From a virus (taxonomy: Duplodnaviria; Heunggongvirae; Uroviricota; Caudoviricetes): a DNA stretch of 35,219 nucleotides. Shown here piece by piece: positions 1 through 35,219 of the stretch. Where the stretch lies: the IMG/VR virus record IMGVR_UViG_2548876867_000017, positions 1-35,219 of that record. One strand, written 5' to 3'. The number at the start of each line of letters is the position of its first letter. The first letter of the stretch is position 1. The translations under genes were made by a program, and so were the position numbers. The notes beneath the pieces were generated by a model. It had not been told where the DNA came from. It was given only the letters and a program-made list of their open reading frames with translations, and ran no database searches.

Positions 1-273
1 ATGAACATCGGCAAAGCAATCATCAACTACGCAGCACGTCGCAACATGGACATTACCTTGATTGGCGATGAGACCGTAGCGTTCTGGGAAGCGGATAACG
101 ATTGTGAATGGATGTTCTCCTACATGATTGGTAATGATGGTTTCCTCCACTTTAAAGGCAATGTGTATCTGCCGCAGGAGATTAAAGAAGAATTACCGGC
201 GTGCATCGATACAGACAAGAAGCTGAAAGAAGTAATCAACTTTATCGCTAAAGAGTTTATCAGCAAGAAGTAA
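1..273 (+). CDS. hypothetical protein (may be 5-prime truncated by window edge)
   Basis: ORF of 90 aa beginning at window position 1; no recognisable motif; co-oriented with downstream small genes. Confidence 0.45.
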   Translation: MNIGKAIINYAARRNMDITLIGDETVAFWEADNDCEWMFSYMIGNDGFLHFKGNVYLPQEIKEELPACIDTDKKLKEVINFIAKEFISKK

Positions 274-285
274 GGCAGCAAAACA

Positions 286-672
286 ATGTTCAATATCATG
301 ATTCGTAAATTTGGTGAGATGACTTTCGAGAAAGCTGGTGTTGCACGTACAGAAGAAGAAGCAATGGCCTTAGTTCTGGTAGCACTGAGATCATCACCTG
401 AGATTATCGACGCTGAATATGTTGCGGCTGAGGGTGAGATTAAAGAGATTAAAGCGGTGGCTAAGGAATTAGGTGTTAAAGGTTTCCGTAAGCTGAAACT
501 ATCCCGCGAGACTTATGTCATTGGACAGCAAGGACAATACCTAGATGAGAATAGCGCGATTGTCCTACTGAATAAGATCACCCGCTATGGTTTCCAGATT
601 GAGCAATATAAAACGTGTTTCGAATTATACGAAAAAGGTTTGCTGGATACTCTGACCATCGTTCGCGCTTAA
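286..672 (+). CDS. hypothetical protein
   Basis: 128 aa ORF, ATG 13 nt after upstream stop, followed by hairpin plus T-run terminator at 687-712. Confidence 0.55.
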   Translation: MFNIMIRKFGEMTFEKAGVARTEEEAMALVLVALRSSPEIIDAEYVAAEGEIKEIKAVAKELGVKGFRKLKLSRETYVIGQQGQYLDENSAIVLLNKITRYGFQIEQYKTCFELYEKGLLDTLTIVRA

Positions 673-686
673 TTAATTTCTAATTT

Positions 687-712
687 GGTGGGTGCAATTC
701 CCACCGCTTTTT
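687..712 (+). terminator. rho-independent terminator
   Basis: GGTGGG-7nt loop-CCCACC stem followed by GCTTTTT, directly after stop of 286..672. Confidence 0.6.
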
Positions 713-729
713 AAACTGGAGAATCAAAC

Positions 730-810
730 ATGTTAGCTTTTATCTCATTCGTGGGAGGTAGTCTCACAACTATGATCAGCCTTTCTTATATTGTCGTTAG
801 TATGGGGTGA
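730..810 (+). CDS. small hydrophobic peptide (26 aa), putative membrane peptide
   Basis: ATG preceded by GGAG about 9 nt upstream; translation MLAFISFVGGSLTTMISLSYIVVSMG is one hydrophobic helix; below the 60 aa cutoff of the ORF track. Confidence 0.3.
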   Translation: MLAFISFVGGSLTTMISLSYIVVSMG

Positions 811-813
811 GCA

Positions 814-939
814 ATGAAACAATTTCATGATGGCATTTCATCTAAGACATTCAAGAAAGAATATAGCGGATTGTGTATTAACTGGATTGATTTGATTGGT
901 GCGGTTGTGTTTGGTCTGGTAATCAGCATCAACTTTTAA
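814..939 (+). CDS. small membrane protein (41 aa)
   Basis: ATG preceded by GGGGTGAG; C-terminal hydrophobic segment WIDLIGAVVFGLVISINF; 3 nt after the previous small ORF. Confidence 0.35.
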   Translation: MKQFHDGISSKTFKKEYSGLCINWIDLIGAVVFGLVISINF

Positions 940-980
940 CGATATAAATATATCGTAATTCATTCAAAGAGGATTCAATT

Positions 981-1322
981 ATGAAAAAGACTATCTACGC
1001 AATTATTGTTTCTGTGTGTGTTGGTGGCATCGGTGGATTTGTTTGTGGGTATGACTATTCCGATACTCAACATCAAGAGACTATCCGGTCAAATAAGGCC
1101 GAGATTAAGGATCTGAATCAGGAGATTAGCCAGTTAGAAAATGCTCTCTCACTCAAAGATAGTGAATATAGCGAGGTTTATGCAGATAAACAAAAATATT
1201 GGAAAGAGAAAGATAATCTCGTTGTTTACGGGATGAAATTGTGTAAGAGCATGAAGGATGAGCGCAGTTGCTTAATGGAACTTGCCCTTAAAGGTAACGT
1301 GACCATCGACTTCAAAGACTAA
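981..1322 (+). CDS. membrane-anchored coiled-coil protein (signal-anchor or spanin-like architecture)
   Basis: RBS AAGAGGA upstream of ATG; N-terminal hydrophobic segment then heptad-like charged region. Confidence 0.55.
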   Translation: MKKTIYAIIVSVCVGGIGGFVCGYDYSDTQHQETIRSNKAEIKDLNQEISQLENALSLKDSEYSEVYADKQKYWKEKDNLVVYGMKLCKSMKDERSCLMELALKGNVTIDFKD

Positions 1323-1353
1323 TTAAATTCTAATAATAAGAGGAAATTCCATT

Positions 1354-1599
1354 ATGAAAAAGATTATCGCTGGTGTTGTTCTTGCTCTGGGTTTGGTTGG
1401 TGCTGCAAGTGCCGAACAATATGTACAGGGTGATAGTGTCAAGCGTGCTGCCGTTGCACCTTCTTTAAATCAACTGTGTACTGAATTAGCACAGGTTGCC
1501 GGAGTTGGTGACGATGACGACTTTATTACTGCGTGTGTATGGAGTCATATCGAGGATATTAATAAACGTGATGCAAAACTAACTGGAAAGAAATATTAA
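1354..1599 (+). CDS. small secreted protein with cleavable signal peptide
   Basis: RBS AAGAGGA; N-terminus MKKIIAGVVLALGLVGAASA-EQ fits a signal peptidase I signal; no lipobox cysteine; two Cys in mature part. Confidence 0.55.
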   Translation: MKKIIAGVVLALGLVGAASAEQYVQGDSVKRAAVAPSLNQLCTELAQVAGVGDDDDFITACVWSHIEDINKRDAKLTGKKY

Positions 1600-1615
1600 T
1601 GACTTACTAACCAAT

Positions 1616-1651
1616 GCCCCTATCGTTATAATACACGGTAGGGGCGTTTTT
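1616..1651 (+). terminator. rho-independent terminator (loop contains TATAAT-like hexamer)
   Basis: GCCCCTA..TAGGGGC stem followed by GTTTTT after the 1354..1599 stop; loop TTATAATACA could double as a -10 element for the recombinase gene. Confidence 0.5.
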
Positions 1652-1664
1652 GTTTGGAAATGGT

Positions 1665-3344
1665 ATGAAAACTAAACTGTATTCGTATATTCGCTTCTCA
1701 TCTATGCGTCAGAATGATGGTTCGAGTTATGAACGGCAAATCAGGATGGCGAGAGAGGTTGCGGCAAAGTATGACCTTGAACTGGTAAATGATTATCAGG
1801 ATCTGGGTGTATCTGCGTTTAAGGGTGCTAACTCTAAAACAGGGGCGCTATCTCGTTTCCTTGATGCAATTGGTAGATCCGTTCCTGTTGGTAGCTGGCT
1901 ATTCATTGAAAACTTGGACCGTTTATCCCGTGCCGATATTGTCAGTGCGCAGGAGTTATTCCTTTCAATAATCCGTAGGGGGATAACCATTGTTACTGGC
2001 ATGGATAACAAGATCTACTCGCTGGATACTGTTACCGCTAACCCGATGGACCTGATGTTCTCCATCCTTTTATTCATCCGTGGTAATGAGGAAAGCCAGA
2101 CTAAGCGCAATCGTACTAACTCAAGCGCACTGATTAAGATTAAAGCCCATCAAGAAAATCCCCAGAATCCGGCAGTGGCAATCGAGGAAGTTGGAAAGAA
2201 TATGTGGTGGACTGATACCACTTCCGGTTATGTGCTGCCTCATCCGGTGTACTTCCCTGTTGTTCAGGAGATTGTGGAATTGCGGAAGAATGGACGTTCA
2301 ACCGCCGAAATACTGGATCACCTTAACGAGACTTATACACCGCCACCAGCGGTTAGCAACAAGAAGCATTCAAAATGGTCACGGGCAATGGTTGAAAGGT
2401 TGTTCCATACCCGCGCTTTGATTGGTATCAAGGAAGTCTCTGTAGATGGTGTTAATTATGAGTTAAAGGATTATTACCCTCGTGTTATTGATGATGCTAC
2501 GTTCTATCACCTTAAGAAAAATATTGGTGCTAGAGCATGGAACTTTGGAGACAAGGAAGAAGTTAAACCGATCCCCCTGCTTAGTGGTATTGGCCTATTG
2601 AAATGTGATCATTGCGGTTGCGCTATGGTTAAAGTGAAGGGAACGAACAAACGTTCTGACCAGTATCGTTATACATGTGATGCGACCCGTTCACGTAGAC
2701 TTGATTGTGAGCATCCAAACTGGAGTTTTCGAGGCGACCAATTAGAGAAAGCTGTATTGCAATTGCTGGCTGATAAAATCTGGATTGCTGAGGACAAGGC
2801 TAATCCGGTTCCGGCGTTGAAAGTACAGGTTGATGAAATATCACGCAAGATTGATAACCTGATTGCCCTTTCTGCTATGACAGGAGCAACGAAGGAGTTA
2901 GCCGATCAGATTACTACCCTCAATAGCGAGCGTGAAACACTCTACAATCAGATCAAGATGGCAGAAGAGGAAATGTATTCTGTGGACTCTCAAGGCTGGG
3001 AGAAGCTCGCAGAATTTGATTTAGAAGATGTTTATAACGAGGAACGACTAAAGGTCCGGTTTAAGATTAAGCAAGCTCTAAAGCGGATCGGGTGTAGCAG
3101 GATTGACAGAAACAAAAACTTGTTTGTACTGGAATACATCGATGGAAAAACCCAGAGAGTTGTAATAGAAAATTCAAGAGGAACGAGGAAAGGCCGGATC
3201 TTCATTGATTTGAAAACTATCAATGATAGGCAGATTCTGGAGAGCAACGGGCTTGTTCTGCATCCATGTTTAGACATGCTGACAGATAAGAACTGGAAAC
3301 CAGAAGAGGAAATACCAGGTCCATTACAGGAATTTGGAATTTAA
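1665..3344 (+). CDS. large serine recombinase (integrase/resolvase family)
   Basis: N-terminal catalytic motif YSYIRFSSMRQ with conserved Ser, DRLSR motif, Cys-rich zinc-ribbon segment (CDHCGC..CDATRSRRLDCEH), C-terminal coiled coil; start moved from TTG 1650 to ATG 1665. Confidence 0.85.
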   Translation: MKTKLYSYIRFSSMRQNDGSSYERQIRMAREVAAKYDLELVNDYQDLGVSAFKGANSKTGALSRFLDAIGRSVPVGSWLFIENLDRLSRADIVSAQELFLSIIRRGITIVTGMDNKIYSLDTVTANPMDLMFSILLFIRGNEESQTKRNRTNSSALIKIKAHQENPQNPAVAIEEVGKNMWWTDTTSGYVLPHPVYFPVVQEIVELRKNGRSTAEILDHLNETYTPPPAVSNKKHSKWSRAMVERLFHTRALIGIKEVSVDGVNYELKDYYPRVIDDATFYHLKKNIGARAWNFGDKEEVKPIPLLSGIGLLKCDHCGCAMVKVKGTNKRSDQYRYTCDATRSRRLDCEHPNWSFRGDQLEKAVLQLLADKIWIAEDKANPVPALKVQVDEISRKIDNLIALSAMTGATKELADQITTLNSERETLYNQIKMAEEEMYSVDSQGWEKLAEFDLEDVYNEERLKVRFKIKQALKRIGCSRIDRNKNLFVLEYIDGKTQRVVIENSRGTRKGRIFIDLKTINDRQILESNGLVLHPCLDMLTDKNWKPEEEIPGPLQEFGI

Positions 3345-3382
3345 GCGGCCTAAATCGACGTATAACGAGCTAAAACAGTTAA

Positions 3383-3405
3383 GGGGTACATCCGTACCCC
3401 TTTTT
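3383..3405. terminator. hairpin terminator between convergent genes
   Basis: GGGGTAC-ATCC-GTACCCC perfect hairpin followed by TTTTT on plus strand, between recombinase stop and stop of 3418..4416. Confidence 0.6.
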
Positions 3406-3417
3406 AATTTAATTGTA

Positions 3418-4416
3418 TTAAAGAGCCTCTAAAGGGCTTAAATCGAGTTCTAAGTCTTCCGGTGTTAAATCAGCTAACGGTGCATTCATCCACTGCGATA
3501 AATCTCGTTCTATGTCTTCATCACTAATGTAGTTGTTCAGATTGATTGCGTTGGTATCATCAAAATACATTGGCTTAGATGGGTTGGTGTGGATGTATTC
3601 ATTGATGAATGATTTAACATCTTTCAGCTTGCTAATCGGTAGCGTTTCTGTGAATCCGCTATTCATTACCTTACGTGGGATTTTCTTGCCCTGAATATTC
3701 TTTTTAATCCCCATTTCTAAATCACCAGCTTTCCATCCAATGTTAAACAAATGTGAGCATTCAAAGGTGATTTTCTCGCTGGTGTGCTTCTGGTGTTCTC
3801 TTACCCGTTGCATCGGATCTTTGCGAGTGGTAATTCCATATTTGAAAAACTTCTCGCCAACACGAATTAGATAAAAGTGCATAGGGCGCTGTGCAAACTT
3901 GTTTCTGATAACCTGTTTTCTACCATTCTGAATTGATTTAAGTACACCCCTAACCAAAGGGCATGTTAACCCGCCTTGTCTGCGGTTATTGTGTAAATCA
4001 CCTTTCTTGTGAATCTTTCCGTGGCACTTACAACGAAGAATTAGTTTAGTGTCAACACCCTGATAAGGTTCAGCCAGACCTAACACATCCCACCCTATCG
4101 GCTTGTAGAACTTGCGAGCGTTTTCTAAGTGTTCTTCTTCGGTAAATCTAAACTTCTTCTTAGGCGGTGATACTCTATCTTTGCCAGTAAACTGACCAGT
4201 TAGAACATGACTAATACATGGCGTTTTAACCTTTCCGTTAACTTCTATGCAAACTTTGGTGTTCTGGAATGGTTTCTTTACAGGAAGCACAAAACCACTG
4301 TATAACCACCCATGCACTTGACAAACTTTAATGATTCTGGTTTCATATTCGACCGGAGGGGTCGCACGTTTGCTTTTTGCGGTAAATTCGATATCCTTTG
4401 CTAAAGTAGTATTCAT
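3418..4416 (-). CDS. putative homing endonuclease-like protein with GIY-YIG-related (T5orf172-like) motif
   Basis: Internal segment HFYLIRVGEKFFKYGITTRKDPMQRVREH resembles the T5orf172/GIY-YIG-like signature; Cys/His cluster CKCHGKIHKKGDLH; RBS GAGGA upstream. Confidence 0.45.
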   Translation of the reverse strand: MNTTLAKDIEFTAKSKRATPPVEYETRIIKVCQVHGWLYSGFVLPVKKPFQNTKVCIEVNGKVKTPCISHVLTGQFTGKDRVSPPKKKFRFTEEEHLENARKFYKPIGWDVLGLAEPYQGVDTKLILRCKCHGKIHKKGDLHNNRRQGGLTCPLVRGVLKSIQNGRKQVIRNKFAQRPMHFYLIRVGEKFFKYGITTRKDPMQRVREHQKHTSEKITFECSHLFNIGWKAGDLEMGIKKNIQGKKIPRKVMNSGFTETLPISKLKDVKSFINEYIHTNPSKPMYFDDTNAINLNNYISDEDIERDLSQWMNAPLADLTPEDLELDLSPLEAL

Positions 4417-4462
4417 AGTAGTGAATCCTCAATAAAATAATATTCACTACTATTTATAAGAA

Positions 4463-4834
4463 TTAATTATTGTAGTTTTGGAAACCAGTAAGATCACAAA
4501 ATGAATCAGTGTCATGTGCTGGGGAACGGTGTTCTGCCTCATCCGAGAAAATGTTGGCAACCGGAGATTCCACTTTAACTTCCGGTGCTTCTTCAACATC
4601 TGACTTGACTTCTTCGACCACTGGTTCAACTGCTGGAGATTCTTCTTTTGCTTCTTCAATGACGATCTCAGGTTCTTTCATTGCTTCAACCAGAGACGGA
4701 TCAACTTCGTCGAATACCACTTTATCATCTGCGGTGTATTTGTCTATAATGAAAAAATGGTCAGAAATATAGCTAACGTCGCCAGCATATTCTAACAAAA
4801 AAGCGCCCACCAGAGGCGCTTTAATTTTATCCAT
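4463..4834 (-). CDS. hypothetical acidic protein (start uncertain)
   Basis: ORF-track TTG start at 4864 overlaps the upstream gene; ATG at 4834 overlaps the upstream stop (ATGGATAA), consistent with translational coupling; C-terminal half very acidic. Confidence 0.35.
   Translation of the reverse strand: MDKIKAPLVGAFLLEYAGDVSYISDHFFIIDKYTADDKVVFDEVDPSLVEAMKEPEIVIEEAKEESPAVEPVVEEVKSDVEEAPEVKVESPVANIFSDEAEHRSPAHDTDSFCDLTGFQNYNN
4797..4820 (-). terminator. candidate intrinsic terminator or attenuator after peptidase gene
   Basis: AGCGCC-loop-GGCGCT hairpin followed on minus strand by a T-run, just downstream of the 4827 stop; lies inside the next ORF, so may attenuate rather than terminate. 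Confidence 0.35.
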
Positions 4835-5180
4835 TCCACCGTGATTTTTTTGATCTGGAATCAATATGCGTAAAGGTTTTATATTTTCCTAAGCCGTATT
4901 GAGTAGGATATTTCCCATCAAGATAAGCATGAACAATATCAGGCGAGACACCCTTGATAACAATGTCAGCCGCGCGGCCTCGAACGTGATAGCTATTGGC
5001 TGCCCCGCCTACATTCTTGTTATGAGTCGGGCAACGGTTGCCACTGTTAATAATCACTGGTTTACCGAAGTGCTCTCGTACATCCTCAAGAATCACCAGT
5101 AATTCAGCGTCGATTGTATCATAATCACATTTTCCGCATTTACATTTAAATTCCTTGCGAGAAAAATGCTTACTTAACAT
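4827..5180 (-). CDS. peptidase M15-family cell-wall hydrolase (candidate endolysin)
   Basis: Motifs YHVRGRAADI and THID typical of zinc D-Ala-D-Ala carboxypeptidase-like M15 peptidases; RBS AAGGGGG. Confidence 0.6.
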   Translation of the reverse strand: MLSKHFSRKEFKCKCGKCDYDTIDAELLVILEDVREHFGKPVIINSGNRCPTHNKNVGGAANSYHVRGRAADIVIKGVSPDIVHAYLDGKYPTQYGLGKYKTFTHIDSRSKKSRWNG

Positions 5181-5189
5181 ATTACCCCC

Positions 5190-5537
5190 TTAGATCATTT
5201 CGAAGATATAACCAATAAAGCGCATACCCTTGATATAATAAGGAGCAGTGCCTACACACACCGCGCGTGCATCGCCCAGACAGTTAAAGCTATAAGGATT
5301 AACCACATCAACTTCTTGTCCTACACGAAAACGATACTTAGGACGTTTAGCCAATGTAGCGACACAAAACACGGTCCCTTTTTCATGATCGCGGATACAT
5401 TCTTTATATTGTTTATGTTTAACTCTCTTCGCCTCAAAATCATGTGTCATAGATTCTGGGCTAATGCCATTAATAAAAATACCGGAAAGCTGATCGACCG
5501 GATAAGTAGGAAATTCAGTGAAAATATTTTTAGCCAT
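5190..5537 (-). CDS. hypothetical protein
   Basis: 115 aa ORF with RBS GGGGGT; tightly packed in the leftward operon. Confidence 0.55.
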   Translation of the reverse strand: MAKNIFTEFPTYPVDQLSGIFINGISPESMTHDFEAKRVKHKQYKECIRDHEKGTVFCVATLAKRPKYRFRVGQEVDVVNPYSFNCLGDARAVCVGTAPYYIKGMRFIGYIFEMI

Positions 5538-5575
5538 GTTATACCCCCATAAGTTTCTATGAGGGTATTTATGGA

Positions 5576-6259
5576 TTAAACGTATTTCATGCGCGATTTA
5601 ATGTGCTTATTGATGTTTTCAAGCATCATTGCTTCGTTGCTTTCCCACGATCCTAGCGTCGAATAACGAGTAGAAATTTTATCCGATTTAACGGCAACAA
5701 TTCGCTTGCTCTGTTTCTGTATGCGTTTCTCTAAGCGACGTTTTGCCACCGCCGATCCATTCCTAGCGCGTTTGGTTCGGGATTTCTTAGGCTTGTACTT
5801 CTTCATGATAAAAGTCCCTTCCTTGTTCTCTACCTTGATGAAGTTGCCGTTTTCGAGGTTACGCATCATCTTACCGCCTTTGATGGCCTTAATGTTCCCG
5901 TGGGCGTCTAAGACCTTGCCGTTAGCGATTGGAACTAGCTTATTGATTTTGCCACCATCGAAATAGTGTTTCAGATAGTCATCCTGACTGCCGATCTTCT
6001 TGTCCTTATCCCTTGCGCCCTTGATGAAGATTTGGTGTCTCGTCCCTGATCGGTTCTTGTAGTTGGTATTACCTACAGCTTGCTGAGTCCAGCGAGTAGG
6101 TCTATCAACATTCTTGTTAATCTTCTTCTGGAGTGCTCTGGAAGCAAAGATCGCCCCTTCCCCTAGTGCCCTTTCGAATGTATCGGTTGCCTTTTCAGAC
6201 CATTGCCGTAACGCTTTCTTAGTCCTTAGAGCGTTTCGTTTATTGGTACTGGTTGCCAT
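5576..6259 (-). CDS. hypothetical highly basic protein
   Basis: 227 aa, Lys/Arg rich at both ends; RBS AGGGGG; stop abuts the upstream gene. Confidence 0.55.
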   Translation of the reverse strand: MATSTNKRNALRTKKALRQWSEKATDTFERALGEGAIFASRALQKKINKNVDRPTRWTQQAVGNTNYKNRSGTRHQIFIKGARDKDKKIGSQDDYLKHYFDGGKINKLVPIANGKVLDAHGNIKAIKGGKMMRNLENGNFIKVENKEGTFIMKKYKPKKSRTKRARNGSAVAKRRLEKRIQKQSKRIVAVKSDKISTRYSTLGSWESNEAMMLENINKHIKSRMKYV

Positions 6260-6260
6260 G

Positions 6261-6431
6261 TTAGCCCCCTAATAACGAAAAGACCCCCGCCAGTGTCCTT
6301 AGCAATTGTTCATCCACGGTCATAGCCGGGAGTTCAAGCCCAAAGGACGTTAGCAGAGGTCTAATAGCTACGTTATAAGTGAGGGCGACAATCAAGAGAT
6401 AACCAAAATATTTCTTAAGTTTATTCTTCAT
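6261..6431 (-). CDS. small single-pass membrane protein (holin candidate)
   Basis: Start moved to internal ATG at 6431 with RBS AAGGGGTG; 56 aa with one hydrophobic helix. Confidence 0.4.
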   Translation of the reverse strand: MKNKLKKYFGYLLIVALTYNVAIRPLLTSFGLELPAMTVDEQLLRTLAGVFSLLGG

Positions 6432-6450
6432 ATATTCACCCCTTTTATTA

Positions 6451-6729
6451 TTATTTTTGTCTGAGTAAATCGATAACTTGGTCAAATTTAGCGTCCATCG
6501 CAACCACTTTCTTCTCTATACCGTGTAGTGTTTGTTCCATTTGGTAAACACGTTCGGCAATCTGAGTATGGTTATTCTGCATCGTCTCAAACTTCTGGTT
6601 TAACAATGCGTCGCTGGATTCCAATTTAGATAACCTATTTTCTGTTGCTAATTGATTTCGGTGGAGTCTCCAAAGCCCACCGCAAATTAAGGCGATAACA
6701 CCGATACCGCCATATATAATTTCAGTCAT
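6451..6729 (-). CDS. membrane-anchored coiled-coil protein (i-spanin-like or lysis-associated)
   Basis: N-terminal TM segment IIYGGIGVIALICGGLW followed by predicted coiled coil; position next to holin-like and peptidase genes. Confidence 0.4.
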   Translation of the reverse strand: MTEIIYGGIGVIALICGGLWRLHRNQLATENRLSKLESSDALLNQKFETMQNNHTQIAERVYQMEQTLHGIEKKVVAMDAKFDQVIDLLRQK

Positions 6730-6782
6730 TACGCCCCCGATATTTTTATATAGTTTAATGGCAAAATTATTTAGATAAAAAT

Positions 6783-6816
6783 AATCCCGCCTAACTCAAA
6801 AGAATTAAGCGGGATT
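6783..6816 (-). terminator. intrinsic terminator after tail tip gene
   Basis: AATCCCGC..GCGGGATT 8 bp stem followed on minus strand by ATTTTTAT, directly after the 6835 stop. Confidence 0.5.
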
Positions 6817-6834
6817 AATTATTAGAATTAAATT

Positions 6835-9800
6835 TTAAGAAACAGAAATACCAGTCGCGGCTTTCTTAGTTACCATTACCGTTAGATCGCTGATATATGC
6901 ACTTGGGTTATAGTTGTTAACGCCCTTACAGTAAACTTCAAAAGTCATTGTTACTGCCCCGTGTCCGGCTGGCATGTCAATAACTCCACTGTACATACAG
7001 CCAGAAGTTGCAGTGCGATCATATAGAACACCACCATTTTTCTTAACGATTAGTCGGCAAGTATCCCAATGATCGCTACTTTCGCCACGACGAACAGACC
7101 CGTTATGATGAATCGCTGGAATCACTATTTGGCGATCGAATGGATGATCATCTTCGACCCTTACAGTGATTGCACCATCAGGCCAGTTTGGTTGGCGATG
7201 CGGGAAACTCCTACCAACCACTTTCACGAAGTCACCACGCACCTGATTAGCATCAAGCATACCCAAAATGCGGCAACTTGAATTAATCGTTACGTTGTTC
7301 ATTTCGCCGGAATCAGCCACCAAATGACCACGAATATTAGCGTGTCTAAAATGGCAAGTGCCATCTTTGCCAATATACCATCCATCGTTACCATTCCAGT
7401 TATAAGACTGGATATAGTTACCAATTTTAGCATTATCGATAGAGCCATCAATAATATGACCTGTTCCGATCTGTGCGTGCTGGATGTGAGCACCGTTAAT
7501 CTGGGCTGTGCCGATCTTAGCCGTAGTGATACTAGCATCACTAATCTGGGCGGTTCCGATCGCTGCATTACGAATCATTGCATTATCGAGATAAACCTTG
7601 TTATCTTCGATACCAAACGGACAAACTTCTGATCCGTCTTGTGGAGCCACCGCGATTTTATCAGCCGTAAAGATGATTCTCGTCGGTTGTGCTGGATCGT
7701 TGGTTGCGCTCATATGAATACCAGCCACGCGACCATCTGCATTAACTGCCAGATTATATTTGCTGTTAATGGTTCCCTTCAAAGCATCGATTTTTACATC
7801 TGCTTCCTGATTCACACCAGCAATCTTGCCATCCATTTCTACCCGAACTTGATCAATCTTACTTGCGCTTGCTGCCTCACTGGTAGCAATTGCTTGTTTC
7901 AGGGTAGTAGCGGATGCGCTAACTTCTTTGGTGATATCGCCTTTCAGTTCAGCTTTAACCTGATCAATCTTAGTTGCGCTGGCTTGCTCACTGGTAGCAA
8001 TCAGACTCTTGAGAGTATCGGCTGAGGCTTGGACCGTCTGCCCTGTCTCGGTAGTAATCTGTTTATGCATTGCATCAATCTTAGCATCGGCATTAGCGCC
8101 AGCTTGAGCAATAGCATCCGCGATGGTTTCATCTAAGCGATCTTGTAAACCGATCAGGTCTTCCAGTGCTTCTTTGTCCTGATCGTCCCAACTAATGGTA
8201 GATTTCATTTGCATGAAATACGGTTCGGACCAAACAGCATCATCCATACCGAAAATATCGTAGTGAGCACCACGGATATAATAATCACCGTCAGCAATAT
8301 CAAAGGAAGTATGGCTAACACTATTCGTGCTTACTGCCCTTGCATCTGAGAAAGTGTTATCGGTTGCATACTGGATGATTGACCCTGCATAGTCATGTTC
8401 TACGTCATCCGCCCAGCTAACAAACGCAGTATTAAAGCCACCACGCGCACTAAAACCTTTCATTGGCTTATGCTGTGGGTTAATAGCCACTAAACGCGCT
8501 GGGGCGCTTACAGAGTTGTTATAACCCTTAGCGGATACTTCTACCGTCAATTCACGGGAAAGGCCGTTAAACTGGTTCATATCGAGCGTATAGGTCCATG
8601 ATTCAGGATCGCGGGTACGGTACTGAATAGACTTACCAGCCTTGTTAGTTACCTTGATAATGTAGGCTTCAAACAGGTCACTAAACTTGTTAGCTTCATC
8701 GTTGATCATCACATCTAATTGTTGCTGATTGTCCCATTCAATAATCAGATCGTTGCCTTCGAAAGTACCAGGTGAACTACCCTGATTTTTGATTCGAATA
8801 ACCGGAGTCGGCAATTCATAGGTAACAGTAGGATTCTGGTTAACCAGTTCCACCCATTCGGAACGAGCAATAATACCGAAAGCACAAACGCGGTAATCGT
8901 AGGAGCGATCTTTTGCCAGTGCATTGATATTGAAAATTTGCTGTGAAGTCTGTCCCAGCTTAATCCAGTTAGGTGATCCACTCACACGATAATCAATCTG
9001 GAAACCGTAGCGGTTGAAATCTTCCGGTGCATCCCATGTCAAAGTTACGTTTTTACCGTGGATTGTCTCACCAGTTGCCTTAATTCTGAAATTAGTCGGT
9101 TTCTGTACTGTCATTGAATCCGGTAAACCAGTAGGTCTATTGTCTGGAGTCGCCGCATAGTTCAGGTCAGTATAAACCTGAGAATTATATTCTGTGGCGG
9201 TGATCGTCATCATCCCAGCAATACCAGAATCAATAGAACGATCAATTGCAGTAATACGCCAAAGTGAATTATTCAGTTTTAATTCATCATAGGTTACGCT
9301 AATAACATCCCAAACTTCGGCAGTGAATGCGTCAGTAGTCATAAAGCTGATAACCTGAGTGATACGAGATTTATTTCGTTCAATACTCGCGAGTTTATCA
9401 ATCTGGGCTTTAGACTTAACAAAACGATATTCAATATCTTTAGCGATAATTCGACCATCTTGACGAATAGTAGCATCGTTTTCAGCATCAGCCGGATAAC
9501 GTAGCATTTGCTCTGAATAGTCGATTGATGGTTCTTGATACATCGCGTTAATGGTATTGAAATAACCGTTAGTGCCACCTGTTTTCAGTGATACCTTACC
9601 CATCATGATATTGTCTTCATTGAAGGTATGCTTAACAATATCAGGAGCATCCAGTTTCAGAGTAATACGTCCAAAGGATTCGAACATTACCCCGCCGAAA
9701 GTCTGCATAAGACTGGTCAAGTTCTCTTTAAAGCTGGCGTTCGGATCACATGCACCGTTTGAATGTAGGTCCATCTGTCGTACTTGTTTACGTACTTTCA

Positions 9801-10581
9801 GGAATGAATCAACGTTAATGTTTTCAATTGGTACGGATAAGCCATATTTTTCATTTGTTAGGTAGTGGAAAATCTGATCCACGCCGTTAGTGCTAGCCTC
9901 AATAGCATTGGTTTCGAGGTTACGGATTTTTAAGCCCATAACATCTACTGCCACTTGGCTATTTGGCTGGAGAATATCAACACCAGCAGCCAAAGATTTA
10001 TCGTCACGACGTAACACAATACACATGGTTGCAATGCCGTTACCCTGATACCGATCATCCCAATCAGCGCCCAAATGATGTTTAGCTAAATCCAATGCGG
10101 TGTTAGGATTTTTACCAGTGCGAAACTCGACTTCTAAAACTTTGCGATACTCGTCTTTAATGTTTCCTTTATCGAGAATGCCATCACGAATTGTCATATT
10201 CTGGCTAATGAGAACGTTTTTATTATCGATGTGCAGTGCTTTAAAGTGATCGATCTCACCTTCGGCAATAGCAAAAATTTGTACCAGTTTGTTATTTTCA
10301 CGCTGTGAAATTGCTTTGTAAACGCAGATTGCACCCGTGCGGGTAGTACCGAAAAGAACGGGTAATACTGTCTTAGGATCGTTTGATGTTCCTAGTGTCA
10401 CCGCATTATCTGGGCTTTGTACTTTCGGTGTTTTTGGTGCGCCTACAGTGGAAGCGATCAAGGTCATTGCACCAGCAGCCATACCGATAGCGACTGCGGT
10501 CATAACAGAAAATGTTGCGGCTGCCGCCATCCCCGCCGAAGCACCAGCGATCACCGCGCCTACCAATACTTCAAATCCCAT
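6835..10581 (-). CDS. central tail fiber / host specificity protein (lambda gpJ-like) with gpI-like N-terminal segment
   Basis: 1248 aa; C-terminus (DDHPFDRQIVIPAI, VIDMPAGHGAVTMTFEV, ends ATGISVS) matches the lambda J receptor-binding domain as I recall it; N-terminal Gly/Ala hydrophobic stretch plus LPVLFG resembles gpI C-terminus; TAATG overlap with upstream gene. Confidence 0.8.
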   Translation of the reverse strand: MGFEVLVGAVIAGASAGMAAAATFSVMTAVAIGMAAGAMTLIASTVGAPKTPKVQSPDNAVTLGTSNDPKTVLPVLFGTTRTGAICVYKAISQRENNKLVQIFAIAEGEIDHFKALHIDNKNVLISQNMTIRDGILDKGNIKDEYRKVLEVEFRTGKNPNTALDLAKHHLGADWDDRYQGNGIATMCIVLRRDDKSLAAGVDILQPNSQVAVDVMGLKIRNLETNAIEASTNGVDQIFHYLTNEKYGLSVPIENINVDSFLKVRKQVRQMDLHSNGACDPNASFKENLTSLMQTFGGVMFESFGRITLKLDAPDIVKHTFNEDNIMMGKVSLKTGGTNGYFNTINAMYQEPSIDYSEQMLRYPADAENDATIRQDGRIIAKDIEYRFVKSKAQIDKLASIERNKSRITQVISFMTTDAFTAEVWDVISVTYDELKLNNSLWRITAIDRSIDSGIAGMMTITATEYNSQVYTDLNYAATPDNRPTGLPDSMTVQKPTNFRIKATGETIHGKNVTLTWDAPEDFNRYGFQIDYRVSGSPNWIKLGQTSQQIFNINALAKDRSYDYRVCAFGIIARSEWVELVNQNPTVTYELPTPVIRIKNQGSSPGTFEGNDLIIEWDNQQQLDVMINDEANKFSDLFEAYIIKVTNKAGKSIQYRTRDPESWTYTLDMNQFNGLSRELTVEVSAKGYNNSVSAPARLVAINPQHKPMKGFSARGGFNTAFVSWADDVEHDYAGSIIQYATDNTFSDARAVSTNSVSHTSFDIADGDYYIRGAHYDIFGMDDAVWSEPYFMQMKSTISWDDQDKEALEDLIGLQDRLDETIADAIAQAGANADAKIDAMHKQITTETGQTVQASADTLKSLIATSEQASATKIDQVKAELKGDITKEVSASATTLKQAIATSEAASASKIDQVRVEMDGKIAGVNQEADVKIDALKGTINSKYNLAVNADGRVAGIHMSATNDPAQPTRIIFTADKIAVAPQDGSEVCPFGIEDNKVYLDNAMIRNAAIGTAQISDASITTAKIGTAQINGAHIQHAQIGTGHIIDGSIDNAKIGNYIQSYNWNGNDGWYIGKDGTCHFRHANIRGHLVADSGEMNNVTINSSCRILGMLDANQVRGDFVKVVGRSFPHRQPNWPDGAITVRVEDDHPFDRQIVIPAIHHNGSVRRGESSDHWDTCRLIVKKNGGVLYDRTATSGCMYSGVIDMPAGHGAVTMTFEVYCKGVNNYNPSAYISDLTVMVTKKAATGISVS

Positions 10582-11000
10582 TATTCACCCCCGAATCTAT
10601 AAACTTGTTCATAGTCAATGTCTGAAACAGGAATGGTCATCCAGATACCATCTTCTTCAACGAGGCCATAACCGGAATAATGAGGAACTACGGAATAATA
10701 TTTGCGGTTTCCTAATTTGTGGGCTGTGACCAGTAAGTCGCCGTCCTGTAAATCATCAGTGACTAATTTGAAATGTTTCTTAATTGGTTGAAGGATATTT
10801 GAATACCCGCTTAATTCTTTGCAGATTTTCAAGCCTTCTTCTTTAGTTGAATATTTTTTATAAAGAGAATTATATAGGTCAGTACCAGCGAGAATATCGA
10901 TGATCTTACATGCAATTAGATTGCAATCATTCTCGCCTTGAACGAACTCCTGACCTATTAAAGAATTGATGTAATCGGTGATAAGCCTAGTTTTTAGCAT
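10581..11000 (-). CDS. tail assembly protein, NlpC/P60-like (gpK-like)
   Basis: Start moved to ATG 11000 with RBS GGAGGT; Cys motif GENDCNLIACKI and downstream His resemble an NlpC/P60 fold; position just upstream of the J-like gene. Confidence 0.45.
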   Translation of the reverse strand: MLKTRLITDYINSLIGQEFVQGENDCNLIACKIIDILAGTDLYNSLYKKYSTKEEGLKICKELSGYSNILQPIKKHFKLVTDDLQDGDLLVTAHKLGNRKYYSVVPHYSGYGLVEEDGIWMTIPVSDIDYEQVYRFGGE

Positions 11001-11046
11001 GTTGAATACCTCCATGCTGTTATTTACTAGGCTTAGGGAGAAGGGA

Positions 11047-11817
11047 TTATTTCTTGAAGTCTTCGTACATTCTACGAAGGTTGTATTTTGGATGGCCTAA
11101 GCTAACCATGATTTGGCTCAATTTAACTGCGCCAGGTTTGCCGTTTTCAATCCACACACGACGGATTTCATCGTAATGCTGCCAACAGCCTTGACCTTTA
11201 GCAATGCGTATAGAATGTGTATATTTCTTGGTAGAGCTTTCTGGTCGCTTACGCCCTAGATGTGCTTTTCTAATCTTTTCGCGTGTTTCTTCTGATACAG
11301 GTTTACCATAACGGGGGTTATTTTCTCCACGAGAAGCAGCGGATAATTTAGCTAATATTTCTGGGTTGGTTATTTTCTTCCCTTTCATTGCACTAGGTTT
11401 ACCATAGCGATGGTTCTTTTCACCCATTCGAGATGCCGACATTTTAGCTCTAGATTCCGGTGTATGTTTTCTTCCGTAAAAAGGATGATTTTCACCACCA
11501 TCAAAACCACCGACACCACCAGGAGCAATATTAAGACATACACCACGCCCCCATTTTTCGCGTGCTGCCTCCACTAACAGAATTTCACATTCAAACGCTT
11601 CCTCGGCAGTATCAAACAATTTTGAGCGAACAACTTCAAATTCATATATCGGGGTTTCTGATTCTTTATTTTTACGCTTCATCATTTTAATAACTTTACC
11701 CGACCCCACATATCCATCATCTAGATTTGTAGTTGTTCTTTTTCCGACGTAATGATAGATTTTACCAGAGCGATTAGATTTAATAGTGGTGTGATAAACG
11801 TAATGGAATTTTTGCAT
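11047..11817 (-). CDS. GIY-YIG homing endonuclease with NUMOD3-type repeats
   Basis: N-terminal YVYH..GKIYHYVGK GIY-YIG-like motif; repeated NHPFYGRKHTPESRAKMS and NPRYGKPVSEETREKIRKAH modules typical of Seg/I-TevI-type endonucleases. Confidence 0.75.
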   Translation of the reverse strand: MQKFHYVYHTTIKSNRSGKIYHYVGKRTTTNLDDGYVGSGKVIKMMKRKNKESETPIYEFEVVRSKLFDTAEEAFECEILLVEAAREKWGRGVCLNIAPGGVGGFDGGENHPFYGRKHTPESRAKMSASRMGEKNHRYGKPSAMKGKKITNPEILAKLSAASRGENNPRYGKPVSEETREKIRKAHLGRKRPESSTKKYTHSIRIAKGQGCWQHYDEIRRVWIENGKPGAVKLSQIMVSLGHPKYNLRRMYEDFKK

Positions 11818-11891
11818 ATAGGAAAGCCCTCAAAAATAAAGAATCTCTCCTATATTTATTGAGGGCTTTAGTGTGCCATTTAGTTTCAGTA

Positions 11892-12545
11892 TTACTTTTT
11901 AGACGAGTGCCAGCGGCTTTCGCTATTCCACTTCCCGGCACGAGAGAAGAATAGATCGTTCTCGTTTCCGGCATAAGATCGGTGGATACCATCGGAGGCA
12001 TGACTACGAGCGTTTTTATCTAGAACTTCCCAGATACTATTAAGCTGAAATTCTGATTCGTTTTTACACTCATCATCTTCATGTTCGATGTTAATCCCGA
12101 TGGAATCGACTACCCCACGGAAAACAGGGTAAGTGGTTTCAACCTTGCCCGTGTTAGGGTTCAGGAACACCATTTCGATTTTCACATCTGATTTATCGAA
12201 TTGCTTATTACGAATCAGGGTAATGTATTCTTCGCGAACGTTAGAAACGGTTACGTTAATCCCGTTGTTGTTGATCTCCTTCTCTTCGGTATTCGATGAG
12301 ATTTGAAGAAAATCACCCGTTGCAAGATACGTAAATCCGTTATAGTCCAAATCGAAATACCCATCTGTAAGCCGTAGAACGTCCCCTGACGCGGTTACTA
12401 CTTCGATAATGTGAAACATCGATCCAGTGGAGAAAAGCTGCGGTAGAGTCAATCTAGACACATTCTGACCTGTCTGGTCGTTGTATACCTCGATGAAGTC
12501 CAGATTAGTGCATAGTTTGCTGAATGATTCCTGAATAGTTGCCAT
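11892..12545 (-). CDS. minor tail protein
   Basis: 217 aa; start overlaps upstream stop (TAATG); located between tape measure and tip genes. Confidence 0.5.
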   Translation of the reverse strand: MATIQESFSKLCTNLDFIEVYNDQTGQNVSRLTLPQLFSTGSMFHIIEVVTASGDVLRLTDGYFDLDYNGFTYLATGDFLQISSNTEEKEINNNGINVTVSNVREEYITLIRNKQFDKSDVKIEMVFLNPNTGKVETTYPVFRGVVDSIGINIEHEDDECKNESEFQLNSIWEVLDKNARSHASDGIHRSYAGNENDLFFSRAGKWNSESRWHSSKK

Positions 12546-13105
12546 TATACATTCTCCACTAATTCAAATTTCATCTTGCCGATCTGGGCGATCTTCCAAT
12601 CGATGTTTTCAGTTTTGAGAACAAATTCACCTTCTACGTTCTGATACTTGATCACCTCACCCGCCAGGACGTTCTGACGCAAGTTAGGGAAGAGTTTCAT
12701 TTCGCCACCTGATTTCACGTCTTCGGTGATCGTGTAGATTTTCTTGTGGTTCTCAAACTGGATGATAGTTCCCGCTTTCAGTGTTCCGGTGAAGTTGGAG
12801 AGTCTTACCTTACGCCCACCGCGAGCAGTACCAGCAGCAGCCGTTACCATCTGGCGTACATCACCTGTATATTTTGAAAAGTAAGACAGTGGCACATTGA
12901 AAGGACGACCAAAAAGGTGACGTGCTACAAATTCTTTTACTTCGTTAATATCCTGAGCCATGAAATTAGCTGTAAATTCTGCTTCATAAAAATGGATGCC
13001 AGTAAAGCGACGCTGGAACTTACCGGAGATAGATTGCGCCTTGAAGAAAGGCTGTTTTGATTTAAGAGTAAAATCTGTGATTTTAATATTTTTGGATTTG
13101 AACAT
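12545..13105 (-). CDS. minor tail protein (distal tail / gpM-like position)
   Basis: 186 aa immediately downstream of tape measure gene; RBS GGGGG embedded in upstream hairpin. Confidence 0.5.
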   Translation of the reverse strand: MFKSKNIKITDFTLKSKQPFFKAQSISGKFQRRFTGIHFYEAEFTANFMAQDINEVKEFVARHLFGRPFNVPLSYFSKYTGDVRQMVTAAAGTARGGRKVRLSNFTGTLKAGTIIQFENHKKIYTITEDVKSGGEMKLFPNLRQNVLAGEVIKYQNVEGEFVLKTENIDWKIAQIGKMKFELVENV

Positions 13106-13110
13106 AGAAA

Positions 13111-13150
13111 AGCCCCCATAGTTTTATGATTATTTATCACTATGGGGGCT
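13111..13150 (-). promoter_or_regulatory. GC-rich hairpin sequestering the RBS of the downstream tail gene
   Basis: 10 bp stem AGCCCCCATA / TATGGGGGCT with about 20 nt loop between tape measure stop (13156) and next start (13105); the 3-prime arm contains the GGGGG Shine-Dalgarno. Confidence 0.45.
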
Positions 13151-13155
13151 TTTAA

Positions 13156-15585
13156 TTACATCTTACGACGCTGAACGTCTTCTATCGCCTGAGCAACAAA
13201 CTTAGCGTGACGTTTGATAGCATCCATGACCATCTTGTCTGAGCTATTAACGTTGCCGTTAATGTTCAAAGGCGCATTAACTTCAATCGGCTGAGAGTTA
13301 CCACCGCCTGATTTTTGAGCCGCAAGGAAGTCTTTCAAATCACCGTTAGTACGCTGATCAACTACTCGTTCACCCTTATCAAGCAACCATGTACCCTCAC
13401 GAGGGATATTATCGATACCATCATGAGCCATACCGCTAACGTTAGTAGACTTGATGTTTGCGATGTTCCCCATGTTCTGAGAAACAGCCAATGCAGCAGC
13501 AGCGATTTTTTGACCTGTGGTTACGTTGGTCGGATCGTTCCATGCATCGGTAGCAGCCGTCCACATGTTCACCGTCGCTTGTCCGATAGAGAATGCTTTA
13601 TGAGCATTGAAAGCCATCTGCATAGCTTTAGTGTTTTCCTGCCCGAAGAGAGTCATTGCAGCAGCAAAACCGCCGTACATATCATCAGCTATTGACTGGC
13701 GAGCATCAGCATATTTCTTCTCAATTGCAGCCATTCGTTTTTGATGGTTTTCATTGAGTTTTTCTAATTCTTCCATCCGTTTAGCCGGATCGGTGATCCC
13801 ATCAATCTTGAGTTTATCGGTCTTATAATCTTGTTCCGCTTCCGATTTCTCTTTATCGATTGCATTAAATTTAGCAAACGGATTATTTGAGTCTTGATAA
13901 TCATAACCACTAGTTAATTGATTGGTTTTATAACCATCCATTCCCTGTAAAGAATTTTCAATCTGAGAATAGTTTTGCTCGGTATCGTTCACACGACGCA
14001 TATATTCTTCGTAGGAGATAGCTTTACCATCAAGTAACCGTTTATGGCTTTCTAGCTCGTTGTCCCTGATTTGTTGCAATTGTGTTAAAGCATTCAGAGC
14101 ATCAATCGGATCAGCACCCAACATCATTTTATAAACGTTTTCAGTATTCTGATCGATTAGCGCCTGGCGTTTCGCGGCTGCGTCTTCCTGAGAGATTAAG
14201 CCCAGAGCTAACGCGTCGTTCACATCTTTTAAGCTGTTTTGCAACTGGCTATTTTGAGAAGTGATAGACGCTGCAACTTGCCCTTGCAATTTAACATCAA
14301 GTGCATTCAGTCGCTTGATTGCATCCTCGCGTGCTTTCTGTGCTTTTTCTGCGGCTTCCTTAGCCTTTTTAGCTGCCTCTTCCGCTTTCTTTTTGGCTTC
14401 TTCCTCGGCTTTCTTCTCGTTGCCAGACTTACCCAATGAAGCTGGTCGAGTTGGTGTAGTCGGGATAGTCAAATCACGGTTAGGATCTGCCTTGCGGGTT
14501 AGATGTTCCCCGTTATCGACAACAATCAGAGAGCCATTTTTCTTATAAGAATCACCAAAACGTTTCTTAAATCCTTCAACATCAAAGCCAGCAGTACGAG
14601 GATCAACACCAGCACCACGGATCGCGGCCTTTTCCCAATCTGCCAGATTATTCCAACGCTTTTCTTTATTGTACTTGTCAATAATCTTTTGAGCGTCTTT
14701 ATGGTTGGCGTTAAGAATACCGCCAGTTGCGGTCTTGCCTTCTTTATTCAGTCGGTCTAATGCCCTGAATAGAGAACTCTTTTCCCAATCAATATTAAAC
14801 CATTCAAATAACCAGTTTAAGCTATCAACCAAAGGACCAGTAATGGTCATGCCGACACCTTTCAGGTTATTTTCCAGCTTATTGATATTTTGAGAAAATT
14901 TATCATATTTTTTAGCGTTTTCTTCGGTGACGTTAACAGATTGATTCTGAATAGCGATCATCGCCTCTTGAGCACTATTATATTTCTCAAGCTGGCTGGT
15001 CATATGGCTTGAATCACTGGCTAAAGATTCCATCATGAACTTGATTTCAGCCATTGATTTTCCGGCTTTCTTCATGTCATAGAACACTTGGATCGCCGCT
15101 TTCATACCACCTTGCGGATCGGTCATGAAGTGAGCATAGTTTTCTAACTTAAGGCCAACCGATTCTAAATCATCGGCAATACCACCACCGTTAGCCCATG
15201 CATCACCCATCTTGTCTAAGGTGTCTTTGTTGATATCACCAAATTTTTCAACTGTTAAGCCAGTGCCAGAAAATTCCTTTTCCAGTCTTTGAAGGGATTC
15301 AATCGATAGTCCGGTCGCCTTAGATACTTCTGAATACTGTTTAACGTATTCCGCGCCAGCTTTAGCGGCTGCAAAAACTGCGGTCGCAACTAAGCCGATA
15401 CCACCAGCAGCCAAACCAGCAGAGCCAGCGATCCCACGAAGAGATCCAGTCAAACCAGACAAACCACCGCCAAAATCGATATTACTTGCCTTTTCAGACA
15501 AACTATCTAGAAGGTTAGCGGCTTCATTGGTACTTCTCCTTAGACCTTTATTATCCCCTTCTATTGTTACTATATGTTTTGTCAT
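13156..15585 (-). CDS. tail tape measure protein
   Basis: 809 aa, long alpha-helical/coiled-coil regions, Lys/Glu/Ala-rich segment, Gly-rich N-terminal segment; follows G/T chaperone pair; RBS AAGGGG. Confidence 0.85.
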   Translation of the reverse strand: MTKHIVTIEGDNKGLRRSTNEAANLLDSLSEKASNIDFGGGLSGLTGSLRGIAGSAGLAAGGIGLVATAVFAAAKAGAEYVKQYSEVSKATGLSIESLQRLEKEFSGTGLTVEKFGDINKDTLDKMGDAWANGGGIADDLESVGLKLENYAHFMTDPQGGMKAAIQVFYDMKKAGKSMAEIKFMMESLASDSSHMTSQLEKYNSAQEAMIAIQNQSVNVTEENAKKYDKFSQNINKLENNLKGVGMTITGPLVDSLNWLFEWFNIDWEKSSLFRALDRLNKEGKTATGGILNANHKDAQKIIDKYNKEKRWNNLADWEKAAIRGAGVDPRTAGFDVEGFKKRFGDSYKKNGSLIVVDNGEHLTRKADPNRDLTIPTTPTRPASLGKSGNEKKAEEEAKKKAEEAAKKAKEAAEKAQKAREDAIKRLNALDVKLQGQVAASITSQNSQLQNSLKDVNDALALGLISQEDAAAKRQALIDQNTENVYKMMLGADPIDALNALTQLQQIRDNELESHKRLLDGKAISYEEYMRRVNDTEQNYSQIENSLQGMDGYKTNQLTSGYDYQDSNNPFAKFNAIDKEKSEAEQDYKTDKLKIDGITDPAKRMEELEKLNENHQKRMAAIEKKYADARQSIADDMYGGFAAAMTLFGQENTKAMQMAFNAHKAFSIGQATVNMWTAATDAWNDPTNVTTGQKIAAAALAVSQNMGNIANIKSTNVSGMAHDGIDNIPREGTWLLDKGERVVDQRTNGDLKDFLAAQKSGGGNSQPIEVNAPLNINGNVNSSDKMVMDAIKRHAKFVAQAIEDVQRRKM

Positions 15586-15596
15586 AAATTACCCCT

Positions 15597-15938
15597 TTAA
15601 CCGCTTCTGAGTTTCTCAAGCAAAGATGGATCAAACATGTTCAGCATTGCCGCTTTACGTTCTTCTTCTTTCTTGCGTGCAATTTCTTCCAGTTCTTCTT
15701 TAGTTTTAAAGAGTTTTTCTTCTCTAATTAATTGGAATTGGCTAGGCTTGAGTTTGCGTGCAGTTTCGCGTGTCATTCCTTGCGACGTCATATACATGGA
15801 ATATTGCAACATCGCATTCTGCATATCATGAAACGCGGGGCTTTGTGGTTCTAAGTAGGTGTCGAAAATGTATAACTTCCAAAACAGAGTGATTGGCATA
15901 TTATCCATTTCATCTTTACTAAGCCCCGATCTCATCAT
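15597..15938 (-). CDS. tail assembly chaperone T segment (probably expressed as G-T fusion by -1 frameshift)
   Basis: In -1 frame relative to upstream chaperone ORF; frame is open from 15983; no convincing RBS before its own ATG. Confidence 0.55.
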   Translation of the reverse strand: MMRSGLSKDEMDNMPITLFWKLYIFDTYLEPQSPAFHDMQNAMLQYSMYMTSQGMTRETARKLKPSQFQLIREEKLFKTKEELEEIARKKEEERKAAMLNMFDPSLLEKLRSG

Positions 15939-15967
15939 TTGCCGGAAATAGAAATTCAGAAGCGGGT

Positions 15968-16276
15968 TTACTTTACCTCGTTTTCAATTACCGCCGCATC
16001 TTGCATCAATGACGCTTGAGCAACCAAACCGATTAATTCACTTCGGACGTTAGTATACAGTGCCTTAACTTGTTCAATAGATTCAAATACTGGCTTACCA
16101 TCTTCATCTTCAATACAACGAAGAATCGAACGTTCATCACGGTCTTCTTTATCGGTATTGAAAACATGTTCATTAAATTCTTTTACTGACATAGGGCGAG
16201 CATAGAACGTAAATCCACCGATGGTTACAGATTCGCGTTTCGGAGAGAGTGCGGCTAACATTTCATTAATATTCAT
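15968..16276 (-). CDS. tail assembly chaperone (gpG-like)
   Basis: 102 aa acidic protein between tail tube and tape measure genes; RBS AAGAGGAAA. Confidence 0.65.
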   Translation of the reverse strand: MNINEMLAALSPKRESVTIGGFTFYARPMSVKEFNEHVFNTDKEDRDERSILRCIEDEDGKPVFESIEQVKALYTNVRSELIGLVAQASLMQDAAVIENEVK

Positions 16277-16330
16277 TCTTGTTTCCTCTTAAGTTAATTA
16301 GATATGTTTATTTAGAATTGGAAACAAAAA

Positions 16331-16350
16331 AGCCACCCCGAAGGATGGCT
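16331..16350 (-). terminator. intrinsic terminator after tail tube gene
   Basis: Hairpin with UUCG loop on the minus-strand transcript followed by a run of six U, 8 nt after the 16359 stop. Confidence 0.6.
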
Positions 16351-16358
16351 AGAGAATA

Positions 16359-16829
16359 TTAGACTTTCTGGAAAACAGCTTGTTTAACCGGAGCACCATC
16401 TACTACAAAGGTGAAGGTACGGCCTACTACAGCATCCTCACCACCAGTCATGGTAGTTTTAGACAGGAAGCCGTTATAAGCGATATGTACACCAGATTTT
16501 TTCGTAGCGTCGATGTAGTAAGCAATTTTAAGCTGTACGCGCTTACCGTCTTCGGTTGCTTTAATCAGTTTTTCGTGTACTTCGTTACCCGGCATGTAGT
16601 TGATCGAAAGTTCGATATCCGGTACAGACATACGACCAACCAGCTTACGGTTATACGGACCACCGAAGTTAGGAACATCGACAGTAGAACGTTCTACACC
16701 AGTTTCCGGGAAAGCCGCACATTCTGGAATTTCCAGATAGGTTTCAGCATCAAGGTCTTTATTGCTTACGTCTTCTTGCAGAAACAGACCAACGAGGCCA
16801 CCAGAAAAAATATCAAATTTAGTAGTCAT
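16359..16829 (-). CDS. major tail tube protein (lambda gpV N-domain-like)
   Basis: 156 aa; segment LSINYMPGNE..KRVQLKIAYY resembles the gpV tube-domain pattern; strong codon bias; directly upstream of G/T chaperones. Confidence 0.65.
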   Translation of the reverse strand: MTTKFDIFSGGLVGLFLQEDVSNKDLDAETYLEIPECAAFPETGVERSTVDVPNFGGPYNRKLVGRMSVPDIELSINYMPGNEVHEKLIKATEDGKRVQLKIAYYIDATKKSGVHIAYNGFLSKTTMTGGEDAVVGRTFTFVVDGAPVKQAVFQKV

Positions 16830-16883
16830 TATTCTTTTCCTTCTATTTTAAACAATAGGGCACATACCCGTAATTCTATTTAT

Positions 16884-17186
16884 TTAGCGGTTGCTCAAAC
16901 GTCTATAACGAAGATGAGCGATCCCTCGATTTGTGCTAACTGTAATTACTGCCCCTTGCGGTGCAATACAAGAATGAATCTGTCCCCAATCATGACCCTT
17001 ATGGCTTCCAGAAACACAAAAACCATGAATAAACAATTCAGAGTCACCACCGCCACCACCGGAAGAATGAGCACAGAATGAAATAGTCCCGAAAGCGTCG
17101 GCTGTCCAACCGTTAGGAATATCAAACCATCCTTGATTTGCTTTACCCGCCCTATTCCCCAAAGCGCCATCTACCCAAAATGCCAT
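16884..17186 (-). CDS. glycine-rich small protein, paralog 3 of a tandem triplet
   Basis: 100 aa; shares WFDIPNGW motif and Gly-rich core with the two upstream ORFs; RBS AGGAG; start overlaps upstream stop. Confidence 0.55.
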   Translation of the reverse strand: MAFWVDGALGNRAGKANQGWFDIPNGWTADAFGTISFCAHSSGGGGGDSELFIHGFCVSGSHKGHDWGQIHSCIAPQGAVITVSTNRGIAHLRYRRLSNR

Positions 17187-17491
17187 TAGTGCATTCTCCT
17201 GAATTTGAAATAATGCAAACTACCTTTACCCAATGTAAAGCTAACGGTAGCACCAGCGCCAACTAAAGAACTAGCACCCCAACTCCCAGCATCACCAGCA
17301 TGATGGCCTGATTCAATCAATCCATTTACAGCCAATTCAGAATCAAGATCACCAGCACCGTTAATGGCTTCCATATGAGCAAAGACAATTCCGCATGAGT
17401 CAGTAACCCAACCGTTTGGGATATCAAAATATCCACCATTAGCCCAAATACTAATAGCATTAGACATTCTTTGATTTATCCATCCAGCCAT
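17186..17491 (-). CDS. glycine-rich small protein, paralog 2
   Basis: 101 aa; YFDIPNGW motif, Gly-rich, C-terminal YFKF; RBS GGAG. Confidence 0.55.
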   Translation of the reverse strand: MAGWINQRMSNAISIWANGGYFDIPNGWVTDSCGIVFAHMEAINGAGDLDSELAVNGLIESGHHAGDAGSWGASSLVGAGATVSFTLGKGSLHYFKFRRMH

Positions 17492-17493
17492 AA

Positions 17494-17790
17494 TTAAAAC
17501 TCCATGAATTTAAAATATTCAATACCACCATCACCGCCGTGTCCACAGGTGACAGTACAGCCAGCAGGAACAAAGGCATTTATAGTAGATCCCCAATTAT
17601 TCCCACCACGACGACGAGCAACGGTCAAACCATCTACGTTAATCACACCATCAGCCCATCCACCGCCAGCATTATGACGCATGACAGCGACACCAGCGCG
17701 AGCAGTACCATAGCCGTTAGGAATATCAAATACATGCCATTTTAAAGCATCGATTTTAGTATTAATTTCACTACTTACCCAATATCCCAT
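17494..17790 (-). CDS. glycine-rich small protein, paralog 1
   Basis: 98 aa; VFDIPNGY motif, Gly-rich, C-terminal YFKF; RBS AAGGA. Confidence 0.55.
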   Translation of the reverse strand: MGYWVSSEINTKIDALKWHVFDIPNGYGTARAGVAVMRHNAGGGWADGVINVDGLTVARRRGGNNWGSTINAFVPAGCTVTCGHGGDGGIEYFKFMEF

Positions 17791-17828
17791 ATAAGAATCC
17801 TTAGCGGAGATTTCTCCCCGCTTTCCAA

Positions 17829-20800
17829 TTACCCTAATTTAGCTTCAATTGCAGCAAGACGTTCACGAAGAAGTTTATTTTCTTCGCTCATTTCTTGGAC
17901 CGCTTTAATTAAAAGCGCGTTCACTGCGGAGTTTGAAATTGTTAAAATTTCTTCTGGGTTATCAAGACCACCAATTTTTGCGGTTTTAACAGCTTCCGGT
18001 AATACCTCTTGTAAATCCTGTGCGATAATACCAATCTCATGACCTATAACTTCTCGGTCATTAAGAGATTTAACTTTATCGTAGGTTTTAACTTTGAGTT
18101 TATTTACCTTATCCACCGCATTTTCTTCGTAATCTTCAACATTAATTTTCAGACGACCATCGGAACGAATATAAACATCGTTAAAGTTACCATTACCAGG
18201 AGAATAGAAAGTACCATCATGATGGAACTCGAATACAGCTTGAGGATGACCAGCCGCTGGCGATGCCTCCGCAGACCCAACACGAATAATTGCTTGCCCC
18301 CAATTTTGAGGAACACGACGCATACCAAAATCGACGGCAGTTGTATACCCTTGATTGGTGATTAAACTTCTTCCTTTAATAATTGGATAATAGCTATCTG
18401 GTCCAACATAGCCATGATCGACGAATATTGGCGCTTCTAAGCCCCATTGATCACCCCAACCTCCAGATTGGCTAGCAGTCCAACGTTCACCATGAACATA
18501 GAATCGAACGTTATTGACATGGGTCATTTCGACGCCTTTTGGACTTAGCGCGATATCCCCCGCGTTTGTAATGTTTACAGCAGCATTAGTAGCATAACTA
18601 TAGAACGCTAATCCATTATCAGCACCACCTTTACCGATATACCAGTTGTTATTATCGGCACAAGTACCCAGCAAATATATAGACGAATCGCCACTTTCGG
18701 CATTCATGATGATTGCATCAGATCCGCGATTAACTTTCAGTTTACCAAAGAAGGAGTTTTTAATGGTATTATCGCCTAATCGTTCAAATTCAGCTAAAAA
18801 TCCTTTTGAGTCACGAAGACTTAAAACGTTATTTCGACCTGTATTGCTTGCCCCCCAATGGACAAGTTCCATATAGTCCATAGATTGACGAGAACCAGCT
18901 TTAAAGAAAAGGTTGTCTTCAAGACGGGTACTACCATCAATTCCCAAATGCAAACAACGAGCAGTTTCAGTGCCACCTAAATCTAATCCACCTTCGGCGA
19001 AATCATAACTGAATGGTCTACGACTATTCCACGGTCCAAAGGAATCACCGAGATCTGTGGTAAGAATATGGAAACCAACACCATCATTTCTAAAAATTAA
19101 GCCATAATTGCCACCTTTAACAGCCAAACGAGCATTTTCAGATAATGCAACTTCGCTATTCATTACGATTTTCTGGCCTTTACCGCCAGTAATATGCAAT
19201 TCACCGTTTTCGATCAAGTTTATCGAGTTTTGACCGTTGTCGTTCCACCAAATAAAATCTTTGGTTGTTCCATCACCAAAACCAAACCAACCATTACGAA
19301 CATCTTGTCCAGTGCGATAATCCATGAAATTAAAATGGCTTGATTCGTTTGGTCCTCGACGAATATCAATACCAGAATTTCCACCAACACCACCATCCAA
19401 TGTTAATTTCTTGACATGTAACCCGGATGTTACTGTCAGCAATAATTCCTGGTTTGTATCTTCGTATCCAGTAGCAAGACGATATGCGTTATCATCAACT
19501 GTCTCATGCCAGATTGTAGCTGGTGCACAACTACGGAAGCGACGCAACATCTTTTTAGCATTTGTCGGTTGTTCGTTTAAATGCTCAATATCATATTGGC
19601 CTTGATGATTGCCAGCAAAATTTAACGTCCCACGGTTGCTAAAGTTATTGAACGATGAAATGTTAAGAGCATCAAAAATTTCATCTGCAACAGGTTTTTC
19701 ACCACCCAGATATTCAGGAGTATCCAACAGGTTTAAAGAAACACCACCGGAAGAAACTTGATATTCTGCTAAAACAAATCCTGTATGTGCACCGTAGTAA
19801 GCGTAAAGATCGTAATTATCACCATCGGTAGGAATTGCACAAAAATGTTGTTCGTGATACCAGATGCTATAATAAGCATTGAATACAACACCTTTCGGGC
19901 TATTGTTGCCGCATCGAATCACCAGTTCGATAATATTGGCTTGTCCATTCTGTCCGACGTTATAACCGTTGCCACCAACTAAGCGGATCTTAGCACTACG
20001 ACCGTGTTGCTGTGGCAGTGTTAAACTACCGAGTTTAAACCAACCGCCCTCGATCCCAAAATTAAGCGTCTTCTGGAACAGTCGGTCAATTTCTGCTTTC
20101 GAATATGCGCCAATTTCAGCCGGAGTAGGTTTATCACCTTCGTGATACATGCGGTGAGAATATGACAAGTTACCCAATTCATCGTAGCCGTATGTTTTTA
20201 CAGTCGGAACAACGTTAGAACCATATGTAAAATCAAAACCGCGAGAATGATTTAGACCGCTAGGATGTGGCACATGCAAAGCTAATGCCAAATGACCATC
20301 CATATCATTAGTACGGAATGCACCAAAATAATCAAGGTTACGCGCACTTGGATCATCAAAATAGTTTGCGGTCTTAGACAGCAAATAGCCATCAGTGTAA
20401 GTGTTTACGTGCTTTTTGATGTACTTGCCATCAGCAGATCCATCGGCTGCATCAATACGGCTTTCTAAGCGTGCCAGTTCGGAATCAGTGTAAGACTTGT
20501 TATTGTCAACTTTGCTATGAATTGCTGTATTTTTGGCCTCAACATCACGGGTTAATGCTGCGACGTTATCCGCTGCCTCCTGCTTATTGGCTGCAATCAC
20601 ACCAGCAAGATGATTGTAAGTGTCGGTTAACTGATTTCCCGCATAGGTTTTATTTGCTGCGATAGTGCGGTCAGTTTCTGCCTTAATCAAATCAACCTTG
20701 TCATTAATTGCTTTGTGATTGCTTGCGATGGTTGCATCAGTACGGGATTTAATATCATCAACTTTTTTATTGATGCGGGTGTCCAGTTCCTGTGTTGCTA

Positions 20801-21239
20801 CAGCAGCCGCATTTTTATTAGCATTGATAGTATCCGACAATTCAGCTTTAACACCAGCAAGGTCGGAAGCAGCTTTATTTTTATTGGCATCGATTGTCGC
20901 GTCGGTTTCGCGTTTAATTACATCAACTTTATTGTTAATTTCTGCGTGATTTGCTGCGATAGTAGAATCAGTAGTTTGTTTAATTTCATCTACTTTAGCG
21001 TGAATATTGCGGTCATTTACTACAATTGTGCTATCCAGTTCTTTTTTATTAGCATCAACTTTAGATTCTAGTGCCGCGTGAGTTTCAGGAGAAACAGAGA
21101 TTTGAACTACTTCATGATCTCGGTCTTTGGTAAAAATAACATGGTCTTTAAGGTTGATTGCTACCTCACCGACCTGTAATTGTTCCGGCGTTGGTTTTTT
21201 GCCAGAAACATTAGTTCGTTTAAATTGGATTGATTGCAT
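17829..21239 (-). CDS. side tail fiber protein with C-terminal intramolecular chaperone (peptidase S74-like) domain
   Basis: 1136 aa; N-terminal periodic KVDxIKxxTDxTIxANK repeats; C-terminal about 110 aa (SDGRLKINVEDYEENAVDKV...LRERLAAIEAKLG) matches the auto-cleaving chaperone domain of endosialidase / T5 L-shaped fiber type; RBS GAGGTG. Confidence 0.85.
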   Translation of the reverse strand: MQSIQFKRTNVSGKKPTPEQLQVGEVAINLKDHVIFTKDRDHEVVQISVSPETHAALESKVDANKKELDSTIVVNDRNIHAKVDEIKQTTDSTIAANHAEINNKVDVIKRETDATIDANKNKAASDLAGVKAELSDTINANKNAAAVATQELDTRINKKVDDIKSRTDATIASNHKAINDKVDLIKAETDRTIAANKTYAGNQLTDTYNHLAGVIAANKQEAADNVAALTRDVEAKNTAIHSKVDNNKSYTDSELARLESRIDAADGSADGKYIKKHVNTYTDGYLLSKTANYFDDPSARNLDYFGAFRTNDMDGHLALALHVPHPSGLNHSRGFDFTYGSNVVPTVKTYGYDELGNLSYSHRMYHEGDKPTPAEIGAYSKAEIDRLFQKTLNFGIEGGWFKLGSLTLPQQHGRSAKIRLVGGNGYNVGQNGQANIIELVIRCGNNSPKGVVFNAYYSIWYHEQHFCAIPTDGDNYDLYAYYGAHTGFVLAEYQVSSGGVSLNLLDTPEYLGGEKPVADEIFDALNISSFNNFSNRGTLNFAGNHQGQYDIEHLNEQPTNAKKMLRRFRSCAPATIWHETVDDNAYRLATGYEDTNQELLLTVTSGLHVKKLTLDGGVGGNSGIDIRRGPNESSHFNFMDYRTGQDVRNGWFGFGDGTTKDFIWWNDNGQNSINLIENGELHITGGKGQKIVMNSEVALSENARLAVKGGNYGLIFRNDGVGFHILTTDLGDSFGPWNSRRPFSYDFAEGGLDLGGTETARCLHLGIDGSTRLEDNLFFKAGSRQSMDYMELVHWGASNTGRNNVLSLRDSKGFLAEFERLGDNTIKNSFFGKLKVNRGSDAIIMNAESGDSSIYLLGTCADNNNWYIGKGGADNGLAFYSYATNAAVNITNAGDIALSPKGVEMTHVNNVRFYVHGERWTASQSGGWGDQWGLEAPIFVDHGYVGPDSYYPIIKGRSLITNQGYTTAVDFGMRRVPQNWGQAIIRVGSAEASPAAGHPQAVFEFHHDGTFYSPGNGNFNDVYIRSDGRLKINVEDYEENAVDKVNKLKVKTYDKVKSLNDREVIGHEIGIIAQDLQEVLPEAVKTAKIGGLDNPEEILTISNSAVNALLIKAVQEMSEENKLLRERLAAIEAKLG
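17832..18164 (-). other. predicted self-cleaving intramolecular chaperone domain of the tail fiber
   Basis: Begins at the conserved Ser of RSDGRLK (Ser codon at 18162-18164); expected to be removed after fiber trimerisation. Confidence 0.6.
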
Positions 21240-21267
21240 CTAATCACCTCACATAAAACAGGAATAA

Positions 21268-21285
21268 GGGAGGCGTTAACCTCCC
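21268..21285 (-). terminator. hairpin (candidate terminator) upstream of fiber gene
   Basis: GGGAGG-CGTTAA-CCTCCC hairpin between the 21313 stop and fiber start; moderately U-rich tail on minus strand. Confidence 0.4.
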
Positions 21286-21312
21286 CGCGTCATGTTTTAT
21301 TTAGAGAAGCAA

Positions 21313-22146
21313 TCAGTATTCCCCGAAATCGATCCGGTCATGGATAGAAACGGCTTCAATCTCGGCTGGTGTCGGTTTTTCTTCCGTGGAATACACTTTC
21401 ACCCATCCAGAATTACCGTCTTTCTGGACTGTGCGAACTCGTAAACGTGGTGCGCCGGAAGCGGTGCAAGTTAATTGCCATCCACCATCTTCATTAGGTT
21501 GAACGTGAATTAGTGAAGTATCAGCACTAAATGGGTTAGATGCGCTCGATCCCTGATAAGTTACGAAACGGTTTCCGGCTAATGCTTCGCTATCAATCGG
21601 ACCCGTGAATGGATTTACACCAGCACCCAAACCAAAATCACCTTGACGTAAGATCCGGCCTTCGGTAGCAATACCGCGATCTAGAATCCCGCCATCAGGT
21701 TCTAATTTAAACTCGATTGTAGTAACTTTGTTATCACCGGATTTTGTTTTATGTGACGAGACATAAGCGTCAAAAATGACGTAGTAACCTGTGTTAGCAG
21801 CACTATAGCCAGAGTTCACAACATAGAACATACGAAAGCGTAAAGGAGTTTTATCATTCACCGCTTTCATCAACATGTCTTGATGTTCGTCATCCAGAAC
21901 ACGGTTTACTACTAACGTAGTTGATTCAAGTTTACGATAGCCAGCAAGTTTACCCGTAGCGTCCTGATCATACTCTTCTAACGTCTGGATCTCTGTGGAT
22001 TCGGTTAGCGTAGGGAATGCTGCGACGTTCTCGATAGGACTAAATGCAGGATCGAAAAAGTCCGGCTGGTTATCCACCATAGTAGACACGGAGACTTCAA
22101 CATGCGACCCCGTGAAAATGTCTAAGTTATCTTGTGTAATATTCAT
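21313..22146 (-). CDS. structural protein with fiber-like KPTPAEI motif
   Basis: 277 aa; C-terminal EEKPTPAEIEAVS resembles GDKPTPAEIGAYS in the tail fiber; RBS AAGGGGT. Confidence 0.5.
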   Translation of the reverse strand: MNITQDNLDIFTGSHVEVSVSTMVDNQPDFFDPAFSPIENVAAFPTLTESTEIQTLEEYDQDATGKLAGYRKLESTTLVVNRVLDDEHQDMLMKAVNDKTPLRFRMFYVVNSGYSAANTGYYVIFDAYVSSHKTKSGDNKVTTIEFKLEPDGGILDRGIATEGRILRQGDFGLGAGVNPFTGPIDSEALAGNRFVTYQGSSASNPFSADTSLIHVQPNEDGGWQLTCTASGAPRLRVRTVQKDGNSGWVKVYSTEEKPTPAEIEAVSIHDRIDFGEY

Positions 22147-22155
22147 TATTACCCC

Positions 22156-22578
22156 TTAAAAACGCGCTACATAAGAAAATTTAAGGCTAAGTGTCCCAAC
22201 GATACCCCCATCACTAGAATCATCGTCATAATCGGTATTAGAAGCTACTGGAGTGATATCTGAAATAGAGAAGCCCAAATCTTTAAAACGTGGGTTATCC
22301 GGCTGAATCTGGATTATCTGGCAAATACCCTCATGAATTTTTGTTTCATGAATCTGAGAATATAATTGCATTTCGATAACGCATTCAGCTTGCATTGCAT
22401 TACCACCACGGACCCTATTGTAAGTCTCATTCATTCCGGTAATCCAACAAACCACGTCATCACTAAAGCCTTGCTGAGTTTGTTCTACGTTTAAAGCCAG
22501 ACCTAAATCTTGTTCGATAATATCCTGCAAGGCGCGTTTGATTTTCAGTCTAGGCATATTATTAACGGTAGCGAGCAT
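22156..22578 (-). CDS. hypothetical head-tail joining protein
   Basis: Start moved to ATG 22578 with RBS AGGGGG 7 nt upstream (ORF-track start 22659 overlaps upstream gene by 98 nt). Confidence 0.45.
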   Translation of the reverse strand: MLATVNNMPRLKIKRALQDIIEQDLGLALNVEQTQQGFSDDVVCWITGMNETYNRVRGGNAMQAECVIEMQLYSQIHETKIHEGICQIIQIQPDNPRFKDLGFSISDITPVASNTDYDDDSSDGGIVGTLSLKFSYVARF

Positions 22579-22852
22579 GTGTACCCCCTGCACGAGCAAT
22601 AAAGCAATCAGAAGTATTATCACCATTGCGCTTAACGTATTGAACTTTGAAGCGTTCACCGTCTACAATGACAACATCACCCTGATTTAAGTCTCCCTCA
22701 CGACAAAATAGAAATTCTGATTCTGTAATTACCCCTTGTTCGTCGGTAGTAGTAATTTCATGGTAAGCACGAATTGATTTACCACCTTCCACCGAAAATA
22801 CAGGAGCACTTTTAAACATTCTTGATAATTGTGATTCTGATAATTTGAACAT
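22562..22852 (-). CDS. hypothetical head completion / neck protein
   Basis: 96 aa; first gene after the capsid terminator; RBS AAGGGGG. Confidence 0.45.
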   Translation of the reverse strand: MFKLSESQLSRMFKSAPVFSVEGGKSIRAYHEITTTDEQGVITESEFLFCREGDLNQGDVVIVDGERFKVQYVKRNGDNTSDCFIARAGGTHARYR

Positions 22853-22882
22853 AGTTACCCCCTTTATGGAGTATTTACATAC

Positions 22883-22908
22883 AAAAAAGCCCCACCGTTA
22901 GGCAGGGC
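22883..22908 (-). terminator. intrinsic terminator after major capsid gene
   Basis: 8 bp stem with tetraloop followed on the minus-strand transcript by six U. Confidence 0.6.
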
Positions 22909-23043
22909 TAATTATTATTCTTTAGTTTTACGCTGTTTTTTAGCTGTGGCTTTCGCCTTAACCGTCTGGGATTCTTCTTCCGGTTCAGGAATCAGATTTT
23001 CTTCCCCCAAATCGGGGGAAGGTTCAGATGGTTCTACAGGAGT

Positions 23044-25050
23044 TCATTCAGCGGAGATGTGAAGAACTTTCAGCGCTTCCGGCTGGGTTACAACGTAATC
23101 CAGATCTACCCAGATACGCGGAACGATAGCAGACTGTGCGCGGTAGGTAGTGTCATCAATGTCAAGTTCCAGACCACCCCATTCACCGATGGTAATAGCG
23201 TCGAACGATCCCAGAACGATGTGGTCTACCGGAATAACACCAGAAGTAACTACGTCGTAACCAGCCAGTTTACCGTTTTCGATGATATAACCGGAAACGC
23301 CGTTATCTTTCAGGGTAGATTCCAGTTCAGCAGCAGTTGCACCGCTCATCGCAAACTTGATCGCCTGAGCAGGAACGCCAGCGTCCGTGAGCTTTGCAAT
23401 CTCCTTGAGGAAGTCTTTATAAGAGAAAGCAGCTTTCTTCTCTACGCGACCAGCATCTACCAGTTGTTTAATCACACCAGCCGGACCACGAGCATTTTCT
23501 TTGTCGGACAGAATCAGTTGTTCCAGTTTGATGCGAACAGCCTGGTTAATGTGATCAGTGATCAGGGTAGCGATGCCGGGTACGGTCTTGAGGCTAGCTC
23601 TGCTGATCGGATTCCCACCAGCAAACGTCTTAGGAGCCATTTTCACGTTTGCAAATTCAGCTTTACCTTCCGGCGCAGCACCGTTTTCATCAACGAAGCC
23701 GAAAGATTCAACGCTGGAAGCGGTCATTTTAGGAATAGCGGTCGGTGAAGTCAGACCAGACAGGACTTTCACACCAAGACGACCCAGAACGGATTCCGGC
23801 AACAGCATCGCTACATAGGAATCATTCAGCAGTTTTTCGTCGGTTACAGCGGTCAGAGTAGCTTTGGTGTTACCATCAGCAGCAGCACGCATAGCAGCAG
23901 TCGGAACGAATACAGAGCCACCGCGAGCAGCACGACCACGCTGCATAGTTGCAGTAGCAGCCATTGCAGAAAACTCGGCTTCGTGAGCACCCAGAGCTTC
24001 ACCATCTACCAGAGAGCGAATTACGTTGTTCAGGTCAAAAGTTTTTTCCATTTTAGAGTCCTTAATTTGTTGTTCGTTATTACGTTGAGCATTGGTAATG
24101 TTATTTAGTGCCTTAGTGCGGAATGCTTCCGGCGTCATATCTTTAATTGCCAATGCGCGTTCTAATTCTTCGTCGTTAATATTTAACTCACGAGCGATTG
24201 CTCGGATTTCTTCTTCGTCTTCTTCGGAACGTTCAGCCACTTCTTCGATTTTTTCTTCTTCAACCGGAGCAGCTTCACGTTCTTCTTTTACTTCTTCTGT
24301 TTCCCGAACAGTTGAACTATCATCATCAACACTTTCAGGATGTTCAGCGTCTTTTCCGTCTTCGAGATTTTCATCTTCTTTATTCTCTTCAACTTGGCGC
24401 TCTTGAGTTTCTTCTACTTCCGATTCTTTATTTTCTTCTACCGGAGTTTCTTCAACCTGAGCGGATTCTTGTTCTTCTTTGATTTCTTCAATTTGTTCTT
24501 TAGTCATATCGCGTTTAGCCTCCAAATTAACTGTGATAGTATTTAGAGAGCGATTTAAACCGACCGAATCGTCCGCCGGGACCGTAACAAAACTTAATTC
24601 GAAAGGAACAAACTTAGTAACAATCAATTGTCCTTTGGCATAATCGATGTGATATTCTTTAATGTCATAGCCGACAGAAATTTTTTCCATCGTACCTTCA
24701 ATGACCTTATTACGAATATCATTAGCCAAAGTGCCATGCTTAGAGAATCTAACGGTCGCACGGCCTACTTTATCCGCATCGATTCGAGCGTTACAAACGA
24801 CACCTAAATGATTATCGAAATTATGATTAAACAGCAACGGAGCGTTATTATTCAGACGAGACAGATCAACCGCTTCCGGTGTATGTATCAGAATTTCATC
24901 TAATACCACCATTTCTTGATTTTGCTCATCCCAGAATTGGCGCTGATAAGGCTGTTCACTGGAGAAAGCAATTTCAAATTCGTATTGATCGTTATGCCCT
25001 TCGTTAATAACTCCACCGTAACCGTTAAGTTCGCGGCGAAATTTAAGCAT
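23044..25050 (-). CDS. fused prohead protease - scaffold-like linker - major capsid protein (HK97 fold)
   Basis: 668 aa; N-terminus has HK97-type protease motifs (APLLFNHNFDNHLGVV, ISVGYDI, ELSFVTVPADDSV); acidic Glu-rich middle; C-terminal about 350 aa with capsid-like pattern and strong codon bias; RBS AAAGGTGA. Confidence 0.8.
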   Translation of the reverse strand: MLKFRRELNGYGGVINEGHNDQYEFEIAFSSEQPYQRQFWDEQNQEMVVLDEILIHTPEAVDLSRLNNNAPLLFNHNFDNHLGVVCNARIDADKVGRATVRFSKHGTLANDIRNKVIEGTMEKISVGYDIKEYHIDYAKGQLIVTKFVPFELSFVTVPADDSVGLNRSLNTITVNLEAKRDMTKEQIEEIKEEQESAQVEETPVEENKESEVEETQERQVEENKEDENLEDGKDAEHPESVDDDSSTVRETEEVKEEREAAPVEEEKIEEVAERSEEDEEEIRAIARELNINDEELERALAIKDMTPEAFRTKALNNITNAQRNNEQQIKDSKMEKTFDLNNVIRSLVDGEALGAHEAEFSAMAATATMQRGRAARGGSVFVPTAAMRAAADGNTKATLTAVTDEKLLNDSYVAMLLPESVLGRLGVKVLSGLTSPTAIPKMTASSVESFGFVDENGAAPEGKAEFANVKMAPKTFAGGNPISRASLKTVPGIATLITDHINQAVRIKLEQLILSDKENARGPAGVIKQLVDAGRVEKKAAFSYKDFLKEIAKLTDAGVPAQAIKFAMSGATAAELESTLKDNGVSGYIIENGKLAGYDVVTSGVIPVDHIVLGSFDAITIGEWGGLELDIDDTTYRAQSAIVPRIWVDLDYVVTQPEALKVLHISAE

Positions 25051-25095
25051 TTAATCACCTTTAATTAATTGGGGGCATTGCGCCCCCGTTGGTTA

Positions 25096-26607
25096 TTAGG
25101 GATCGGTTTGAGAAGGGTTATCCTTGCTCTCACCATTAACGATAATATTTAGTGCGCTCTTTTCGGCTTGAATCTCTGAGAATACTTTTTCAGGATCATC
25201 ACCACGTTCCAAAATAACGGCAGTACGTGATTTAAGTCCTTTATCAATTAAAGCAATCTCGGCGTTTACGTCTTTAATTGGATCGACGGATTCAAAACGC
25301 GGACGAATAATAGTAGTGTTATCGATAATATGCGGAATTGCAGTAATACGAATCGGAACAATACCACGCGCGGAATAATGGCGTAGATATGCTTCGAAAA
25401 TTGGCAATACCACTGTTTCAATTAATTTGTTTTGCAGTGCTTTAACGCGCGTTCTTTGAAGTAATTCGCCGTAGCGTGCAGCGCTGTAATTTATTTGGCT
25501 AGTATCGCCAGTTAAGCCCTGATTGAACACGCCAAGACCCATTGCTATGCTAGTGAACATACCAGCGTTAAATGAATTGAAATCATCGCCGCTTTGCGTG
25601 GATTGAATACTCTTGATCGTTGCCCCTTCCGGCAATTCCTGAATAGTACCCGGCGCGAAATCGTGAATAACTTCCGGCGCTTGATATTGTTCATCATCTT
25701 CACCAGTATCAAAATCGTCACCAGAATCTTTCGGACGCTCGATGAACGCCATGCTACTAGCTGAAATTCGTTTCTGGATCAGGACCGCTTCGCGGAATGC
25801 GTCTTGATGTGCGATATCCTTAATCACTGGCAGGAAGTCGGTCACGCCGCGCAAACTTTCGGCGCACAAGGGCTGATAGTAATGACACACTTGAGAAGCA
25901 TCTACGCGATAGTTATCACCTGTGTAGGTTTGAGTCAGTAGGTTGATTTTACGAAACCAGTATGCTACGGGCTTCATTGTTTCCACGTCATACTCCACAC
26001 CTTGATATATCGCACGTTCTTTGCTTACTTCACGGTTTAGCGACCAGTCGCACTTATCAGCAGACAGGATGGAAACATTTAACTCATTGTTTTCTTTGGT
26101 TAAAACGATGAAGCACTCACCACCCATAACGCGCTCACGTTCAGCCATCACCAGCAGTTCACGGAAGTTAAAACGACCATTGCGGGAGAAGCGTTTAGCA
26201 TTCTGCGCCCACTTCCAGAAAGCATTCTCGATCTGCTTATTCAGTGCGGTATCAAGTTTGCCATTTGATTTAACGATTGATGGCTTCGGATCTAGGCCAG
26301 TGCCGACCACCATATCGGTGATGTATTGCGTGTAGCGACTGCCTACGGAAGTGTTTAAGGCCAGAGTACGACCCTGATCATAAAGGCGCTTACCATTCGA
26401 TTTGAGAGCCTTATTGAAGGTTCCTGTAATGGTATCTTGTTGAAGCGATCCATCAATGCGATCACCAACCAGTCCTAAACTACGAGTCGCCAGAGATTTC
26501 TGGTATTTTTCTATAGATTTGTCGATAAAGATTTTTTGTTGTTGCTGGCGGTGATTAGTTTTAACTGGAGTTTCTACCGCCTTATTGCGTCGAAAAAGAT
26601 TAAACAT
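25096..26607 (-). CDS. portal protein (lambda gpB-like)
   Basis: 503 aa between terminase and capsid genes; C-terminal region recalls lambda-family portals; RBS AAGGGG. Confidence 0.8.
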   Translation of the reverse strand: MFNLFRRNKAVETPVKTNHRQQQQKIFIDKSIEKYQKSLATRSLGLVGDRIDGSLQQDTITGTFNKALKSNGKRLYDQGRTLALNTSVGSRYTQYITDMVVGTGLDPKPSIVKSNGKLDTALNKQIENAFWKWAQNAKRFSRNGRFNFRELLVMAERERVMGGECFIVLTKENNELNVSILSADKCDWSLNREVSKERAIYQGVEYDVETMKPVAYWFRKINLLTQTYTGDNYRVDASQVCHYYQPLCAESLRGVTDFLPVIKDIAHQDAFREAVLIQKRISASSMAFIERPKDSGDDFDTGEDDEQYQAPEVIHDFAPGTIQELPEGATIKSIQSTQSGDDFNSFNAGMFTSIAMGLGVFNQGLTGDTSQINYSAARYGELLQRTRVKALQNKLIETVVLPIFEAYLRHYSARGIVPIRITAIPHIIDNTTIIRPRFESVDPIKDVNAEIALIDKGLKSRTAVILERGDDPEKVFSEIQAEKSALNIIVNGESKDNPSQTDP

Positions 26608-26617
26608 GATTTACCCC

Positions 26618-27112
26618 TTATCGCGTAAGACGTAATTTGATATTTTTAATCGGGCTAATTCCCTGTTTACGTCGTTCGGCTTGAATTAATTTTGATAACT
26701 GACGTTCATAATCGACTTTTAGAGTCTGGAGAACAGCCAATGACTCATAGGCGAAAGTATTCCCTTTCACGGTCATTTGAGATAATGCGGCTTCGTCCCC
26801 AGATAAACGAGAAAAGATGACTTGTTCCAAAATGGCGATAGTTTCCCGCAGATATTCTTTTTTGGATTGTTTGGCGAATACTGGCAAAACAGTTAATTCC
26901 TGCATTGATACCAGTTCATCATCCAAAGTTATTACGATGGTATATTTACCTTCGGCAAAATCTAAGGTTTTAATCTCATGATTAGCCGGAGTATCATCAA
27001 CCTGATAAATGATACCTTTACTATTTCCTACCTGAATTGTTACACCCTCTTCATTCGCCAGCGTGATTTTTTCGCCTTTCCGAATTACTAAGGGAATTAG
27101 TTCTAAACTCAT
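26618..27112 (-). CDS. hypothetical head-associated protein
   Basis: 164 aa between large terminase and portal; RBS AAGGGGT. Confidence 0.5.
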   Translation of the reverse strand: MSLELIPLVIRKGEKITLANEEGVTIQVGNSKGIIYQVDDTPANHEIKTLDFAEGKYTIVITLDDELVSMQELTVLPVFAKQSKKEYLRETIAILEQVIFSRLSGDEAALSQMTVKGNTFAYESLAVLQTLKVDYERQLSKLIQAERRKQGISPIKNIKLRLTR

Positions 27113-27184
27113 AATTACCCCTTATTTAATTGTTATTGGATTAACAATATTTAGGAGTAAGCCGCCCCGAAGGACGGCGAGTTA

Positions 27185-29089
27185 TTAGAACGATGTTACC
27201 CAGCTACGGCCTCTATTTGGGCGTCTGACGATGTTTTGACGTTGTGGTCGTGTGATTGGCTTAGTTTCTTCTATTTGCTCGTTAGATTGCGATTTAGGAG
27301 CTTTTACGGGTTCTTCGACAACACGGTTTAAGCTGTCTTTCATTGCAATGAGTTTATCCCATGACATTTTTGAAAGGACGTAGCGAGAAGCCGCTGTAGC
27401 ATACACGGCGCAGTCGAGCGCCTCGTTCCTAACGCCTGGGTTCTTTACCCATCTCACGCCAGTAGTAGTACGCTTGACAGATTCACTTAAAAGCTGATCG
27501 AGATAATCATCAGGAACGGTGTCTGATATTTCTAAGGCAATATGAGGATTATCTTTCAGGTTCCTAGCCAACATTTCACGAAATGCAGTTTTACCCACGT
27601 TAACACCCAACATAAGCAATTCATGACCACCTGTGCGGGTAGGTTTAACCGGAATGATCGGAGCGTTACCAGCAGAACTACCTTTGATAGCGTGTAAGTT
27701 CTTCCACTTGCCGCAAATACGGTATCCAGCTTGAGTGAATCGACCGTTCGATGTATCAAGGAAGCTGGCGAGCATAGGAACACGATCACCCGATACAGTA
27801 GTAAATTTGGTTTTATGGAAGTTGATTAATCTATCCCATACAGGTGATTCATATCGTTCACAGTTATGATCGTAAAAGCTGCGGTGATCCAGAATATAAA
27901 TCTTATCCTTTGCCACGCCCATGATCGTAGTTTCTGCGCGATCTAATTGCTGGTCAGTACCCGCACACAAGAAAATCACGTCATCAGGGATATTCTCGAT
28001 AGAAACATCTGTTTTGAGTTGTTCCAGTTCATTTGCTTCTACTGCCGTGTCCTGATCGTCGTATACCTTGCCTAACACGGTGTTAAAAAAGGATTGTAAA
28101 TCAAAGGATTGCCACGCATGACTAAAATCAACCACACAAGCGCGGATCGTACTGAAAGGTGAATACAGACGACTGATCCAGAATCCTGCTACTTCACTTT
28201 CACGGGTTGCTCTCCACTCGCCTTGCGCTACTGCCCTGATTCGTTCCCCTTCTGTCCATGCGTTCTTACAGTGGGGGCAAATATAACGAGCGGTATCAGG
28301 ATCGGGTAAGTTCTTACCATCAATGTTACGCCATTCAAATTGAACGTTTTCCCACTCGATCACCTGGTGTTCCCCGCAATGAGGACACGGAACAAAAAAC
28401 ATACGCATATCACTTGATAACCATTGCTGGTTAATGATTCCCAGCTTATTGGTTGGGGTACTAGAAACAATCAATCGAGCTTCATCACCAAAGGTAGTTA
28501 AACGGTTTGCAGTTAGTGCCACCGGACAACCTTCTTCGGTGATTGTTGCTGCGTCGCATTCGTCTACAATCCCTAACTTGGCAGTACGCCCACGCAAACT
28601 TGAAGGACTGGTCAAAGAAACCATGTAAAGGAAATGGTTTGTTTTTAGCTGAATCTGGTTATTGTTGTTTACCGCATTACGATCATTCTTATCTGTTACC
28701 ACTTCCTGTAATGCCGGACATGCTTCAATAGAAGGACGGATCTTAGTATTCAAGTACATAGCCACTTCTTTAGCGGTACTTTGCCCGATAATGATATTGC
28801 ACGGATCGTTTGCCATCTGGTTAAACATGATCCCTGACATGATGGTCGTCTTTCCGATCTGCGCACTCGTACAAAAAACGTACTTCTTTTTCTTCTCAAG
28901 GAAAGGAGCATCAATCATGCCTTTCTGAAATGACAGTAATTTAACTTTATCCCCAGCACGAGGACCATCGACTAGCGTTAGATTCGCTTCGCACCATTCA
29001 GAAGGAAGGAGCTTAGGCGGTGGCGTAATATATTTGGCTGCATTTTTAAGAATCTTTTTTAATTTTGCCTTATTAGAAATCAGTTTCAT
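27185..29089 (-). CDS. terminase large subunit (lambda gpA-like)
   Basis: 634 aa; motifs [28 protein letters not shown] and [14 protein letters not shown] correspond to lambda gpA segments as I recall them; Walker A-like AQIGKT; RBS GAGGG. Confidence 0.85.
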
Positions 29090-29176
29090 GTAATTACCCT
29101 CATTACGAAATATGAAGGTATTTATTAAGTTGTTGATTTTTTGATAAATACGGGTATTAAGATTTAAGGGGGTTGT

Positions 29177-29782
29177 ATGCTAATTGATCAGCAACAAAGA
29201 GATGAATTAGAATTAGCCTTTTCTTGTTGTACCGATCATGAATATCGTTTGCCAGTTAAGCACCATCACAAGAAGACTGATTACACAACATCTGGCTTTA
29301 GTCGTGAGGAAGCTAAACAGATTTTAATCGAGTTGTATCGCGATCATGGGTATACCGATATTCATAACTTCTTTAAGAAGCATCGCACATCACAGACAGA
29401 GTTTCAGCGAGTCCGTGAGTGGTTTGATTTTGACATTAAGCGATTCTATCGAGTAGATGACGGTCCTATCTATCGGTTGCAGTGGAAGCCGATCCGAGAA
29501 GTGCTTAAACAGAAGAGATTGAATCATGCCATTACACGCTATCGTAATGTGGCTTTCAAGAAAGGCTATGGTGATACAAGGGAATTGTTTGTAGAACTCG
29601 CTAACGTGCGATATAGCCATTATTACAGGAATCCTAAAGAGTTCTTCGAAGTGCTGCGCAAGGTTGATATAAGTCGGGGTACATACTATTCACGGTTGAA
29701 GAAGTACGGGATTAAGGCAGAGTTTTTTATGTCAGTTGACGATGGAGAACTTTTTCCGATAAAATGTAAGTCCTCTAAATAA
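29177..29782 (+). CDS. protein with C-terminal resolvase/transposase-type HTH motif (putative transcription regulator)
   Basis: 201 aa; C-terminal [16 protein letters not shown] fits the HTH_7/HTH_23 pattern; RBS AAGGGGG; divergent from the terminase operon. Confidence 0.5.
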
Positions 29783-29816
29783 AGGTGAACATTCACTTTA
29801 ATTTGGAGAAATGACT

Positions 29817-30044
29817 ATGACTACTAAAGCTACTCGCGGTCGTCCTGCCCGTTTTAACGCTGAACAGATGGCTGATATTGCCTACGCTTATTATACAGCG
29901 GATCGTGGTAAGGAAGCGAAAGAACAGATTCTTAGTGAACATGGGATCTCAATCGCCCAATTCTATAAGAATATGAAGAAGTTAGACATTAAATTCTATG
30001 TTCAGATCGGTGATGGTCAGATCGTAGAAGCAACAGGTTTTTGA
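29817..30044 (+). CDS. small HTH protein (paralog family with 33212..33391)
   Basis: Start taken at second ATG (better SD spacing); RGRPARF..ADIAYAYY..ISIAQFYKNMKKLDIKFYVQI parallels the 33212 product. Confidence 0.5.
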   Translation: MTTKATRGRPARFNAEQMADIAYAYYTADRGKEAKEQILSEHGISIAQFYKNMKKLDIKFYVQIGDGQIVEATGF

Positions 30045-30052
30045 TTCTCTTT

Positions 30053-30076
30053 GCCACTCTTCGGAGTGGCTTTTTT
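30053..30076 (+). terminator. rho-independent terminator
   Basis: GCCACTC-TTCG-GAGTGGC hairpin followed by TTTTTT after stop of 29817..30044. Confidence 0.7.
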
Positions 30077-30091
30077 GTATCTGTAGGTATG

Positions 30092-30115
30092 AAAAAGCCC
30101 CACACTAGGCGAGGC
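30092..30115 (-). terminator. intrinsic terminator for the leftward Rha-like operon
   Basis: Hairpin GCCTCGCC..GTGGGGC on minus strand followed by UUUUU, just after the 30125 stop. Confidence 0.5.
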
Positions 30116-30124
30116 TAAAAATTA

Positions 30125-30955
30125 TTACAGTCCGAAGACTTCCAGTGATCCAACATTCTGACGGAGACGTTCAGCCGCTTTATTTTGAATCAGAATAGTG
30201 TTGTTCGGCTTAGGAAGATTCAGAGTTGCTTTTTGTTCTTCTTCCAAAACACCCAATTCAACCAGCACCGGAAGCACATCAACAGTAAACTCAAGTTGGT
30301 AGTGAGCATTCATGCGGCAGAAAGAGAGAGAAGAATCATTAGCAACATACCCACACGGCTTGTTATTTTCATCATAGACGCGCTCGATGTATCCAGCAGT
30401 ACGTAAGGCCGTCAGTGCTTCTTTAACCTTCGTAGCGCCCTTTTTAGCGCCTAACAGACGGGTCATTGAATGGCTATCTACAGACTTACGAACATGAAGT
30501 TCAATCAGTTGTTTGTTTTCGCGAGTTTTCTTTAACGCCAGTTCGATCCAGTCTGTTTCTTCAAAGTGTTCATATGGATTAACCGGAACATTAGCTTTCC
30601 CTTCTTTCATCAAACGCCATTCTTTAGCAATTTTGAAGCGAAGCGGTGCATCGTATCCCATAACCAGAGTATTACAGAGATCTTCGTCCAGTTCATACAT
30701 CGGGCGAGATTGATTATTCTTATCAAAATATGAAGATTCTACAAAATACCCCAGCGCAAAATTGCGCCCGGCTAATTCGCTTCCTTTTTCAAGAGAATCA
30801 ATCATGCGACGAAAATCACGCATAACATCCTTATGATTCTTTCCGGTCAATTCAGCAATCTGACGGGTAGACATGGTCAGCGGTTTGGTGTTATCAACAA
30901 CCAGAGACACGGAAGCAGTTTTAACAGCAGTATTCATAGTAGTAACAGTATTCAT
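30125..30955 (-). CDS. Rha-family / antirepressor-like regulatory protein
   Basis: N-terminal TMSTRQIAELTGKNHKDVMRDFRRMID fits the Rha/ORF6N DNA-binding pattern; 276 aa; RBS AAGGGG. Confidence 0.55.
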   Translation of the reverse strand: MNTVTTMNTAVKTASVSLVVDNTKPLTMSTRQIAELTGKNHKDVMRDFRRMIDSLEKGSELAGRNFALGYFVESSYFDKNNQSRPMYELDEDLCNTLVMGYDAPLRFKIAKEWRLMKEGKANVPVNPYEHFEETDWIELALKKTRENKQLIELHVRKSVDSHSMTRLLGAKKGATKVKEALTALRTAGYIERVYDENNKPCGYVANDSSLSFCRMNAHYQLEFTVDVLPVLVELGVLEEEQKATLNLPKPNNTILIQNKAAERLRQNVGSLEVFGL

Positions 30956-31044
30956 AGTAAAAATTCCCCTTAAACGGTTTAGTGATTTGGTCCTCCTAGT
31001 TCCGGCAGCATCACCGGAACATTTTTATTTATGATAGAAATTTA

Positions 31045-31377
31045 TTACCAATCGATTTCTACTTGGTCTTCTTCATAATAAGGAATCGCATATTCATAAC
31101 GCCAATTTTCGATGATTTCACGTTCTTCATTAGTAAGAAGGTGATTGTTAACTGGAGTCGCATTGTGATTACCAGCTTCGAATTGCTCGCGAACTTCCAG
31201 CATTGCATGAATACCAGTTAAGGTCATCAGATCAAACGGAACATGCATACTACGGGAGATAGTTTCACGGGATACGCCCCAATCATTTTCTACATGGCTA
31301 GGGGTTACAGAAACGGTTTTGCCGGAGATTTTAACAGTCCAGTCATACAGGGATTTAGTGATGGTAAATTCTTTCAT
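31045..31377 (-). CDS. hypothetical protein
   Basis: 110 aa; RBS AAGAGGA; first gene after the leftward promoter at about 31434-31462. Confidence 0.55.
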   Translation of the reverse strand: MKEFTITKSLYDWTVKISGKTVSVTPSHVENDWGVSRETISRSMHVPFDLMTLTGIHAMLEVREQFEAGNHNATPVNNHLLTNEEREIIENWRYEYAIPYYEEDQVEIDW

Positions 31378-31433
31378 GTTACATCCTCTTTACAAATCTA
31401 GGTCAAATATAATAAAAGTTGTCAAGTGCGATA

Positions 31434-31462
31434 ATCATAAAAAAGTCATAAATTTTTGTCAA
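31434..31462 (-). promoter_or_regulatory. sigma70-like promoter driving leftward genes
   Basis: On minus strand TTGACA (31462..31457), 17 bp spacer, TATGAT (31439..31434); the -35 is half of a TGTCAA-6nt-TTGACA inverted repeat. Confidence 0.5.
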
Positions 31463-31497
31463 TATACCTTGACAAGACGCCAAAGGGTTGACCTAAC

Positions 31498-31947
31498 TTA
31501 CAGCATATCTAAGCCTTCATCGTAACCGTAGAAGCCACCGTGAGAAGAGAAAGCGATTGGTGCGTAGTCTTCGTCTTCCTCATCTTGTTCTGGGGCTTCC
31601 TGAGCGGTTTCTTTACCGTAATTAAACATTGCTTCATCCAGTTCACGAAGAGTCAAGAAGCTACCCAGGTCAATGTCACCGGAACGGACTTGAAACGGCA
31701 GATCATCACGAACAATAATTGCTGGAATATCGTTGTATTGAAGACGACCCTCATCAGTAAAACAGTCGATGATCACAGTAGGACGACCATTTCGTTTTAA
31801 AGCGTAGAAAGCAGTTGAGTAGTTGGAGTCTTCGGAATGACGAATGATGTTATAACCACGATGAGCGAAAACTTCTAGCATATGGAAGTTACCATAGTTT
31901 TCAGAGTCCAGACCCAGAAGTACGAAAGGAGTTTTAGTATTGATCAT
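31498..31947 (-). CDS. hypothetical protein with acidic C-terminal region
   Basis: Start moved to ATG 31947 (MINTKTPF) with RBS AGAGGA; conserved upstream box shared with gene 3418..4416. Confidence 0.55.
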   Translation of the reverse strand: MINTKTPFVLLGLDSENYGNFHMLEVFAHRGYNIIRHSEDSNYSTAFYALKRNGRPTVIIDCFTDEGRLQYNDIPAIIVRDDLPFQVRSGDIDLGSFLTLRELDEAMFNYGKETAQEAPEQDEEDEDYAPIAFSSHGGFYGYDEGLDML

Positions 31948-32524
31948 AGTGGTATCCTCTAAAAGAAAGTGAATCAAGTAAGTTCACTATTATTTATAAA
32001 GAGAAAATTCTTGTTATTATGAAAGGTGATTGTATTCAGTCGGGCAAAGCCCTCCTTCATGATTTGATTAAATCATCATCAAAACGAAGAAGTATCTTTA
32101 GAATATAAGAATCTTTCTTTTGGAGAAATAATAATCAGGAAGCAATTTAGCAACCGAAGGTTGCAATCCCGAAGGGATACCAATACCTTTCTAGAAAGTG
32201 ATTGTTACTCACTTCGTTCGTTTACTAGAATCAGTTAGTAACTAGTATTAAATCCCTTTCTAAGAAAATCCTTTCAAAAGCGAGTGAACGCCGTAGGCGT
32301 GAACGTGAGCGAAGCGAACTATCCAATCCCTTTCGAATCCTGCTTGCAGGTCTTAGAAGGTGTTGATGGGCGCTTCGCGCACGGCTACGCCGTATTCTTT
32401 TTGCGAGATCTTTCTTGAACGTAGTGAGAGAAAACGAGCAAAAAGGAGAACGTTAGTTCGAATTTTATATTCTATGGTCTGTGGGGTGAAATGTCTTTCA
32501 AGATCATACGCTTATGAGATTGAA

Positions 32525-32648
32525 GTGTAGGGTTAGTGTAGGTGTGTAGGTTTCATAGTGTAGGTTTGAGGGTGTTATAGTGTAGGTTTACTGACTAGTG
32601 TAGTGTAGGCCAATCCCTTTAAAGCGTAGGTTTGTAGTGTAGGTTTTT
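32525..32648. repeat. iteron-like array of about 8 copies of (A)GTGTAGGTTT
   Basis: Direct repeats at about 32525, 32536, 32544, 32558, 32580, 32603, 32626, 32637, spaced 8-23 bp, in an ORF-free region and followed by an AT-rich tract. Confidence 0.6.
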
Positions 32649-32751
32649 CATCAAAAATTTTGATAGAAAATTCTTGTATATTATTTAACCGGAAAATCAC
32701 CAAAAATCGCTGTAAATGTATGATTTAAAAAGAATTATCAAAAGGTCGCCG

Positions 32752-32760
32752 TGCTATAAT
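32752..32760 (+). promoter_or_regulatory. extended -10 promoter element (TGcTATAAT)
   Basis: TGCTATAAT at 32752-32760 in AT-rich region upstream of rightward genes; weak -35. Confidence 0.4.
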
Positions 32761-32840
32761 AGGTTATAAAGGTTGATAATCGTTATCCGCCATTTTCACA
32801 CAAAAATTTTGATAGTCATTTCTCGCTTAGGTCAAGTGCA

Positions 32841-32869
32841 TTGACAACTGTCAAGGATTATTTTATACT
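32841..32869 (+). promoter_or_regulatory. near-consensus sigma70 promoter for rightward genes
   Basis: TTGACA (32841-32846), 17 bp spacer, TATACT (32864-32869); -35 is part of palindrome TTGACA-AC-TGTCAA. Confidence 0.6.
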
Positions 32870-33211
32870 TTTTCTCATTGGTAGGGGTTGAAATTTTCGA
32901 AACAATCCCCATATTGATGATAAACAAGATTTTTTCGTGTATAAATACATGCATGAAATGATTGTTCACTTCTGAAAATCCCCTGATTCACTGTTAACAC
33001 ACACAGCACTGGTTAAACACACAGTGCTTTTTCGATTGAATAATGTACGAATTGATTAATTATTAATCTTCTCTTTAGCAATTCGTGCTCCCACTGATCA
33101 GATATACAGTGGTTTTGCAGGGTTTTCTGAAATGACTTTTATAAATAGAAGTATCGAGGGCGAAAAGCTCTTTTTATTGTCCTTATTAATCCACATTTGA
33201 GGAATCTACTT

Positions 33212-33391
33212 ATGGCTAGACCTGTTAAGTTTACTCGTGAAATGATTGTTGATATTGCTAAACGCTTTTATGGCGATACTGAACGAGGCGGCGAGAATTT
33301 CTTTAAGAAGGAAGGAATTGATAGAAGCGGATTCTATAAGCTAATGAAGAAATACGAAATTCAGATAAAGATTAACGTTCAAGTTTGTTAA
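33212..33391 (+). CDS. small HTH protein (paralog of 29817..30044)
   Basis: Start at ATG 33212 with RBS GAGGAA; ARPVKF..VDIAKRFYG..IDRSGFYKLMKKYEIQIKINVQ parallels the 29817 product. Confidence 0.5.
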   Translation: MARPVKFTREMIVDIAKRFYGDTERGGENFFKKEGIDRSGFYKLMKKYEIQIKINVQVC

Positions 33392-33433
33392 TCCACTTTC
33401 ACTGAGAATTATACGATGGCTTTAAAAATAAAA

Positions 33434-33461
33434 AGCCTCCCTTGTTGCAGCAAAGGAGGCT
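33434..33461 (-). terminator. minus-oriented intrinsic terminator inside rightward gene block
   Basis: AGCCTCC..GGAGGCT hairpin preceded on plus strand by an A-run (U-run on minus transcript); no T-run on plus side. Confidence 0.4.
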
Positions 33462-33507
33462 TGAAATGAACAATTAAAACTAACACAGCATTCAGGAGTA
33501 TTTATAA

Positions 33508-34503
33508 ATGAAAAATTCTAAGCGCATCACCTTCAACCTGTTTATTAAATCCAACGGCAAACTGAACATTACCGTCATGGAAGGTAAAGCAAGCAAACAA
33601 GACAAATCCTTTGAAGTAGTATCCGGTAAGACTCTGACCGAAATGCGTCAGAATGCTGGCATCAAAGACGGTGCTGAATGGCAGATCACTAACCGTTTCG
33701 ACAAACGTCACGTTAAACCTACACTGGTAGAAGGTGAATCCGTTTATTGCTTCGCTCGTGCTGTTAAAGCCGATGAAACTTACTATCTCGCTGTTGTTAA
33801 AACTGCTTCCGGCTTCCGTGCTGTAATGCATCACAAGAGCAAGCGTAACGAATACGGCGTAGAGACCCAGGAAGTCGCAAAACGCTTCCGTACTGTTGCT
33901 ACCGAATCCACTGTAAAGGATGTTTCTGGTACTGTTAACACCGTTAAAGGCGGTTCCTTCTACAACCACGCATTACAGGTTACTTCCTCCTTCTTCTGCA
34001 AAAAAGAAGCACAGAAAGAAGTTGCTCCGGTAGTAGTTGAAGAAGTTAAAGAAGAAGTTGCAGTGGTTGAATCTTCCGAAGTTGAAGCACTGAAAGCACG
34101 CATTGCTGAACTGGAAGCTGAAAACGCATCTCTGAAAGCTGAACTGGCAGCACAGGAAACCACTTTCGAAGTAGCAGCGGTTGAAGTTGAAGCAGTTGAA
34201 GAAAAATCCATTGATGAAGAACTGGAAGAACTCCTTAACTATCGCTGGGGTAACGGTGAAGAAGTAGAACAAGAAGTTGCTCCGGTAGTTGTTCCGGTTG
34301 AAGTTGAAGAAGAATCCGCACCAGTTACCAACTTTGAAACACTGCGCAATAACTTTATGGCTAAATTCAAAACTAGCTGGGAAGATACCGAAGAAGAACA
34401 AGAAGAGATTGATGTAAACGAAGACGAGATCCGCGAAGCACACATGGCACTTCATGACGCTATCTACGACACCAACTACAGCGCCTACGCATACGCAGCT
34501 TAA
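33508..34503 (+). CDS. highly expressed acidic protein with repeat-rich coiled-coil C-terminal half
   Basis: 331 aa; RBS AGGAG; strong bias to highly-expressed E. coli-type codons; basic N-terminal domain, then repeated EVAPVVV(E/P)VE(E) units and leucine-zipper-like EALKARIAELEAENASLKAEL. Confidence 0.6.
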   Translation: MKNSKRITFNLFIKSNGKLNITVMEGKASKQDKSFEVVSGKTLTEMRQNAGIKDGAEWQITNRFDKRHVKPTLVEGESVYCFARAVKADETYYLAVVKTASGFRAVMHHKSKRNEYGVETQEVAKRFRTVATESTVKDVSGTVNTVKGGSFYNHALQVTSSFFCKKEAQKEVAPVVVEEVKEEVAVVESSEVEALKARIAELEAENASLKAELAAQETTFEVAAVEVEAVEEKSIDEELEELLNYRWGNGEEVEQEVAPVVVPVEVEEESAPVTNFETLRNNFMAKFKTSWEDTEEEQEEIDVNEDEIREAHMALHDAIYDTNYSAYAYAA

Positions 34504-34518
34504 TAGAGGGGTGAATCT

Positions 34519-34761
34519 ATGATGAATCAAAACAAAGAATTTCTGGGTAATCTGATGTTAGAAATTACCAAAATGAAAGAAAGAATGGTAGCGATGGAAT
34601 CAGAGATTAAAACTCTTAAAGCTGATAATAAGGCGTTGAGAAAGTCCTTAAAGCTGATTGATGAGACTAATGCGGTTATGATGGATCATGTATTCCCTGA
34701 GTGGCGAAATGAAACTAAACCTACACAACATAAGAAACTTACACTTCGAATTGTTGCATAA
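34519..34761 (+). CDS. small coiled-coil protein
   Basis: 80 aa; RBS GAGGGG; heptad-like pattern. Confidence 0.5.
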   Translation: MMNQNKEFLGNLMLEITKMKERMVAMESEIKTLKADNKALRKSLKLIDETNAVMMDHVFPEWRNETKPTQHKKLTLRIVA

Positions 34762-34766
34762 AAAAA

Positions 34767-34784
34767 GGGACTCCGAAGAGTCCC
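34767..34784. terminator. hairpin terminator (orientation ambiguous)
   Basis: GGGACTC-CGAA-GAGTCCC perfect hairpin just after the 34761 stop; A-run upstream, partly T-rich downstream. Confidence 0.5.
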
Positions 34785-34869
34785 TAGTAAGTTTAGGTTA
34801 GGTTTGCACAACAAAGATGAGGTTATAATGAACATAATGCTACATTATTCTTTAAAGCCAGAAAAATAA

Positions 34870-34886
34870 CCGCCCCTTCGGGGCGG
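34870..34886 (-). terminator. minus-oriented intrinsic terminator
   Basis: CCGCCCC-TTC-GGGGCGG hairpin with A-run on the plus-strand 5-prime side; downstream of the small minus-strand ORF at the window edge. Confidence 0.45.
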
Positions 34887-35045
34887 GAGGATTAATACTC
34901 AATCTATACTTGTTATGTTTTTATGTTGTATAGATCCTGACTATGAAAACACTGTACTGGATGTGTGTTTTTATGGCTTTTAATCGGGAATCCTCAAAGA
35001 AGATCCCCTGTTAATAACCATAAGGAGAAAAGGCAGATTACACTA

Positions 35046-35219
35046 TTATTTAGTATCCTTTTTACAGCAACTAAAAAGAATAAACAAAAAGAAGCATACC
35101 CAGCCGTAAGGCGTACCGATTAGAAATTTGAAAAACACCACCAGCGATATAAAAATCAATTTAATGCCAGCGACGATAGTCAAAAACAGCAGAGTAGCAA
35201 AGTAGACAAAAAGATCCAT
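35046..35219 (-). CDS. small hydrophobic membrane protein (possibly truncated at window edge)
   Basis: Minus-strand ATG at 35219; translation MDLFVYFATLLFLTIVAGIKLIFISLVVFFKFLIGTPYGWVCFFLFILFSCCKKDTK has two hydrophobic helices; below ORF-track cutoff. Confidence 0.3.
   Translation of the reverse strand: MDLFVYFATLLFLTIVAGIKLIFISLVVFFKFLIGTPYGWVCFFLFILFSCCKKDTK

Follow-up and report, generated by a model that had tools for sequence, protein, structure and literature searches.

The stretch of DNA analysed here (35,219 nucleotides, referred to below as the window) is a siphovirus-like prophage of about 35 kb from E. coli/Shigella. On its minus strand, an ORF that starts with an ATG at 25050 and has GAA (23049–23047) as its final sense codon encodes a fusion of a prohead protease, an acidic linker and a major capsid protein, and past its stop codon the same reading frame remains open as far as a transcription terminator. 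The features of this locus are listed in Table 1. Database proteins that are 100% identical to the encoded protein carry the annotation 'phage major capsid protein [Escherichia coli]'.

Table 1. Features of the capsid fusion gene and its 3' extension (positions are those of the window)
Feature	Position	Strand	Basis
Protease / acidic scaffold-like linker / capsid fusion ORF, 668 aa	23047..25050	minus	ORF list, Pfam, PHROG 617
Prohead serine protease domain, aa 40–162	24565..24933	minus	PF04586; LLFNHN and ISVGY motifs
Poly-acidic linker, aa 181–300	24151..24510	minus	Composition: 52 Asp/Glu in 120 residues
HK97-fold major capsid domain, aa 410–664	23059..23823	minus	PF05065, PDB 8gta_A
Putative leaky stop signal UGA-A, Glu codon GAA just before	23043..23046	minus	Sequence; context kept in relatives
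42-codon in-frame extension	22918..23043	minus	Translation, frame conservation, codon-usage score, composition
Hairpin CUUCCCCC-GAUUU-GGGGGAAG	23001..23021	minus	Folding; begins 22 nt past UGA
Tandem strong stops TAA TAA closing the extension	22912..22917	minus	Sequence
Intrinsic terminator, 9-bp stem and T-run	22882..22909	minus	2 nt past the tandem stops

The initial annotation of this region had proposed a fusion of protease, linker and capsid domains, and this architecture is borne out by matches to Pfam, PHROG 617 and 4523, and NCBIfam models as well as by a solved homologue (PDB 8gta). The match of the N-terminal domain to Peptidase_S78 (PF04586; E 1.5e-10, 41.9 bits against a cutoff of 21) places it inside the prohead protease family, as had been claimed, and the score of the fusion protein against a narrower protease model, TIGR01543, is sub-threshold (32.9, cutoff 59). 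Two motifs, LLFNHN (aa 72–77) and ISVGY (aa 124–128), are both kept in a homologue that is 38% identical, and, by analogy with HK97 gp4, the His of the former and the Ser of the latter are the putative catalytic residues. The C-terminal domain is matched by Phage_capsid (PF05065; E 3e-22, 79.7 bits against a cutoff of 24.2), and the 268-aa chain of the major capsid protein in PDB 8gta_A aligns to aa 410–661 alone (E 2.9e-23). Further, PHROG 617 spans aa 21–663 of the fusion protein (E 4e-87) and PHROG 4523, 'major head and protease protein', also matches it (E 3e-38). As the score against the NCBIfam protease/capsid fusion model NF045541 (125) is far under the cutoff of 525, the protein is not a specific equivalog of that family. 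A fusion of this kind is ordinary and already known: it is shared with roseophage vB_DshS-R4C (PDB 8gta; PMC10276861) and with the fusions of PHROG 617 and 4523, although the identity to the R4C protein is only about 30% and a recoded C-terminal extension has not been reported for R4C. By analogy with this solved homologue, the protease and the linker would be cut off at maturation, and the linker is probably a scaffold or delta-like segment.

The capsid gene terminates at a TGA (23046–23044) that is followed by an A (23043), and the translation of the extension (23043–22918) is TPVEPSEPSPDLGEENLIPEPEEESQTVKAKATAKKQRKTKE. The earlier observation that the frame stays open from the TGA up to the terminator is confirmed, as the first in-frame stops are the TAATAA at 22917–22912 and the stem-loop of the terminator (22909–22888, then the T-run) lies 2 nt on; however, the extension consists of 42 sense codons, the 44 originally given having included the two TAA stops. 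The tandem stops directly ahead of a terminator resemble a genuine gene end. The predicted peptide is low-complexity and charged, with an acidic, Pro-rich part of 26 aa (9 Asp/Glu, no Lys/Arg) followed by a basic part of 16 aa (7 Lys/Arg). The hairpin within the extension has 8 bp and a z value of −1.9 by folding; a pseudoknot between its loop GAUUU and a downstream AAAUC was considered and rejected as sterically implausible. A slippery heptamer with an open −1 frame was not found in the window, where frames +1 and +2 past the stop hold 2 and 6 stops, respectively. Of the 29 minus-strand ORFs in the window, 27 stop at TAA and two, including the capsid gene, at TGA; of these two, only the capsid gene continues past its stop in a long open stretch that does not belong to another gene. 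For a single sequence, the probability that 42 codons remain open is 0.10 by either mono- or dinucleotide shuffling, in agreement with the figure of roughly 0.1 that was estimated earlier, and the case against chance rests upon the relatives of this prophage and upon codon usage rather than upon the one sequence.

The comparison set consisted of 56 related E. coli/Shigella prophage loci, representing 30 nucleotide haplotypes and 26 distinct tail peptides. The TGA followed by A is present in all 56 loci, across 13 distinct flanking contexts, and it was also found in the PE15-type capsid gene, which is just 38% identical and is likewise followed by a tail of the same family. Frame 0 of the extension is free of stops in all 30 haplotypes, whereas frames +1 and +2 contain 1–2 and 2–7 stops, respectively, and 11 of the 12 stop columns are polymorphic. 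Five indel events were observed (48, 27, 3, 3, and 3 nt), every one of which is divisible by 3, and the length of the tail ranges from 28 to 45 codons among the relatives, in all of which it ends with TAATAA, TGATAA or TAATAATAA. About 4% of the possible substitutions in the extension would create a frame-0 stop and none has done so in these haplotypes; the neutral probability of this outcome over some 60 substitutions is about 0.07, and since each haplotype is pieced together from a small set of blocks, only a modest number of events are independent. At the basic tip, the net charge stays at +4 to +5 in four versions of unrelated sequence. An assignment of this tip to the AT-hook family (PF02178) was rejected, as the tail in the window gave no match and the GRPPK variants in relatives scored 14.2–14.7 bits against a cutoff of 17.4. 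The hairpin seen in the window is identical in sequence in every long-form haplotype, while the short-form relatives have a different one (11 bp, GAAA loop, z about −5.2 to −5.7), which lies 10 nt past the UGA and exhibits a compensatory U-A to C-G change. The spacer between the terminator and the next ribosome-binding site is nearly invariant (mean divergence 0.015).

Outside this set, close relatives were sought in several collections. Among 50,697 phage records, megablast with the gene region as query gave no match, tblastn for cultured relatives yielded matches at 45% identity or less only, and a 25-kb portion of the window, also compared by megablast, hit nothing but segments of T-even phage tail fibres. 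No relative was detected in species-representative genomes by a protein-pattern scan; a DNA-pattern scan of those genomes for the core of the tail gave four matches, all in unrelated bacteria, which were rejected as chance. The element belongs to the accessory genome of E. coli. A near-identical prophage is carried by E. coli ETEC4085 (NZ_CP122634), which matches an 841-bp query over the 3' end of the capsid gene at 98.8% identity.

The codon usage of the extension was scored in frame 0, giving values of +0.44 and +0.42 bits per codon for the long and short forms, respectively. Genuine in-frame windows of the prophage score 0.36 ± 0.17 bits per codon, and the observed value was reached by none of 594 out-of-frame windows and by none of 3000 stop-free shuffles. 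Judged from these comparisons of sequence, the open extension is not due to chance.

Sister prophages, which are also found in E. coli genomes and whose capsid domain is 42–57% identical, terminate the capsid gene with TAA. Some of them carry a short in-frame tail that is rich in Ala, Lys, and Glu (GTPAEVKAALKASA, GTPAEAKAAKQ, AGAEAKSKA). In others, a tail of 24 codons is present in the −1 frame behind A_AAA_AAG or A_AAA_AAA, which is then followed by a long stem-loop; a slippery heptamer of the form X_XXY_YYZ together with an open −1 frame was found in the sister prophages L041, L107, L109, and L035. The peptides encoded in the −1 frame resemble each other (DGSLTDTGAQAAPVRKPRALKVTK, DGSVIDSGLKKTRVNKLRSRKVTK, DGSLIDTGVQKTPIKKARAQKSVK, NGSLINTGEQASPAKVKKPRALKVK) and terminate 4–7 nt upstream of a terminator. 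Sister prophages are present in E. coli PSS-15 and in strain 2021CK-01361, for which a frameshift would be expected to give junction peptides of the form ...EKK-DGSL....

Alternatively, the extension could be an untranslated 3' region or the relic of a longer C-terminus that was shortened by an old nonsense mutation, retained as structured RNA. On this explanation the hairpins stabilise the abundant capsid mRNA, and the open frame results from descent, purine richness and recombination of blocks. Several observations agree with it, besides the shuffling probability given above. The relatives gave no indication that the tail peptide is under purifying selection, the variable states at the three codon positions being 17, 22, and 21 (no excess at third positions) and dN/dS about 1, and the divergence of the extension (0.176) exceeds that of the third positions of the next gene (0.10). 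The antisense frame −0 is also open in 28 of the 30 haplotypes, and because the sequence is purine-rich, stops are in any case scarce in some frames. Constraint at the RNA level is suggested by the stable hairpins, in which two compensatory changes occur. Moreover, the tail occurs in no annotated protein: the 42-aa peptide queried against 5.8 billion proteins gave no candidate, and hence no lineage shows this tail fused to its capsid protein. Nonetheless we consider this explanation unlikely, as it does not account for indels that all preserve the frame, for a frame 0 that stays stop-free while stops come and go in the other sense frames, or for frame-0 codon usage well above that of stop-free shuffles in both the long and the short forms. 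The TGA-A of the capsid gene also departs from the TAA used elsewhere in the prophage, the tandem stops and the terminator are placed at the end of the extension and not after the TGA, and an equivalent tail is encoded by sister prophages, whether directly in frame or, with canonical frameshift signals, in the −1 frame.

A translated extension could in principle be reached by other means, viz. decoding of the UGA by selenocysteine or by a phage suppressor tRNA, or synthesis of a separate peptide from an internal start. E. coli possesses the selenocysteine machinery and a hairpin is located downstream of the UGA. However, a search of Rfam, including SECIS, gave no match at E up to 10, and the hairpin is wholly different in the long and short forms, lying 22 nt from the UGA in the former. 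The sole tRNA called in the window by ARAGORN is a dubious tRNA-Lys of 91 nt that lies inside a gene, and the extension contains no ATG, no conserved GTG or TTG and no Shine-Dalgarno sequence, its Leu codon TTG being replaced by TTA or TCG in relatives. These routes are therefore very improbable.

The explanation that we favour, with a probability of about 0.7 on the present sequence evidence, is that the UGA is read through at a low rate by tRNA-Trp, which would produce a minor capsid species bearing a disordered, acidic-then-basic tail. TGA is the leakiest stop codon of E. coli and it is read mainly as Trp (PMC11126739, PMC10570021); in this species, tRNA-Trp is reported to misread a UGA readily when the next base is A (PMC5289835). 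Most ribosomes would terminate at the UGA-A, while a small fraction, in which tRNA-Trp competes with RF2, would insert Trp, probably in the per-cent range that is typical of UGA in E. coli. These ribosomes would add the 42 codons and end at the TAATAA beside the terminator. The predicted species, ...HISAE-W-TPVEPSEPSPDLGEENLIPEPEEESQTVKAKATAKKQRKTKE, would co-assemble with the major form, would be about 4.7 kDa heavier than it and would contain the junction peptide VLHISAE-W-TPVEPSEPSPDLGEENLIPEPEEESQTVK. The downstream hairpins may raise the frequency of read-through, although that of the long form, at 22 nt, is too distant for a classical stimulator. The C-termini of T7 gp10 and of encapsulins face outward near the centres of capsomers. 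The C-terminus of the P22 coat protein likewise points outward near the 5- and 6-fold centres (PMC9962691). By analogy, we infer that the extended form would be incorporated with its tail outward, as a flexible surface-exposed peptide with an acidic, Pro-rich stalk and a basic tip, present in few copies per head; since six C-termini converge at every capsomer centre, it may be important that so few subunits carry the tail. Our best guess for the role of the tail is binding to polyanionic surfaces or an interaction with the capsid surface. Of the two possibilities raised in the initial annotation, chance or a read-through decoration tail, the read-through part is thus favoured by the TGA-A, the open frame, the in-frame indels, the codon usage and the tails of the sister prophages; decoration is a putative function of the tail.

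Read-through might also occur and yet be only tolerated noise, with selection merely keeping a functionless peptide harmless, i.e. soluble and disordered. The weak constraint on the tail sequence, with dN/dS near 1, and its low-complexity, charged nature are as expected on this account, and read-through of UGA is a common background in E. coli (PMC11126739). However, a change of TGA to TAA or an early in-frame stop would abolish any cost, and neither is present in the 30 haplotypes in spite of the share of substitutions that would suffice; back-up stops, which are enriched near the TGA ends of E. coli genes (PMC11126739), are similarly lacking from all 30. The use of TAA by the remaining genes of the prophage and the charge maintained by the basic tip over its unrelated versions also speak against this account, and the dedicated −1 frameshift signals of the sister prophages are hard to explain as noise, to which we assign a somewhat smaller probability than to an untranslated relic.

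Recoding at the end of the capsid gene in tailed phages takes the form of frameshifting, as in T7, A2, and PSA, and to our knowledge read-through of a UGA at the end of a capsid gene is known only from the RNA phage Qbeta. In Qbeta (Leviviricetes), a few per cent of ribosomes in E. coli pass the UGA at the end of the coat gene by means of tRNA-Trp, and the resulting A1 protein, with its C-terminal extension, enters the capsid as a minor component in low copy number, which resembles what is proposed here. However, Qbeta has an ssRNA genome and a coat protein of unrelated fold, and its infectivity requires the A1 extension, which folds into a domain of about 196 aa, whereas the prophage is a dsDNA tailed phage with an HK97-fold capsid, a disordered tail of 28–45 aa and a putative read-through. 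In gene 10A/10B of T7 and T3, recoding near the end of an HK97-fold capsid gene gives rise to a substoichiometric form with a short, outward-facing C-terminal tail, but it proceeds by a −1 frameshift rather than by read-through, and T7, which is a podovirus, has no protease fused to its capsid protein; the sister prophages L041, L109, and L140 are closer to T7 in this regard than the window is. Lactobacillus phage A2 (gp5A/gp5B) and Listeria phages PSA and A118 (PMC5009743) are temperate siphophages in which programmed recoding at the 3' end yields a second, longer form of the major head protein. These phages differ in using −1 or +1 frameshifting, none of them stop-codon read-through, and in infecting Gram-positive hosts, and the extended form of A2 is essential. 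A parallel is also provided by retroviral gag-pol, where related elements obtain the same downstream product by either read-through (MuLV) or frameshifting (HIV, RSV), often with a downstream RNA structure; that system is eukaryotic, it employs UAG with a pseudoknot at 8 nt and its product is an enzyme, whereas the parallel among the prophage clades lies within one bacterial host species. For tailed phages, stop-codon read-through in a capsid gene was not found described in the literature covered, in which few subscription journals were represented, so that its absence is unproven.

If confirmed, the read-through described above would be a natural and conserved case of UGA read-through in a structural gene of a dsDNA phage, and would represent a bacterial counterpart, within one host species, of the retroviral swap between read-through and frameshifting. 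As the lineages share a single host species and translation apparatus, the rules that govern the choice of recoding are directly testable in E. coli. The absence of the tail from 5.8 billion proteins means that gene callers systematically overlook a putative virion component, and the arrangement suggests a natural site for low-copy display on an HK97-type capsid. A broader proposal, which we put forward tentatively and regard as clearly less probable than read-through itself, is that two versions of the capsid protein are made deliberately in this family of prophages, the lineages in one host species employing three interchangeable routes to the tail, viz. hairpin-aided read-through at UGA-A, a −1 frameshift at A_AAA_AAG with a stem-loop, and direct fusion, with the fast-evolving tail serving as a module for adhesion or polyanion binding. 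Were this to hold, it would provide the first instance, among structural genes of tailed dsDNA phages, of programmed stop-codon read-through. Because the leakiness of UGA in E. coli varies with temperature, growth phase and cAMP, how many surface tails a virion carries would then be tied to the physiology of the host.

Many assemblies of E. coli and Shigella contain proteins identical or nearly identical to the product of the capsid gene, annotated there as phage major capsid protein, and the window region is present in 54 of the 5,426 complete E. coli genomes searched, where it is always chromosomal. Because of this location and the neighbouring genes (viz. large terminase, portal, head-tail joining protein, major tail protein, tape measure, and tail fibres), the window is a siphovirus-like prophage of ~35 kb. 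No close cultured phage was found among the phage records that were searched with the gene region, the protein, and 25 kb of the window. The 1136-aa tail-fibre gene (window 17829–21239, minus strand) shows 80–94% nucleotide identity over 2–3 kb to distal-subunit genes of T-even long tail fibres (KFS-EC, MIZ4, and G37-3), which suggests that Straboviridae and a temperate, siphophage-like prophage recently exchanged receptor-binding modules. Two ORFs (window 21313–22146 and 16359–16829, both minus) match the major-tail-protein family PHROG 158; the 277-aa one, directly upstream of the tail-fibre gene and itself ending in TGA, matches in its N-terminal half only, and may combine a tail-tube-like protein with an extra domain at the C-terminus. 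Past the capsid terminator are two small genes (22562–22852, 96 aa, and 22156–22581, about 140 aa; both minus), which overlap by 17–20 nt and are kept in all relatives. They matched no PHROG family and are likely head-completion or connector proteins. A 91-nt tRNA-Lys(UUU) called by ARAGORN (22301–22391, plus), within the 141/167-aa ORF of the opposite strand, is probably a false positive.

The initial annotation described the capsid gene as a fusion of a prohead protease, an acidic linker, and a capsid domain. This architecture is borne out by the two Pfam domains (see table), by matches to PHROG 617 ('major head protein', aa 21–663) and PHROG 4523 (named 'major head and protease protein'), and by the region between the domains (aa 181–300), where 52 of 120 residues are Asp/Glu. 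The sole solved relative is the major capsid protein of roseophage R4C (PDB 8gta_A). As its 268-aa chain aligned to aa 410–661, while the R4C gene itself matched aa 13–661, the mature shell protein is probably just the final ~270 residues, with the protease and acidic part cut off in a step that we infer. Fusions of this kind are already known, and the gene is in this respect ordinary.

Features of the capsid gene, its extension, and the candidate frameshift sites of related prophage loci
Feature	Position	Strand	Details
Capsid ORF	ATG 25050 to GAA 23049–23047	minus	668 aa; stop TGA 23046–23044
Caudovirus prohead serine protease domain (S78)	aa 40–162		Pfam, above threshold
Phage capsid domain	aa 410–664		Pfam, above threshold
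In-frame extension	23043–22918	minus	42 sense codons, directly past TGA
Tandem stops TAA TAA	22917–22912	minus	close the extension frame
Intrinsic terminator	22909–22888	minus	9 bp; 2 nt past tandem stops
Candidate frameshift site, L041	2880–2960		slippery site GA-A_AAA_AAG
Candidate frameshift site, L109	2380–2460		slippery site GA-A_AAA_AAG
Slippery site, L107			GA-A_AAA_AAG
Candidate frameshift site, L140 (E. coli PSS-15)	~1660–1800		shorter slippery site A_AAG
Slippery site, DCP80			shorter, A_AAG
Candidate frameshift site, L035/L036			A_AAA_AAA in L035
Candidate frameshift site, L042			

The same annotation noted 44 open codons past the TGA, due either to chance (~0.1) or to low-level read-through. 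The open frame was confirmed, but it comprises 42 sense codons, the count of 44 having included both stops. Shuffles of this extension stay open 10% of the time, and as a single sequence it is unremarkable. The stop codon of the capsid gene is an anomaly: among the 29 minus-strand ORFs of the window, TAA (mostly TAA-T) closes 27, and TGA only two. One of these, the 277-aa gene, has TGA-T and, 3 codons on, a back-up stop; the other, the capsid gene, has TGA-A and no further stop for 42 codons. Highly expressed bacterial genes prefer TAA as stop. Of all genes in the prophage, the capsid gene is probably translated most heavily, and its stop design is the opposite of that expected for heavy translation. 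In E. coli, TGA is the leakiest stop and is decoded chiefly as Trp, and genes that close with it tend to have back-up stops close by (PMC11126739; PMC10570021); UGA followed by A is reportedly especially prone to misreading by tRNA-Trp (PMC5289835).

Codon usage was scored with a table derived from 13 structural genes of the window. In frame 0, the extension scored +0.44 and its 28-codon form +0.42 bits per codon, against 0.36 ± 0.17 for real in-frame windows of 42 codons and −0.72 and −1.19 for out-of-frame ones. Since the observed score was matched by none of 594 out-of-frame windows and none of 3000 composition-matched, stop-free shuffles, the extension resembles coding sequence in precisely the frame of the capsid gene.

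The window-type capsid gene was compared across 56 loci (the window, 8 from complete E. coli genomes, 32 IMG/VR contigs, and 15 metagenome contigs). The stop is TGA followed by A in all of them, over 13 flanking contexts, and a frame-0 stop is absent from the extension in all 30 haplotypes. Frame +1 contains 1–2 and frame +2 2–7 stops per extension, and these are gained and lost, as 11 of the 12 stop-bearing columns are polymorphic. The tails are 28, 33, 42, 43, 44, or 45 codons long owing to five indel events (48, 27, 3, 3, and 3 nt), every one a multiple of three, and all close with TAATAA, TGATAA, or TAATAATAA just ahead of the terminator. A second capsid lineage (strain PE15 type, 38% identical) likewise has TGA-A and then the same tail family. 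Between its locus in E. coli PE15 (L002, 2950–3210) and window 23100–22840, identity rises to ~99% exactly at the TGA stop, and the mosaic joint sits at the gene end.

Counting against the read-through reading, the tail peptide is weakly constrained or under diversifying selection, because variable states by codon position (17/22/21) lack a third-position excess and almost every nucleotide haplotype specifies a new peptide (30 haplotypes, 26 peptides). Mean pairwise divergence is 0.176 in the extension, higher than at third positions of the next gene (0.10) and far higher than in the terminator-RBS spacer (0.015). The conserved property is composition rather than sequence: the first part is rich in Pro and acidic, and the net charge of the last stays at +4 to +5 across four versions of unrelated sequence (KKQRKTKE, KKERKTKAK, KKVGRPPKAK, and KRGRKPKE). 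With the 42-aa tail as query, no protein carrying it was found among 5.8 billion database proteins. The ...KKVGRPPKAK tails (relatives L007, L013, L015, L019, and L023; not the window's variant) gave a sub-threshold Pfam match to the AT-hook (14.2–14.7 bits, cutoff 17.4), which hints weakly at binding of DNA or another polyanion by the basic tip. The open frame by itself is moderate evidence, since ~60 neutral substitutions would yield no frame-0 stop with P ~0.07 and some other frames of this purine-rich sequence are also nearly stop-free. Only together with the codon usage, the anomalous stop codon, the sister clades, and the finding that all indels are in frame does it become persuasive.

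These sister prophages, whose capsid domains are 42–57% identical to the window's and which are likewise found in E. coli chromosomes, all end the gene in TAA. Some have a short in-frame tail rich in Ala/Lys/Glu (e.g., ...EKGTPAEVKAALKASA, ...GTPAEAKAAKQ, ...GEAEAGETRKAK, and ...AGAEAKSKA). In others, the stop is 1–3 codons past a Lys-Lys site that is a classical slippery heptamer in the correct phase. The −1 frame is then open over a 24-codon tail in L041, L109, L140, and L042 (shorter or longer in L035/L036 and DCP80), closes 4–7 nt ahead of the terminator, and specifies mutually alike peptides (DGSLTDTGAQAAPVRKPRALKVTK, DGSVIDSGLKKTRVNKLRSRKVTK, DGSLIDTGVQKTPIKKARAQKSVK, and NGSLINTGEQASPAKVKKPRALKVK). 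A long stem-loop starts 1–6 nt past the heptamer in L041, L042, and L109, with different sequences and the same fold (z −2.1 to −3.6), including a compensatory stem change in L041 (ACAGGAGCA/UGCUCCUGU) vs. L042 (CAGGAGAA/UUCUCCUG). Heptamer, open −1 frame, and stem-loop correspond to the textbook layout of −1 programmed frameshifting, by which the capsid protein of these prophages appears to gain a basic tail of 24 codons. In RefSeq, the annotated product of these capsid genes is the short zero-frame one alone. At the DCP80 locus (L139; Escherichia phage DCP80, GenBank PQ671644.1, 1734–10859), a module of lambda-like terminase, portal, and protease-capsid genes is 45% identical to that of the window prophage; the record, whose classification is that of a T4-like phage (Straboviridae, 141 kb), may be a chimeric assembly.

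Several other routes into the tail were excluded or made less likely: selenocysteine insertion, as no SECIS-like Rfam match was obtained and the hairpin differs between tail forms; a suppressor tRNA, none being present within the window; a separate small ORF, for which the extension has no conserved start codon or ribosome-binding site; and a frameshift in the window itself, where the other frames are closed. Short-form (28-codon) tails contain an 11-bp hairpin with a GAAA loop, starting 10 nt past the UGA (about −20 kcal/mol, z −5.2 to −5.7), in which the related locus L030 has a U-A pair swapped for C-G. The window's long form has an 8-bp hairpin (23021–23001) 22 nt past the UGA, invariant in all long haplotypes with a z of only about −2, and GRPPK variants have a third small hairpin (GGUGG/CCACC to GGCGG/CCGCC). 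Stem-loops located 3' of the stop aid read-through in several eukaryotic viruses, and by analogy these hairpins may help it here, although the window's own spacing is long.

Read-through is favoured over chance by the invariant TGA-A (56/56), the open frame, the in-frame indels, the codon usage, and the sister clades, and we consider it likely (probability about 0.7) that the extension is translated in this way and maintained by selection. RF2 would usually terminate at UGA-A, with tRNA-Trp occasionally winning; the ribosome would then add Trp and 42 residues before ending at TAATAA, and the extended protein would co-assemble into the shell. The seven chains per 8gta entry fit a T=7 shell of ~415 subunits, for which read-through at the per-cent level would leave each head with just a few tails. 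In the P22 coat protein (HK97-fold), the C-terminus points outward close to the 5- and 6-fold centres, and bulky fusions at these sites clash (PMC9962691); P22-like C-termini would provide a possible reason for low tail occupancy.

Among the closest analogues, T7 (10A/10B) and phage A2 (gp5A/gp5B) likewise extend the capsid protein, but by frameshift, and Qbeta A1 likewise arises by UGA read-through, but in an RNA phage. A literature search of incomplete coverage turned up no tailed phage for which stop-codon read-through of the capsid gene has been reported. As the tail is reached in frame, in the −1 frame, or past a UGA, the family as a whole appears to put a basic, low-complexity C-terminal tail on its capsid protein, and two of these three routes equip just some of the subunits.

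Follow-up and report, generated by a model that had tools for sequence, protein, structure and literature searches.

The large terminase and its neighbours

About 33 kb of a ~35-kb E. coli prophage are covered by the DNA analysed here (the window, i.e. the whole stretch of 35,219 nt). The element is inserted inside the antitoxin gene hicB and its integrase is a large serine recombinase (1650..3344). It is present in 63 of 5426 complete E. coli genomes, at 65 places, all of them chromosomal, and a search of a plasmid collection did not return it. Relatives of the prophage are also found in Salmonella and Proteus. No isolated phage is close to it, the best match of its large terminase (TerL) being at 44.5% to the record of phage DCP80, and literature searches found no description of it.

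TerL opens a leftward morphogenesis operon in which it is followed by a gene in the gpW position, and then by the portal, capsid, tail and lysis genes (Table 1). The protein has both the ATPase and the endonuclease domain of gpA, as expected of a lambda-type large subunit, with Pfam scores far above the cut-offs (GpA_ATPase PF05876, 2.7e-55; GpA_nuclease PF20454, 4.7e-46) and a match to phrog_15 at 4e-133. Precomputed Pfam hits on homologues identify the 668-aa ORF downstream of the portal as a protease-capsid fusion.

Table 1. Features discussed in the text. Positions refer to the window, except in the last two lines, which refer to the relatives L115 and L022.
Feature	Position	Strand	Remarks
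Portal, lambda family	25096..26607	-	Pfam Phage_portal_2, 1e-63
p164, 164 aa, gpW position (head completion), between TerL and portal	26618..27112	-	phrog_5774 'head-tail joining', 4.5e-7
TerL, lambda gpA type, 634 aa, ATG start	27185..29089	-	Pfam GpA_ATPase, GpA_nuclease; phrog_15
TerL-p201 intergenic spacer, 87 bp, non-coding	29090..29176		Conserved in E. coli, Salmonella and partly Proteus relatives
p201, 201 aa, divergent from TerL	29177..29782	+	AF2 model, internal repeat
p77, 77 aa, one domain copy, N-terminal RGRP arm	29811..30044	+	BLAST against p64, 1.5e-8; domain alignment
Convergent terminator-like hairpins, after p77 (+) and after Rha (-)	30053-30070 (+); 30116-30096 (-)	+/-	Span 30053..30116
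Rha-family regulator	30125..30955	-	Pfam Phage_pRha, 1.1e-17
p110, 110 aa, accessory	31045..31377	-	Missing from L022, L027, L023 and L026
p149/p159, 149 aa (159 aa from an upstream TTG), acidic C-terminal tail, conserved early gene	31498..31947	-	38-75% identical in relatives
Control region, 1.2 kb, non-coding	31978..33196		Eight direct RYGTAGG repeats, then an AT-rich stretch
p64, third protein with the p201/p77 domain, first gene of the rightward early operon	33212..33391	+	Domain alignment
p331, coiled-coil	33508..34503	+	Type matches repeat type
57-aa ORF	35046..35219	-	Start is the last base of the window
TerS in L115	8703..9257	-	WP_024233631.1
TerS in L022	41925..42479	-	WP_028132402.1

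The first-pass annotation of this DNA had remarked that its lambda-A-like TerL has no recognisable small terminase (TerS) gene beside it. This was correct, since no protein of the window matches any TerS family in Pfam, PHROGs or NCBIfam; a Nu1-type HMM run on the six-frame translation of the window gave a best E-value of 2.8. The gene order it had given upstream of TerL also holds, with a divergent gene (p201) followed by a Rha-like gene and by two genes of 110 and 149 aa to which it assigned no function. It had called the divergent neighbour an HTH gene. The divergent 201-aa gene is there, but the HTH label comes solely from an AlphaFold model of medium confidence (pLDDT 70.6), in which an N-terminal helix precedes two tandem ~65-aa repeats made of three helices and a hairpin (winged-helix-like); no HTH family matches the protein.

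Several neighbours were considered as TerS and rejected. The same annotation had envisaged that TerS might be one of the listed ORFs; when p110, p159 and p201 were compared by hhalign with the TerS profile of the lineage, the probabilities were 0.44%, 0.20% and 0.15%, i.e. below 1% for each, and none of the three matches any family in Pfam, PHROGs or NCBIfam. Besides, p110 is missing from many relatives. The accessory gene Rha precedes TerL directly in one relative (L056), and is ruled out by its absence from the Proteus relative and from some of the E. coli relatives. As for p164, TerL is followed by a protein of comparable size in Persinger (gp3), ECOO78 (gp54), DCP80 and all sister prophages. 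It holds the gpW position and, since a separate TerS co-exists with it in Persinger and ECOO78, it is not a substitute for TerS.

The 87-bp spacer between TerL and p201 is presumably a divergent regulatory region, an assignment of promoters that is itself presumed: sigma-70 promoters read by hand were not reproduced by a consensus scan, which found no site within 29090..29176. No cos-like motif occurs in the spacer either. Further upstream, the two convergent hairpins suggest that transcription of the Rha operon does not just continue into TerL. We also noticed two near-identical terminator hairpins in opposite orientation (30056-30076 and 34761-34781; ACTCTTCGGAGTGGCTTTTTT and its complement, 90% complementary). 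Hairpins of this ACTCTTCGGAGTGGCTTTTTT type end both the p201-p77 unit and the p64-p331-p80 unit.

The small terminase gene of the relatives

Every relative that reaches past the right end of the window has a gene of 177-186 aa on the TerL strand, 6146-7075 nt upstream of the TerL start codon. That TerS might be encoded outside the window, another suggestion of the first-pass annotation, is thus borne out in all of these relatives. To place the gene relative to the window we used prophages that are 98.7-98.9% identical to its last 820 nt. In these near-identical prophages TerS begins 256 nt past position 35219, spans about +256 to +810 nt and lies on the same strand as the 57-aa ORF. In strain 14EC017, for example, the last 820 nt are 98.9% identical and TerS is found at +256 to +810. 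The final base of the window is equivalent to 41668 in L022 and to 8447 in L115, and its right end falls ~2.2 kb short of attR. Since the window both begins and ends at a start codon, its limits look as if a prophage predictor had set them by gene calls. They leave out TerS and an LprI-family gene that precede attR. The first-pass annotation had named a canonical, co-oriented TerS just beyond the window as a finding that would overturn its remark; this is what the relatives have, but at 6-7 kb from TerL and not adjacent to it.

The assignment of this gene was made with a custom Nu1 HMM, built from the Nu1-like TerS genes that directly precede TerL in distant relatives. It retrieved the 177-186-aa ORF in L022, L023, L024, L026 and L027 with E-values from 1e-23 to 1e-34. 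The copies of L022, L027, L023 and L026 match phrog_57 ('terminase small subunit') over their full length (E from 1.5e-11 to 1.3e-22), and the family TerS aligns end to end with those of L076, L083, L088, ECOO78 and Persinger, through the HTH, the central helices and the acidic tail. In Pfam its best match, to Phage_Nu1, has E = 0.004 and falls below the cut-off; tblastn against 50,697 phage records returned nothing. The functional call is therefore based on PHROGs and on the custom profile. RefSeq names the gene 'hypothetical protein'. A TerS gene is hence found in all relatives examined, by Nu1-type homology, position and strand, and from these relatives we infer that the genome of the window carries it too. 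The apparent absence of TerS is an effect of the window boundary and of weak family models, and the unconventional packaging recognition that had been envisaged need not be invoked.

The flanking DNA of this particular genome lies outside the window, so that one might argue that this copy of the prophage lost TerS and is defective for packaging. We regard this as extremely unlikely. TerS and its upstream DNA were found in 63 of the 5426 E. coli genomes, at 65 places, the same counts as for the prophage itself, and all E. coli genomes with the prophage also have the TerS segment. The last 820 nt of the window match 16 genomes over at least 80% of their length, the 12 listed being 96.0-98.9% identical over all of it, and both of the two flanks that were read continue into TerS.

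Another reading, which we also consider very unlikely, makes the Nu1-like gene near attR a relic or a regulator of the excisionase type, and has TerL cut and package DNA without a small subunit. The gene adjoins the attachment end, far from TerL, its product does not reach the Pfam cut-off, and the Proteus copy weakly matches an excisionase/regulator PHROG (2.8e-5). Yet such a match is expected for a MerR/Xis-like N-terminal fold, and the similarity to TerS is full-length, extending beyond the HTH to the central helix and the acidic tail. All seven family loci listed have an intact ORF, and the N-terminal segment of TerL is common to relatives with an adjacent TerS. Moreover, the integrase of the prophage is a serine recombinase, and the directionality factors of such enzymes are not known to be related to Xis.

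The most plausible reading, to which we give high confidence, is that of a conventional lambda-type terminase, with a Nu1-like TerS and a gpA-like TerL, whose genes are no longer adjacent and whose TerS gene lies just outside the window.

Gene order, origin and early regulators

A scan of IMG/VR with the TerL alignment revealed a gradient of relatives; the same scan of GTDB genomes gave only four distant loci. Where TerL identity is at most 43%, a co-oriented TerS of 155-182 aa overlaps TerL, and L076, the one representative of this overlapping type that we tested, matches phrog_57 at 6e-16. At 48-54% identity, the place beside TerL is taken by a divergent gene for an unrelated HTH protein, by a gene of the HNH or endonuclease VII type, or by Rha. 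In the sister clade (48-52%) a TerS of 171-202 aa lies on the TerL strand 4885-5399 nt upstream, with the early module in between, and all relatives with at least 48% TerL identity have an early/replication module between TerS and TerL. The plan of the sister clade is otherwise the same, including a p64-like gene and a non-coding gap, which indicates that the split between TerS and TerL predates the divergence of the two clades. Thus, in neither the family nor the sister clade is TerS immediately upstream of TerL and co-transcribed with it, and the adjacency of the two genes is a convention of gene order, not a mechanistic requirement.

In the direction of TerL, the order in the family is as follows: a candidate cos site, TerS, a possible 57-aa ORF, terminators (the hairpins downstream of TerS are terminator-like), p80, p331 and p64 in reverse orientation, the 1.2-kb control region with its repeats, p159, the optional p110 and Rha, a terminator, p77 and p201 in reverse orientation, and TerL. 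It is this early/replication module, from p80 to p201, that places TerS 6.1-7.1 kb upstream of TerL.

Two observations concern the more distant loci. Four sister prophages have, upstream of TerL and co-oriented with it, a gene of the HNH_3 or T4 endonuclease VII-like type (L061 5377-5883, L066 5421-5954, L064 5351-5806, L070 4755-5216), which in the first three is the immediate neighbour. These genes could be homing endonucleases or HNH packaging accessories. In DCP80 (PQ671644.1; L001/L028), a 'complete genome' of 141 kb, a module that runs from TerL to the tail and is related to that of the prophage stands together with T4-like early genes, and rIIA is present as two inverted copies. The record appears to be a chimeric T4-like assembly, and we left it out of the gene-order evidence.

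The repeats of the control region start between 32525 and 32637 (array 32510-32650), their fullest form being AGTGTAGGTTT. At the same place relatives have GTGTAGG, CAGGGGCAA or CTAGGGAT repeats, the latter two always beside a different, unrelated protein of ~310-335 aa. The repeat type follows the p331-type protein in every locus where both are seen, independently of TerL, and no similarity is detectable between the initiator types. Because the repeats change with the p331-type protein and not with TerL, we take them for an origin-initiator module and not for a packaging site. To judge from these sequences, the control region is a probable replication origin and p331 a probable repeat-binding replication initiator. 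The pairs of repeat and p331-type protein look like exchangeable origin-initiator cassettes. We had considered p331 and the repeat array as a TerS with its cos or pac site; this is ruled out, as both pair freely with TerL allele A. The AT-rich stretch that follows the repeats, as in replication origins, also speaks against the repeats being a packaging site.

Outside the array, the control region holds a non-coding segment of 75-78 nt (32063-32140), ~81% identical to unannotated intergenic DNA of RB49-group T4-like phages; in RB49 the match is at 97689-97763, between ORF165c and ORF164c. It may belong to the mobile promoter/stem-loop cassettes that have been described in that group. There is also a pair of GC-rich inverted repeats (32296-32316 and 32371-32391; 21 nt, 81% complementary, 54 nt apart), which is kept in relatives with different origin repeats.

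The module also encodes an unusual family of small proteins. Four copies of one helix-rich domain of ~60-65 aa are found in the prophage, two in tandem in p201 (29282-29476 and 29558-29764), one in p77 (29811-30044) and one in p64 (33212-33391), with the consensus RPxxFTRE...Y...GIs...FYK.lKKy.I. The domain matches nothing in Pfam, nothing among PDB sequences in a profile search and nothing in phage genomes, and Foldseek searches of p201 against PDB and BFVD gave nothing below E = 0.4. A deep profile search of 1.84 billion representative proteins found only ~8 clear homologues; the remaining hits, in which long proteins match over several separate stretches, appear to be spurious. One weak match to the domain is a 47-aa ORF within the T4-like portion of DCP80 (L028 17089-17232).

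Since p201, p77 and p64 have a small winged-helix-like domain in common and shuffle independently of TerL, they are more likely to be transcription regulators than packaging proteins. In fact, the alleles of p201, p77, p64 and p159 combine freely with both TerL alleles. The model of p201 suggests that it is probably a DNA-binding regulator.

This bears on a further alternative, in which p201, perhaps with p77, took the place of Nu1 in the terminase as the subunit that recognises DNA. The gene always adjoins TerL in the E. coli, Salmonella and Proteus members of the family, its product is predicted to bind DNA, and the sister clade also has a divergent HTH gene beside TerL. We nevertheless find such a replacement highly improbable. 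The HTH protein of the sister clade is unrelated to p201, which itself lacks sequence, profile or fold similarity to any TerS, and whose alleles, as said, are not tied to those of TerL. In L056, weak homologues of p201 (26-29% identity) are found in the early operon with p64 and the initiator, while Rha adjoins TerL. Finally, every relative has a genuine gene of the Nu1 type.

One might also speculate that the split between TerS and TerL is functional: with the replication and early module in between, and TerS as a separate unit next to cos and attP, the two subunits could be expressed on different schedules, and p201, which is divergent from TerL throughout the family, could be a new type of late-operon or packaging regulator, made of a domain that has hardly any relatives. 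This seems to us unlikely.

Packaging and known terminase systems

If the prophage has a conventional Nu1-gpA type terminase with separated genes, TerS would be transcribed as a separate unit, beside the attR end of the prophage. It would bind a cos site in a GC-rich block ~70-210 nt upstream of its own start and, by analogy with Nu1 and gpA, deliver TerL to it. The acidic C-terminal tail of TerS may contact TerL at its basic N-terminal segment; relatives retain this segment of TerL whether their TerS is adjacent or displaced.

Variation within the family may bear on this contact. There are two TerL alleles, ~57-58% identical, whose first 14 residues are identical and whose C-terminal tails (the last ~45 residues) are nearly so, the rest not being shared. 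Prophages that differ in their TerL allele (58% identity) have TerS proteins with 96% identity. Together these patterns are compatible with a conserved contact between TerS and TerL; they may equally reflect break points of recombination. The TerL alleles swap between near-identical flanking genes, with p164 and portal 91-94% identical between the window and L027, L024 and L023.

A GC-rich block, in a genome of otherwise ~40% GC, lies within the ~360 bp upstream of TerS and is conserved from E. coli to Salmonella. This area carries a GGGAGTTTTCGG block. In 19 of 26 loci, with all three clades represented, the motif GTTT(T)CG-N1-4-C[GC] precedes the start of TerS by 68-209 nt, compared with a background of 2.5% of 330-nt windows. 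In the whole window the motif occurs once, within the integrase gene. Its GTTTTCG core resembles the 'CGCGGGTTTTCGC' next to lambda cosN. The conserved block is thus a candidate cos site, a lead and not a demonstration. The ends of contigs in public assemblies were also considered as physical genome ends and were uninformative: they lie at att or in the repeat-rich non-coding region and have no common point.

With lambda (gpNu1 and gpA) the prophage family has in common the gpA ATPase and nuclease domains of TerL, the layout of TerS (N-terminal HTH, central helical region, acidic C-terminus), and a gene in the gpW position and a lambda-family portal after TerL. It differs in that lambda has Nu1 immediately before A, whereas in the prophage the origin and early genes come between TerS and TerL, which lie at a distance of 6-7 kb and belong to different transcription units. 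The identity of the family TerS to characterised Nu1 proteins is also too low for the Pfam threshold. The Pseudomonas phage Persinger, the Escherichia phage vB_EcoM_ECOO78 and the uncultivated relatives L076-L114 have a homologous TerS, TerL proteins 25-43% identical to that of the prophage, and the same head order of TerL, a ~180-aa protein and portal; in the records of the two phages a long capsid gene follows the portal. Unlike in the prophage, their TerS (155-182 aa) overlaps the start of TerL. In Persinger and ECOO78, the nearest characterised relatives (~30% TerL identity), it has 173-174 aa; that of ECOO78 passes the Pfam Phage_Nu1 cut-off (2.3e-11) and that of Persinger matches below it.

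Terminase genes that are not adjacent have precedents in phage P2, where M and P lie in divergent operons, and in the cluster A mycobacteriophages. These have other terminase families and other layouts, whereas the genes of the prophage are co-oriented with the replication module between them. The split is thus a gene order within a known system, and the separation of TerS from TerL by the origin and early genes is a conserved and unusual one.

These results call for some caution in annotation, as a TerS may seem to be missing when a predicted boundary falls ~2 kb short and the Nu1 homologue is too divergent for Pfam and RefSeq. They matter for tools that use the adjacency of TerS and TerL to find genome ends or to orient phage genomes. 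They also provide a usable TerS annotation for this prophage lineage in E. coli, Salmonella and Proteus, and a candidate cos site.

Two minor observations concern the structural genes. ARAGORN calls a tRNA-Lys of 91 nt at 22301-22391 (+), antisense to a structural-gene ORF; it is probably a false positive, since no Rfam family matches anywhere in the window. In and around the tail-fibre gene (1136 aa, 17829-21239), the region 17524-20377 has up to 94.5% DNA identity to the genes that virulent T4-like phages of E. coli (KFS-EC, MIZ4) have for the distal subunit of the long tail fibre, which points to a recent exchange between the temperate prophage and T4-like phages.

Follow-up and report, generated by a model that had tools for sequence, protein, structure and literature searches.

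The locus raises a simple question: what do three small genes with helix-turn-helix (HTH) signatures do in a temperate prophage? The window, by which we mean the whole 35.2-kb stretch analysed (35,219 nt), is most of a lambda-like siphovirus prophage. An initial annotation of this DNA had placed three such open reading frames in it; all three are present, each with a good Shine-Dalgarno sequence, and we refer to them as A, B and C.

29177..29782, plus strand: gene A, 201 aa (open reading frame, Shine-Dalgarno sequence, internal duplication, AlphaFold model, orthologs)
29817..30044, plus strand: gene B, 75 aa (open reading frame, Shine-Dalgarno sequence, AlphaFold model)
33212..33391, plus strand: gene C, 59 aa (open reading frame, Shine-Dalgarno sequence, paralogy to B), leading the rightward operon upstream of the gene for a 331-aa protein
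27185-29089, minus strand: gpA-type large terminase gene (TerL)
1650-3344: large serine recombinase (integrase) gene
32521-32646: iteron array, about eight copies of TAGTGTAGGTTT
33508-34503: gene for the 331-aa acidic protein

Of 5426 complete E. coli genomes, 63 carry close copies of the prophage (about 90% DNA identity), all chromosomal with no plasmid-borne copy among them, and no sequenced phage matching it was found. The element interrupts hicB in E. coli H2 (NZ_CP028733); strain DEC5A is another natural lysogen. The insertion site is the hicB gene of a hicAB toxin-antitoxin locus (window 1-273 and 35046-35219; L002 18566-18685; L001 30235-30546), and the window ends at exact gene boundaries slightly inside the attachment sites. 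The left-end genes encode membrane, secreted or unknown proteins. The long late operon, on the minus strand, begins with TerL, continues with the portal, protease-capsid fusion, tail and lysis genes, and reaches position 3418. To the right of TerL come A and B on the plus strand, followed on the minus strand by a Rha-family gene, a 110-aa gene and the gene for a 159-aa acidic protein. Past this Rha group lies 1.2 kb of non-coding DNA with the iteron array, and the rightmost plus-strand genes are C, the 331-aa protein gene and a gene for an 80-aa coiled-coil protein.

Orthologs of A, B and C occur only in E. coli, Shigella, Salmonella and Proteus, every one annotated as hypothetical, and the family is confined to one lineage of Enterobacterales prophages. 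None turned up among 50,697 phage records or, over two scans, in 185,579 species-representative genomes, and we found no literature on the prophage or on these proteins. Within the lineage all three are core genes, retained in 37-39 of 39 related loci. A defence or moron island was considered and rejected: PADLOC gave no match for A, B, C or their neighbours, and A and B belong to the core genes of the lineage.

The three proteins form a paralog family, as had been proposed. B and C are 35% identical (BLASTP E=1e-9), and A also matches C at two places, residues 134-187 (E=2e-6) and residues 41-88 (E=0.003), which identifies A as a tandem duplication of the module. The three proteins therefore hold four modules, two of them in A, a duplication that the initial annotation had missed.

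29303..29479, plus strand: module 1 of A, with helices at residues 43-57, 62-68 and 73-83 and strands at 87-93 and 98-101
29579..29758, plus strand: module 2 of A, with helices at residues 135-147, 153-162 and 167-176 and strands at 181-187 and 193-194, bearing the 14-residue signature

The two A modules align consistently with the B and C families from end to end. The alignment confirms a common C-terminal signature, better written as [FY]-[YH]-[KS]-x-[LM]-K-K-[YL]-x-I, and the N-terminal basic RPxxF motif described for B and C, where the RP-x-[RK]-F arm is invariant in both families (R9 and P10 invariant, F13 in at least 90%). The features conserved throughout are the R-P-x-[RK]-F arm, a glutamate three residues on, a G-I pair starting the third helix, and [FY]-[YH]-K-x-[LM]-K-K. 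C has a MARPVKF arm and the HTH of its paralogs with a shorter tail. In B, the sequence of helices 2 and 3, EHGISIAQFYK, is near-invariant across E. coli, Salmonella and Proteus.

Each module has the same layout: a basic RGRP/RP arm leads into three helices and then a beta-hairpin. For B, AlphaFold (pLDDT 79) predicts that the RGRP arm is basic and disordered, with helices at 15-27, 32-41 and 46-55 and a hairpin at 61-64 and 68-71; for A (pLDDT 71) it predicts a helix at the N-terminus followed by two HTH/beta-hairpin modules (about 43-101 and 135-194), which a low-confidence linker joins. Scans of A, B and C against Pfam, PHROGs and NCBIfam gave no significant match, and a PDB sequence search with the family gave nothing significant. 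No Pfam HTH family was listed for the three even at E<=1, and the gathering thresholds of HTH_7 (PF02796) and allied families were not reached; the B ortholog of the more distant relative L041 (IMGVR_UViG_2823530352_000002) came closest to HTH_Tnp_1, HTH_7 and HTH_23, at E=0.02-0.045 at best. A family profile run against 1.84 billion representative proteins returned 29 matches, about eight clusters of which are true family members. Among those examined, the others are mostly proteins with four to seven HTH_7, HTH_23, HTH_28 or HTH_Tnp_1 repeats (Pfam). In hhalign, the family (A3) matched these HTH_7-type repeats with 96.2% probability (E=2.5e-9), the RGRP arm aligning to their GRP arm, so that the HTH resemblance noted earlier is backed by profile search, with sensitive methods needed to see it.

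These comparisons support the assignment of the A, B and C modules to a predicted resolvase/transposase-type three-helix HTH fold, one that no curated family claims. Related HTH domains are found at the C-terminus of serine resolvases and invertases such as Hin, gamma-delta and Tn3 (HTH_7) and in IS3/IS630-type transposases (HTH_Tnp_1, HTH_23 and HTH_28). Unlike those enzymes, A, B and C stand alone, with no catalytic domain, carry an extra C-terminal beta-hairpin, occur as a tandem pair in A, and fall below all Pfam thresholds. Other phage regulator folds fit less well. No profile match to Cro/CI-type HTH domains (HTH_3 and related) was found for the three proteins, nor, in Pfam and PHROGs, to excisionase or MerR-like winged helices (HTH_17, Xis); the models of A and B have three helices ahead of the hairpin, unlike the two-helix-plus-wing topology of Xis/MerR. 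They also lack a match to PF08765, the Mor/C late-activator family, and B and C have no N-terminal dimerisation domain. Small phage HTH proteins are a well-known class, to which A, B and C thus add a new family of narrow distribution.

Whether such a fold binds DNA at all has to be weighed here. The three-helix bundle might instead bind RNA polymerase or another protein, as an appropriator or anti-repressor; the fold matches are weak and generic, and the Rha/Ant-type neighbour hints at anti-repressor circuitry. However, resolvase-type HTH domains have a minor-groove arm to which the conserved basic RGRP/RP arm can be aligned, helix 3 is basic, and the remote homologs bear curated DNA-binding HTH domains. 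We consider a role away from DNA highly improbable. Each module would instead insert its AT-hook-like RGRP/RP arm into the minor groove and, together with the resolvase/transposase-type HTH and the beta-hairpin, bind DNA sequence-specifically.

A and B lie next to the terminase gene. They do diverge from TerL, which is on the minus strand, across a spacer of 87 bp. Relatives in E. coli, Salmonella and Proteus, to as low as about 50% protein identity, all have the order TerL (minus), A, B (plus), and the spacer, at 85-88 bp, is more conserved than the flanking genes. The region to the right of B is variable: Rha is replaced in Proteus, one Salmonella type has an extra 347-aa gene, and the 110-aa gene varies as well. 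In L041, Rha abuts TerL, while A, B, C and a homolog of the 331-aa protein form a single rightward array past the iterons, with A-B 3 kb from TerL. Adjacency to the terminase gene is therefore not universal, since L041 has A-B in the early rightward operon. Because A and TerL each retain their upstream sequence box in this other arrangement, A-B appears to be a trans-acting, self-contained movable cassette with no cis tie to the terminase. The neighbouring gene is indeed Rha-like (Phage_pRha, E=1e-17), but it is missing from the Proteus relative and so is not a fixed partner.

The constant spacer beside TerL invites a packaging explanation, in which A, B or both would be accessory factors, either a small terminase or a cos-site-binding protein, in partnership with the gpA-type terminase encoded alongside. 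Upstream of TerL the window has no small terminase gene, an HTH of the A/B type is found in many small terminases (PF20901 and PF10668 are among the matches of the repeat proteins), and the L041 B protein has a weak match to phrog_24579 (E=0.005). The lambda Nu1-type small terminase is likewise an HTH protein encoded beside a gpA-type large terminase. However, the lineage already has a genuine Nu1-like small terminase gene elsewhere, encoding 184 aa near attR, about 0.3 kb past the right end of the window (L001 28310-28864, minus strand). It matches phrog_57 at E=3e-11 in the E. coli H2 copy and 1e-23 in the L041 copy, which also matches Phage_Nu1 (E=1e-5). Given this separate gene, we rejected A or B as the small terminase itself, and no TerS-family profile in Pfam or PHROGs matches A, B or C. 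A and B also lie on the strand opposite TerL and hence are not co-transcribed with it, in L041 they sit 3 kb away in the early operon, and their models contain neither the oligomerisation core typical of small terminases nor, in comparison with Nu1, a gpA-binding region. A packaging role is in our judgement very unlikely.

Two observations on the terminase genes stand apart from this question. The two genes are unusually split, with about 6.5 kb of regulatory and replication genes between them. The closest TerL in an isolate, at 44%, is that of Escherichia phage DCP80 (PQ671644.1; L008, L065 and L066), whose record combines T4-like genes, several of them doubled (rIIA, exonuclease subunits, spackle), with a structural block of siphovirus type, in which eight same-strand ATAAATA boxes occur over 9.5 kb. 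This suggests that the record is chimeric or misassembled, and A, B and C are absent from DCP80; it thus offers no informative comparison.

The serine integrase raises a different possibility for the two smallest proteins, that B or C is its recombination directionality factor (excisionase). No such factor is recognisable in the prophage, although it uses a large serine recombinase. In several serine-integrase phages the directionality factors are small basic proteins of 58-75 aa, and the L041 B protein has a weak match to an excisionase PHROG (E=0.005). Against this, the family has three paralogs and not one, the integrase gene adjoins none of them, and none has significant similarity to known directionality factors. 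To our knowledge, the known directionality factors of serine integrases bind integrase and not DNA, a mode of action that also counts against B or C. We regard an excisionase function as extremely unlikely.

The transcriptional setting of the genes was also examined. The island had been described as bracketed by terminators, which holds to the right of B, where two terminators converge. To the left is a divergent control region with nothing comparable.

30053..30076, plus strand: intrinsic terminator closing the A-B unit (hairpin 30053-30070)
30090..30116, minus strand: convergent terminator closing the Rha operon (hairpin 30116-30096)
32841..32869, plus strand: near-consensus sigma-70 promoter-like site, TTGACA-17-TATACT, its -35 inside the perfect palindrome TTGACAACTGTCAA
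33141..33180, plus strand: TATAAATAG box 64 nt ahead of C, with a small conserved GC hairpin and a T-run after it

As had been stated, C is the first open reading frame after a strong rightward promoter, the near-consensus TTGACA-17-TATACT site at 32841-32869. Its start lies 340 nt downstream, past a leader with two hairpin/T-run elements, and the arrangement of TATAAATAG and hairpin is retained in relatives with compensatory changes in the stem. The near-consensus sigma-70 promoters, rightward at 32841 and leftward at 31462, have common TTGAC[AC] half-sites (32828-32855 and 31399-31470). The palindrome TTGACAACTGTCAA is retained in some, not all, Salmonella and E. coli relatives and is a candidate operator. 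At the start of the 331-aa gene there is a leftward TATAAATAC box (33423-33505, minus strand), with a strong terminator about 35 nt on (33462-33433); together they predict a transcript of about 65 nt, antisense to that gene's leader. The TATAAATAC box is retained in the other five relatives examined, Proteus excepted, and the box-plus-terminator layout can also be read in L041.

The iterons upstream of C had been offered as a possible target of the family, and comparison of relatives argues against this. Every relative has an iteron array, with differing sequences: TAGTGTAGG, TTCAGGGGCAA, CTAGGGATG or TTCAAATGCTACTTT. Across 29 loci and with no exception, TAGTGTAGG iterons accompany the 331-aa protein type, and TTCAGGGGCAA and CTAGGGATG accompany a replacement protein; lineages with TTCAGGGGCAA, CTAGGGATG or TTCAAATGCTACTTT iterons use a different protein in place of the 331-aa one. 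Both main iteron types occur alongside every B type and alongside the most frequent C type, which is about 54% identical to the C of the window, and the variation of A is independent of which iterons are present. Iteron type in the 29 loci thus co-varies with the 331-aa protein and not with A, B or C, which assigns the iterons to the 331-aa protein. That protein and the iterons probably constitute a plasmid-like replication initiator and origin.

A candidate target is a short box, (T)ATAAATA(C), that recurs in front of the operons of the prophage.

29144..29151, plus strand: ATAAATAC box of A, about 25 nt ahead of its start codon; relatives, L041 among them, conserve it
29118..29125, minus strand: mirror-image ATAAATAC box of TerL, 28 nt upstream of the TerL start codon
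944, 4451, 5566, 11853, 13131, 16877, 22871, 29119, 29144, 31026, 31991, 32941, 33141 and 33499: positions of the box in the window

All 13 ATAAATA occurrences in the 35-kb window are intergenic, each aimed at a downstream transcription unit (12 at a gene and one at a short antisense RNA), and a -35 partner is missing from every one. The distance to a start codon is 15-40 nt for seven of them, compared with a maximum of 4/14 for composition-matched permutations of the motif. The ATAAATAC class marks A, TerL, the lysis gene and o96, at 18-28 nt upstream of their start codons: ATAAATAC lies 27 nt before the first lysis gene (start 5537), and GTAAATAC lies 18 nt before the gene starting at 22852, directly past the capsid-gene terminator. 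B has a weaker TAAATAA variant just upstream. The box fronts the packaging/head, head-completion/tail and lysis operons and essentially all operons (14 units); since early and accessory genes have it upstream as well, its presence at A-B is no sign that they are late genes. The ATAAATAC boxes are conserved in the Salmonella and L041 relatives and, in the Proteus relative, at TerL and A. L041 keeps the box at both TerL and A though the two are far apart, and the box is invariant even there, where the A and B helices differ. The boxes at 11853 and 13131 sit in the loops of terminator-like hairpins.

The TerL-A spacer contains GTATTTAT ... ATAAATAC, and we considered whether GTATTTAT-N18-ATAAATAC might be one palindromic operator, bound by a dimer or by the two modules of A. 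This was rejected: the spacing of the arms is 2, 18 or 26 bp among relatives and each arm keeps a constant 25-29 nt to its own start codon, so the arms are independent units. GTATTTAT alone is only marginally enriched (5 observed, 2.2 expected).

In the leaders of the TerL, lysis and head-completion genes, the 3' end of the box also base-pairs with the Shine-Dalgarno sequence in a predicted hairpin (29087-29126, 5535-5573 and 22850-22879, all minus strand; -10.5, -15.3 and -6.8 kcal/mol; z = -3.7, -5.1 and -1.8, respectively), with compensatory changes between the genes and in L041 (6557-6596, minus strand). The A leader has no such sequestering hairpin. An RNA starting just past the box would lack the 5' arm, so that only read-through RNA would be translationally masked.

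The common box shows putative co-regulation of these operons, or a common recognition factor, and co-occurrence makes A, B and C candidates for that factor. The box could be an unusual -10 element used by the host polymerase together with another factor. Rha apart, the prophage has no further gene that can be recognised as repressor- or activator-like, and its HTH proteins are only A, B, C, Rha and the variable 110-aa gene product. As near-sole HTH proteins, A, B and C are most economically assigned to the regulation of the phage's own promoters. Because the box in front of A-B also fronts the packaging/head, head-completion/tail and lysis operons, control of these promoters is the likeliest role.

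We therefore propose A, B and C as trans-acting transcription regulators of the prophage, with activation favoured. What we infer is that the proteins bind DNA, that they target the box and in which direction they regulate; we give the proposal an even chance. Under it, A-B would be a self-contained unit of ATAAATAC box, A, B and terminator, placed head-to-head with the terminase operon or within the early operon, and would control, probably activate, the -35-less box promoters, its own among them. C, as first product of the early rightward operon, may have a Cro/Cox-like early role. The putative recognition helix of B is near-invariant across genera, as is the box, which counts for the box as the target. 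That A-B itself carries the box makes positive feedback possible and counts for activation, as do the tolerance of A as a nonsense allele in L041, where it has an in-frame TGA within module 1, and the use of the cassette in either position. The nonsense allele as a sign of a lytic role was set aside as weak, since A is intact in 38 of the 39 related loci. The absence of a direct match to a curated HTH family counts against a regulator. The initial annotation had spoken of late-gene activators or repressor-like regulators; regulators are still the most reasonable reading, these being the only recognisable candidates besides Rha, and the iteron target, universal terminase adjacency and a fixed Rha partner fall away.

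The sign of regulation might also be the reverse. A, possibly with B, could be the maintenance repressor, with A-B expressed in the lysogen and its product acting on the boxes or on the TTGACAnnTGTCAA palindrome to silence phage promoters. No CI-like repressor is recognisable elsewhere in the prophage, the A-B island is transcribed against both flanking operons and ends in its own terminator, and A, at about 200 aa, has two predicted DNA-binding modules. The C1 repressor of phage P1 has dispersed asymmetric operators before many operons, a precedent for a repressor acting at many operons. Relative to the prophage of E. coli H2, C and, from codon 14 on, B have been exchanged as sharp cassettes (about 29856-30330 for B and 33113-33468 for C, 55-75% identity), like immunity genes, and the surrounding DNA, including the entire 1.1-kb region upstream of C, is 96-100% identical. 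Among relatives that swap these cassettes, the long upstream region keeps 98-100% identity; this would also suit immunity-type repressors. However, relatives have conserved putative recognition helices, which would leave the family unable to confer heteroimmunity. The promoter of A is of the box type found at lytic operons, not a distinct constitutive sigma-70 promoter. In L041, A-B is co-oriented with early genes, and the element is still resident in a genome-derived contig despite the interrupted A. Repression by A is unlikely on this evidence.

A stronger form of the activator proposal would make A, B and C the dedicated recognition and activation factors of a -35-less, T4-late-like promoter class before essentially every operon (14 units), with the two-module A and the single-module B and C dividing early, late and self-regulatory duties. 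The box is identical to the T4-like late promoter consensus (PMC1524935 and related papers). T4-type late promoters (TATAAATA) are read by gp55 with gp33 and the sliding clamp, and the operons here are likewise preceded by (T)ATAAATA(C) without a -35. In contrast to T4, this is a temperate lambda-like siphovirus and the box is a putative promoter; no gp55- or gp33-like protein was recognised in the prophage. We consider this stronger form quite unlikely. If it were true, a phage-specific system of small AT-hook-plus-HTH proteins would stand in for a gp55-type sigma factor, and the family would be considerably more interesting.

Less demanding parallels exist. The Mor and C proteins of phage Mu are likewise small phage HTH proteins that switch on several dispersed promoters without a good -35, and the Mor HTH belongs to the same broad class, as a Mor model matches the repeat protein P0085. 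In contrast, the three proteins studied here have no PF08765 match, Mor and C bind upstream dyads at about -43 whereas here the -10-like box is the only common element, and activation is proposed. Like lambda Cro, P2 Cox and 186 Apl, the prophage C protein is a small (59 aa) HTH product of the first gene after a near-consensus early promoter, and it is exchanged between relatives as a discrete cassette. Unlike them, it has three helices and a basic arm rather than a Cro or Cox fold and is not homologous.

By themselves, A, B and C would be one more uncharacterised small phage HTH family. They are, however, almost the sole candidate regulators in a prophage lineage of E. coli, Shigella, Salmonella and Proteus with no recognisable CI, Cro, Q or late activator. 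In this lineage a conserved T4-late-like box stands at every operon. Knowing the targets of A, B and C would show how the group is switched between lysis and lysogeny and how its late genes are controlled, and could reveal a new way to drive -10-only promoters.

Two minor features of the element were also seen. No Rfam family matched the window at the gathering threshold; within the 1.2-kb non-coding region, a long hairpin followed by a terminator-like T-run (32290-32405; arms 32296-32316 and 32371-32391), also without an Rfam match, is conserved in sequence in L041 (9260-9310) and is a possible small RNA. L041 itself carries a reverse transcriptase-TIR fusion gene (RVT_1 and TIR_2; 14465-16174) adjoining the small terminase gene, which is probably anti-phage defence cargo.

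Follow-up and report, generated by a model that had tools for sequence, protein, structure and literature searches.

TTGACA-type repeats conserved around two outward-facing promoters of an undescribed Escherichia coli prophage family are probable regulator-binding sites

In phage lambda, the two early promoters lie about 2.4 kb apart, flanking cI-rex, and a dimer of CI reads their operators, which are nearly palindromic sequences of 17 bp separate from the −35 elements. The C1 operators of phage P1 are asymmetric words that occur singly or in pairs and in either orientation, often over a −35 element, and that are read by a monomer. In the immI region of P22 (Pant, arc-ant, Mnt/Arc), operator-like sequence lies inside and beside the core of a near-consensus promoter, which is followed by a small first gene and then by an Ant/Rha-like gene. 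The locus described here resembles each of these systems in part. Two strong early promoters face outwards, 1.4 kb apart, and both are overlapped by copies of a 5–7-bp word, the −35 consensus itself, in mixed orientation and spacing.

The locus lies in a stretch of 35,219 nucleotides (IMG/VR record IMGVR_UViG_2548876867_000017), the whole of which is referred to here as the window. This stretch is a temperate prophage from E. coli, a member of a family so far undescribed. In addition to the genes listed in Table 1, it carries an endolysin gene and a long minus-strand run of presumed structural genes. No high-identity nucleotide relative was found among 50,697 deposited phages, a low-identity search of the phage collection returned as its sole match 75 nt shared with RB49-like phages, and ORF149 has no protein-level match in that collection; the family is without an isolated representative there. 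Matching chromosomal prophages are present in 58 of 5426 complete E. coli genomes (~1%), in which the genes near the sites are all annotated as hypothetical with the exception of Rha, and related prophages also occur in Shigella, Salmonella, and Proteus. Gene order is the same in the Salmonella and Proteus mirabilis relatives. One relative carries an mcr-1 transposon. We gathered 49 related loci for comparison; a scan of GTDB species representatives with ORF110 yielded no relative. No Rfam family reached the gathering threshold anywhere in the window, and the hits within 31300–33300 were at chance level only. GC skew tracks gene orientation and locates no origin, and nothing relevant was found in the literature on the motif pair or on the integration site.

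Table 1. Positions of genes, promoters, repeated elements, and the RNA hairpin in the window (position 1 is the first nucleotide; promoter-relative positions refer to predicted start sites)
Feature	Positions	Strand	Remarks
Large serine recombinase (serine integrase)	1650–3344
Large terminase, lambda-type	27185–29089	minus
Rha-family protein	30125–30955	minus	matches PHROG anti-repressor families
ORF110	31045–31377	minus	leftward
IG1	31378–31497		120-bp intergenic region between ORF110 and ORF149
ORF149	31498–31947	minus	leftward
ORF-free stretch			1.2 kb, between ORF149 and ORF59
ORF59	33212–33391	plus	rightward; followed by ORF331, also rightward
P_left	31434–31462	minus	σ70-type; −35 TTGACA 31462→31457, 17-nt spacer, −10 TATGAT 31439→31434
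P_right	32841–32869	plus	σ70-type; −35 TTGACA 32841–32846, 17-nt spacer, −10 TATACT 32864–32869
Element a, TTGACCT	31488–31494	plus	19 bp from b; weaker GGTCAA-type copy, −67 to −61 of P_left
Element b, TTGACAA (orphan)	31469–31475	plus	inverted copy of P_left −35, at about −48 to −42; right arm of left pair
Element c, heptamer (TTGTCAA as read on the plus strand)	31456–31462	minus	contains P_left −35 (TTGACA at −35 to −30)
Element e, TTGACAA (orphan)	31419–31425	minus	on the transcribed strand, about +3 to +9 of P_left
Element f, AGGTCAA	31400–31406	plus	19 bp from e; weaker GGTCAA-type copy, +22 to +28 of P_left
Element g, AGGTCAA	32829–32835	plus	about −47 to −41 of P_right
Element h, TGTCAA (orphan)	32849–32854	plus	inside P_right spacer, about −27 to −22
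28-bp unit, e + f copy	31399–31426
28-bp unit, a + b copy	31495→31468		inverted
28-bp unit, third copy	32828–32855		begins with element g
9-mer GTCAAGTGC, left copy	31421–31429	plus	overlaps element e
9-mer GTCAAGTGC, right copy	32831–32839	plus	overlaps element g
Conserved RNA hairpin	31458–31492	minus	ORF149-sense strand; begins 6 nt past the ORF149 stop codon

P_left and P_right each match 11 of the 12 consensus positions, with hexamers inside the 16–18-bp range of σ70 promoters, and they are the only exact occurrences of TTGACA-N17-TATNNT in the window. The two strongest early promoters of the prophage, they face outwards from a block of 1.4 kb that consists of ORF149 and the ORF-free region. 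From the position of the −10 elements, transcription is predicted to start near 31427 at P_left, which would drive ORF110 and then Rha, and at about 32876–32877 at P_right, which would drive a 335-nt leader followed by ORF59 and the remainder of the rightward operon. The −35 and −10 elements of P_left are retained in the E. coli, Salmonella, and Proteus relatives, and P_right is retained in Salmonella and in 17 E. coli sequences (class A). Other E. coli relatives, here class B, keep the left sites; their right promoter is different, with TTGACA promoters arranged in tandem, a TGTAGG resembling an iteron in the spacer, and no element h.

In terms of arrangement, the left pair reads TTGTCAA-N6-TTGACAA (31456–31475), with arms of 7 bp, and the right pair reads TTGACA-AC-TGTCAA (32841–32854); each overlaps the −35 element of its promoter. 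Element e lies 8 nt past the −10 of P_left and 37 bp from element c, and element g occupies at P_right the same position, in the same orientation, as element b at P_left. A first-pass annotation of the window had read the left site as TGTCAA (31457–31462), TATACC (31463–31468), and TTGACA (31469–31474), all of which is confirmed save that the arms are longer by one base pair, and had extended the right site to 32856, which takes in two extra G residues. It had also placed a consensus −35 on each strand of the left site. The minus-strand promoter is indeed there, with its TATGAT, whereas the plus-strand TTGACA at 31469–31474 has no −10 and is not a promoter.

The absence of a −10 partner extends to all of the orphans. 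No −10-like hexamer was found 16–18 bp from b, e, or h in the promoter scan or, by eye, in the relatives; the hexamers at that distance are CCTAAC, CCTAGA, and CCTAAG in the window and are equally poor in the relatives, with CCTAAC, CCTATC, TTAGAG, or TTTGAA facing the plus-strand TTGACA at 31469–31474. Promoter function alone therefore cannot account for b, e, and h. Orphan copies of this kind are the pattern that would be expected of regulator-binding sites.

The heptamer as such is not enriched in the window, where 7 copies are found and 8 are expected, and 4 of the 7 lie at the two promoter sites. The pentamer TTGAC/GTCAA occurs 49 times (1.4 per kb), five times within the 95 bp of 31400–31494 and three times within the 27 bp of 32829–32855. 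When 49 pentamers are placed at random, the probability of finding at least five in one 100-bp span is 5.5 × 10−4. Eight of the nine intergenic pentamers of the whole window fall in the two promoter clusters. The inverted TTGACA/TGTCAA hexamers at both promoters are thus a real, non-random feature of the locus.

Longer repeats are built on the same word. A 28-bp unit, TAGGTCAA-N12-TGTCAAG, is present in three copies as direct-repeat family D4. The 9-mer GTCAAGTGC, reported in the first-pass annotation to recur near both promoters, is exact in both places, and its recurrence is not conserved at the right promoter. Beyond GTCAA, the left copy is conserved within E. coli only, Salmonella having GTCAATGAA; at the position of the right copy, relatives carry GGTCATGAG, GATCATTGG, or GATCAGGGG, and Salmonella has none. 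A third exact copy, on the minus strand at 4314–4322, spells the codons of KVCQVHGW in an accessory gene shared by only 7 relatives and was treated as chance.

Conservation of the inverted hexamers in relatives, which the first-pass annotation had left as a check, is borne out from E. coli to Salmonella and Proteus (the latter without e and h). Within E. coli, IG1 is 86–99% identical even where ORF149 is 59–69% and ORF110 61% identical as protein. Among 34 distinct E. coli sequences of IG1, 3 of the 35 columns in the five heptamers vary, compared with 47 of the 79 other columns (Fisher p = 1.6 × 10−7), a footprint that does not rest on independent observations since the E. coli sequences are closely related. 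The comparison across genera is the more telling one. In four Salmonella relatives, 20–21 of the 21 positions of b, c, and e are identical, and the other 93 columns of IG1 are 38–42% identical; in Proteus the figures are 17 of 21, with b and c kept and e lost, and 44% elsewhere.

The individual elements differ in how far they are kept. Element b is nearly invariant in the 34 E. coli sequences and present in both Salmonella and Proteus, and element e is invariant in the E. coli relatives and present in Salmonella, where it lies 37 bp from c as it does in all of the E. coli relatives. The weaker copies are less widely shared: f is invariant among the E. coli relatives and not kept in Salmonella, and a is kept in one Salmonella relative (L048), weakened to TTGATCT in another (L049), and absent in two (L046 and L047). 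On the right, the TGTCAA of element h is unchanged in 16 of the 17 class-A E. coli sequences, in which the two preceding bases vary in 5–6 sequences and two of the four following bases in 8. Salmonella keeps TTGAC-N4-GTCAA at P_right within flanks that are otherwise unrelated, and Proteus has ATGCAA in place of h. Element g is partly conserved, as TAG[GA]TCA[ATG], and is absent in Salmonella. Two Salmonella relatives (L048 and L049) have TTGACAAG 8 nt past the −10 of P_right, the same arrangement as at P_left. As the core of 5–7 bp is the −35 consensus, promoter function explains part of this conservation, namely that of c and of the P_right −35. The conservation of b, e, and h, which are kept while their flanks diverge, goes beyond what a promoter needs.

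The first-pass annotation had taken the hexamers for operator half-sites overlapping promoters, as expected for a repressor-controlled switch. The overlap with two strong outward promoters, the conservation beyond the surroundings, and the orphans without a −10 all stand. The geometry does not fit a single operator: relatives differ in whether 6, 7, or 8 bp separate b from c, with a G-run of variable length between them, and the pair orientations are opposite, TGTCAA-N6–8-TTGACA on the left and TTGACA-N2-TGTCAA on the right. Variable spacing and opposite orientation exclude a classical rigid dimer operator, and what has to be assumed instead is binding by monomers or with flexibility, a weaker premise. 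The hexamers at P_left and P_right probably bind a regulator, and would not do so as simple palindromic operators.

The left palindrome is complicated further by a conserved RNA hairpin, to whose 3′ arm its right arm also belongs. The 3′ arm of the hairpin consists of GUCAAGGGG and part of the P_left −35 and includes element b; in the fold, element a pairs with element c. The predicted energy is −17.6 kcal/mol (z −4.6) in Proteus, −14.0 to −17.5 kcal/mol in Salmonella, and −20.0 kcal/mol (z −3.6) in the type to which most of the E. coli sequences belong; in the window, an interruption of the G-run limits it to −11.6 kcal/mol. The opposite strand folds worse (−11.9, −11.1), the ORF149-sense strand being stabilized by G-U pairs. 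Lineages differ in the 5′ arm and share a fixed 3′ arm. In E. coli the stem is not followed directly by a U-run, and in Proteus a U-rich run begins 5 nt past it; the terminator scan does not call the hairpin because a U-run directly after the stem is missing. These features suggest an element that acts at the RNA level, e.g. a terminator or a 3′ stabilizer, and the hairpin accounts for some of the constraint on element b. Folded as a plain hairpin, the left palindrome itself reaches −6.9 to −7.6 kcal/mol and the right one −4.2 kcal/mol (z −0.9), which is too weak and not terminator-like, and this explanation was set aside.

The hairpin raises the question of whether any regulator is needed, as the left region could be no more than the 3′ end of ORF149 abutting a promoter and the TGTCAA on the right could simply tune promoter strength. 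That every lineage has a hairpin just past the stop codon of ORF149, with differing 5′ arms (−14 to −20 kcal/mol, z to −4.6), that it is more stable on the sense strand, and that a variable G-run of 6–8 nt between the arms is more in keeping with a stem than with the binding site of a protein dimer are all consistent with this notion. The lack of a U-run directly after the stem, and of a call in the terminator scan, speaks against it, as does element b, whose sequence remains an exact inverted −35 where it forms part of the stem, as in E. coli and Proteus, and equally where it lies in the loop, as in Salmonella L046; hairpin structure alone therefore does not explain b. Elements e and h have no role in a hairpin (the TTGACAACTGTCAA hairpin has −4.2 kcal/mol, z −0.9), yet they are conserved across genera, and the presence of the same 5–7-bp word at two promoters 1.4 kb apart is left unexplained. 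We consider an account by RNA structure only to be unlikely. Another account without a dedicated regulator would have the orphans serve as auxiliary or competing sites for region 4 of σ70, contacted by a second polymerase or by re-capture after the start, and so modulate strength, escape, or interference. Every copy is an exact match to the −35 consensus, the positions (−48 to −42, −27 to −22, and +3 to +9) are within reach of a bound polymerase, and no repressor gene is recognizable among the proteins scanned. Known σ-dependent promoter-proximal pausing requires a −10-like element, which is absent here, as is any −10-like partner at 16–18 bp; two of the three orphans are reversed, and no computed result favors polymerase contacts over a dedicated binder. 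We regard them as a highly unlikely explanation.

The sites could also belong to an activator or a host factor rather than to a phage repressor, with the inverted pair near −39 recruiting or remodeling the polymerase. Elements b and g do lie at −48 to −41, where many activators bind, and the sites persist despite the exchange of ORF110 and in three host genera. Both promoters are near-consensus and should therefore not need activation, and sites at +3 to +9 and within the spacer are in positions typical of a repressor. The LexA box is CTGT-N8-ACAG, and class II sites centered near −41.5 read TGTGA-N6-TCACA for CRP and TTGAT-N4-ATCAA for FNR. By eye, and against these consensus sequences, none of the three fits: 31378–31497 contains neither CTGT nor ACAG, the single CTGT on the right (32847–32850) has no ACAG 8 bp away, and the sequence centered near −39 is TGTCA-N8-TGACA. 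An activator or host factor is accordingly improbable to a high degree. The remaining alternative is that nothing beyond the two −35 hexamers is functional and that the extra copies are chance occurrences carried along in a conserved junction for modular prophage recombination. The high identity of IG1 in E. coli (86–99%) between flanking proteins at 59–69% is what a recombination linker would show, and the heptamer is not enriched window-wide. The clustering is improbable by chance, the heptamers are still there in Salmonella and Proteus linkers down to ~40% identity, and at P_right the word survives among flanks that are not homologous; we give this possibility very little weight. Each of these alternatives explains part of the data; none accounts for one word being kept from genus to genus at both promoters, amid flanks that are unrelated.

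The repressor expected for such a switch by the first-pass annotation was not found: the scanned proteins of the early region and its flanks include no CI/Cro, LexA-type, or other known repressor, and no early protein other than Rha matches a known family. ORF110, adjacent to the left sites, was suspected of a helix-turn-helix from the stretch WGVSRETISRS; its structural model is a β-sheet with two helices that has no significant structural match, and no PDB sequence match was found either. It was rejected as the cognate binder, as some of the Salmonella relatives retain the sites and have unrelated proteins of 59–64 aa in its place. Rha is the sole product of the P_left operon that is conserved in all three genera. 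ORF149 is an acidic, fast-evolving orphan with 9 related representatives among 1.84 billion proteins, no family in Pfam, PHROGs, NCBIfam, or PADLOC, and no DNA-binding signature. ORF331 has hundreds of homologues, nearly all hypothetical (one bears an ABC-transporter-domain label), and the 185-aa and other right-end genes of the relatives have no Pfam family.

The remaining candidates, ORF59, ORF77, and the C terminus of ORF201, are paralogues. In the ORF59 family, the N-terminal arm MARPVKF and the core of the third (recognition) helix are invariant. The model of ORF59 is a three-helix bundle (helices 9–21, 28–34, and 38–47; pLDDT 78). Its best profile matches are weak (SorC helix-turn-helix, E = 0.062; NtrC-family DNA-binding domain, E = 0.43), its top Foldseek matches are helix-turn-helix domains, also weak (E above 2; all ORF59 E-values lie between 0.06 and 2.6), and there is no Pfam hit. 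With its putative helix-turn-helix, the ORF59 family is a plausible candidate for the binder.

With moderate confidence, we propose one sequence-specific regulator that would recognize the word TTGAC(A) and so occlude both early promoters, a reading drawn from the arrangement and conservation of the sites. The short core would stand in several copies and in both orientations around both promoters, with one copy at each promoter doubling as the working −35, and the orphans b, e, and h together with the −35 copies would be the putative recognition sites of a single DNA-binding protein. We infer that the phage itself most likely encodes this regulator, for which Rha or the putative helix-turn-helix paralogues ORF59, ORF77, and ORF201 are candidates. 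It would bind in monomeric form or as an oligomer with flexible links, with no rigid dimer. Once bound, it would cover the −35 element, the spacer, and the start site, and both early promoters would be shut together. The left outer arm may have a second role, as the 3′ arm of the RNA hairpin that would end or stabilize the ORF149 transcript. The absence of h from class-B E. coli and of both e and h from Proteus counts against a regulator. In a bolder form of the proposal, which we consider distinctly unlikely, the regulator would recognize the σ70 −35 consensus TTGACA[A] itself and compete with σ region 4 at both early promoters, neighboring orphans providing cooperativity; the prophage would then have a lysis-lysogeny switch without a CI/Cro pair, built on a "−35 mimic" operator and combined with a leader laden with terminators and, between the promoters, an origin-like block free of ORFs.

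The conserved TTGACA-type boxes are the first concrete, testable handle on the lysogeny switch of this family, as they define both the bases to mutate and a DNA bait for the regulator. Operator-like repeats over phage early promoters are expected biology, so that the locus presents a familiar arrangement in an unstudied prophage family and a modest surprise.

The architecture resembles in outline OL/PL and OR/PR of lambda, in which several repeat copies likewise overlap each of two outward early promoters with a leftward gene between them, a likeness most naturally read as the two promoters being shut off in concert. It differs in that the repeated word coincides with the −35 element, that no CI/Cro-like protein was found among the proteins scanned, and that the intervening gene, ORF149, lacks a DNA-binding signature. 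The order of elements at P_left is that of P22 immI; here, no ribbon-helix-helix protein was recognized, the first gene is not conserved, and the ORF110 model matches no known fold. At the ORF149 end, the GC-rich hairpin of conserved structure resembles an intrinsic terminator or 3′ stabilizer abutting the next promoter, but no U-run comes right after the stem, and the 3′ arm is fixed in sequence and holds the inverted −35 word. The flexible geometry of the P1 C1 operators is of the kind needed at these sites, whereas those operators are 17 bp long, scattered over the genome, and read by C1, of which no homologue was found here, and the words of the present locus are 5–7 bp long and confined to two promoters.

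In terms of overall layout, the interval between ORF149 and ORF59 is free of open reading frames, and Salmonella and Proteus relatives retain such a stretch, 1.2–1.6 kb long, with an alignment identity of 64–66% to the Salmonella versions. It carries 7–11 iterons, TAGTGTAGGTTT, together with a series of short, GC-rich hairpins capped by G-N-A triloops; the hairpin stems show fully compensatory changes (GCAACC-GAA-GGTTGC to GGATGC-GTA-GCATCC or GCCCC-GTA-GGGGC), and mini-hairpins of the GCGAAGC type lie on both strands. The stretch resembles either a replication origin equipped with single-strand initiation signals or a structured RNA; a search of Rfam returned no family match for it.

Features of the prophage and of its relatives (window positions unless a position relative to a gene is given)
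Feature	Position	Strand	Details
ORF59	33212-33391
ORF77	29811-30044
ORF201 C-terminus	29585-29782
ORF149	31498-31947
ORF-free stretch	31978-33196, especially 32040-32400 and 32520-32650		1.2 kb; ORF149-ORF59 interval
Element shared with RB49-like phages	32063-32137		75 nt
Extended -10 promoter-like site	32752-32760	plus	TGCTATAAT; ~100 bp upstream of P_right
Rightward promoter, second-class E. coli loci	~830-945 nt upstream of the respective ORF149
P_right-ORF59 leader	32876-33211		335 nt
Terminator-like hairpin in leader	33006-33033		AGCACTG-N10-CAGTGCTTTTT
Terminator-like hairpin in leader	33092-33117		CCACTG-N10-CAGTGGTTTT
Terminator-like hairpin in leader	33156-33177		GAGGGC..GCTCTTTTT
Two terminator-like hairpins	30999-31020 and 30053-30076	plus
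tRNA-Lys call	22301-22391	plus	anticodon TTT; 91 nt; ARAGORN

The leader between P_right, the predicted rightward promoter, and ORF59 shows higher conservation than the beginning of that gene and folds better than shuffled sequences (z -3.9). All three of its terminator-like hairpins are kept from E. coli to Salmonella, and CACTG-N8-9-ACAG occurs in it as three direct repeats. This combination of conservation, stable folding, terminator-like hairpins, and repeats suggests that the leader may serve termination/antitermination control or may give rise to a short RNA product.

Upstream of P_right, the extended -10-like site is kept in most of the E. coli relatives that share this promoter (class A) and is not kept in Salmonella; it was missed by the promoter scan because it lacks a -35 element. 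E. coli relatives of a second class (L004, L005, L007, L008, L011, L012, L025, L028, and L040) retain the left promoter region and have a different rightward promoter, a tandem of TTGACA-N17-TATACT and TTGACA-N18-TATAAT, with an iteron-like TGTAGGTTT within the first spacer and iterons immediately upstream.

ORF149, which has an acidic C-terminal tail, is fast-evolving, with 59–88% protein identity among relatives versus 86–99% identity for the flanking non-coding DNA. No family match was found for it, and a library of 1.84 billion proteins contains only nine related representatives. ORF59 and ORF77 are paralogous to each other and to the C-terminus of ORF201 (31–41% identity), with the common pattern R-P-x-x-F ... 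G-I-x-x-x-x-F/Y-x-x-x-K-K, and all three are retained in E. coli, Salmonella, and Proteus relatives. MARPVKFTRE is invariant across the ORF59 family, which is predicted to fold into a three-helix bundle.

Of the two plus-strand terminator-like hairpins near Rha, GCCACTCTTCGGAGTGGCTTTTTT follows ORF77 and GTTCCGGCAGCATCACCGGAACATTTTT lies between Rha and ORF110; the latter would stop transcription antisense to Rha, not the transcript from P_left, the predicted leftward promoter. The tRNA-Lys call, surrounded by minus-strand structural genes, is doubtful because its length and position are unusual.

One relative, in the E. coli PE15 chromosome (L038), harbors an ISApl1-mcr-1-PAP2-ISApl1 composite transposon within the prophage (12108-16761 of that locus), immediately downstream of the ORF331 homologue. 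Beyond the prophage, the right ends of the Salmonella loci L046–L049 carry a PHP-domain gene in shortened form and a gene for a 2-hydroxyacid dehydrogenase; given the make-up of the ycdWXYZ operon, this looks like a putative integration into ycdX.

Within the ORF-free stretch, the 75-nt element has a counterpart, 81–82% identical, in RB49-like T4-type phages (Krischvirus); this counterpart is intergenic and unannotated and is present in 59 phage records at 1–3 copies per genome. In RB49, a DprA-like gene lies downstream of this phage element, which recurs in the same intergenic gap.

Follow-up and report, generated by a model that had tools for sequence, protein, structure and literature searches.

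A conserved palindromic hairpin cluster adjoins an iteron-like repeat array in an E. coli prophage family

Iteron-type origins of replication are known from P1 (oriR), pSC101, R6K, and RK2. Processed immunity RNAs are known from P4 (CI) and from P1, P7, and N15 (C4-type). Within the iteron origin of RSF1010, ssiA and ssiB are inverted repeats located on complementary strands (PMC8567376). Mini-hairpins of the GCGAAGC type occur at the primase site of phage G4 and, as CCGAAGG, in RSF1010 ssiA, and a 2026 review also places such motifs in the N4 hairpin promoters (PMC13037366). The PeSLs of phages RB49 and phi1 are documented as terminators and shuffling sites (PMC2839356, PMC4122927), and in a typical one a single GGGG...CCCC hairpin is joined to a consensus promoter (PMC2839356). 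The hairpin cluster described here shares features with each of these systems.

The window, a stretch of 35,219 nt, comprises most of a temperate E. coli prophage (Table 1). The region is present in 58 complete E. coli chromosomes at 82–97% identity, which puts the prophage family in at least that number of complete genomes, and no match to it was found in a plasmid collection. In strain UTME-9, the prophage interrupts ycdX, beside ghrA, ~4 kb to the right of the hairpin cluster. No isolated phage resembles the prophage except in tail-fiber segments common to T4-like phages, where the DNA is 80–94% identical to that of Krischviruses. Neither recognizable replication genes nor a CI repressor were found in the family, and its 1.2-kb gene-free region is therefore the best lead to replication or control. 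As initially annotated, this region has no ORF of at least 60 amino acids; the longest is 56 amino acids. A coding function for the element was rejected because of single-base indels inside its conserved block in homologs, and a type I toxin was rejected as well, with no hydrophobic peptide found. Searches of Pfam, PHROGs, and NCBIfam gave no family match for the neighboring 59-, 331-, and 80-amino acid proteins, and no primase, helicase, or recognizable initiator encoded near the element. Sequence searches of the PDB with the 150-, 201-, and 59-amino acid neighbors found nothing, nor did a scan of species-representative genomes with the 59-amino acid protein.

The 261 nt between 32140 and 32400 contain six perfect hairpins, defined by a stem of at least 4 bp with at least three GC pairs and a loop of 3–4 nt. 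In 2000 dinucleotide shuffles, 0.51 ± 0.72 hairpins were expected and none of the 2000 reached six. The cluster is the densest 260-nt stretch of the 35-kb window (background 0.33 per 260 nt), and five of the six loops are triloops. The hairpins listed in the initial annotation were found at the positions given there or 1–7 nt away. The cluster is also GC-rich in AT-rich surroundings as had been claimed, with a GC content of 0.45 versus 0.32–0.35 in the flanks, and the long imperfect inverted repeat is real (arms 32296–32316 and 32371–32391, 21 nt, 81% complementary). Two upstream hairpins had been assigned UUCG tetraloops on the − strand. The TTCG sequence is indeed present, but the stems are fully complementary, so the loops are 3 nt (GAA on the + strand, UUC on the −) and not tetraloops. 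The observed cluster is genuine, its density is far above chance, and it hardly varies among related E. coli prophages. The proposal of a structured noncoding element inside the control region is borne out, and this element is strongly conserved.

Table 1. Features of the locus and its surroundings, in window positions.
Feature	Position	Strand	Remarks
Large serine recombinase (integrase)	1650–3344		
Lysis, tail, and head genes		-	
Large terminase, lambda gpA-like	27185–29089		After the lysis, tail, and head genes
Rha/antirepressor-like gene	30125–30955		Terminal gene of a short leftward operon
Gene-free gap	31977–33197		1.2 kb
Hairpin GGGC-AAA-GCCC	32042–32052		Left edge of structured region
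75-nt element (TTTGATTAAATCATCATCAAAACGAAGAAGTATCTTTAGAAT...)	32063–32140	+	Common to RB49-like Krischvirus phages
Hairpin GCAACC-GAA-GGTTGC	32150–32164	+	CCGAAGG mini-hairpin motif on + strand
Hairpin ATCCC-GAA-GGGAT	32166–32178	+	CCGAAGG motif on + strand
Two copies of repeated box AATCCCTTTC / AAAATCCTTTC	32251–32275		Last sequence common to both classes; divergence at ~32283
Core element	32275–32402	+	Imperfect palindrome (~130 bases), foldable as four-way junction
hp1, ACGCC-GTA-GGCGT	32288–32300	+	CCGTAGG motif on + strand
P2 left arm TGAGCGAAGCG	32306–32316	+	Holds canonical GCGAAGC mini-hairpin
Inner helix P3 and apical hairpin	32325–32364	+	32325–32336 pairs with 32353–32364; class-specific palindrome center
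Apical hairpin CCTG-CTTG-CAGG	32339–32350		
Hairpin GCGC-TTC-GCGC	32370–32380		
P2 right arm CGCTTCGCGCA	32371–32381	-	Reads GCGC-GAA-GCGC mini-hairpin on - strand
hpT, ACGGC-TAC-GCCGT	32381–32393		
hpT and tail ATTCTTTTT	32381–32402	+	Terminator-like on +; GCGTAGC on -
Further conserved hairpin CTTTTTGCGAGATCTTTCT / AGAGAAAACGAGCAAAAAG	32397–32445		CGTAG loop; inside near-invariant block 32236–32480
Iteron-like array, AGTGTAGG(TTT) direct repeats	32524–32646	+	Spacing 11, 22, 22, 23, ~22, ~12 bp
AT-rich stretch	32650–32869	+	Two ATCAAAAATTTTGAT palindromes; rightward promoter-like sites
Extended -10 promoter-like site	~32765		Rightward
TTGACA-17-TATACT promoter-like site	32841–32869		Rightward
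Rightward genes of 59, 331, and 80 amino acids	Right of gap	+	No family match
Class-specific orphan proteins, 331-amino acid coiled-coil and 80-amino acid	33508–34503, 34519–34761	+	Inherited with element and array

The core element is noncoding and is composed of hp1, a GCGAAGCG/CGCTTCGC helix, an inner helix, and hpT. Its closing stem, CAAAAG/CTTTTTG, encloses hp1, the central arm, and hpT. The palindrome consists of two opposed units (32288–32316 on the + strand and 32371–32393 on the −), 125 bp from the repeat array. Each unit opens with a 4–5-bp hairpin whose loop is G-N-A and continues with a GCGAAGC-type mini-hairpin. In the left arm, the loops take the form G-N-A on the + strand, and in the right arm they do so on the −. 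Six of the 25 GCGNAGC or CCGNAGG heptamers of the 35-kb window fall in the 261 nt of the cluster (background 0.14, Poisson 1e-8), four of them on the + strand at the left and two on the − strand at the right. Three independent loop polymorphisms alter only the N of G-N-A, on the strand that reads G-N-A, and these are uncompensated in the long-range partner (A.A in 5 of 15 sequences). For instance, a polymorphism at 32375 changes the − strand loop from GAA to GTA while the P2 left arm is unchanged; this left arm is invariant in both classes of the element described below.

Ten prophage copies were aligned for conservation. Mean pairwise identity is 97.5% (minimum 95%) over the block 32236–32480 and 97.8% over the core. 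In the same ten sequences, identity falls to 76% on the immediate left and 84% on the immediate right, and is ~89–90% further right. The near-invariant block extends ~80 nt beyond the terminator-like tail, and a 24-nt exact match of the element is kept even where the neighboring 59-amino acid protein is only 53% identical. The element comes in only two versions across the more than 60 loci found in E. coli genomes, viral contigs, and metagenomes: class A, to which the window belongs, and class B, exemplified by L034. These are common up to window position 32283 and then divergent for ~1 kb. Class B has the architecture of class A in a different sequence. Its arms, GTGAGCGAAGCGA and GCGCTTCGCGCA, are conserved and lie 80 nt apart versus 54 in class A. 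Class B also has an hp1 with a GCA loop (CGTC-GCA-GACG), an hpT (GGGC-TAC-GCCC), an inner helix, a counterpart of the further hairpin with its CGTAG loop (ACACAT-GAGCGTAGCGA-ATGTGT), and two consensus promoters. In a few class B copies, the hpT loop is AAA or TAAA and so departs from G-N-A.

A third lineage is found in lytic phages. The 75-nt element to the left of the cluster matches, at 81% identity, an intergenic sequence of 59 Krischvirus records. The sequence is unannotated, with no named feature there, and the most that overlaps it is a "hypothetical protein" in a few records. RB49 has two copies of the 75-nt element, at a site between gene 165 and the DprA-like gene 164. Reports on PeSLs make no mention of this gene 165/164 region (PMC2839356, PMC4122927). 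The order of motifs in RB49 matches that of the prophage, namely ACTCC-GTA-GGAGT, TCGCGAAGCGATATCC, ACTAGAAGTG, CGCTTC, and CCGC-TAC-GCGG, with the second copy of the 75-nt element inserted between TCGCGAAGCGATATCC and ACTAGAAGTG. Class B and RB49 share the central order of GCGAAGC on the + strand, then GCGAAGC and GCGTAGC on the −. The RB49 region is nearly invariant among Krischviruses. Scans of viral contigs recovered only classes A and B and RB49-like phages, and a composite pattern search of these contigs yielded no further lineage. A metagenome scan recovered only known variants and GC-rich chance matches, a DNA pattern scan with the right arm only unrelated matches (e.g., a cyanobacterial tandem repeat), and a literature search with the motif sequences only chance matches to primers.

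Covariation of paired positions in homologs had been proposed as a check on the structure, and the stems are indeed kept through compensatory changes. On a joint alignment of classes A and B, 92% of the cells in hp1, P2, P3, and hpT are paired, versus 35–47% after the partners are offset by one to three columns. For P3, 83% of the cells are paired, and three G.U pairs of class A are Watson-Crick in class B. Two pairs are altered on both sides between classes A and B, and RB49 adds two more, for four compensatory changes across three lineages. In hp1, these changes are at two different pairs (in class B and in RB49, whose hp1 is ACTCC-GTA-GGAGT), and in hpT there is one each in class B (GGGC/GCCC) and RB49 (CCGC/GCGG). 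Diversity is low (two classes and RB49), so about four events carry the covariation evidence. Run unguided, RNAalifold predicts hp1, P2, P3, and hpT as well.

To the right of the cluster lies an array of direct repeats, in which AGTGTAGG occurs seven times versus 0.37 expected. The spacing of the GTGTAGG repeats (Table 1) puts them on one face of the helix. The right end of the array is followed by the AT-rich stretch with its rightward promoter-like sites. Repeats, AT-rich stretch, and promoters are arranged as in an iteron origin or an operon under iteron control. The repeats are GTGTAGG in class A versus CAGGGGCAA in class B, whose array has about ten copies of TTTCAGGGGCAAAA and three of GTGTAGG. 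The class of the element co-varies perfectly with the repeat array and with the 331- and 80-amino acid proteins, such that the hairpins, repeats, and orphan proteins make up one module. A 313-amino acid protein takes the place of the 331-amino acid protein in class B. No such linkage to the element class holds for the 59- and 150-amino acid proteins, Rha, or the small terminase. The class-specific proteins share their coiled coil and C-terminus and differ in their first ~135 residues, and the differing N-terminal part would fit a swappable DNA-binding domain. Homology searches with the 331-amino acid protein found only hypothetical proteins of E. coli and Shigella (six representative clusters), and two structure predictions gave no informative fold match (AlphaFold mean pLDDT 54 and 64). 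The array, the two-class module structure, and the Krischvirus relative had been missed in the initial annotation.

Our best reading, which we favor tentatively, is that the cluster may act as DNA and not as a gene, forming the hairpin arm of an iteron-type region for replication or control. We rank a + strand RNA as a close second and a PeSL-like linker third. The phased repeats, which lie on the right of the palindrome at a distance of 125 bp, would be the binding sites of the 331-amino acid class-specific protein, and the DNA beside the bound repeats would become unwound or supercoiled. The two opposed units could then fold as very stable hairpins, one per strand, and the folded hairpins would mark a start point for the host priming or loading machinery, in parallel with ssiA and ssiB in RSF1010 oriV and with hairpin I in the complementary-strand origin of phage G4. 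We infer the roles in this scheme, that is, the repeats as origin, the orphan protein as initiator, and single-stranded hairpins as recruiters of priming. The iteron-type reading is consistent with the class switch at 32283, which carries along the phased repeats and the 331- and 80-amino acid proteins, and with the 11/22-bp repeat spacing beside an AT-rich stretch, which is typical of iteron origins. The action of the cluster as DNA is favored by conservation that runs ~80 nt past the tail and contrasts with the left flank (97.5% versus 76%), and by the finding of no conserved promoter for the element on either strand. A further argument is that the hairpins are precisely heptamers of the G-N-A "mini-hairpin DNA" kind (GCGNAGC/CCGNAGG), in excess here and on opposed strands, with loop polymorphisms that touch only the N. 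The hairpin density, the four compensatory stem changes, and the N-terminal difference between the class-specific proteins also count in favor of our best reading.

Like P1 oriR, pSC101, R6K, and RK2, the phage region has 11/22-bp phased repeats, an adjacent AT-rich stretch, adjacent promoters, and a co-varying downstream protein. Unlike these, it has no recognizable Rep initiator family and no enrichment of DnaA boxes (31 versus 41.5 expected), no plasmid of the collection carries the module, and a 300-nt leader with terminator-like hairpins precedes the genes. The lack of DnaA box enrichment and of a plasmid match counts against the iteron-type reading, along with the lack of a primase, helicase, or recognizable initiator encoded nearby and of an informative fold match for the orphan protein. 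RB49 counts against it as well, being a lytic phage that has its own replisome and carries the related element without an iteron array. The RSF1010 (IncQ) oriV similarly has two inverted hairpin units on complementary strands beside iterons, and its ssiA has an apex motif of the CCGAAGG type with G-N-A (PMC8567376, PMC13037366); this apex motif alone is shared. However, the phage units are shorter than ssiA and ssiB and are joined by a conserved long-range helix, and no equivalents of the RepB'-type primase, RepA helicase, and RepC initiator of RSF1010 were found among the neighboring proteins. As for the complementary-strand origin of G4, with its hairpin I containing GCGAAAGC, and for d(GCGAAGC), the element has the exact GCGAAGC once per strand. 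Variants of this heptamer (GCGTAGC, CCGTAGG, and CCGAAGG) lie nearby, and such motifs have been reported to mark phage priming sites (PMC13037366). However, the genome of G4 is single-stranded DNA and its three hairpins all lie on one strand, whereas the element is a palindrome in a double-stranded DNA phage. A G4-type site has a GCGNAGC or GCGNNAGC mini-hairpin and a CTG located 3' on the template. Mini-hairpins are present on both strands of the element, but the central CTG, which is preferred by the host primase, is present in class A and absent from the class B center, and this argues against the cluster acting as a DNA priming signal.

Also counted against action as DNA are the AAA or TAAA hpT loops of a few class B copies, as well as better RNA folding on the + strand, G.U pairs specific to the + strand, and the terminator-like hpT, the last three of which favor a structured noncoding RNA or long leader transcribed from the + strand. 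Such an RNA is a possible alternative. It would have the four-way junction at 32275–32402 as its 3' domain and end at hpT as a weak terminator. It may start near 32027 or at the RB49-like element, for a length of ~300–375 nt, and would serve in the control of early genes, replication, or immunity. The fold z-score is -5.33 on the + strand versus -3.20 on the − strand for 32027–32402, -3.37 versus -1.85 for the core, and -2.90 versus -1.73 for class B. Five pair types are G.U on the + strand only versus two on the − strand only, and the unguided recovery of the four helices by RNAalifold is likewise consistent with a + strand RNA. The hpT and its U-rich tail were flagged as a + strand terminator by a scan in both the window and RB49. 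In RB49, the element lies between an upstream terminator and a downstream promoter-like sequence and is oriented as both flanking genes. An extended -10 promoter-like site occurs on the + strand at 31993–32020. However, no conserved promoter was found for a + strand RNA, and the best nearby candidate (32202–32231) is missing from class B and, in L001, abolished by a 9-nt deletion. Class B has its T-run 9 nt away from the hpT stem, at a site not flagged by the terminator scan, and the near-invariant block does not stop at the terminator. The covariance models of Rfam 15 gave no meaningful match at E values up to 10 in this region of the window or at the loci of class B and RB49, and ARAGORN found no tRNA or tmRNA at the element. 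Nor would a + strand RNA explain why the right-arm triloops keep their first and third bases. For the RB49 version, folding of the − strand is no worse than that of the + strand (z of -2.51 versus -1.82). Folded as DNA, the core has a z of about -2.45 on both strands. The small RNA suggested in the initial annotation is still a candidate; however, folding and G.U pairs favor the + strand over the − strand emphasized there. We consider this strand evidence modest.

The immunity RNAs of P4 (CI) and the C4-type RNAs are similarly structured noncoding elements in the control regions of temperate phages, and the present prophage has no recognizable CI repressor and does have a Rha/Ant antirepressor-like operon nearby. 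For the element, in contrast to these RNAs, no Rfam C4 match, complementary target, or promoter was identified. A terminator/antiterminator switch, in which the 3' arm of hp1 would pair with the 3' arm of hpT, was rejected because this pairing is lost in RB49 and in the class B copies with AAA or TAAA loops.

It is rather improbable that the element is mainly a terminator or insulator combined with a recombination linker, like the RB49-type PeSLs. Its hairpins would then stop stray transcription before it reaches the rightward promoters, and its conserved arms would be homology patches for module exchange. The same phage group indeed carries the related element, and PeSLs are likewise intergenic stem-loops located by promoters and module boundaries. 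The class boundary falls exactly at the start of the cluster (32283) with other mosaic joints around it, and the prophage shares both the 75-nt element and tail-fiber DNA (80–94% identity) with Krischviruses. The element is upstream of promoter-like sites in both phage types, and its A-run and T-run flanks resemble a bidirectional terminator. However, PeSLs are single stem-loops fused to consensus sigma-70 promoters, whereas the element has multiple helices and lies 450 bp from the nearest strong consensus promoter. There is also little to terminate in a region between divergent promoters, and the conservation of hp1, P2, and P3 exceeds what a terminator needs.

The stabilizing 5' leader for the leftward transcript that was suggested in the initial annotation, which would stabilize or regulate the − strand mRNA of the 150-amino acid gene and Rha operon, is very unlikely, because the leftward gene is served by a promoter-like site of its own in class A and class B alike (32017–31989 in the window, matched at 2686–2659 in class B). 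Promoter-like sites do occur further upstream on the − strand (32497–32469 and 32490–32462), and a 13-nt sequence at 32113–32125 is complementary to the ribosome-binding region of the 150-amino acid gene on the leftward transcript. However, the -35 regions of these distal sites are not conserved, the pairing with the ribosome-binding region shows no covariation, the − strand folds less well, and in one prophage the 150-amino acid gene is replaced and the element kept. Least probable of all is a cos or packaging site for the gpA-like terminase or a target of a phage recombinase, as the element, although highly conserved, GC-rich, and partly twofold symmetric like cosN, lies ~4 kb to the left of the small terminase gene (phrog_57, E = 5e-16), which is near the prophage end and has its own co-varying, variable upstream region; its class follows the orphan protein and occurs with the same terminase alleles in both versions; a related element is present in headful-type T4-like phages; and it is internal to integrated prophages that end in ycdX and so cannot be the attP of the serine integrase.

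The element may possibly belong to a structured family that has not been described before, a double mini-hairpin palindrome that can form a four-way junction and is found in E. coli prophages, as two interchangeable classes, and in lytic Krischviruses. It would travel between unrelated phages with the 75-nt element, and be either a protein-independent signal for DNA starts on both strands or a new phage noncoding RNA. Should the hairpins prove to be signals for priming or loading that accompany a new pair of iterons and initiator, they would constitute a new minimal origin design for a double-stranded DNA phage and show the unusually stable GCGAAGC mini-hairpin put to use in nature on both strands. 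If they act as RNA, the family would be a new one common to temperate and lytic coliphages. Under either reading, the element marks a junction at which replication or control modules swap between phages.

The part of the locus shared by both classes to the left of the core (31975–32274) has essentially no covariation (covariation term 0.05). The hairpin at its left edge is GGC-TTC-GCC or TGGC-TAAA-GCCA in homologs, with one pair altered on both sides (G-C to U-A), and alternative versions of the 75-nt element occur in some prophages. The hairpin at 32150–32164 has a GCA loop in L005-type copies, and its position is occupied in L007 by a different hairpin, GACGCTCT-CC-AGAGCGTC. Counted by reading, the box AATCCCTTTC / AAAATCCTTTC has eight copies between 32021 and 32620, five direct and three inverted.

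The ORF-free gap contains the sequence features of a control region. Rightward transcription of the 59-aa protein gene from the strong promoter would begin with a long leader, whose 5' hairpin (GGGGTTG...CAATCCCC) is conserved with a freely variable loop. Class B, the second class of E. coli prophages, has this hairpin too. Together with the two terminator-like hairpins that follow it, it suggests control through termination and antitermination. Operator-like palindromes occur at several sites. One of them, TTGACAACTGTCAA, overlaps the strong rightward promoter at its -35, and a related sequence, TTGTCAA...TTGACAA, sits at the strong leftward promoter (31462–31434). A different palindrome, ATCAAAAATTTTGAT, is present in two copies 149 bp apart, which flank an extended -10 site.

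Coordinates of features in and around the control region
Feature	Location	Remarks
Leader, ~300 nt	window, from strong rightward promoter 32841–32869 to 59-aa gene
Leader features (three)	window 32884–32912, 33007–33030, 33156–33180	first, conserved 5' hairpin; other two, terminator-like hairpins
Operator-like palindromes	window 32652–32666, 32801–32815, 32841–32854, 31447–31468
Direct-repeat array, AGTGTAGG(TTT)	window 32524–32646	phased at 11/22 bp
11-nt box, CAAT(A/C)CCTTTC	window 32021–32620	5 direct copies and 3 inverted (as GAAAGGTGATTG)
75-nt element	window 32063–32140; L051 (locus with copies of the element) 405–450 and 552–597
Orphan proteins either side of gap	window 31498–31950 (-) and 33508–34503 (+)
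Small terminase gene (phrog_57)	L001 (related prophage copy) 24029–24580	outside window, ~1.2 kb past its right end
Lysozyme-inhibitor LprI-family gene	L001 24935–25714	cargo between small terminase gene and prophage end in ycdX
Cyanobacterial repeat containing GCGCTTCGCGCAGGCTACGCC	L217 (cyanobacterial locus) 6235–6331, and many other cyanobacterial loci

The gap also carries two families of short repeats. Exact copies of the 8-mer AGTGTAGG number seven in the window (versus 0.37 expected); in class B, TTTCAGGGGCAAAA repeats stand in place of this array, and the 331-aa and 80-aa orphan proteins vary together with it. Two inverted pairs of the 11-nt box are predicted to form long-range helices; a role for the box in protein binding is equally possible. 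Both orphan proteins flanking the gap terminate in a strongly acidic tail that includes aromatic residues (...EEDEDYAPIAF... and ...EDTEEEQEEIDV...YDTNYSAYAYAA), and these tails may resemble those of single-strand DNA-binding proteins.

The 75-nt element is 81% identical to unannotated intergenic sequence in RB49-like Krischviruses and occurs in up to four places per genome. Some prophages have alternative versions at the same spot, and a -10-like hexamer is kept in every version. Elsewhere in the window, a 1136-aa protein (16868–20376) is encoded between the head and tail genes. Its gene has 80–94% nucleotide identity to genes that encode the distal subunit of the long tail fibre in Krischvirus and T4-like phages, a level of similarity that implies recent exchange between one temperate and one lytic lineage of phages.

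The entire early/control region sits between the large and small terminase genes, which are separated by ~6 kb, with the small terminase gene near the prophage right end. The cos site is probably upstream of the small terminase gene, because the sequence there varies in step with the allele of that gene. The LprI-family cargo gene is found in only some prophage copies.

The 21-mer GCGCTTCGCGCAGGCTACGCC is equivalent to the right arm of the hairpin-rich imperfect palindrome minus its 1–4-nt spacer. Filamentous cyanobacteria (Tychonema, Microcoleus, and Limnofasciculus) carry this 21-mer within a 38-nt repeat that is tandem or dispersed. The cyanobacterial sequence is probably a palindromic repeat unrelated to the phage element. 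ARAGORN called a 91-nt tRNA-Lys(UUU) at window 22301–22391 (+), which may be a false positive; the call falls within an ORF (22156–22659) and is antisense to the structural genes.

Follow-up and report, generated by a model that had tools for sequence, protein, structure and literature searches.

The closest described systems are the O protein of phage lambda, the iteron-binding Rep proteins (P1 RepA, F RepE, R6K pi, pSC101 RepA and RK2 TrfA) and repressor c of phage Mu. Lambda O, a protein of ~300 residues encoded after a small Cro-type gene in the rightward operon, combines an N-terminal domain matched to repeats with a separate C-terminal part that binds a partner; the repeats, four 18-bp iterons, lie inside the O gene, adjoined by an AT-rich element. 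The ClpX signal of lambda O is N-terminal. Iteron Reps, also of ~300 residues, bind direct repeats phased at ~22 bp, which are found near their own gene and next to an AT-rich region. The Mu repressor binds its array of operator repeats through an N-terminal domain and oligomerises through a central leucine-rich region; in the heteroimmune phages Mu and D108, both the repressor's N-terminal DNA-binding domain and the operators are different. PMC10584840 describes lambda O as a ClpXP substrate, has Clp and DnaK chaperone systems acting on iteron Reps, with ClpX activating RK2 TrfA, and places a ClpX recognition determinant in the C-terminal tail of the Mu repressor, which governs its degradation by ClpXP. 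A further related group is formed by ssrA-tagged proteins and by those natural ClpXP substrates that end in Ala-Ala (C-motif 1 class). In substrates of the ssrA kind, ClpX chiefly reads the terminal Ala-Ala-COO-, YALAA being a sufficient tag (PMC7652416).

Here, we analyse a gene in the control region of a prophage, within a window of 35,219 nucleotides (the whole stretch of DNA studied), and compare its product, its surroundings and its relatives with these systems.

Results

A gene of extreme codon bias in an orphan family

The coding sequence and its translation start are as follows.

33508–34503, plus strand: coding sequence of the protein under study, 331 residues, orphan family
33494–33510, plus strand: translation initiation region, made up of AGGAG, a 9-nt A/U-rich spacer (GTATTTATAA) and ATG

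The original prediction, made from the sequence, had drawn the gene with exactly these boundaries and had seen in it the strongest E. coli-type codon bias of the window. Indeed, its codon adaptation index (CAI), computed with the Sharp & Li w table, is 0.685, the highest among 37 genes. The bias had also been called comparable to that of structural genes; it is strong, but exceeds the values for the tail tube (0.611) and capsid (0.467) and thus goes beyond comparable. By the identical index, the top gene of phage lambda, E, reaches 0.449, with O at 0.269 and regulators at ~0.26. AT-bias on Glu and Lys codons does not produce the effect: with these codons removed the CAI is 0.634 and still ranks first in the window, NNC/(NNC+NNT) is 0.68 against 0.38 across all other window genes, and all 13 Arg codons are CGY and all 13 Gly codons GGY. 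The two halves of the gene score alike (0.68 and 0.69), wrong frames giving ~0.15, and each diverged homologue is the top-CAI gene of its own locus (0.58–0.72); the Proteus copy scores 0.36 with the E. coli table. Codon usage of this kind suggests very high expression, while the early timing that had been assigned to the gene is presumptive. At its start, 'GGAGTATTTAT(AA)ATG' is kept in both type A and type B loci (types are defined below), and the initiation region overlaps one copy of a motif, GTATTTATAAA, that recurs in the control region.

That the protein could not be assigned by homology was borne out on a wider scale. Pfam, PHROGs, NCBIfam and PADLOC searches with the protein and all its neighbours gave nothing above coiled-coil noise, and PDB sequence searches with full-length and N-domain profiles, as well as PDB/BFVD searches for fold neighbours of the N-domain, returned no match beyond it. 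Among INPHARED phages and PLSDB plasmids, megablast and tblastn gave no match to types A or B, nor did tblastn match the protein in 50,697 phage records. An exhaustive phmmer search over 1.84 billion representative proteins yielded six matches, with three diverged full-length representatives; an N-domain profile search found no members outside the family, two scans of genome contigs gave nothing confirmable, Rfam had no match over 31900–35219, and no lead was found in the literature on ycdX prophages. The ~200 near-identical copies in E. coli and Shigella are all named 'hypothetical'. The family is confined to an uncultured prophage lineage of Escherichia, Shigella, Salmonella and Proteus, present in ~1% of complete E. 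coli genomes (63 of 5,426), whose whole control region is unannotated; no replication gene, including helicase, loader and primase, was recognisable anywhere in the prophage.

Position in a rightward operon

Four further features define the operon.

32841–32869, plus strand: strong promoter driving the rightward operon, sigma-70-type (TTGACA-17-TATACT), its -35 element covered by palindrome TTGACAACTGTCAA
33212–33391, plus strand: 59-aa HTH-like protein, first gene of the operon
33433–33462, no strand: A-tract and hairpin between the 59-aa gene and the gene under study, conserved, with the T-run on the minus strand
34519–34761, plus strand: gene for an 80-aa basic coiled-coil protein, closing the operon

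Near-consensus promoters had been proposed upstream, and one sigma-70 site matching 11 of 12 positions is present ~670 nt upstream, but none is evident directly before the gene. This promoter is conserved in the related loci L004, L002 and L017, and L016 carries 12/12 and 11/12 promoters at the equivalent place. The leader between promoter and gene contains two elements of hairpin plus T-run together with the 59-aa ORF, which precedes the gene at this position in every lineage; L003, with 37 nt separating the two genes, lacks the A-tract and hairpin. The 59-aa protein is a paralogue of both halves of a 201-aa protein encoded at 29177–29782 (BLASTP E 2e-6 and 0.003). This CI/Cro-like pair of paralogous HTH proteins has its own constant motif, GTATTTATAAA, at six regulatory positions and can account for the switch. 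Following a small Cro-like gene in a strong sigma-70 operon, the gene under study occupies the position of O in the lambda annotation. What lies downstream is variable, with a gene of 80 aa, 109 aa or 333–363 aa or none at all; the 80-aa protein is a short form of the 333–363-aa partner of other lineages and has the C-terminal '(K/R)(L/P)TLR(I/L)V(A/G)' in common with L034_g2 and L048_g2.

Modules of the protein

Comparison across loci indicates that the protein is a mosaic of three exchangeable modules, followed by a short tail.

33508–34002, plus strand: N-terminal domain (residues 1–165), basic, beta-rich, type-specific module
34003–34317, plus strand: acidic E/V/A/P-rich linkers around a zipper-like helix, delimited by charge, repeats and predicted helix
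34018–34038 and 34273–34293, plus strand: EVAPVVV repeats, with ~20 nt of DNA identity between copies
34075–34155, plus strand: core of the zipper-like helix (~residues 190–216), part of the predicted helix 190–246
34318–34485, plus strand: C-terminal segment (residues 271–326), second exchangeable module, of '...LHDAIYDTNYS' type
34486–34500, plus strand: YAYAA tail, ssrA-like putative ClpXP degron

As originally predicted, the protein is basic at its N-terminus and acidic at its C-terminus, residues 1–165 having a net charge of +12 (pI 9.8) and residues 166–331 of -35 (pI 4.05). An AlphaFold2 model of the N-domain (residues 5–112), of medium confidence (pLDDT 63–91), shows a beta3-alpha2-beta3 arrangement with no winged helix, unlike any known DNA-binding fold. 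The domain is under strong purifying selection within a type (dN/dS = 0.045); in the linker and C-terminal segments indels made dN/dS unreliable, and those values were left out.

The leucine-zipper-like segment noted earlier coincides with an AlphaFold2 helix at residues 190–246 and gives weak bZIP-type matches. The near-identical internal repeats are modest in extent: a single 7-aa motif, EVAPVVV, occurs at residues 171 and 256, and outside these two copies the repeat signal is E/V-rich low complexity. Close variants of the protein are 326–339 aa long, their indels and variation concentrated at residues 241–270. The linker–zipper–linker middle is homologous between proteins bearing unrelated N-domains and probably makes a parallel dimer; the acidic part as a whole is predicted by AlphaFold2 as helix and disorder, with no folded mimic. 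The C-terminal '...LHDAIYDTNYS' segment is kept within the lineage and also occurs in the type B protein of L016, and an alternative 'WN.YV' type is found in L003, L018, L019 and L047.

The C-terminal end, ...NYSAYAYAA, resembles the ssrA tag AANDENYALAA, with YAYAA and YALAA one position apart and the difference that this tail is genetically encoded, not tmRNA-added. Among the 37 window proteins no other ends in AA. YAYAA closes 120 of 121 close variants, and most lineages retain a terminal -AA with differing residues before it: types A, A2, A' (L003) and C have it, as do the type B proteins of L018 and L047. Residues 321–331 have low pLDDT in the AlphaFold2 model, implying that the tail is probably exposed, and it thus probably has the accessible ...x-A-A-COOH end of at least five residues that characterises ssrA-like ClpXP substrates (PMC7652416). 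By analogy with these, the protein is probably short-lived. Endings other than -AA also occur. The main type B lineage of E. coli has -CQ, the -SYCQ of L016 being shared by the whole lineage, and L048 has -AM and L019 -VA; since -AA is not universal, turnover cannot be essential to the core function. If confirmed, an ssrA-like tail on a protein of such extreme expression would make for uncommon regulation, with a possible link between host protease capacity and phage development.

A repeat array beside an AT-rich block

Upstream of the operon promoter lie the following elements.

32381–32402, plus strand: terminator, between upstream promoters and the array
32524–32644, plus strand: direct-repeat array, 8–9 copies of (A)GTGTAGG(TTT) in a single orientation, proposed binding site of the N-domain
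32645–32745, no strand: AT-rich block directly right of the array, 78% AT over its first 100 nt, 99.9th percentile of the window

The array is situated ~0.87 kb upstream of the gene. Its core, AGTGTAGG, is observed seven times in the window against 0.37 expected, and six of the seven copies fall inside the array. Across loci, arrays consist of 5–17 same-orientation copies with spacings clustered at 11 and 21–22 nt, that of L019 being seven perfect tandem 11-mers, and this geometry is iteron-like. A nearly identical AT-rich block follows an unrelated CGGGGA array in L034 and L052. A test for an origin through DnaA boxes and IHF sites came out negative, none being consistent near the arrays. The array is located between divergent promoter-like sites, leftward and rightward, at a distance from the promoter of ~20 to ~200 nt depending on the lineage; in L002 and L016, copies abut or overlap strong promoters.

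As an observation apart, a putative structured RNA at 32130–32470 folds well as a single sequence (z = -5.1); the alignment consensus is weak there and the region cuts are uneven.

N-domain type co-varies with the array motif

N-domain type and array motif match one-to-one in 46 of 46 typed loci. Type A goes with AGTGTAGG, A2 with GTGCAGG, A' with CTAGGGAT, B with CAGGGGCAA and C with CGGGGA, and a seventh type, D (CTTGTACATC), comes from one additional locus, L048, outside the 46-locus set. There are six or seven types in all, and as many of the 46 loci are near-clonal, the co-variation, which is correlative, amounts to ~6–7 independent types rather than 46. N-domains of loci with the same array are at least 77% identical and those of loci with different arrays at most 47%, and in identity matrices the N-domain is the only protein segment that separates by array type. 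L016 and L017, for example, have different arrays, yet their 201-aa regulators are 100%, their 159-aa proteins 87% and their TerS proteins 91% identical. Likewise, the 59-aa protein is 77% identical between L016 and L019 (different arrays) and 58% between L016 and L018 (same array); because its gene lies between the array and the gene under study without tracking the array, the pairing is not simple linkage.

Between types A and B the N-domains show no homology (hhalign probability 0.4%) while the C-terminal halves are homologous (E 4e-5), a contrast that reads as a domain swap together with a site swap. Co-variation of N-domain type with the upstream array points to recognition of a specific sequence in the DNA or transcript of the phage itself, rather than to a generic mimic or SSB, and these comparisons support the N-domain as the specificity partner of the same-orientation array. 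We consider it likely, on the strength of this pairing, that the N-domain recognises the array.

If array binding is true, the protein would represent a new family whose N-terminal folds, of at least two unrelated kinds, recognise a phage control or origin region sequence-specifically, and a function would be assigned for the first time within this control region, none of whose genes is annotated. The six or seven natural N-domain/repeat pairs would then form a specificity series for the co-exchange of recognition modules and sites, and a possible source of orthogonal binder/site pairs for engineering.

Discussion

We tentatively favour an explanation in which the protein is an abundant, dimeric, probably short-lived array binder, most likely an origin-recognition protein or replication organiser. 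It would bind the array cooperatively on each phage genome copy, acting as the origin-recognition or replication-organising protein in a phage where no other replication gene is recognisable, with the constant AT-rich block next to the array as the unwinding element. The C-terminal module may recruit a host or phage partner, and degradation by ClpXP, directed by the -AA tail, would make unbound protein short-lived. A short-lived pool combined with many sites per genome would explain a very high rate of synthesis.

The resemblance to lambda O extends from the size and operon position of the protein to a type-specific N-domain paired, over the 46 loci, with type-specific repeats beside an AT-rich region, the origin here being putative, and to a separate C-terminal part that may bind a partner. 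The differences are that the repeats lie intergenically and 0.87 kb upstream rather than inside the gene, that they are 5–17 short same-orientation copies rather than four 18-bp iterons, that no P-like loader gene is recognisable in this phage, and that the proposed degron is the C-terminal -AA. No sequence or fold similarity to lambda O was found, and Pfam, PHROG and NCBIfam gave no match to the O N-terminal domain; a codon bias far above that of lambda O is also atypical for initiators. The variable downstream gene, the lack of a recognisable helicase, loader or primase, arrays with no consistent DnaA boxes or IHF sites nearby, and an N-domain model unlike known DNA-binding folds count against an initiator as well. 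With iteron Reps the locus shares direct repeats in ~22-bp phase near the gene of a ~300-aa protein, together with the adjoining AT-rich region; neither a tandem winged-helix fold nor a Rep_3 profile match was found. A more far-reaching form of the favoured reading, which we regard as doubtful, is a new class of abundant, proteolytically timed, dimeric 'array reader', whose plug-in N-domains and repeat cassettes are exchanged between phages and which alone nucleates replication without a phage helicase, loader or primase, host ClpXP capacity setting the duration of each round of origin firing or of lytic commitment.

As the main rival reading, it is possible, although we do not favour it, that the protein is instead a transcriptional regulator or immunity determinant with the logic of the Mu repressor or lambda CII. 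The N-domain would sit on an operator array, the zipper would oligomerise and the tail would set a ClpXP-dependent stability, so that the level of the protein sets or times the lytic/lysogenic programme. N-domain/array co-variation fits a regulator and its operator cassette, and an array between leftward and rightward promoter-like sites, with copies abutting or overlapping promoters in L002 and L016, suits an operator equally well. The architecture also parallels that of the Mu repressor with its C-terminal ClpX determinant (PMC10584840), and ssrA-like tags are found on phage regulators in integration-dependent immunity systems (PMC9635641). However, regulators of lambda have a CAI of ~0.26 against 0.685, the array-to-promoter distance varies widely, the paralogous HTH pair with its own motif at six positions already looks like a switch, and the phage would be left without an origin-recognition candidate. 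The Mu repressor itself shows no homology to the protein, which exceeds it by ~135 residues and carries long acidic linkers; the Mu protein is a divergently encoded maintenance repressor, whereas the gene here stands behind a Cro-like gene in a strong sigma-70 operon, with a codon bias that implies far higher abundance.

Repeats of 11 bp in tandem, of which L019 has seven, resemble arrays of the ParR-parC type, and an architectural genome organiser of the phi29 p6 or ParR type would suit a codon-inferred expression above that of capsid and tail tube. Rather than being a classical initiator, it would coat the array stoichiometrically and form a nucleoprotein complex or condensate on every phage genome, for compaction, for segregation to a site of replication or packaging, or for protection. 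A folded binding domain with acidic disordered linkers, repeated motifs and a dimerising helix is likewise typical of multivalent assemblies. We nevertheless think this unlikely, as the protein has no homology to ParR, omega or p6 and no partner NTPase or filament gene was recognised in the prophage; being an integrating prophage, the element does not need a partition system.

The transcript, rather than the DNA, would be the ligand of a single-stranded nucleic acid binder acting in TRAP/HutP-type attenuation or translational control, a reading that also takes in a sequence-preferring SSB and a possible kinship with SSB/OB-fold or PUR/Whirly-type single-strand binders. This we judge decidedly improbable, since the 11/22-nt spacing fits the helical repeat of DNA and not the 2–5-nt spacers of TRAP/HutP, a plus-strand terminator (32381–32402) stands between the upstream promoters and the array, and the fold matches are not significant.

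The original prediction had listed DNA mimics with anti-restriction or anti-defence activity, SSB-like proteins and host-takeover factors as candidates, and for these the evidence points instead to type-specific array recognition. A mimic, an anti-defence or host-takeover protein, or as a variant a decoy that saturates ClpXP, would draw on the net charge of -35 of the C-terminal half, on the very high inferred expression and, for the decoy, on an ssrA-like tail that could compete for the protease; we nonetheless give such roles very little weight. They leave the strict pairing of N-domain and own array unexplained, the acidic part is helix and disorder in the model, and the N-domain, at a dN/dS of 0.045, shows none of the within-type diversification that an arms race would bring. 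Nor is any known defence role supported: no match came from PADLOC, Pfam, PHROG or Ocr/ArdA-type families.

The scaffolds T7 gp9 and P22 gp8 are, like the protein studied here, acidic, coiled-coil, ~300 aa and highly expressed, and no TerS gene adjoins TerL, but a structural or assembly role as capsid scaffold or small terminase is largely refuted and barely credible, the gene belonging to a sigma-70-driven operon on the strand opposite to all morphogenesis genes. Clear homology to a structural or scaffold protein, which had been named in advance as the finding that would count against the prediction, did not appear; the marginal Pfam Phage_scaffold match (PF06810, E 0.012) scores 16.1 bits against a cut-off of 35 and reflects the coiled coil only.

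Several observations on the morphogenesis genes themselves speak against these roles. The capsid gene is ~8 kb away on the opposite strand, and an acidic, scaffold-like insert is already built into the protease-capsid fusion (residues ~180–300). TerS is encoded leftward, immediately outside the window, as a protein of 184 aa (PHROG 57, E 1e-9 to 1e-22), for which a PDB search was uninformative. The modules of the protein do not track TerL or TerS: between L002 and L018, TerL is 92% identical and the C-terminal part of the protein 31%.

Codon usage and composition of the target

The target, an orphan protein of 331 aa, is encoded exactly where the original prediction placed it (33508..34503, + strand). 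That prediction also claimed the most extreme E. coli-type codon bias in the window, and calculation of the codon adaptation index (CAI; Sharp & Li E. coli weights) bears this out, the target scoring 0.685 and ranking 1 of 37 genes, with the tail tube gene at 0.611 and the protease-capsid fusion at 0.467. The bias is even across both halves of the gene, and CAI is ~0.15 in the wrong frames. The combination of an AT-rich genome with a Glu/Lys-rich protein does not account for it, since CAI without Glu and Lys codons is 0.634 with rank 1 kept, NNC is preferred over NNT in two-fold families (0.68 versus 0.38 in all other genes), and Arg and Gly codons are 13/13 CGY and 13/13 GGY. With the same index, phage lambda peaks at 0.449 (capsid gene E), with O, cII, cI and cro at 0.26–0.27; diverged homologues of the target reach 0.58–0.72, each being the highest gene in its own locus. 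Near-consensus promoters had been reported upstream; we find one strong promoter-like site in the sequence, but it lies ~670 nt away, with a leader and the 59-aa ORF in between.

32841-32869: nearest strong promoter-like site, TTGACA-17-TATACT, 11/12

The described division into a basic N-terminal domain (N-domain, residues 1–165; net charge +12, pI 9.8) and a very acidic C-terminal half (residues 166–331; net charge -35, pI 4.05) holds. Of the supposed near-identical repeats there remains a single 7-residue motif, EVAPVVV (residues 171 and 256), in otherwise E/V-rich low complexity. The leucine-zipper-like segment is recovered as a long helix (residues 190–246) in the AlphaFold2 prediction, its core LKARIAELEAENASLKAEL having a heptad pattern with Asn at one core position, which, by analogy with GCN4-type zippers, we read as a parallel dimer. 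AlphaFold2 models the N-domain as beta3-alpha2-beta3 with medium confidence (pLDDT 63–91, residues 5–112); confidence is low outside the N-domain and long helix. As anticipated, homology does not assign the protein: there is no family match, structure prediction and profile searches give no informative match, and sequence profile searches of the PDB return coiled-coil noise or nothing. All ~200 matches, from E. coli and Shigella, are at least 92% identical and named 'hypothetical', and only three diverged full-length relatives (66%, 44% and 31% identity) were found among 1.84 billion representatives. Within the E. coli lineage carrying the same N-domain class (type A), the N-domain is nearly invariant (dN/dS 0.045), and indels gather in the second acidic linker.

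The N-terminal domain is matched to an upstream repeat array

An ORF-free stretch of 1.2 kb left of the target operon holds a repeat array.

32524-32644: 8-9 same-orientation copies of (A)GTGTAGG(TTT), spacings mostly 11, 14 or 21-23 nt

The motif AGTGTAGG occurs seven times in the window versus 0.37 expected, 6/7 copies being inside the array. Directly to the right is a stretch of 78% AT (99.9th percentile of the window), nearly identical to the block beside an unrelated type C array.

Further relatives were collected through synteny and the better-conserved 201-aa regulator. Gene order is constant in all of them, a ~60-aa gene followed by a 309–371-aa gene, and these positional homologues of the target have a common acidic coiled-coil middle with differing N-terminal domains. 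A diverged superfamily, recognisable by the signature G.(R/W)(G/A).(M/L).H.S.R(N/D) ... F.I.FF, unites types A, A2, A', C and D, and type B is unrelated to type A (hhalign probability 0.4%). Even so, type A and type B proteins show homology in their C-terminal halves (E 4e-5), and a second C-terminal type is common to one type B and one type A' protein.

N-domain types and the repeats of their arrays
Type A: AGTGTAGG, 7-9 copies
Type A2: GTGCAGG, 5-6 copies
Type A': CTAGGGAT, 17 copies, seven being perfect tandem 11-mers
Type B: CAGGGGCAA, 7-10 copies
Type C: CGGGGA, 13 copies
Type D: CTTGTACATC, 5-8 copies

With automatic typing, N-domain type matches its own repeat motif without exception in 46 loci, many of them near-clonal. 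The N-domain alone separates by array type in identity matrices: pairs with the same array are at least 77% identical and pairs with different arrays at most 47%, this maximum belonging to a pair whose arrays differ at one base. Two loci that differ in their arrays share an identical 201-aa regulator, and between them a 159-aa control-region protein is 87% and a small terminase (TerS) 91% identical. The pairing is not simple linkage, since the 59-aa gene sited between array and target does not track array type. Array edges keep remnants of other array types, showing that cassettes have been replaced. Comparison of these sequences thus shows the N-domain and upstream array to be a matched, co-exchanged pair, and we infer that the N-domain binds the array. 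Type-specific proteins paired with repeat arrays are already known from phage control and origin regions; new here is a target family without relatives, whose common chassis takes N-terminal domains of at least two unrelated kinds.

A possible separate regulatory switch

By BLASTP, each half of the 201-aa protein is paralogous to the 59-aa protein (E 2e-6 and 0.003), so that the module forming the smaller protein is present twice in the larger one. Each module has a Fis/resolvase-like helix, '(I/T)S(R/Q)..(F/Y).(K/R)(L/V).K(K/Y)'.

29177-29782 (+): 201-aa protein, two modules
33212-33391 (+): 59-aa protein, one module

A second motif, GTATTTATAAA (at most 1 mismatch), has six copies across the 35 kb window, each of them at a regulatory position.

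29118-29151: inverted pair between the large terminase (TerL) and 201-aa genes
31990-32000, 32938-32948, 33138-33148: three copies in the gap
33498-33508: copy over the target SD-ATG

The gap holds four copies versus 0.17 expected. This motif is constant across array types, with the same layout in five related loci (L004, L002, L016, L018 and L019), and probably represents either a promoter element or another regulator's operator. The 201- and 59-aa proteins look like a two-module/one-module pair of CI/Cro type that may have its own operators, which would leave the target free for another role.

TerS lies at the far right of the prophage, just past the window's right end, and the whole control region falls between TerS and TerL.

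L001:24186-24740 (-): small terminase, 184 aa, PHROG 57, E 1e-9 to 1e-22 (locus L001, NZ_CP038857)
34766-34785, 34870-34886: two tandem minus-strand terminators

The leftward TerS gene explains the two terminators at 34766-34886, which would stop its transcript before collision with the target operon. Its assignment to PHROG 57 also rules out the target as small terminase.

The 80-aa protein after the target (34519-34761) is a short form of a 333–363-aa basic protein found directly after the target-position gene in other lineages (L034:13393-14394, L048:14615-15706), retaining only its coiled coil and C-terminal tail (RPTLRLVA). The larger protein has no family match. An additional repeat, CTAATACCGGGG(A/G), is present in the same two loci at ~22-nt spacing and might belong to this larger protein.

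A putative degron at the C-terminus

The target ends in ...DTNYSAYAYAA. Recognition of the ssrA tag, AANDENYALAA, by ClpX depends mainly on the terminal Ala-Ala-COO-, a YALAA tail is sufficient, and further ClpXP substrates end in Ala-Ala (PMC7652416). Among the 37 window proteins only the target ends in -AA. The ending is retained in types A, A2, A' (L003), B (L018, L047) and C, with variable preceding residues (YAYAA, RRAA, LKAA, ARAA, RKAA, DFAA), so that the target is likely ClpXP-labile through a putative degron. Other endings are -CQ in the main E. coli type B lineage, -AM in type D and -VA in a Proteus copy; the core function of the family therefore does not require lability.

Possible roles of the target

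We tentatively favour origin recognition or replication organisation as a possible role. It is suggested by the iteron-like geometry of the array, the constant AT-rich element beside variable cassettes, the position of the target gene after a Cro-like gene in a strong sigma-70 operon, the presence of a separate candidate switch, and a phage with no other replication candidate: no replication initiator, helicase, loader, primase or polymerase was recognisable in the window, in the stretch past its right end, or in L001, L004 and L015–L019. Clp involvement also has precedents, one source (PMC10584840) describing lambda O as a ClpXP substrate and RK2 TrfA as activated by ClpX. The zipper would dimerise the protein, flexible acidic linkers would place two N-domains on adjacent same-orientation repeats, and the C-terminal module would contact a partner; very high expression would saturate 8–17 sites per replicating genome copy and sustain a continuously degraded pool. 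Against this, codon adaptation greatly exceeds that of lambda O (0.685 versus 0.26–0.27), the element has no recognisable loader or helicase, there are no consistent DnaA or IHF sites near the arrays, and the modelled N-domain has no match among known DNA-binding folds. None of the initiators or repressors compared combines such extreme codon adaptation with long acidic linkers and an ssrA-like tail.

The main rival, a Mu-repressor-like or CII-like regulator, we consider rather unlikely. An architectural or centromere-like protein appears improbable, and single-strand or RNA recognition distinctly so. A DNA mimic or anti-defence protein, among the candidates originally listed, is poorly supported and very improbable, leaving the pairing of N-domain and repeat array unexplained, and a structural protein, likewise poorly supported, is scarcely credible.

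The prophage and its other features

The sequence in the window belongs to a temperate siphophage that has integrated into E. coli.

1650-3344: large serine recombinase
~29.1 kb down to 3.4 kb: leftward block of terminase, portal, protease-capsid fusion, tail, tape measure, fibre and lysis genes
30125-30955: Rha-family gene

The prophage type has at least two insertion sites, within ycdX and, in another strain, adjoining hicB (L001 NZ_CP038857, L015 NZ_CM136169), and its right arm is present in ~63 of 5,426 complete E. coli genomes. In L001 the head genes were lost through IS1 and the target operon is intact. There is no close isolated phage, the best terminase match being 44% identical. The control-region proteins (201-, 110-, 159-, 59- and 80-aa, and the target) match no family in Pfam, PHROGs, NCBIfam or PADLOC; in the window, L001, L004 and L015–L019, the integrase is the only recognisable recombinase and no LexA-type repressor was found.

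The Peptidase_S78-major capsid fusion (23044-25050, -) has an acidic E/V/P-rich insert (residues ~180–300) between its protease and capsid domains, with a net charge of ~-38 (four 30-residue windows summed, 181–300). This insert, similar in composition to the acidic linkers of the target, is probably a scaffold or delta-like segment acting in cis. The first two leftward-operon genes (31498-31977 and 31045-31377, both -) encode acidic orphans (pI 4.3 and 4.8) whose CAI (0.48 and 0.50) exceeds that of the capsid gene, making them candidate abundant early proteins. In the 159-aa protein the C-terminal tail is acidic/aromatic and conserved, ...DYAPI.FS...Y(D/N)E(G/A)(L/F)DML.

A GC-rich hairpin cluster at 32130-32470 (+) folds with z = -5.1 against shuffles (minus strand -3.4) and ends at a plus-strand hairpin and U-run (32381-32402). 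Its sequence is conserved in all lineages whatever the array type; the alignment-based structure consensus is weak and Rfam has no match. The cluster could be a structured ncRNA or a signal for single-strand initiation. A non-coding block of 33 nt, CTCTTTAGCAATTCGTGCTCCC(A/C)CTGAT (33066-33098), is essentially invariant across phages with 44–66% identical targets and sits in the operon leader between hairpin and T-run elements (33003-33035 and 33156-33178), with a second partial copy ~80 nt upstream in L002.

Cargo or defence functions are possible for two genes. One, beside the integrase (981-1322, +), encodes a 113-aa membrane/coiled-coil protein with weak PADLOC matches to DRT-associated SLATT/RmuC models (E ~5e-4); the other, after the lysis genes (3418-4416, -), encodes a 332-aa basic protein matching PHROG 681 'endonuclease' (E 4e-20) and, weakly, PD-Lambda-1.
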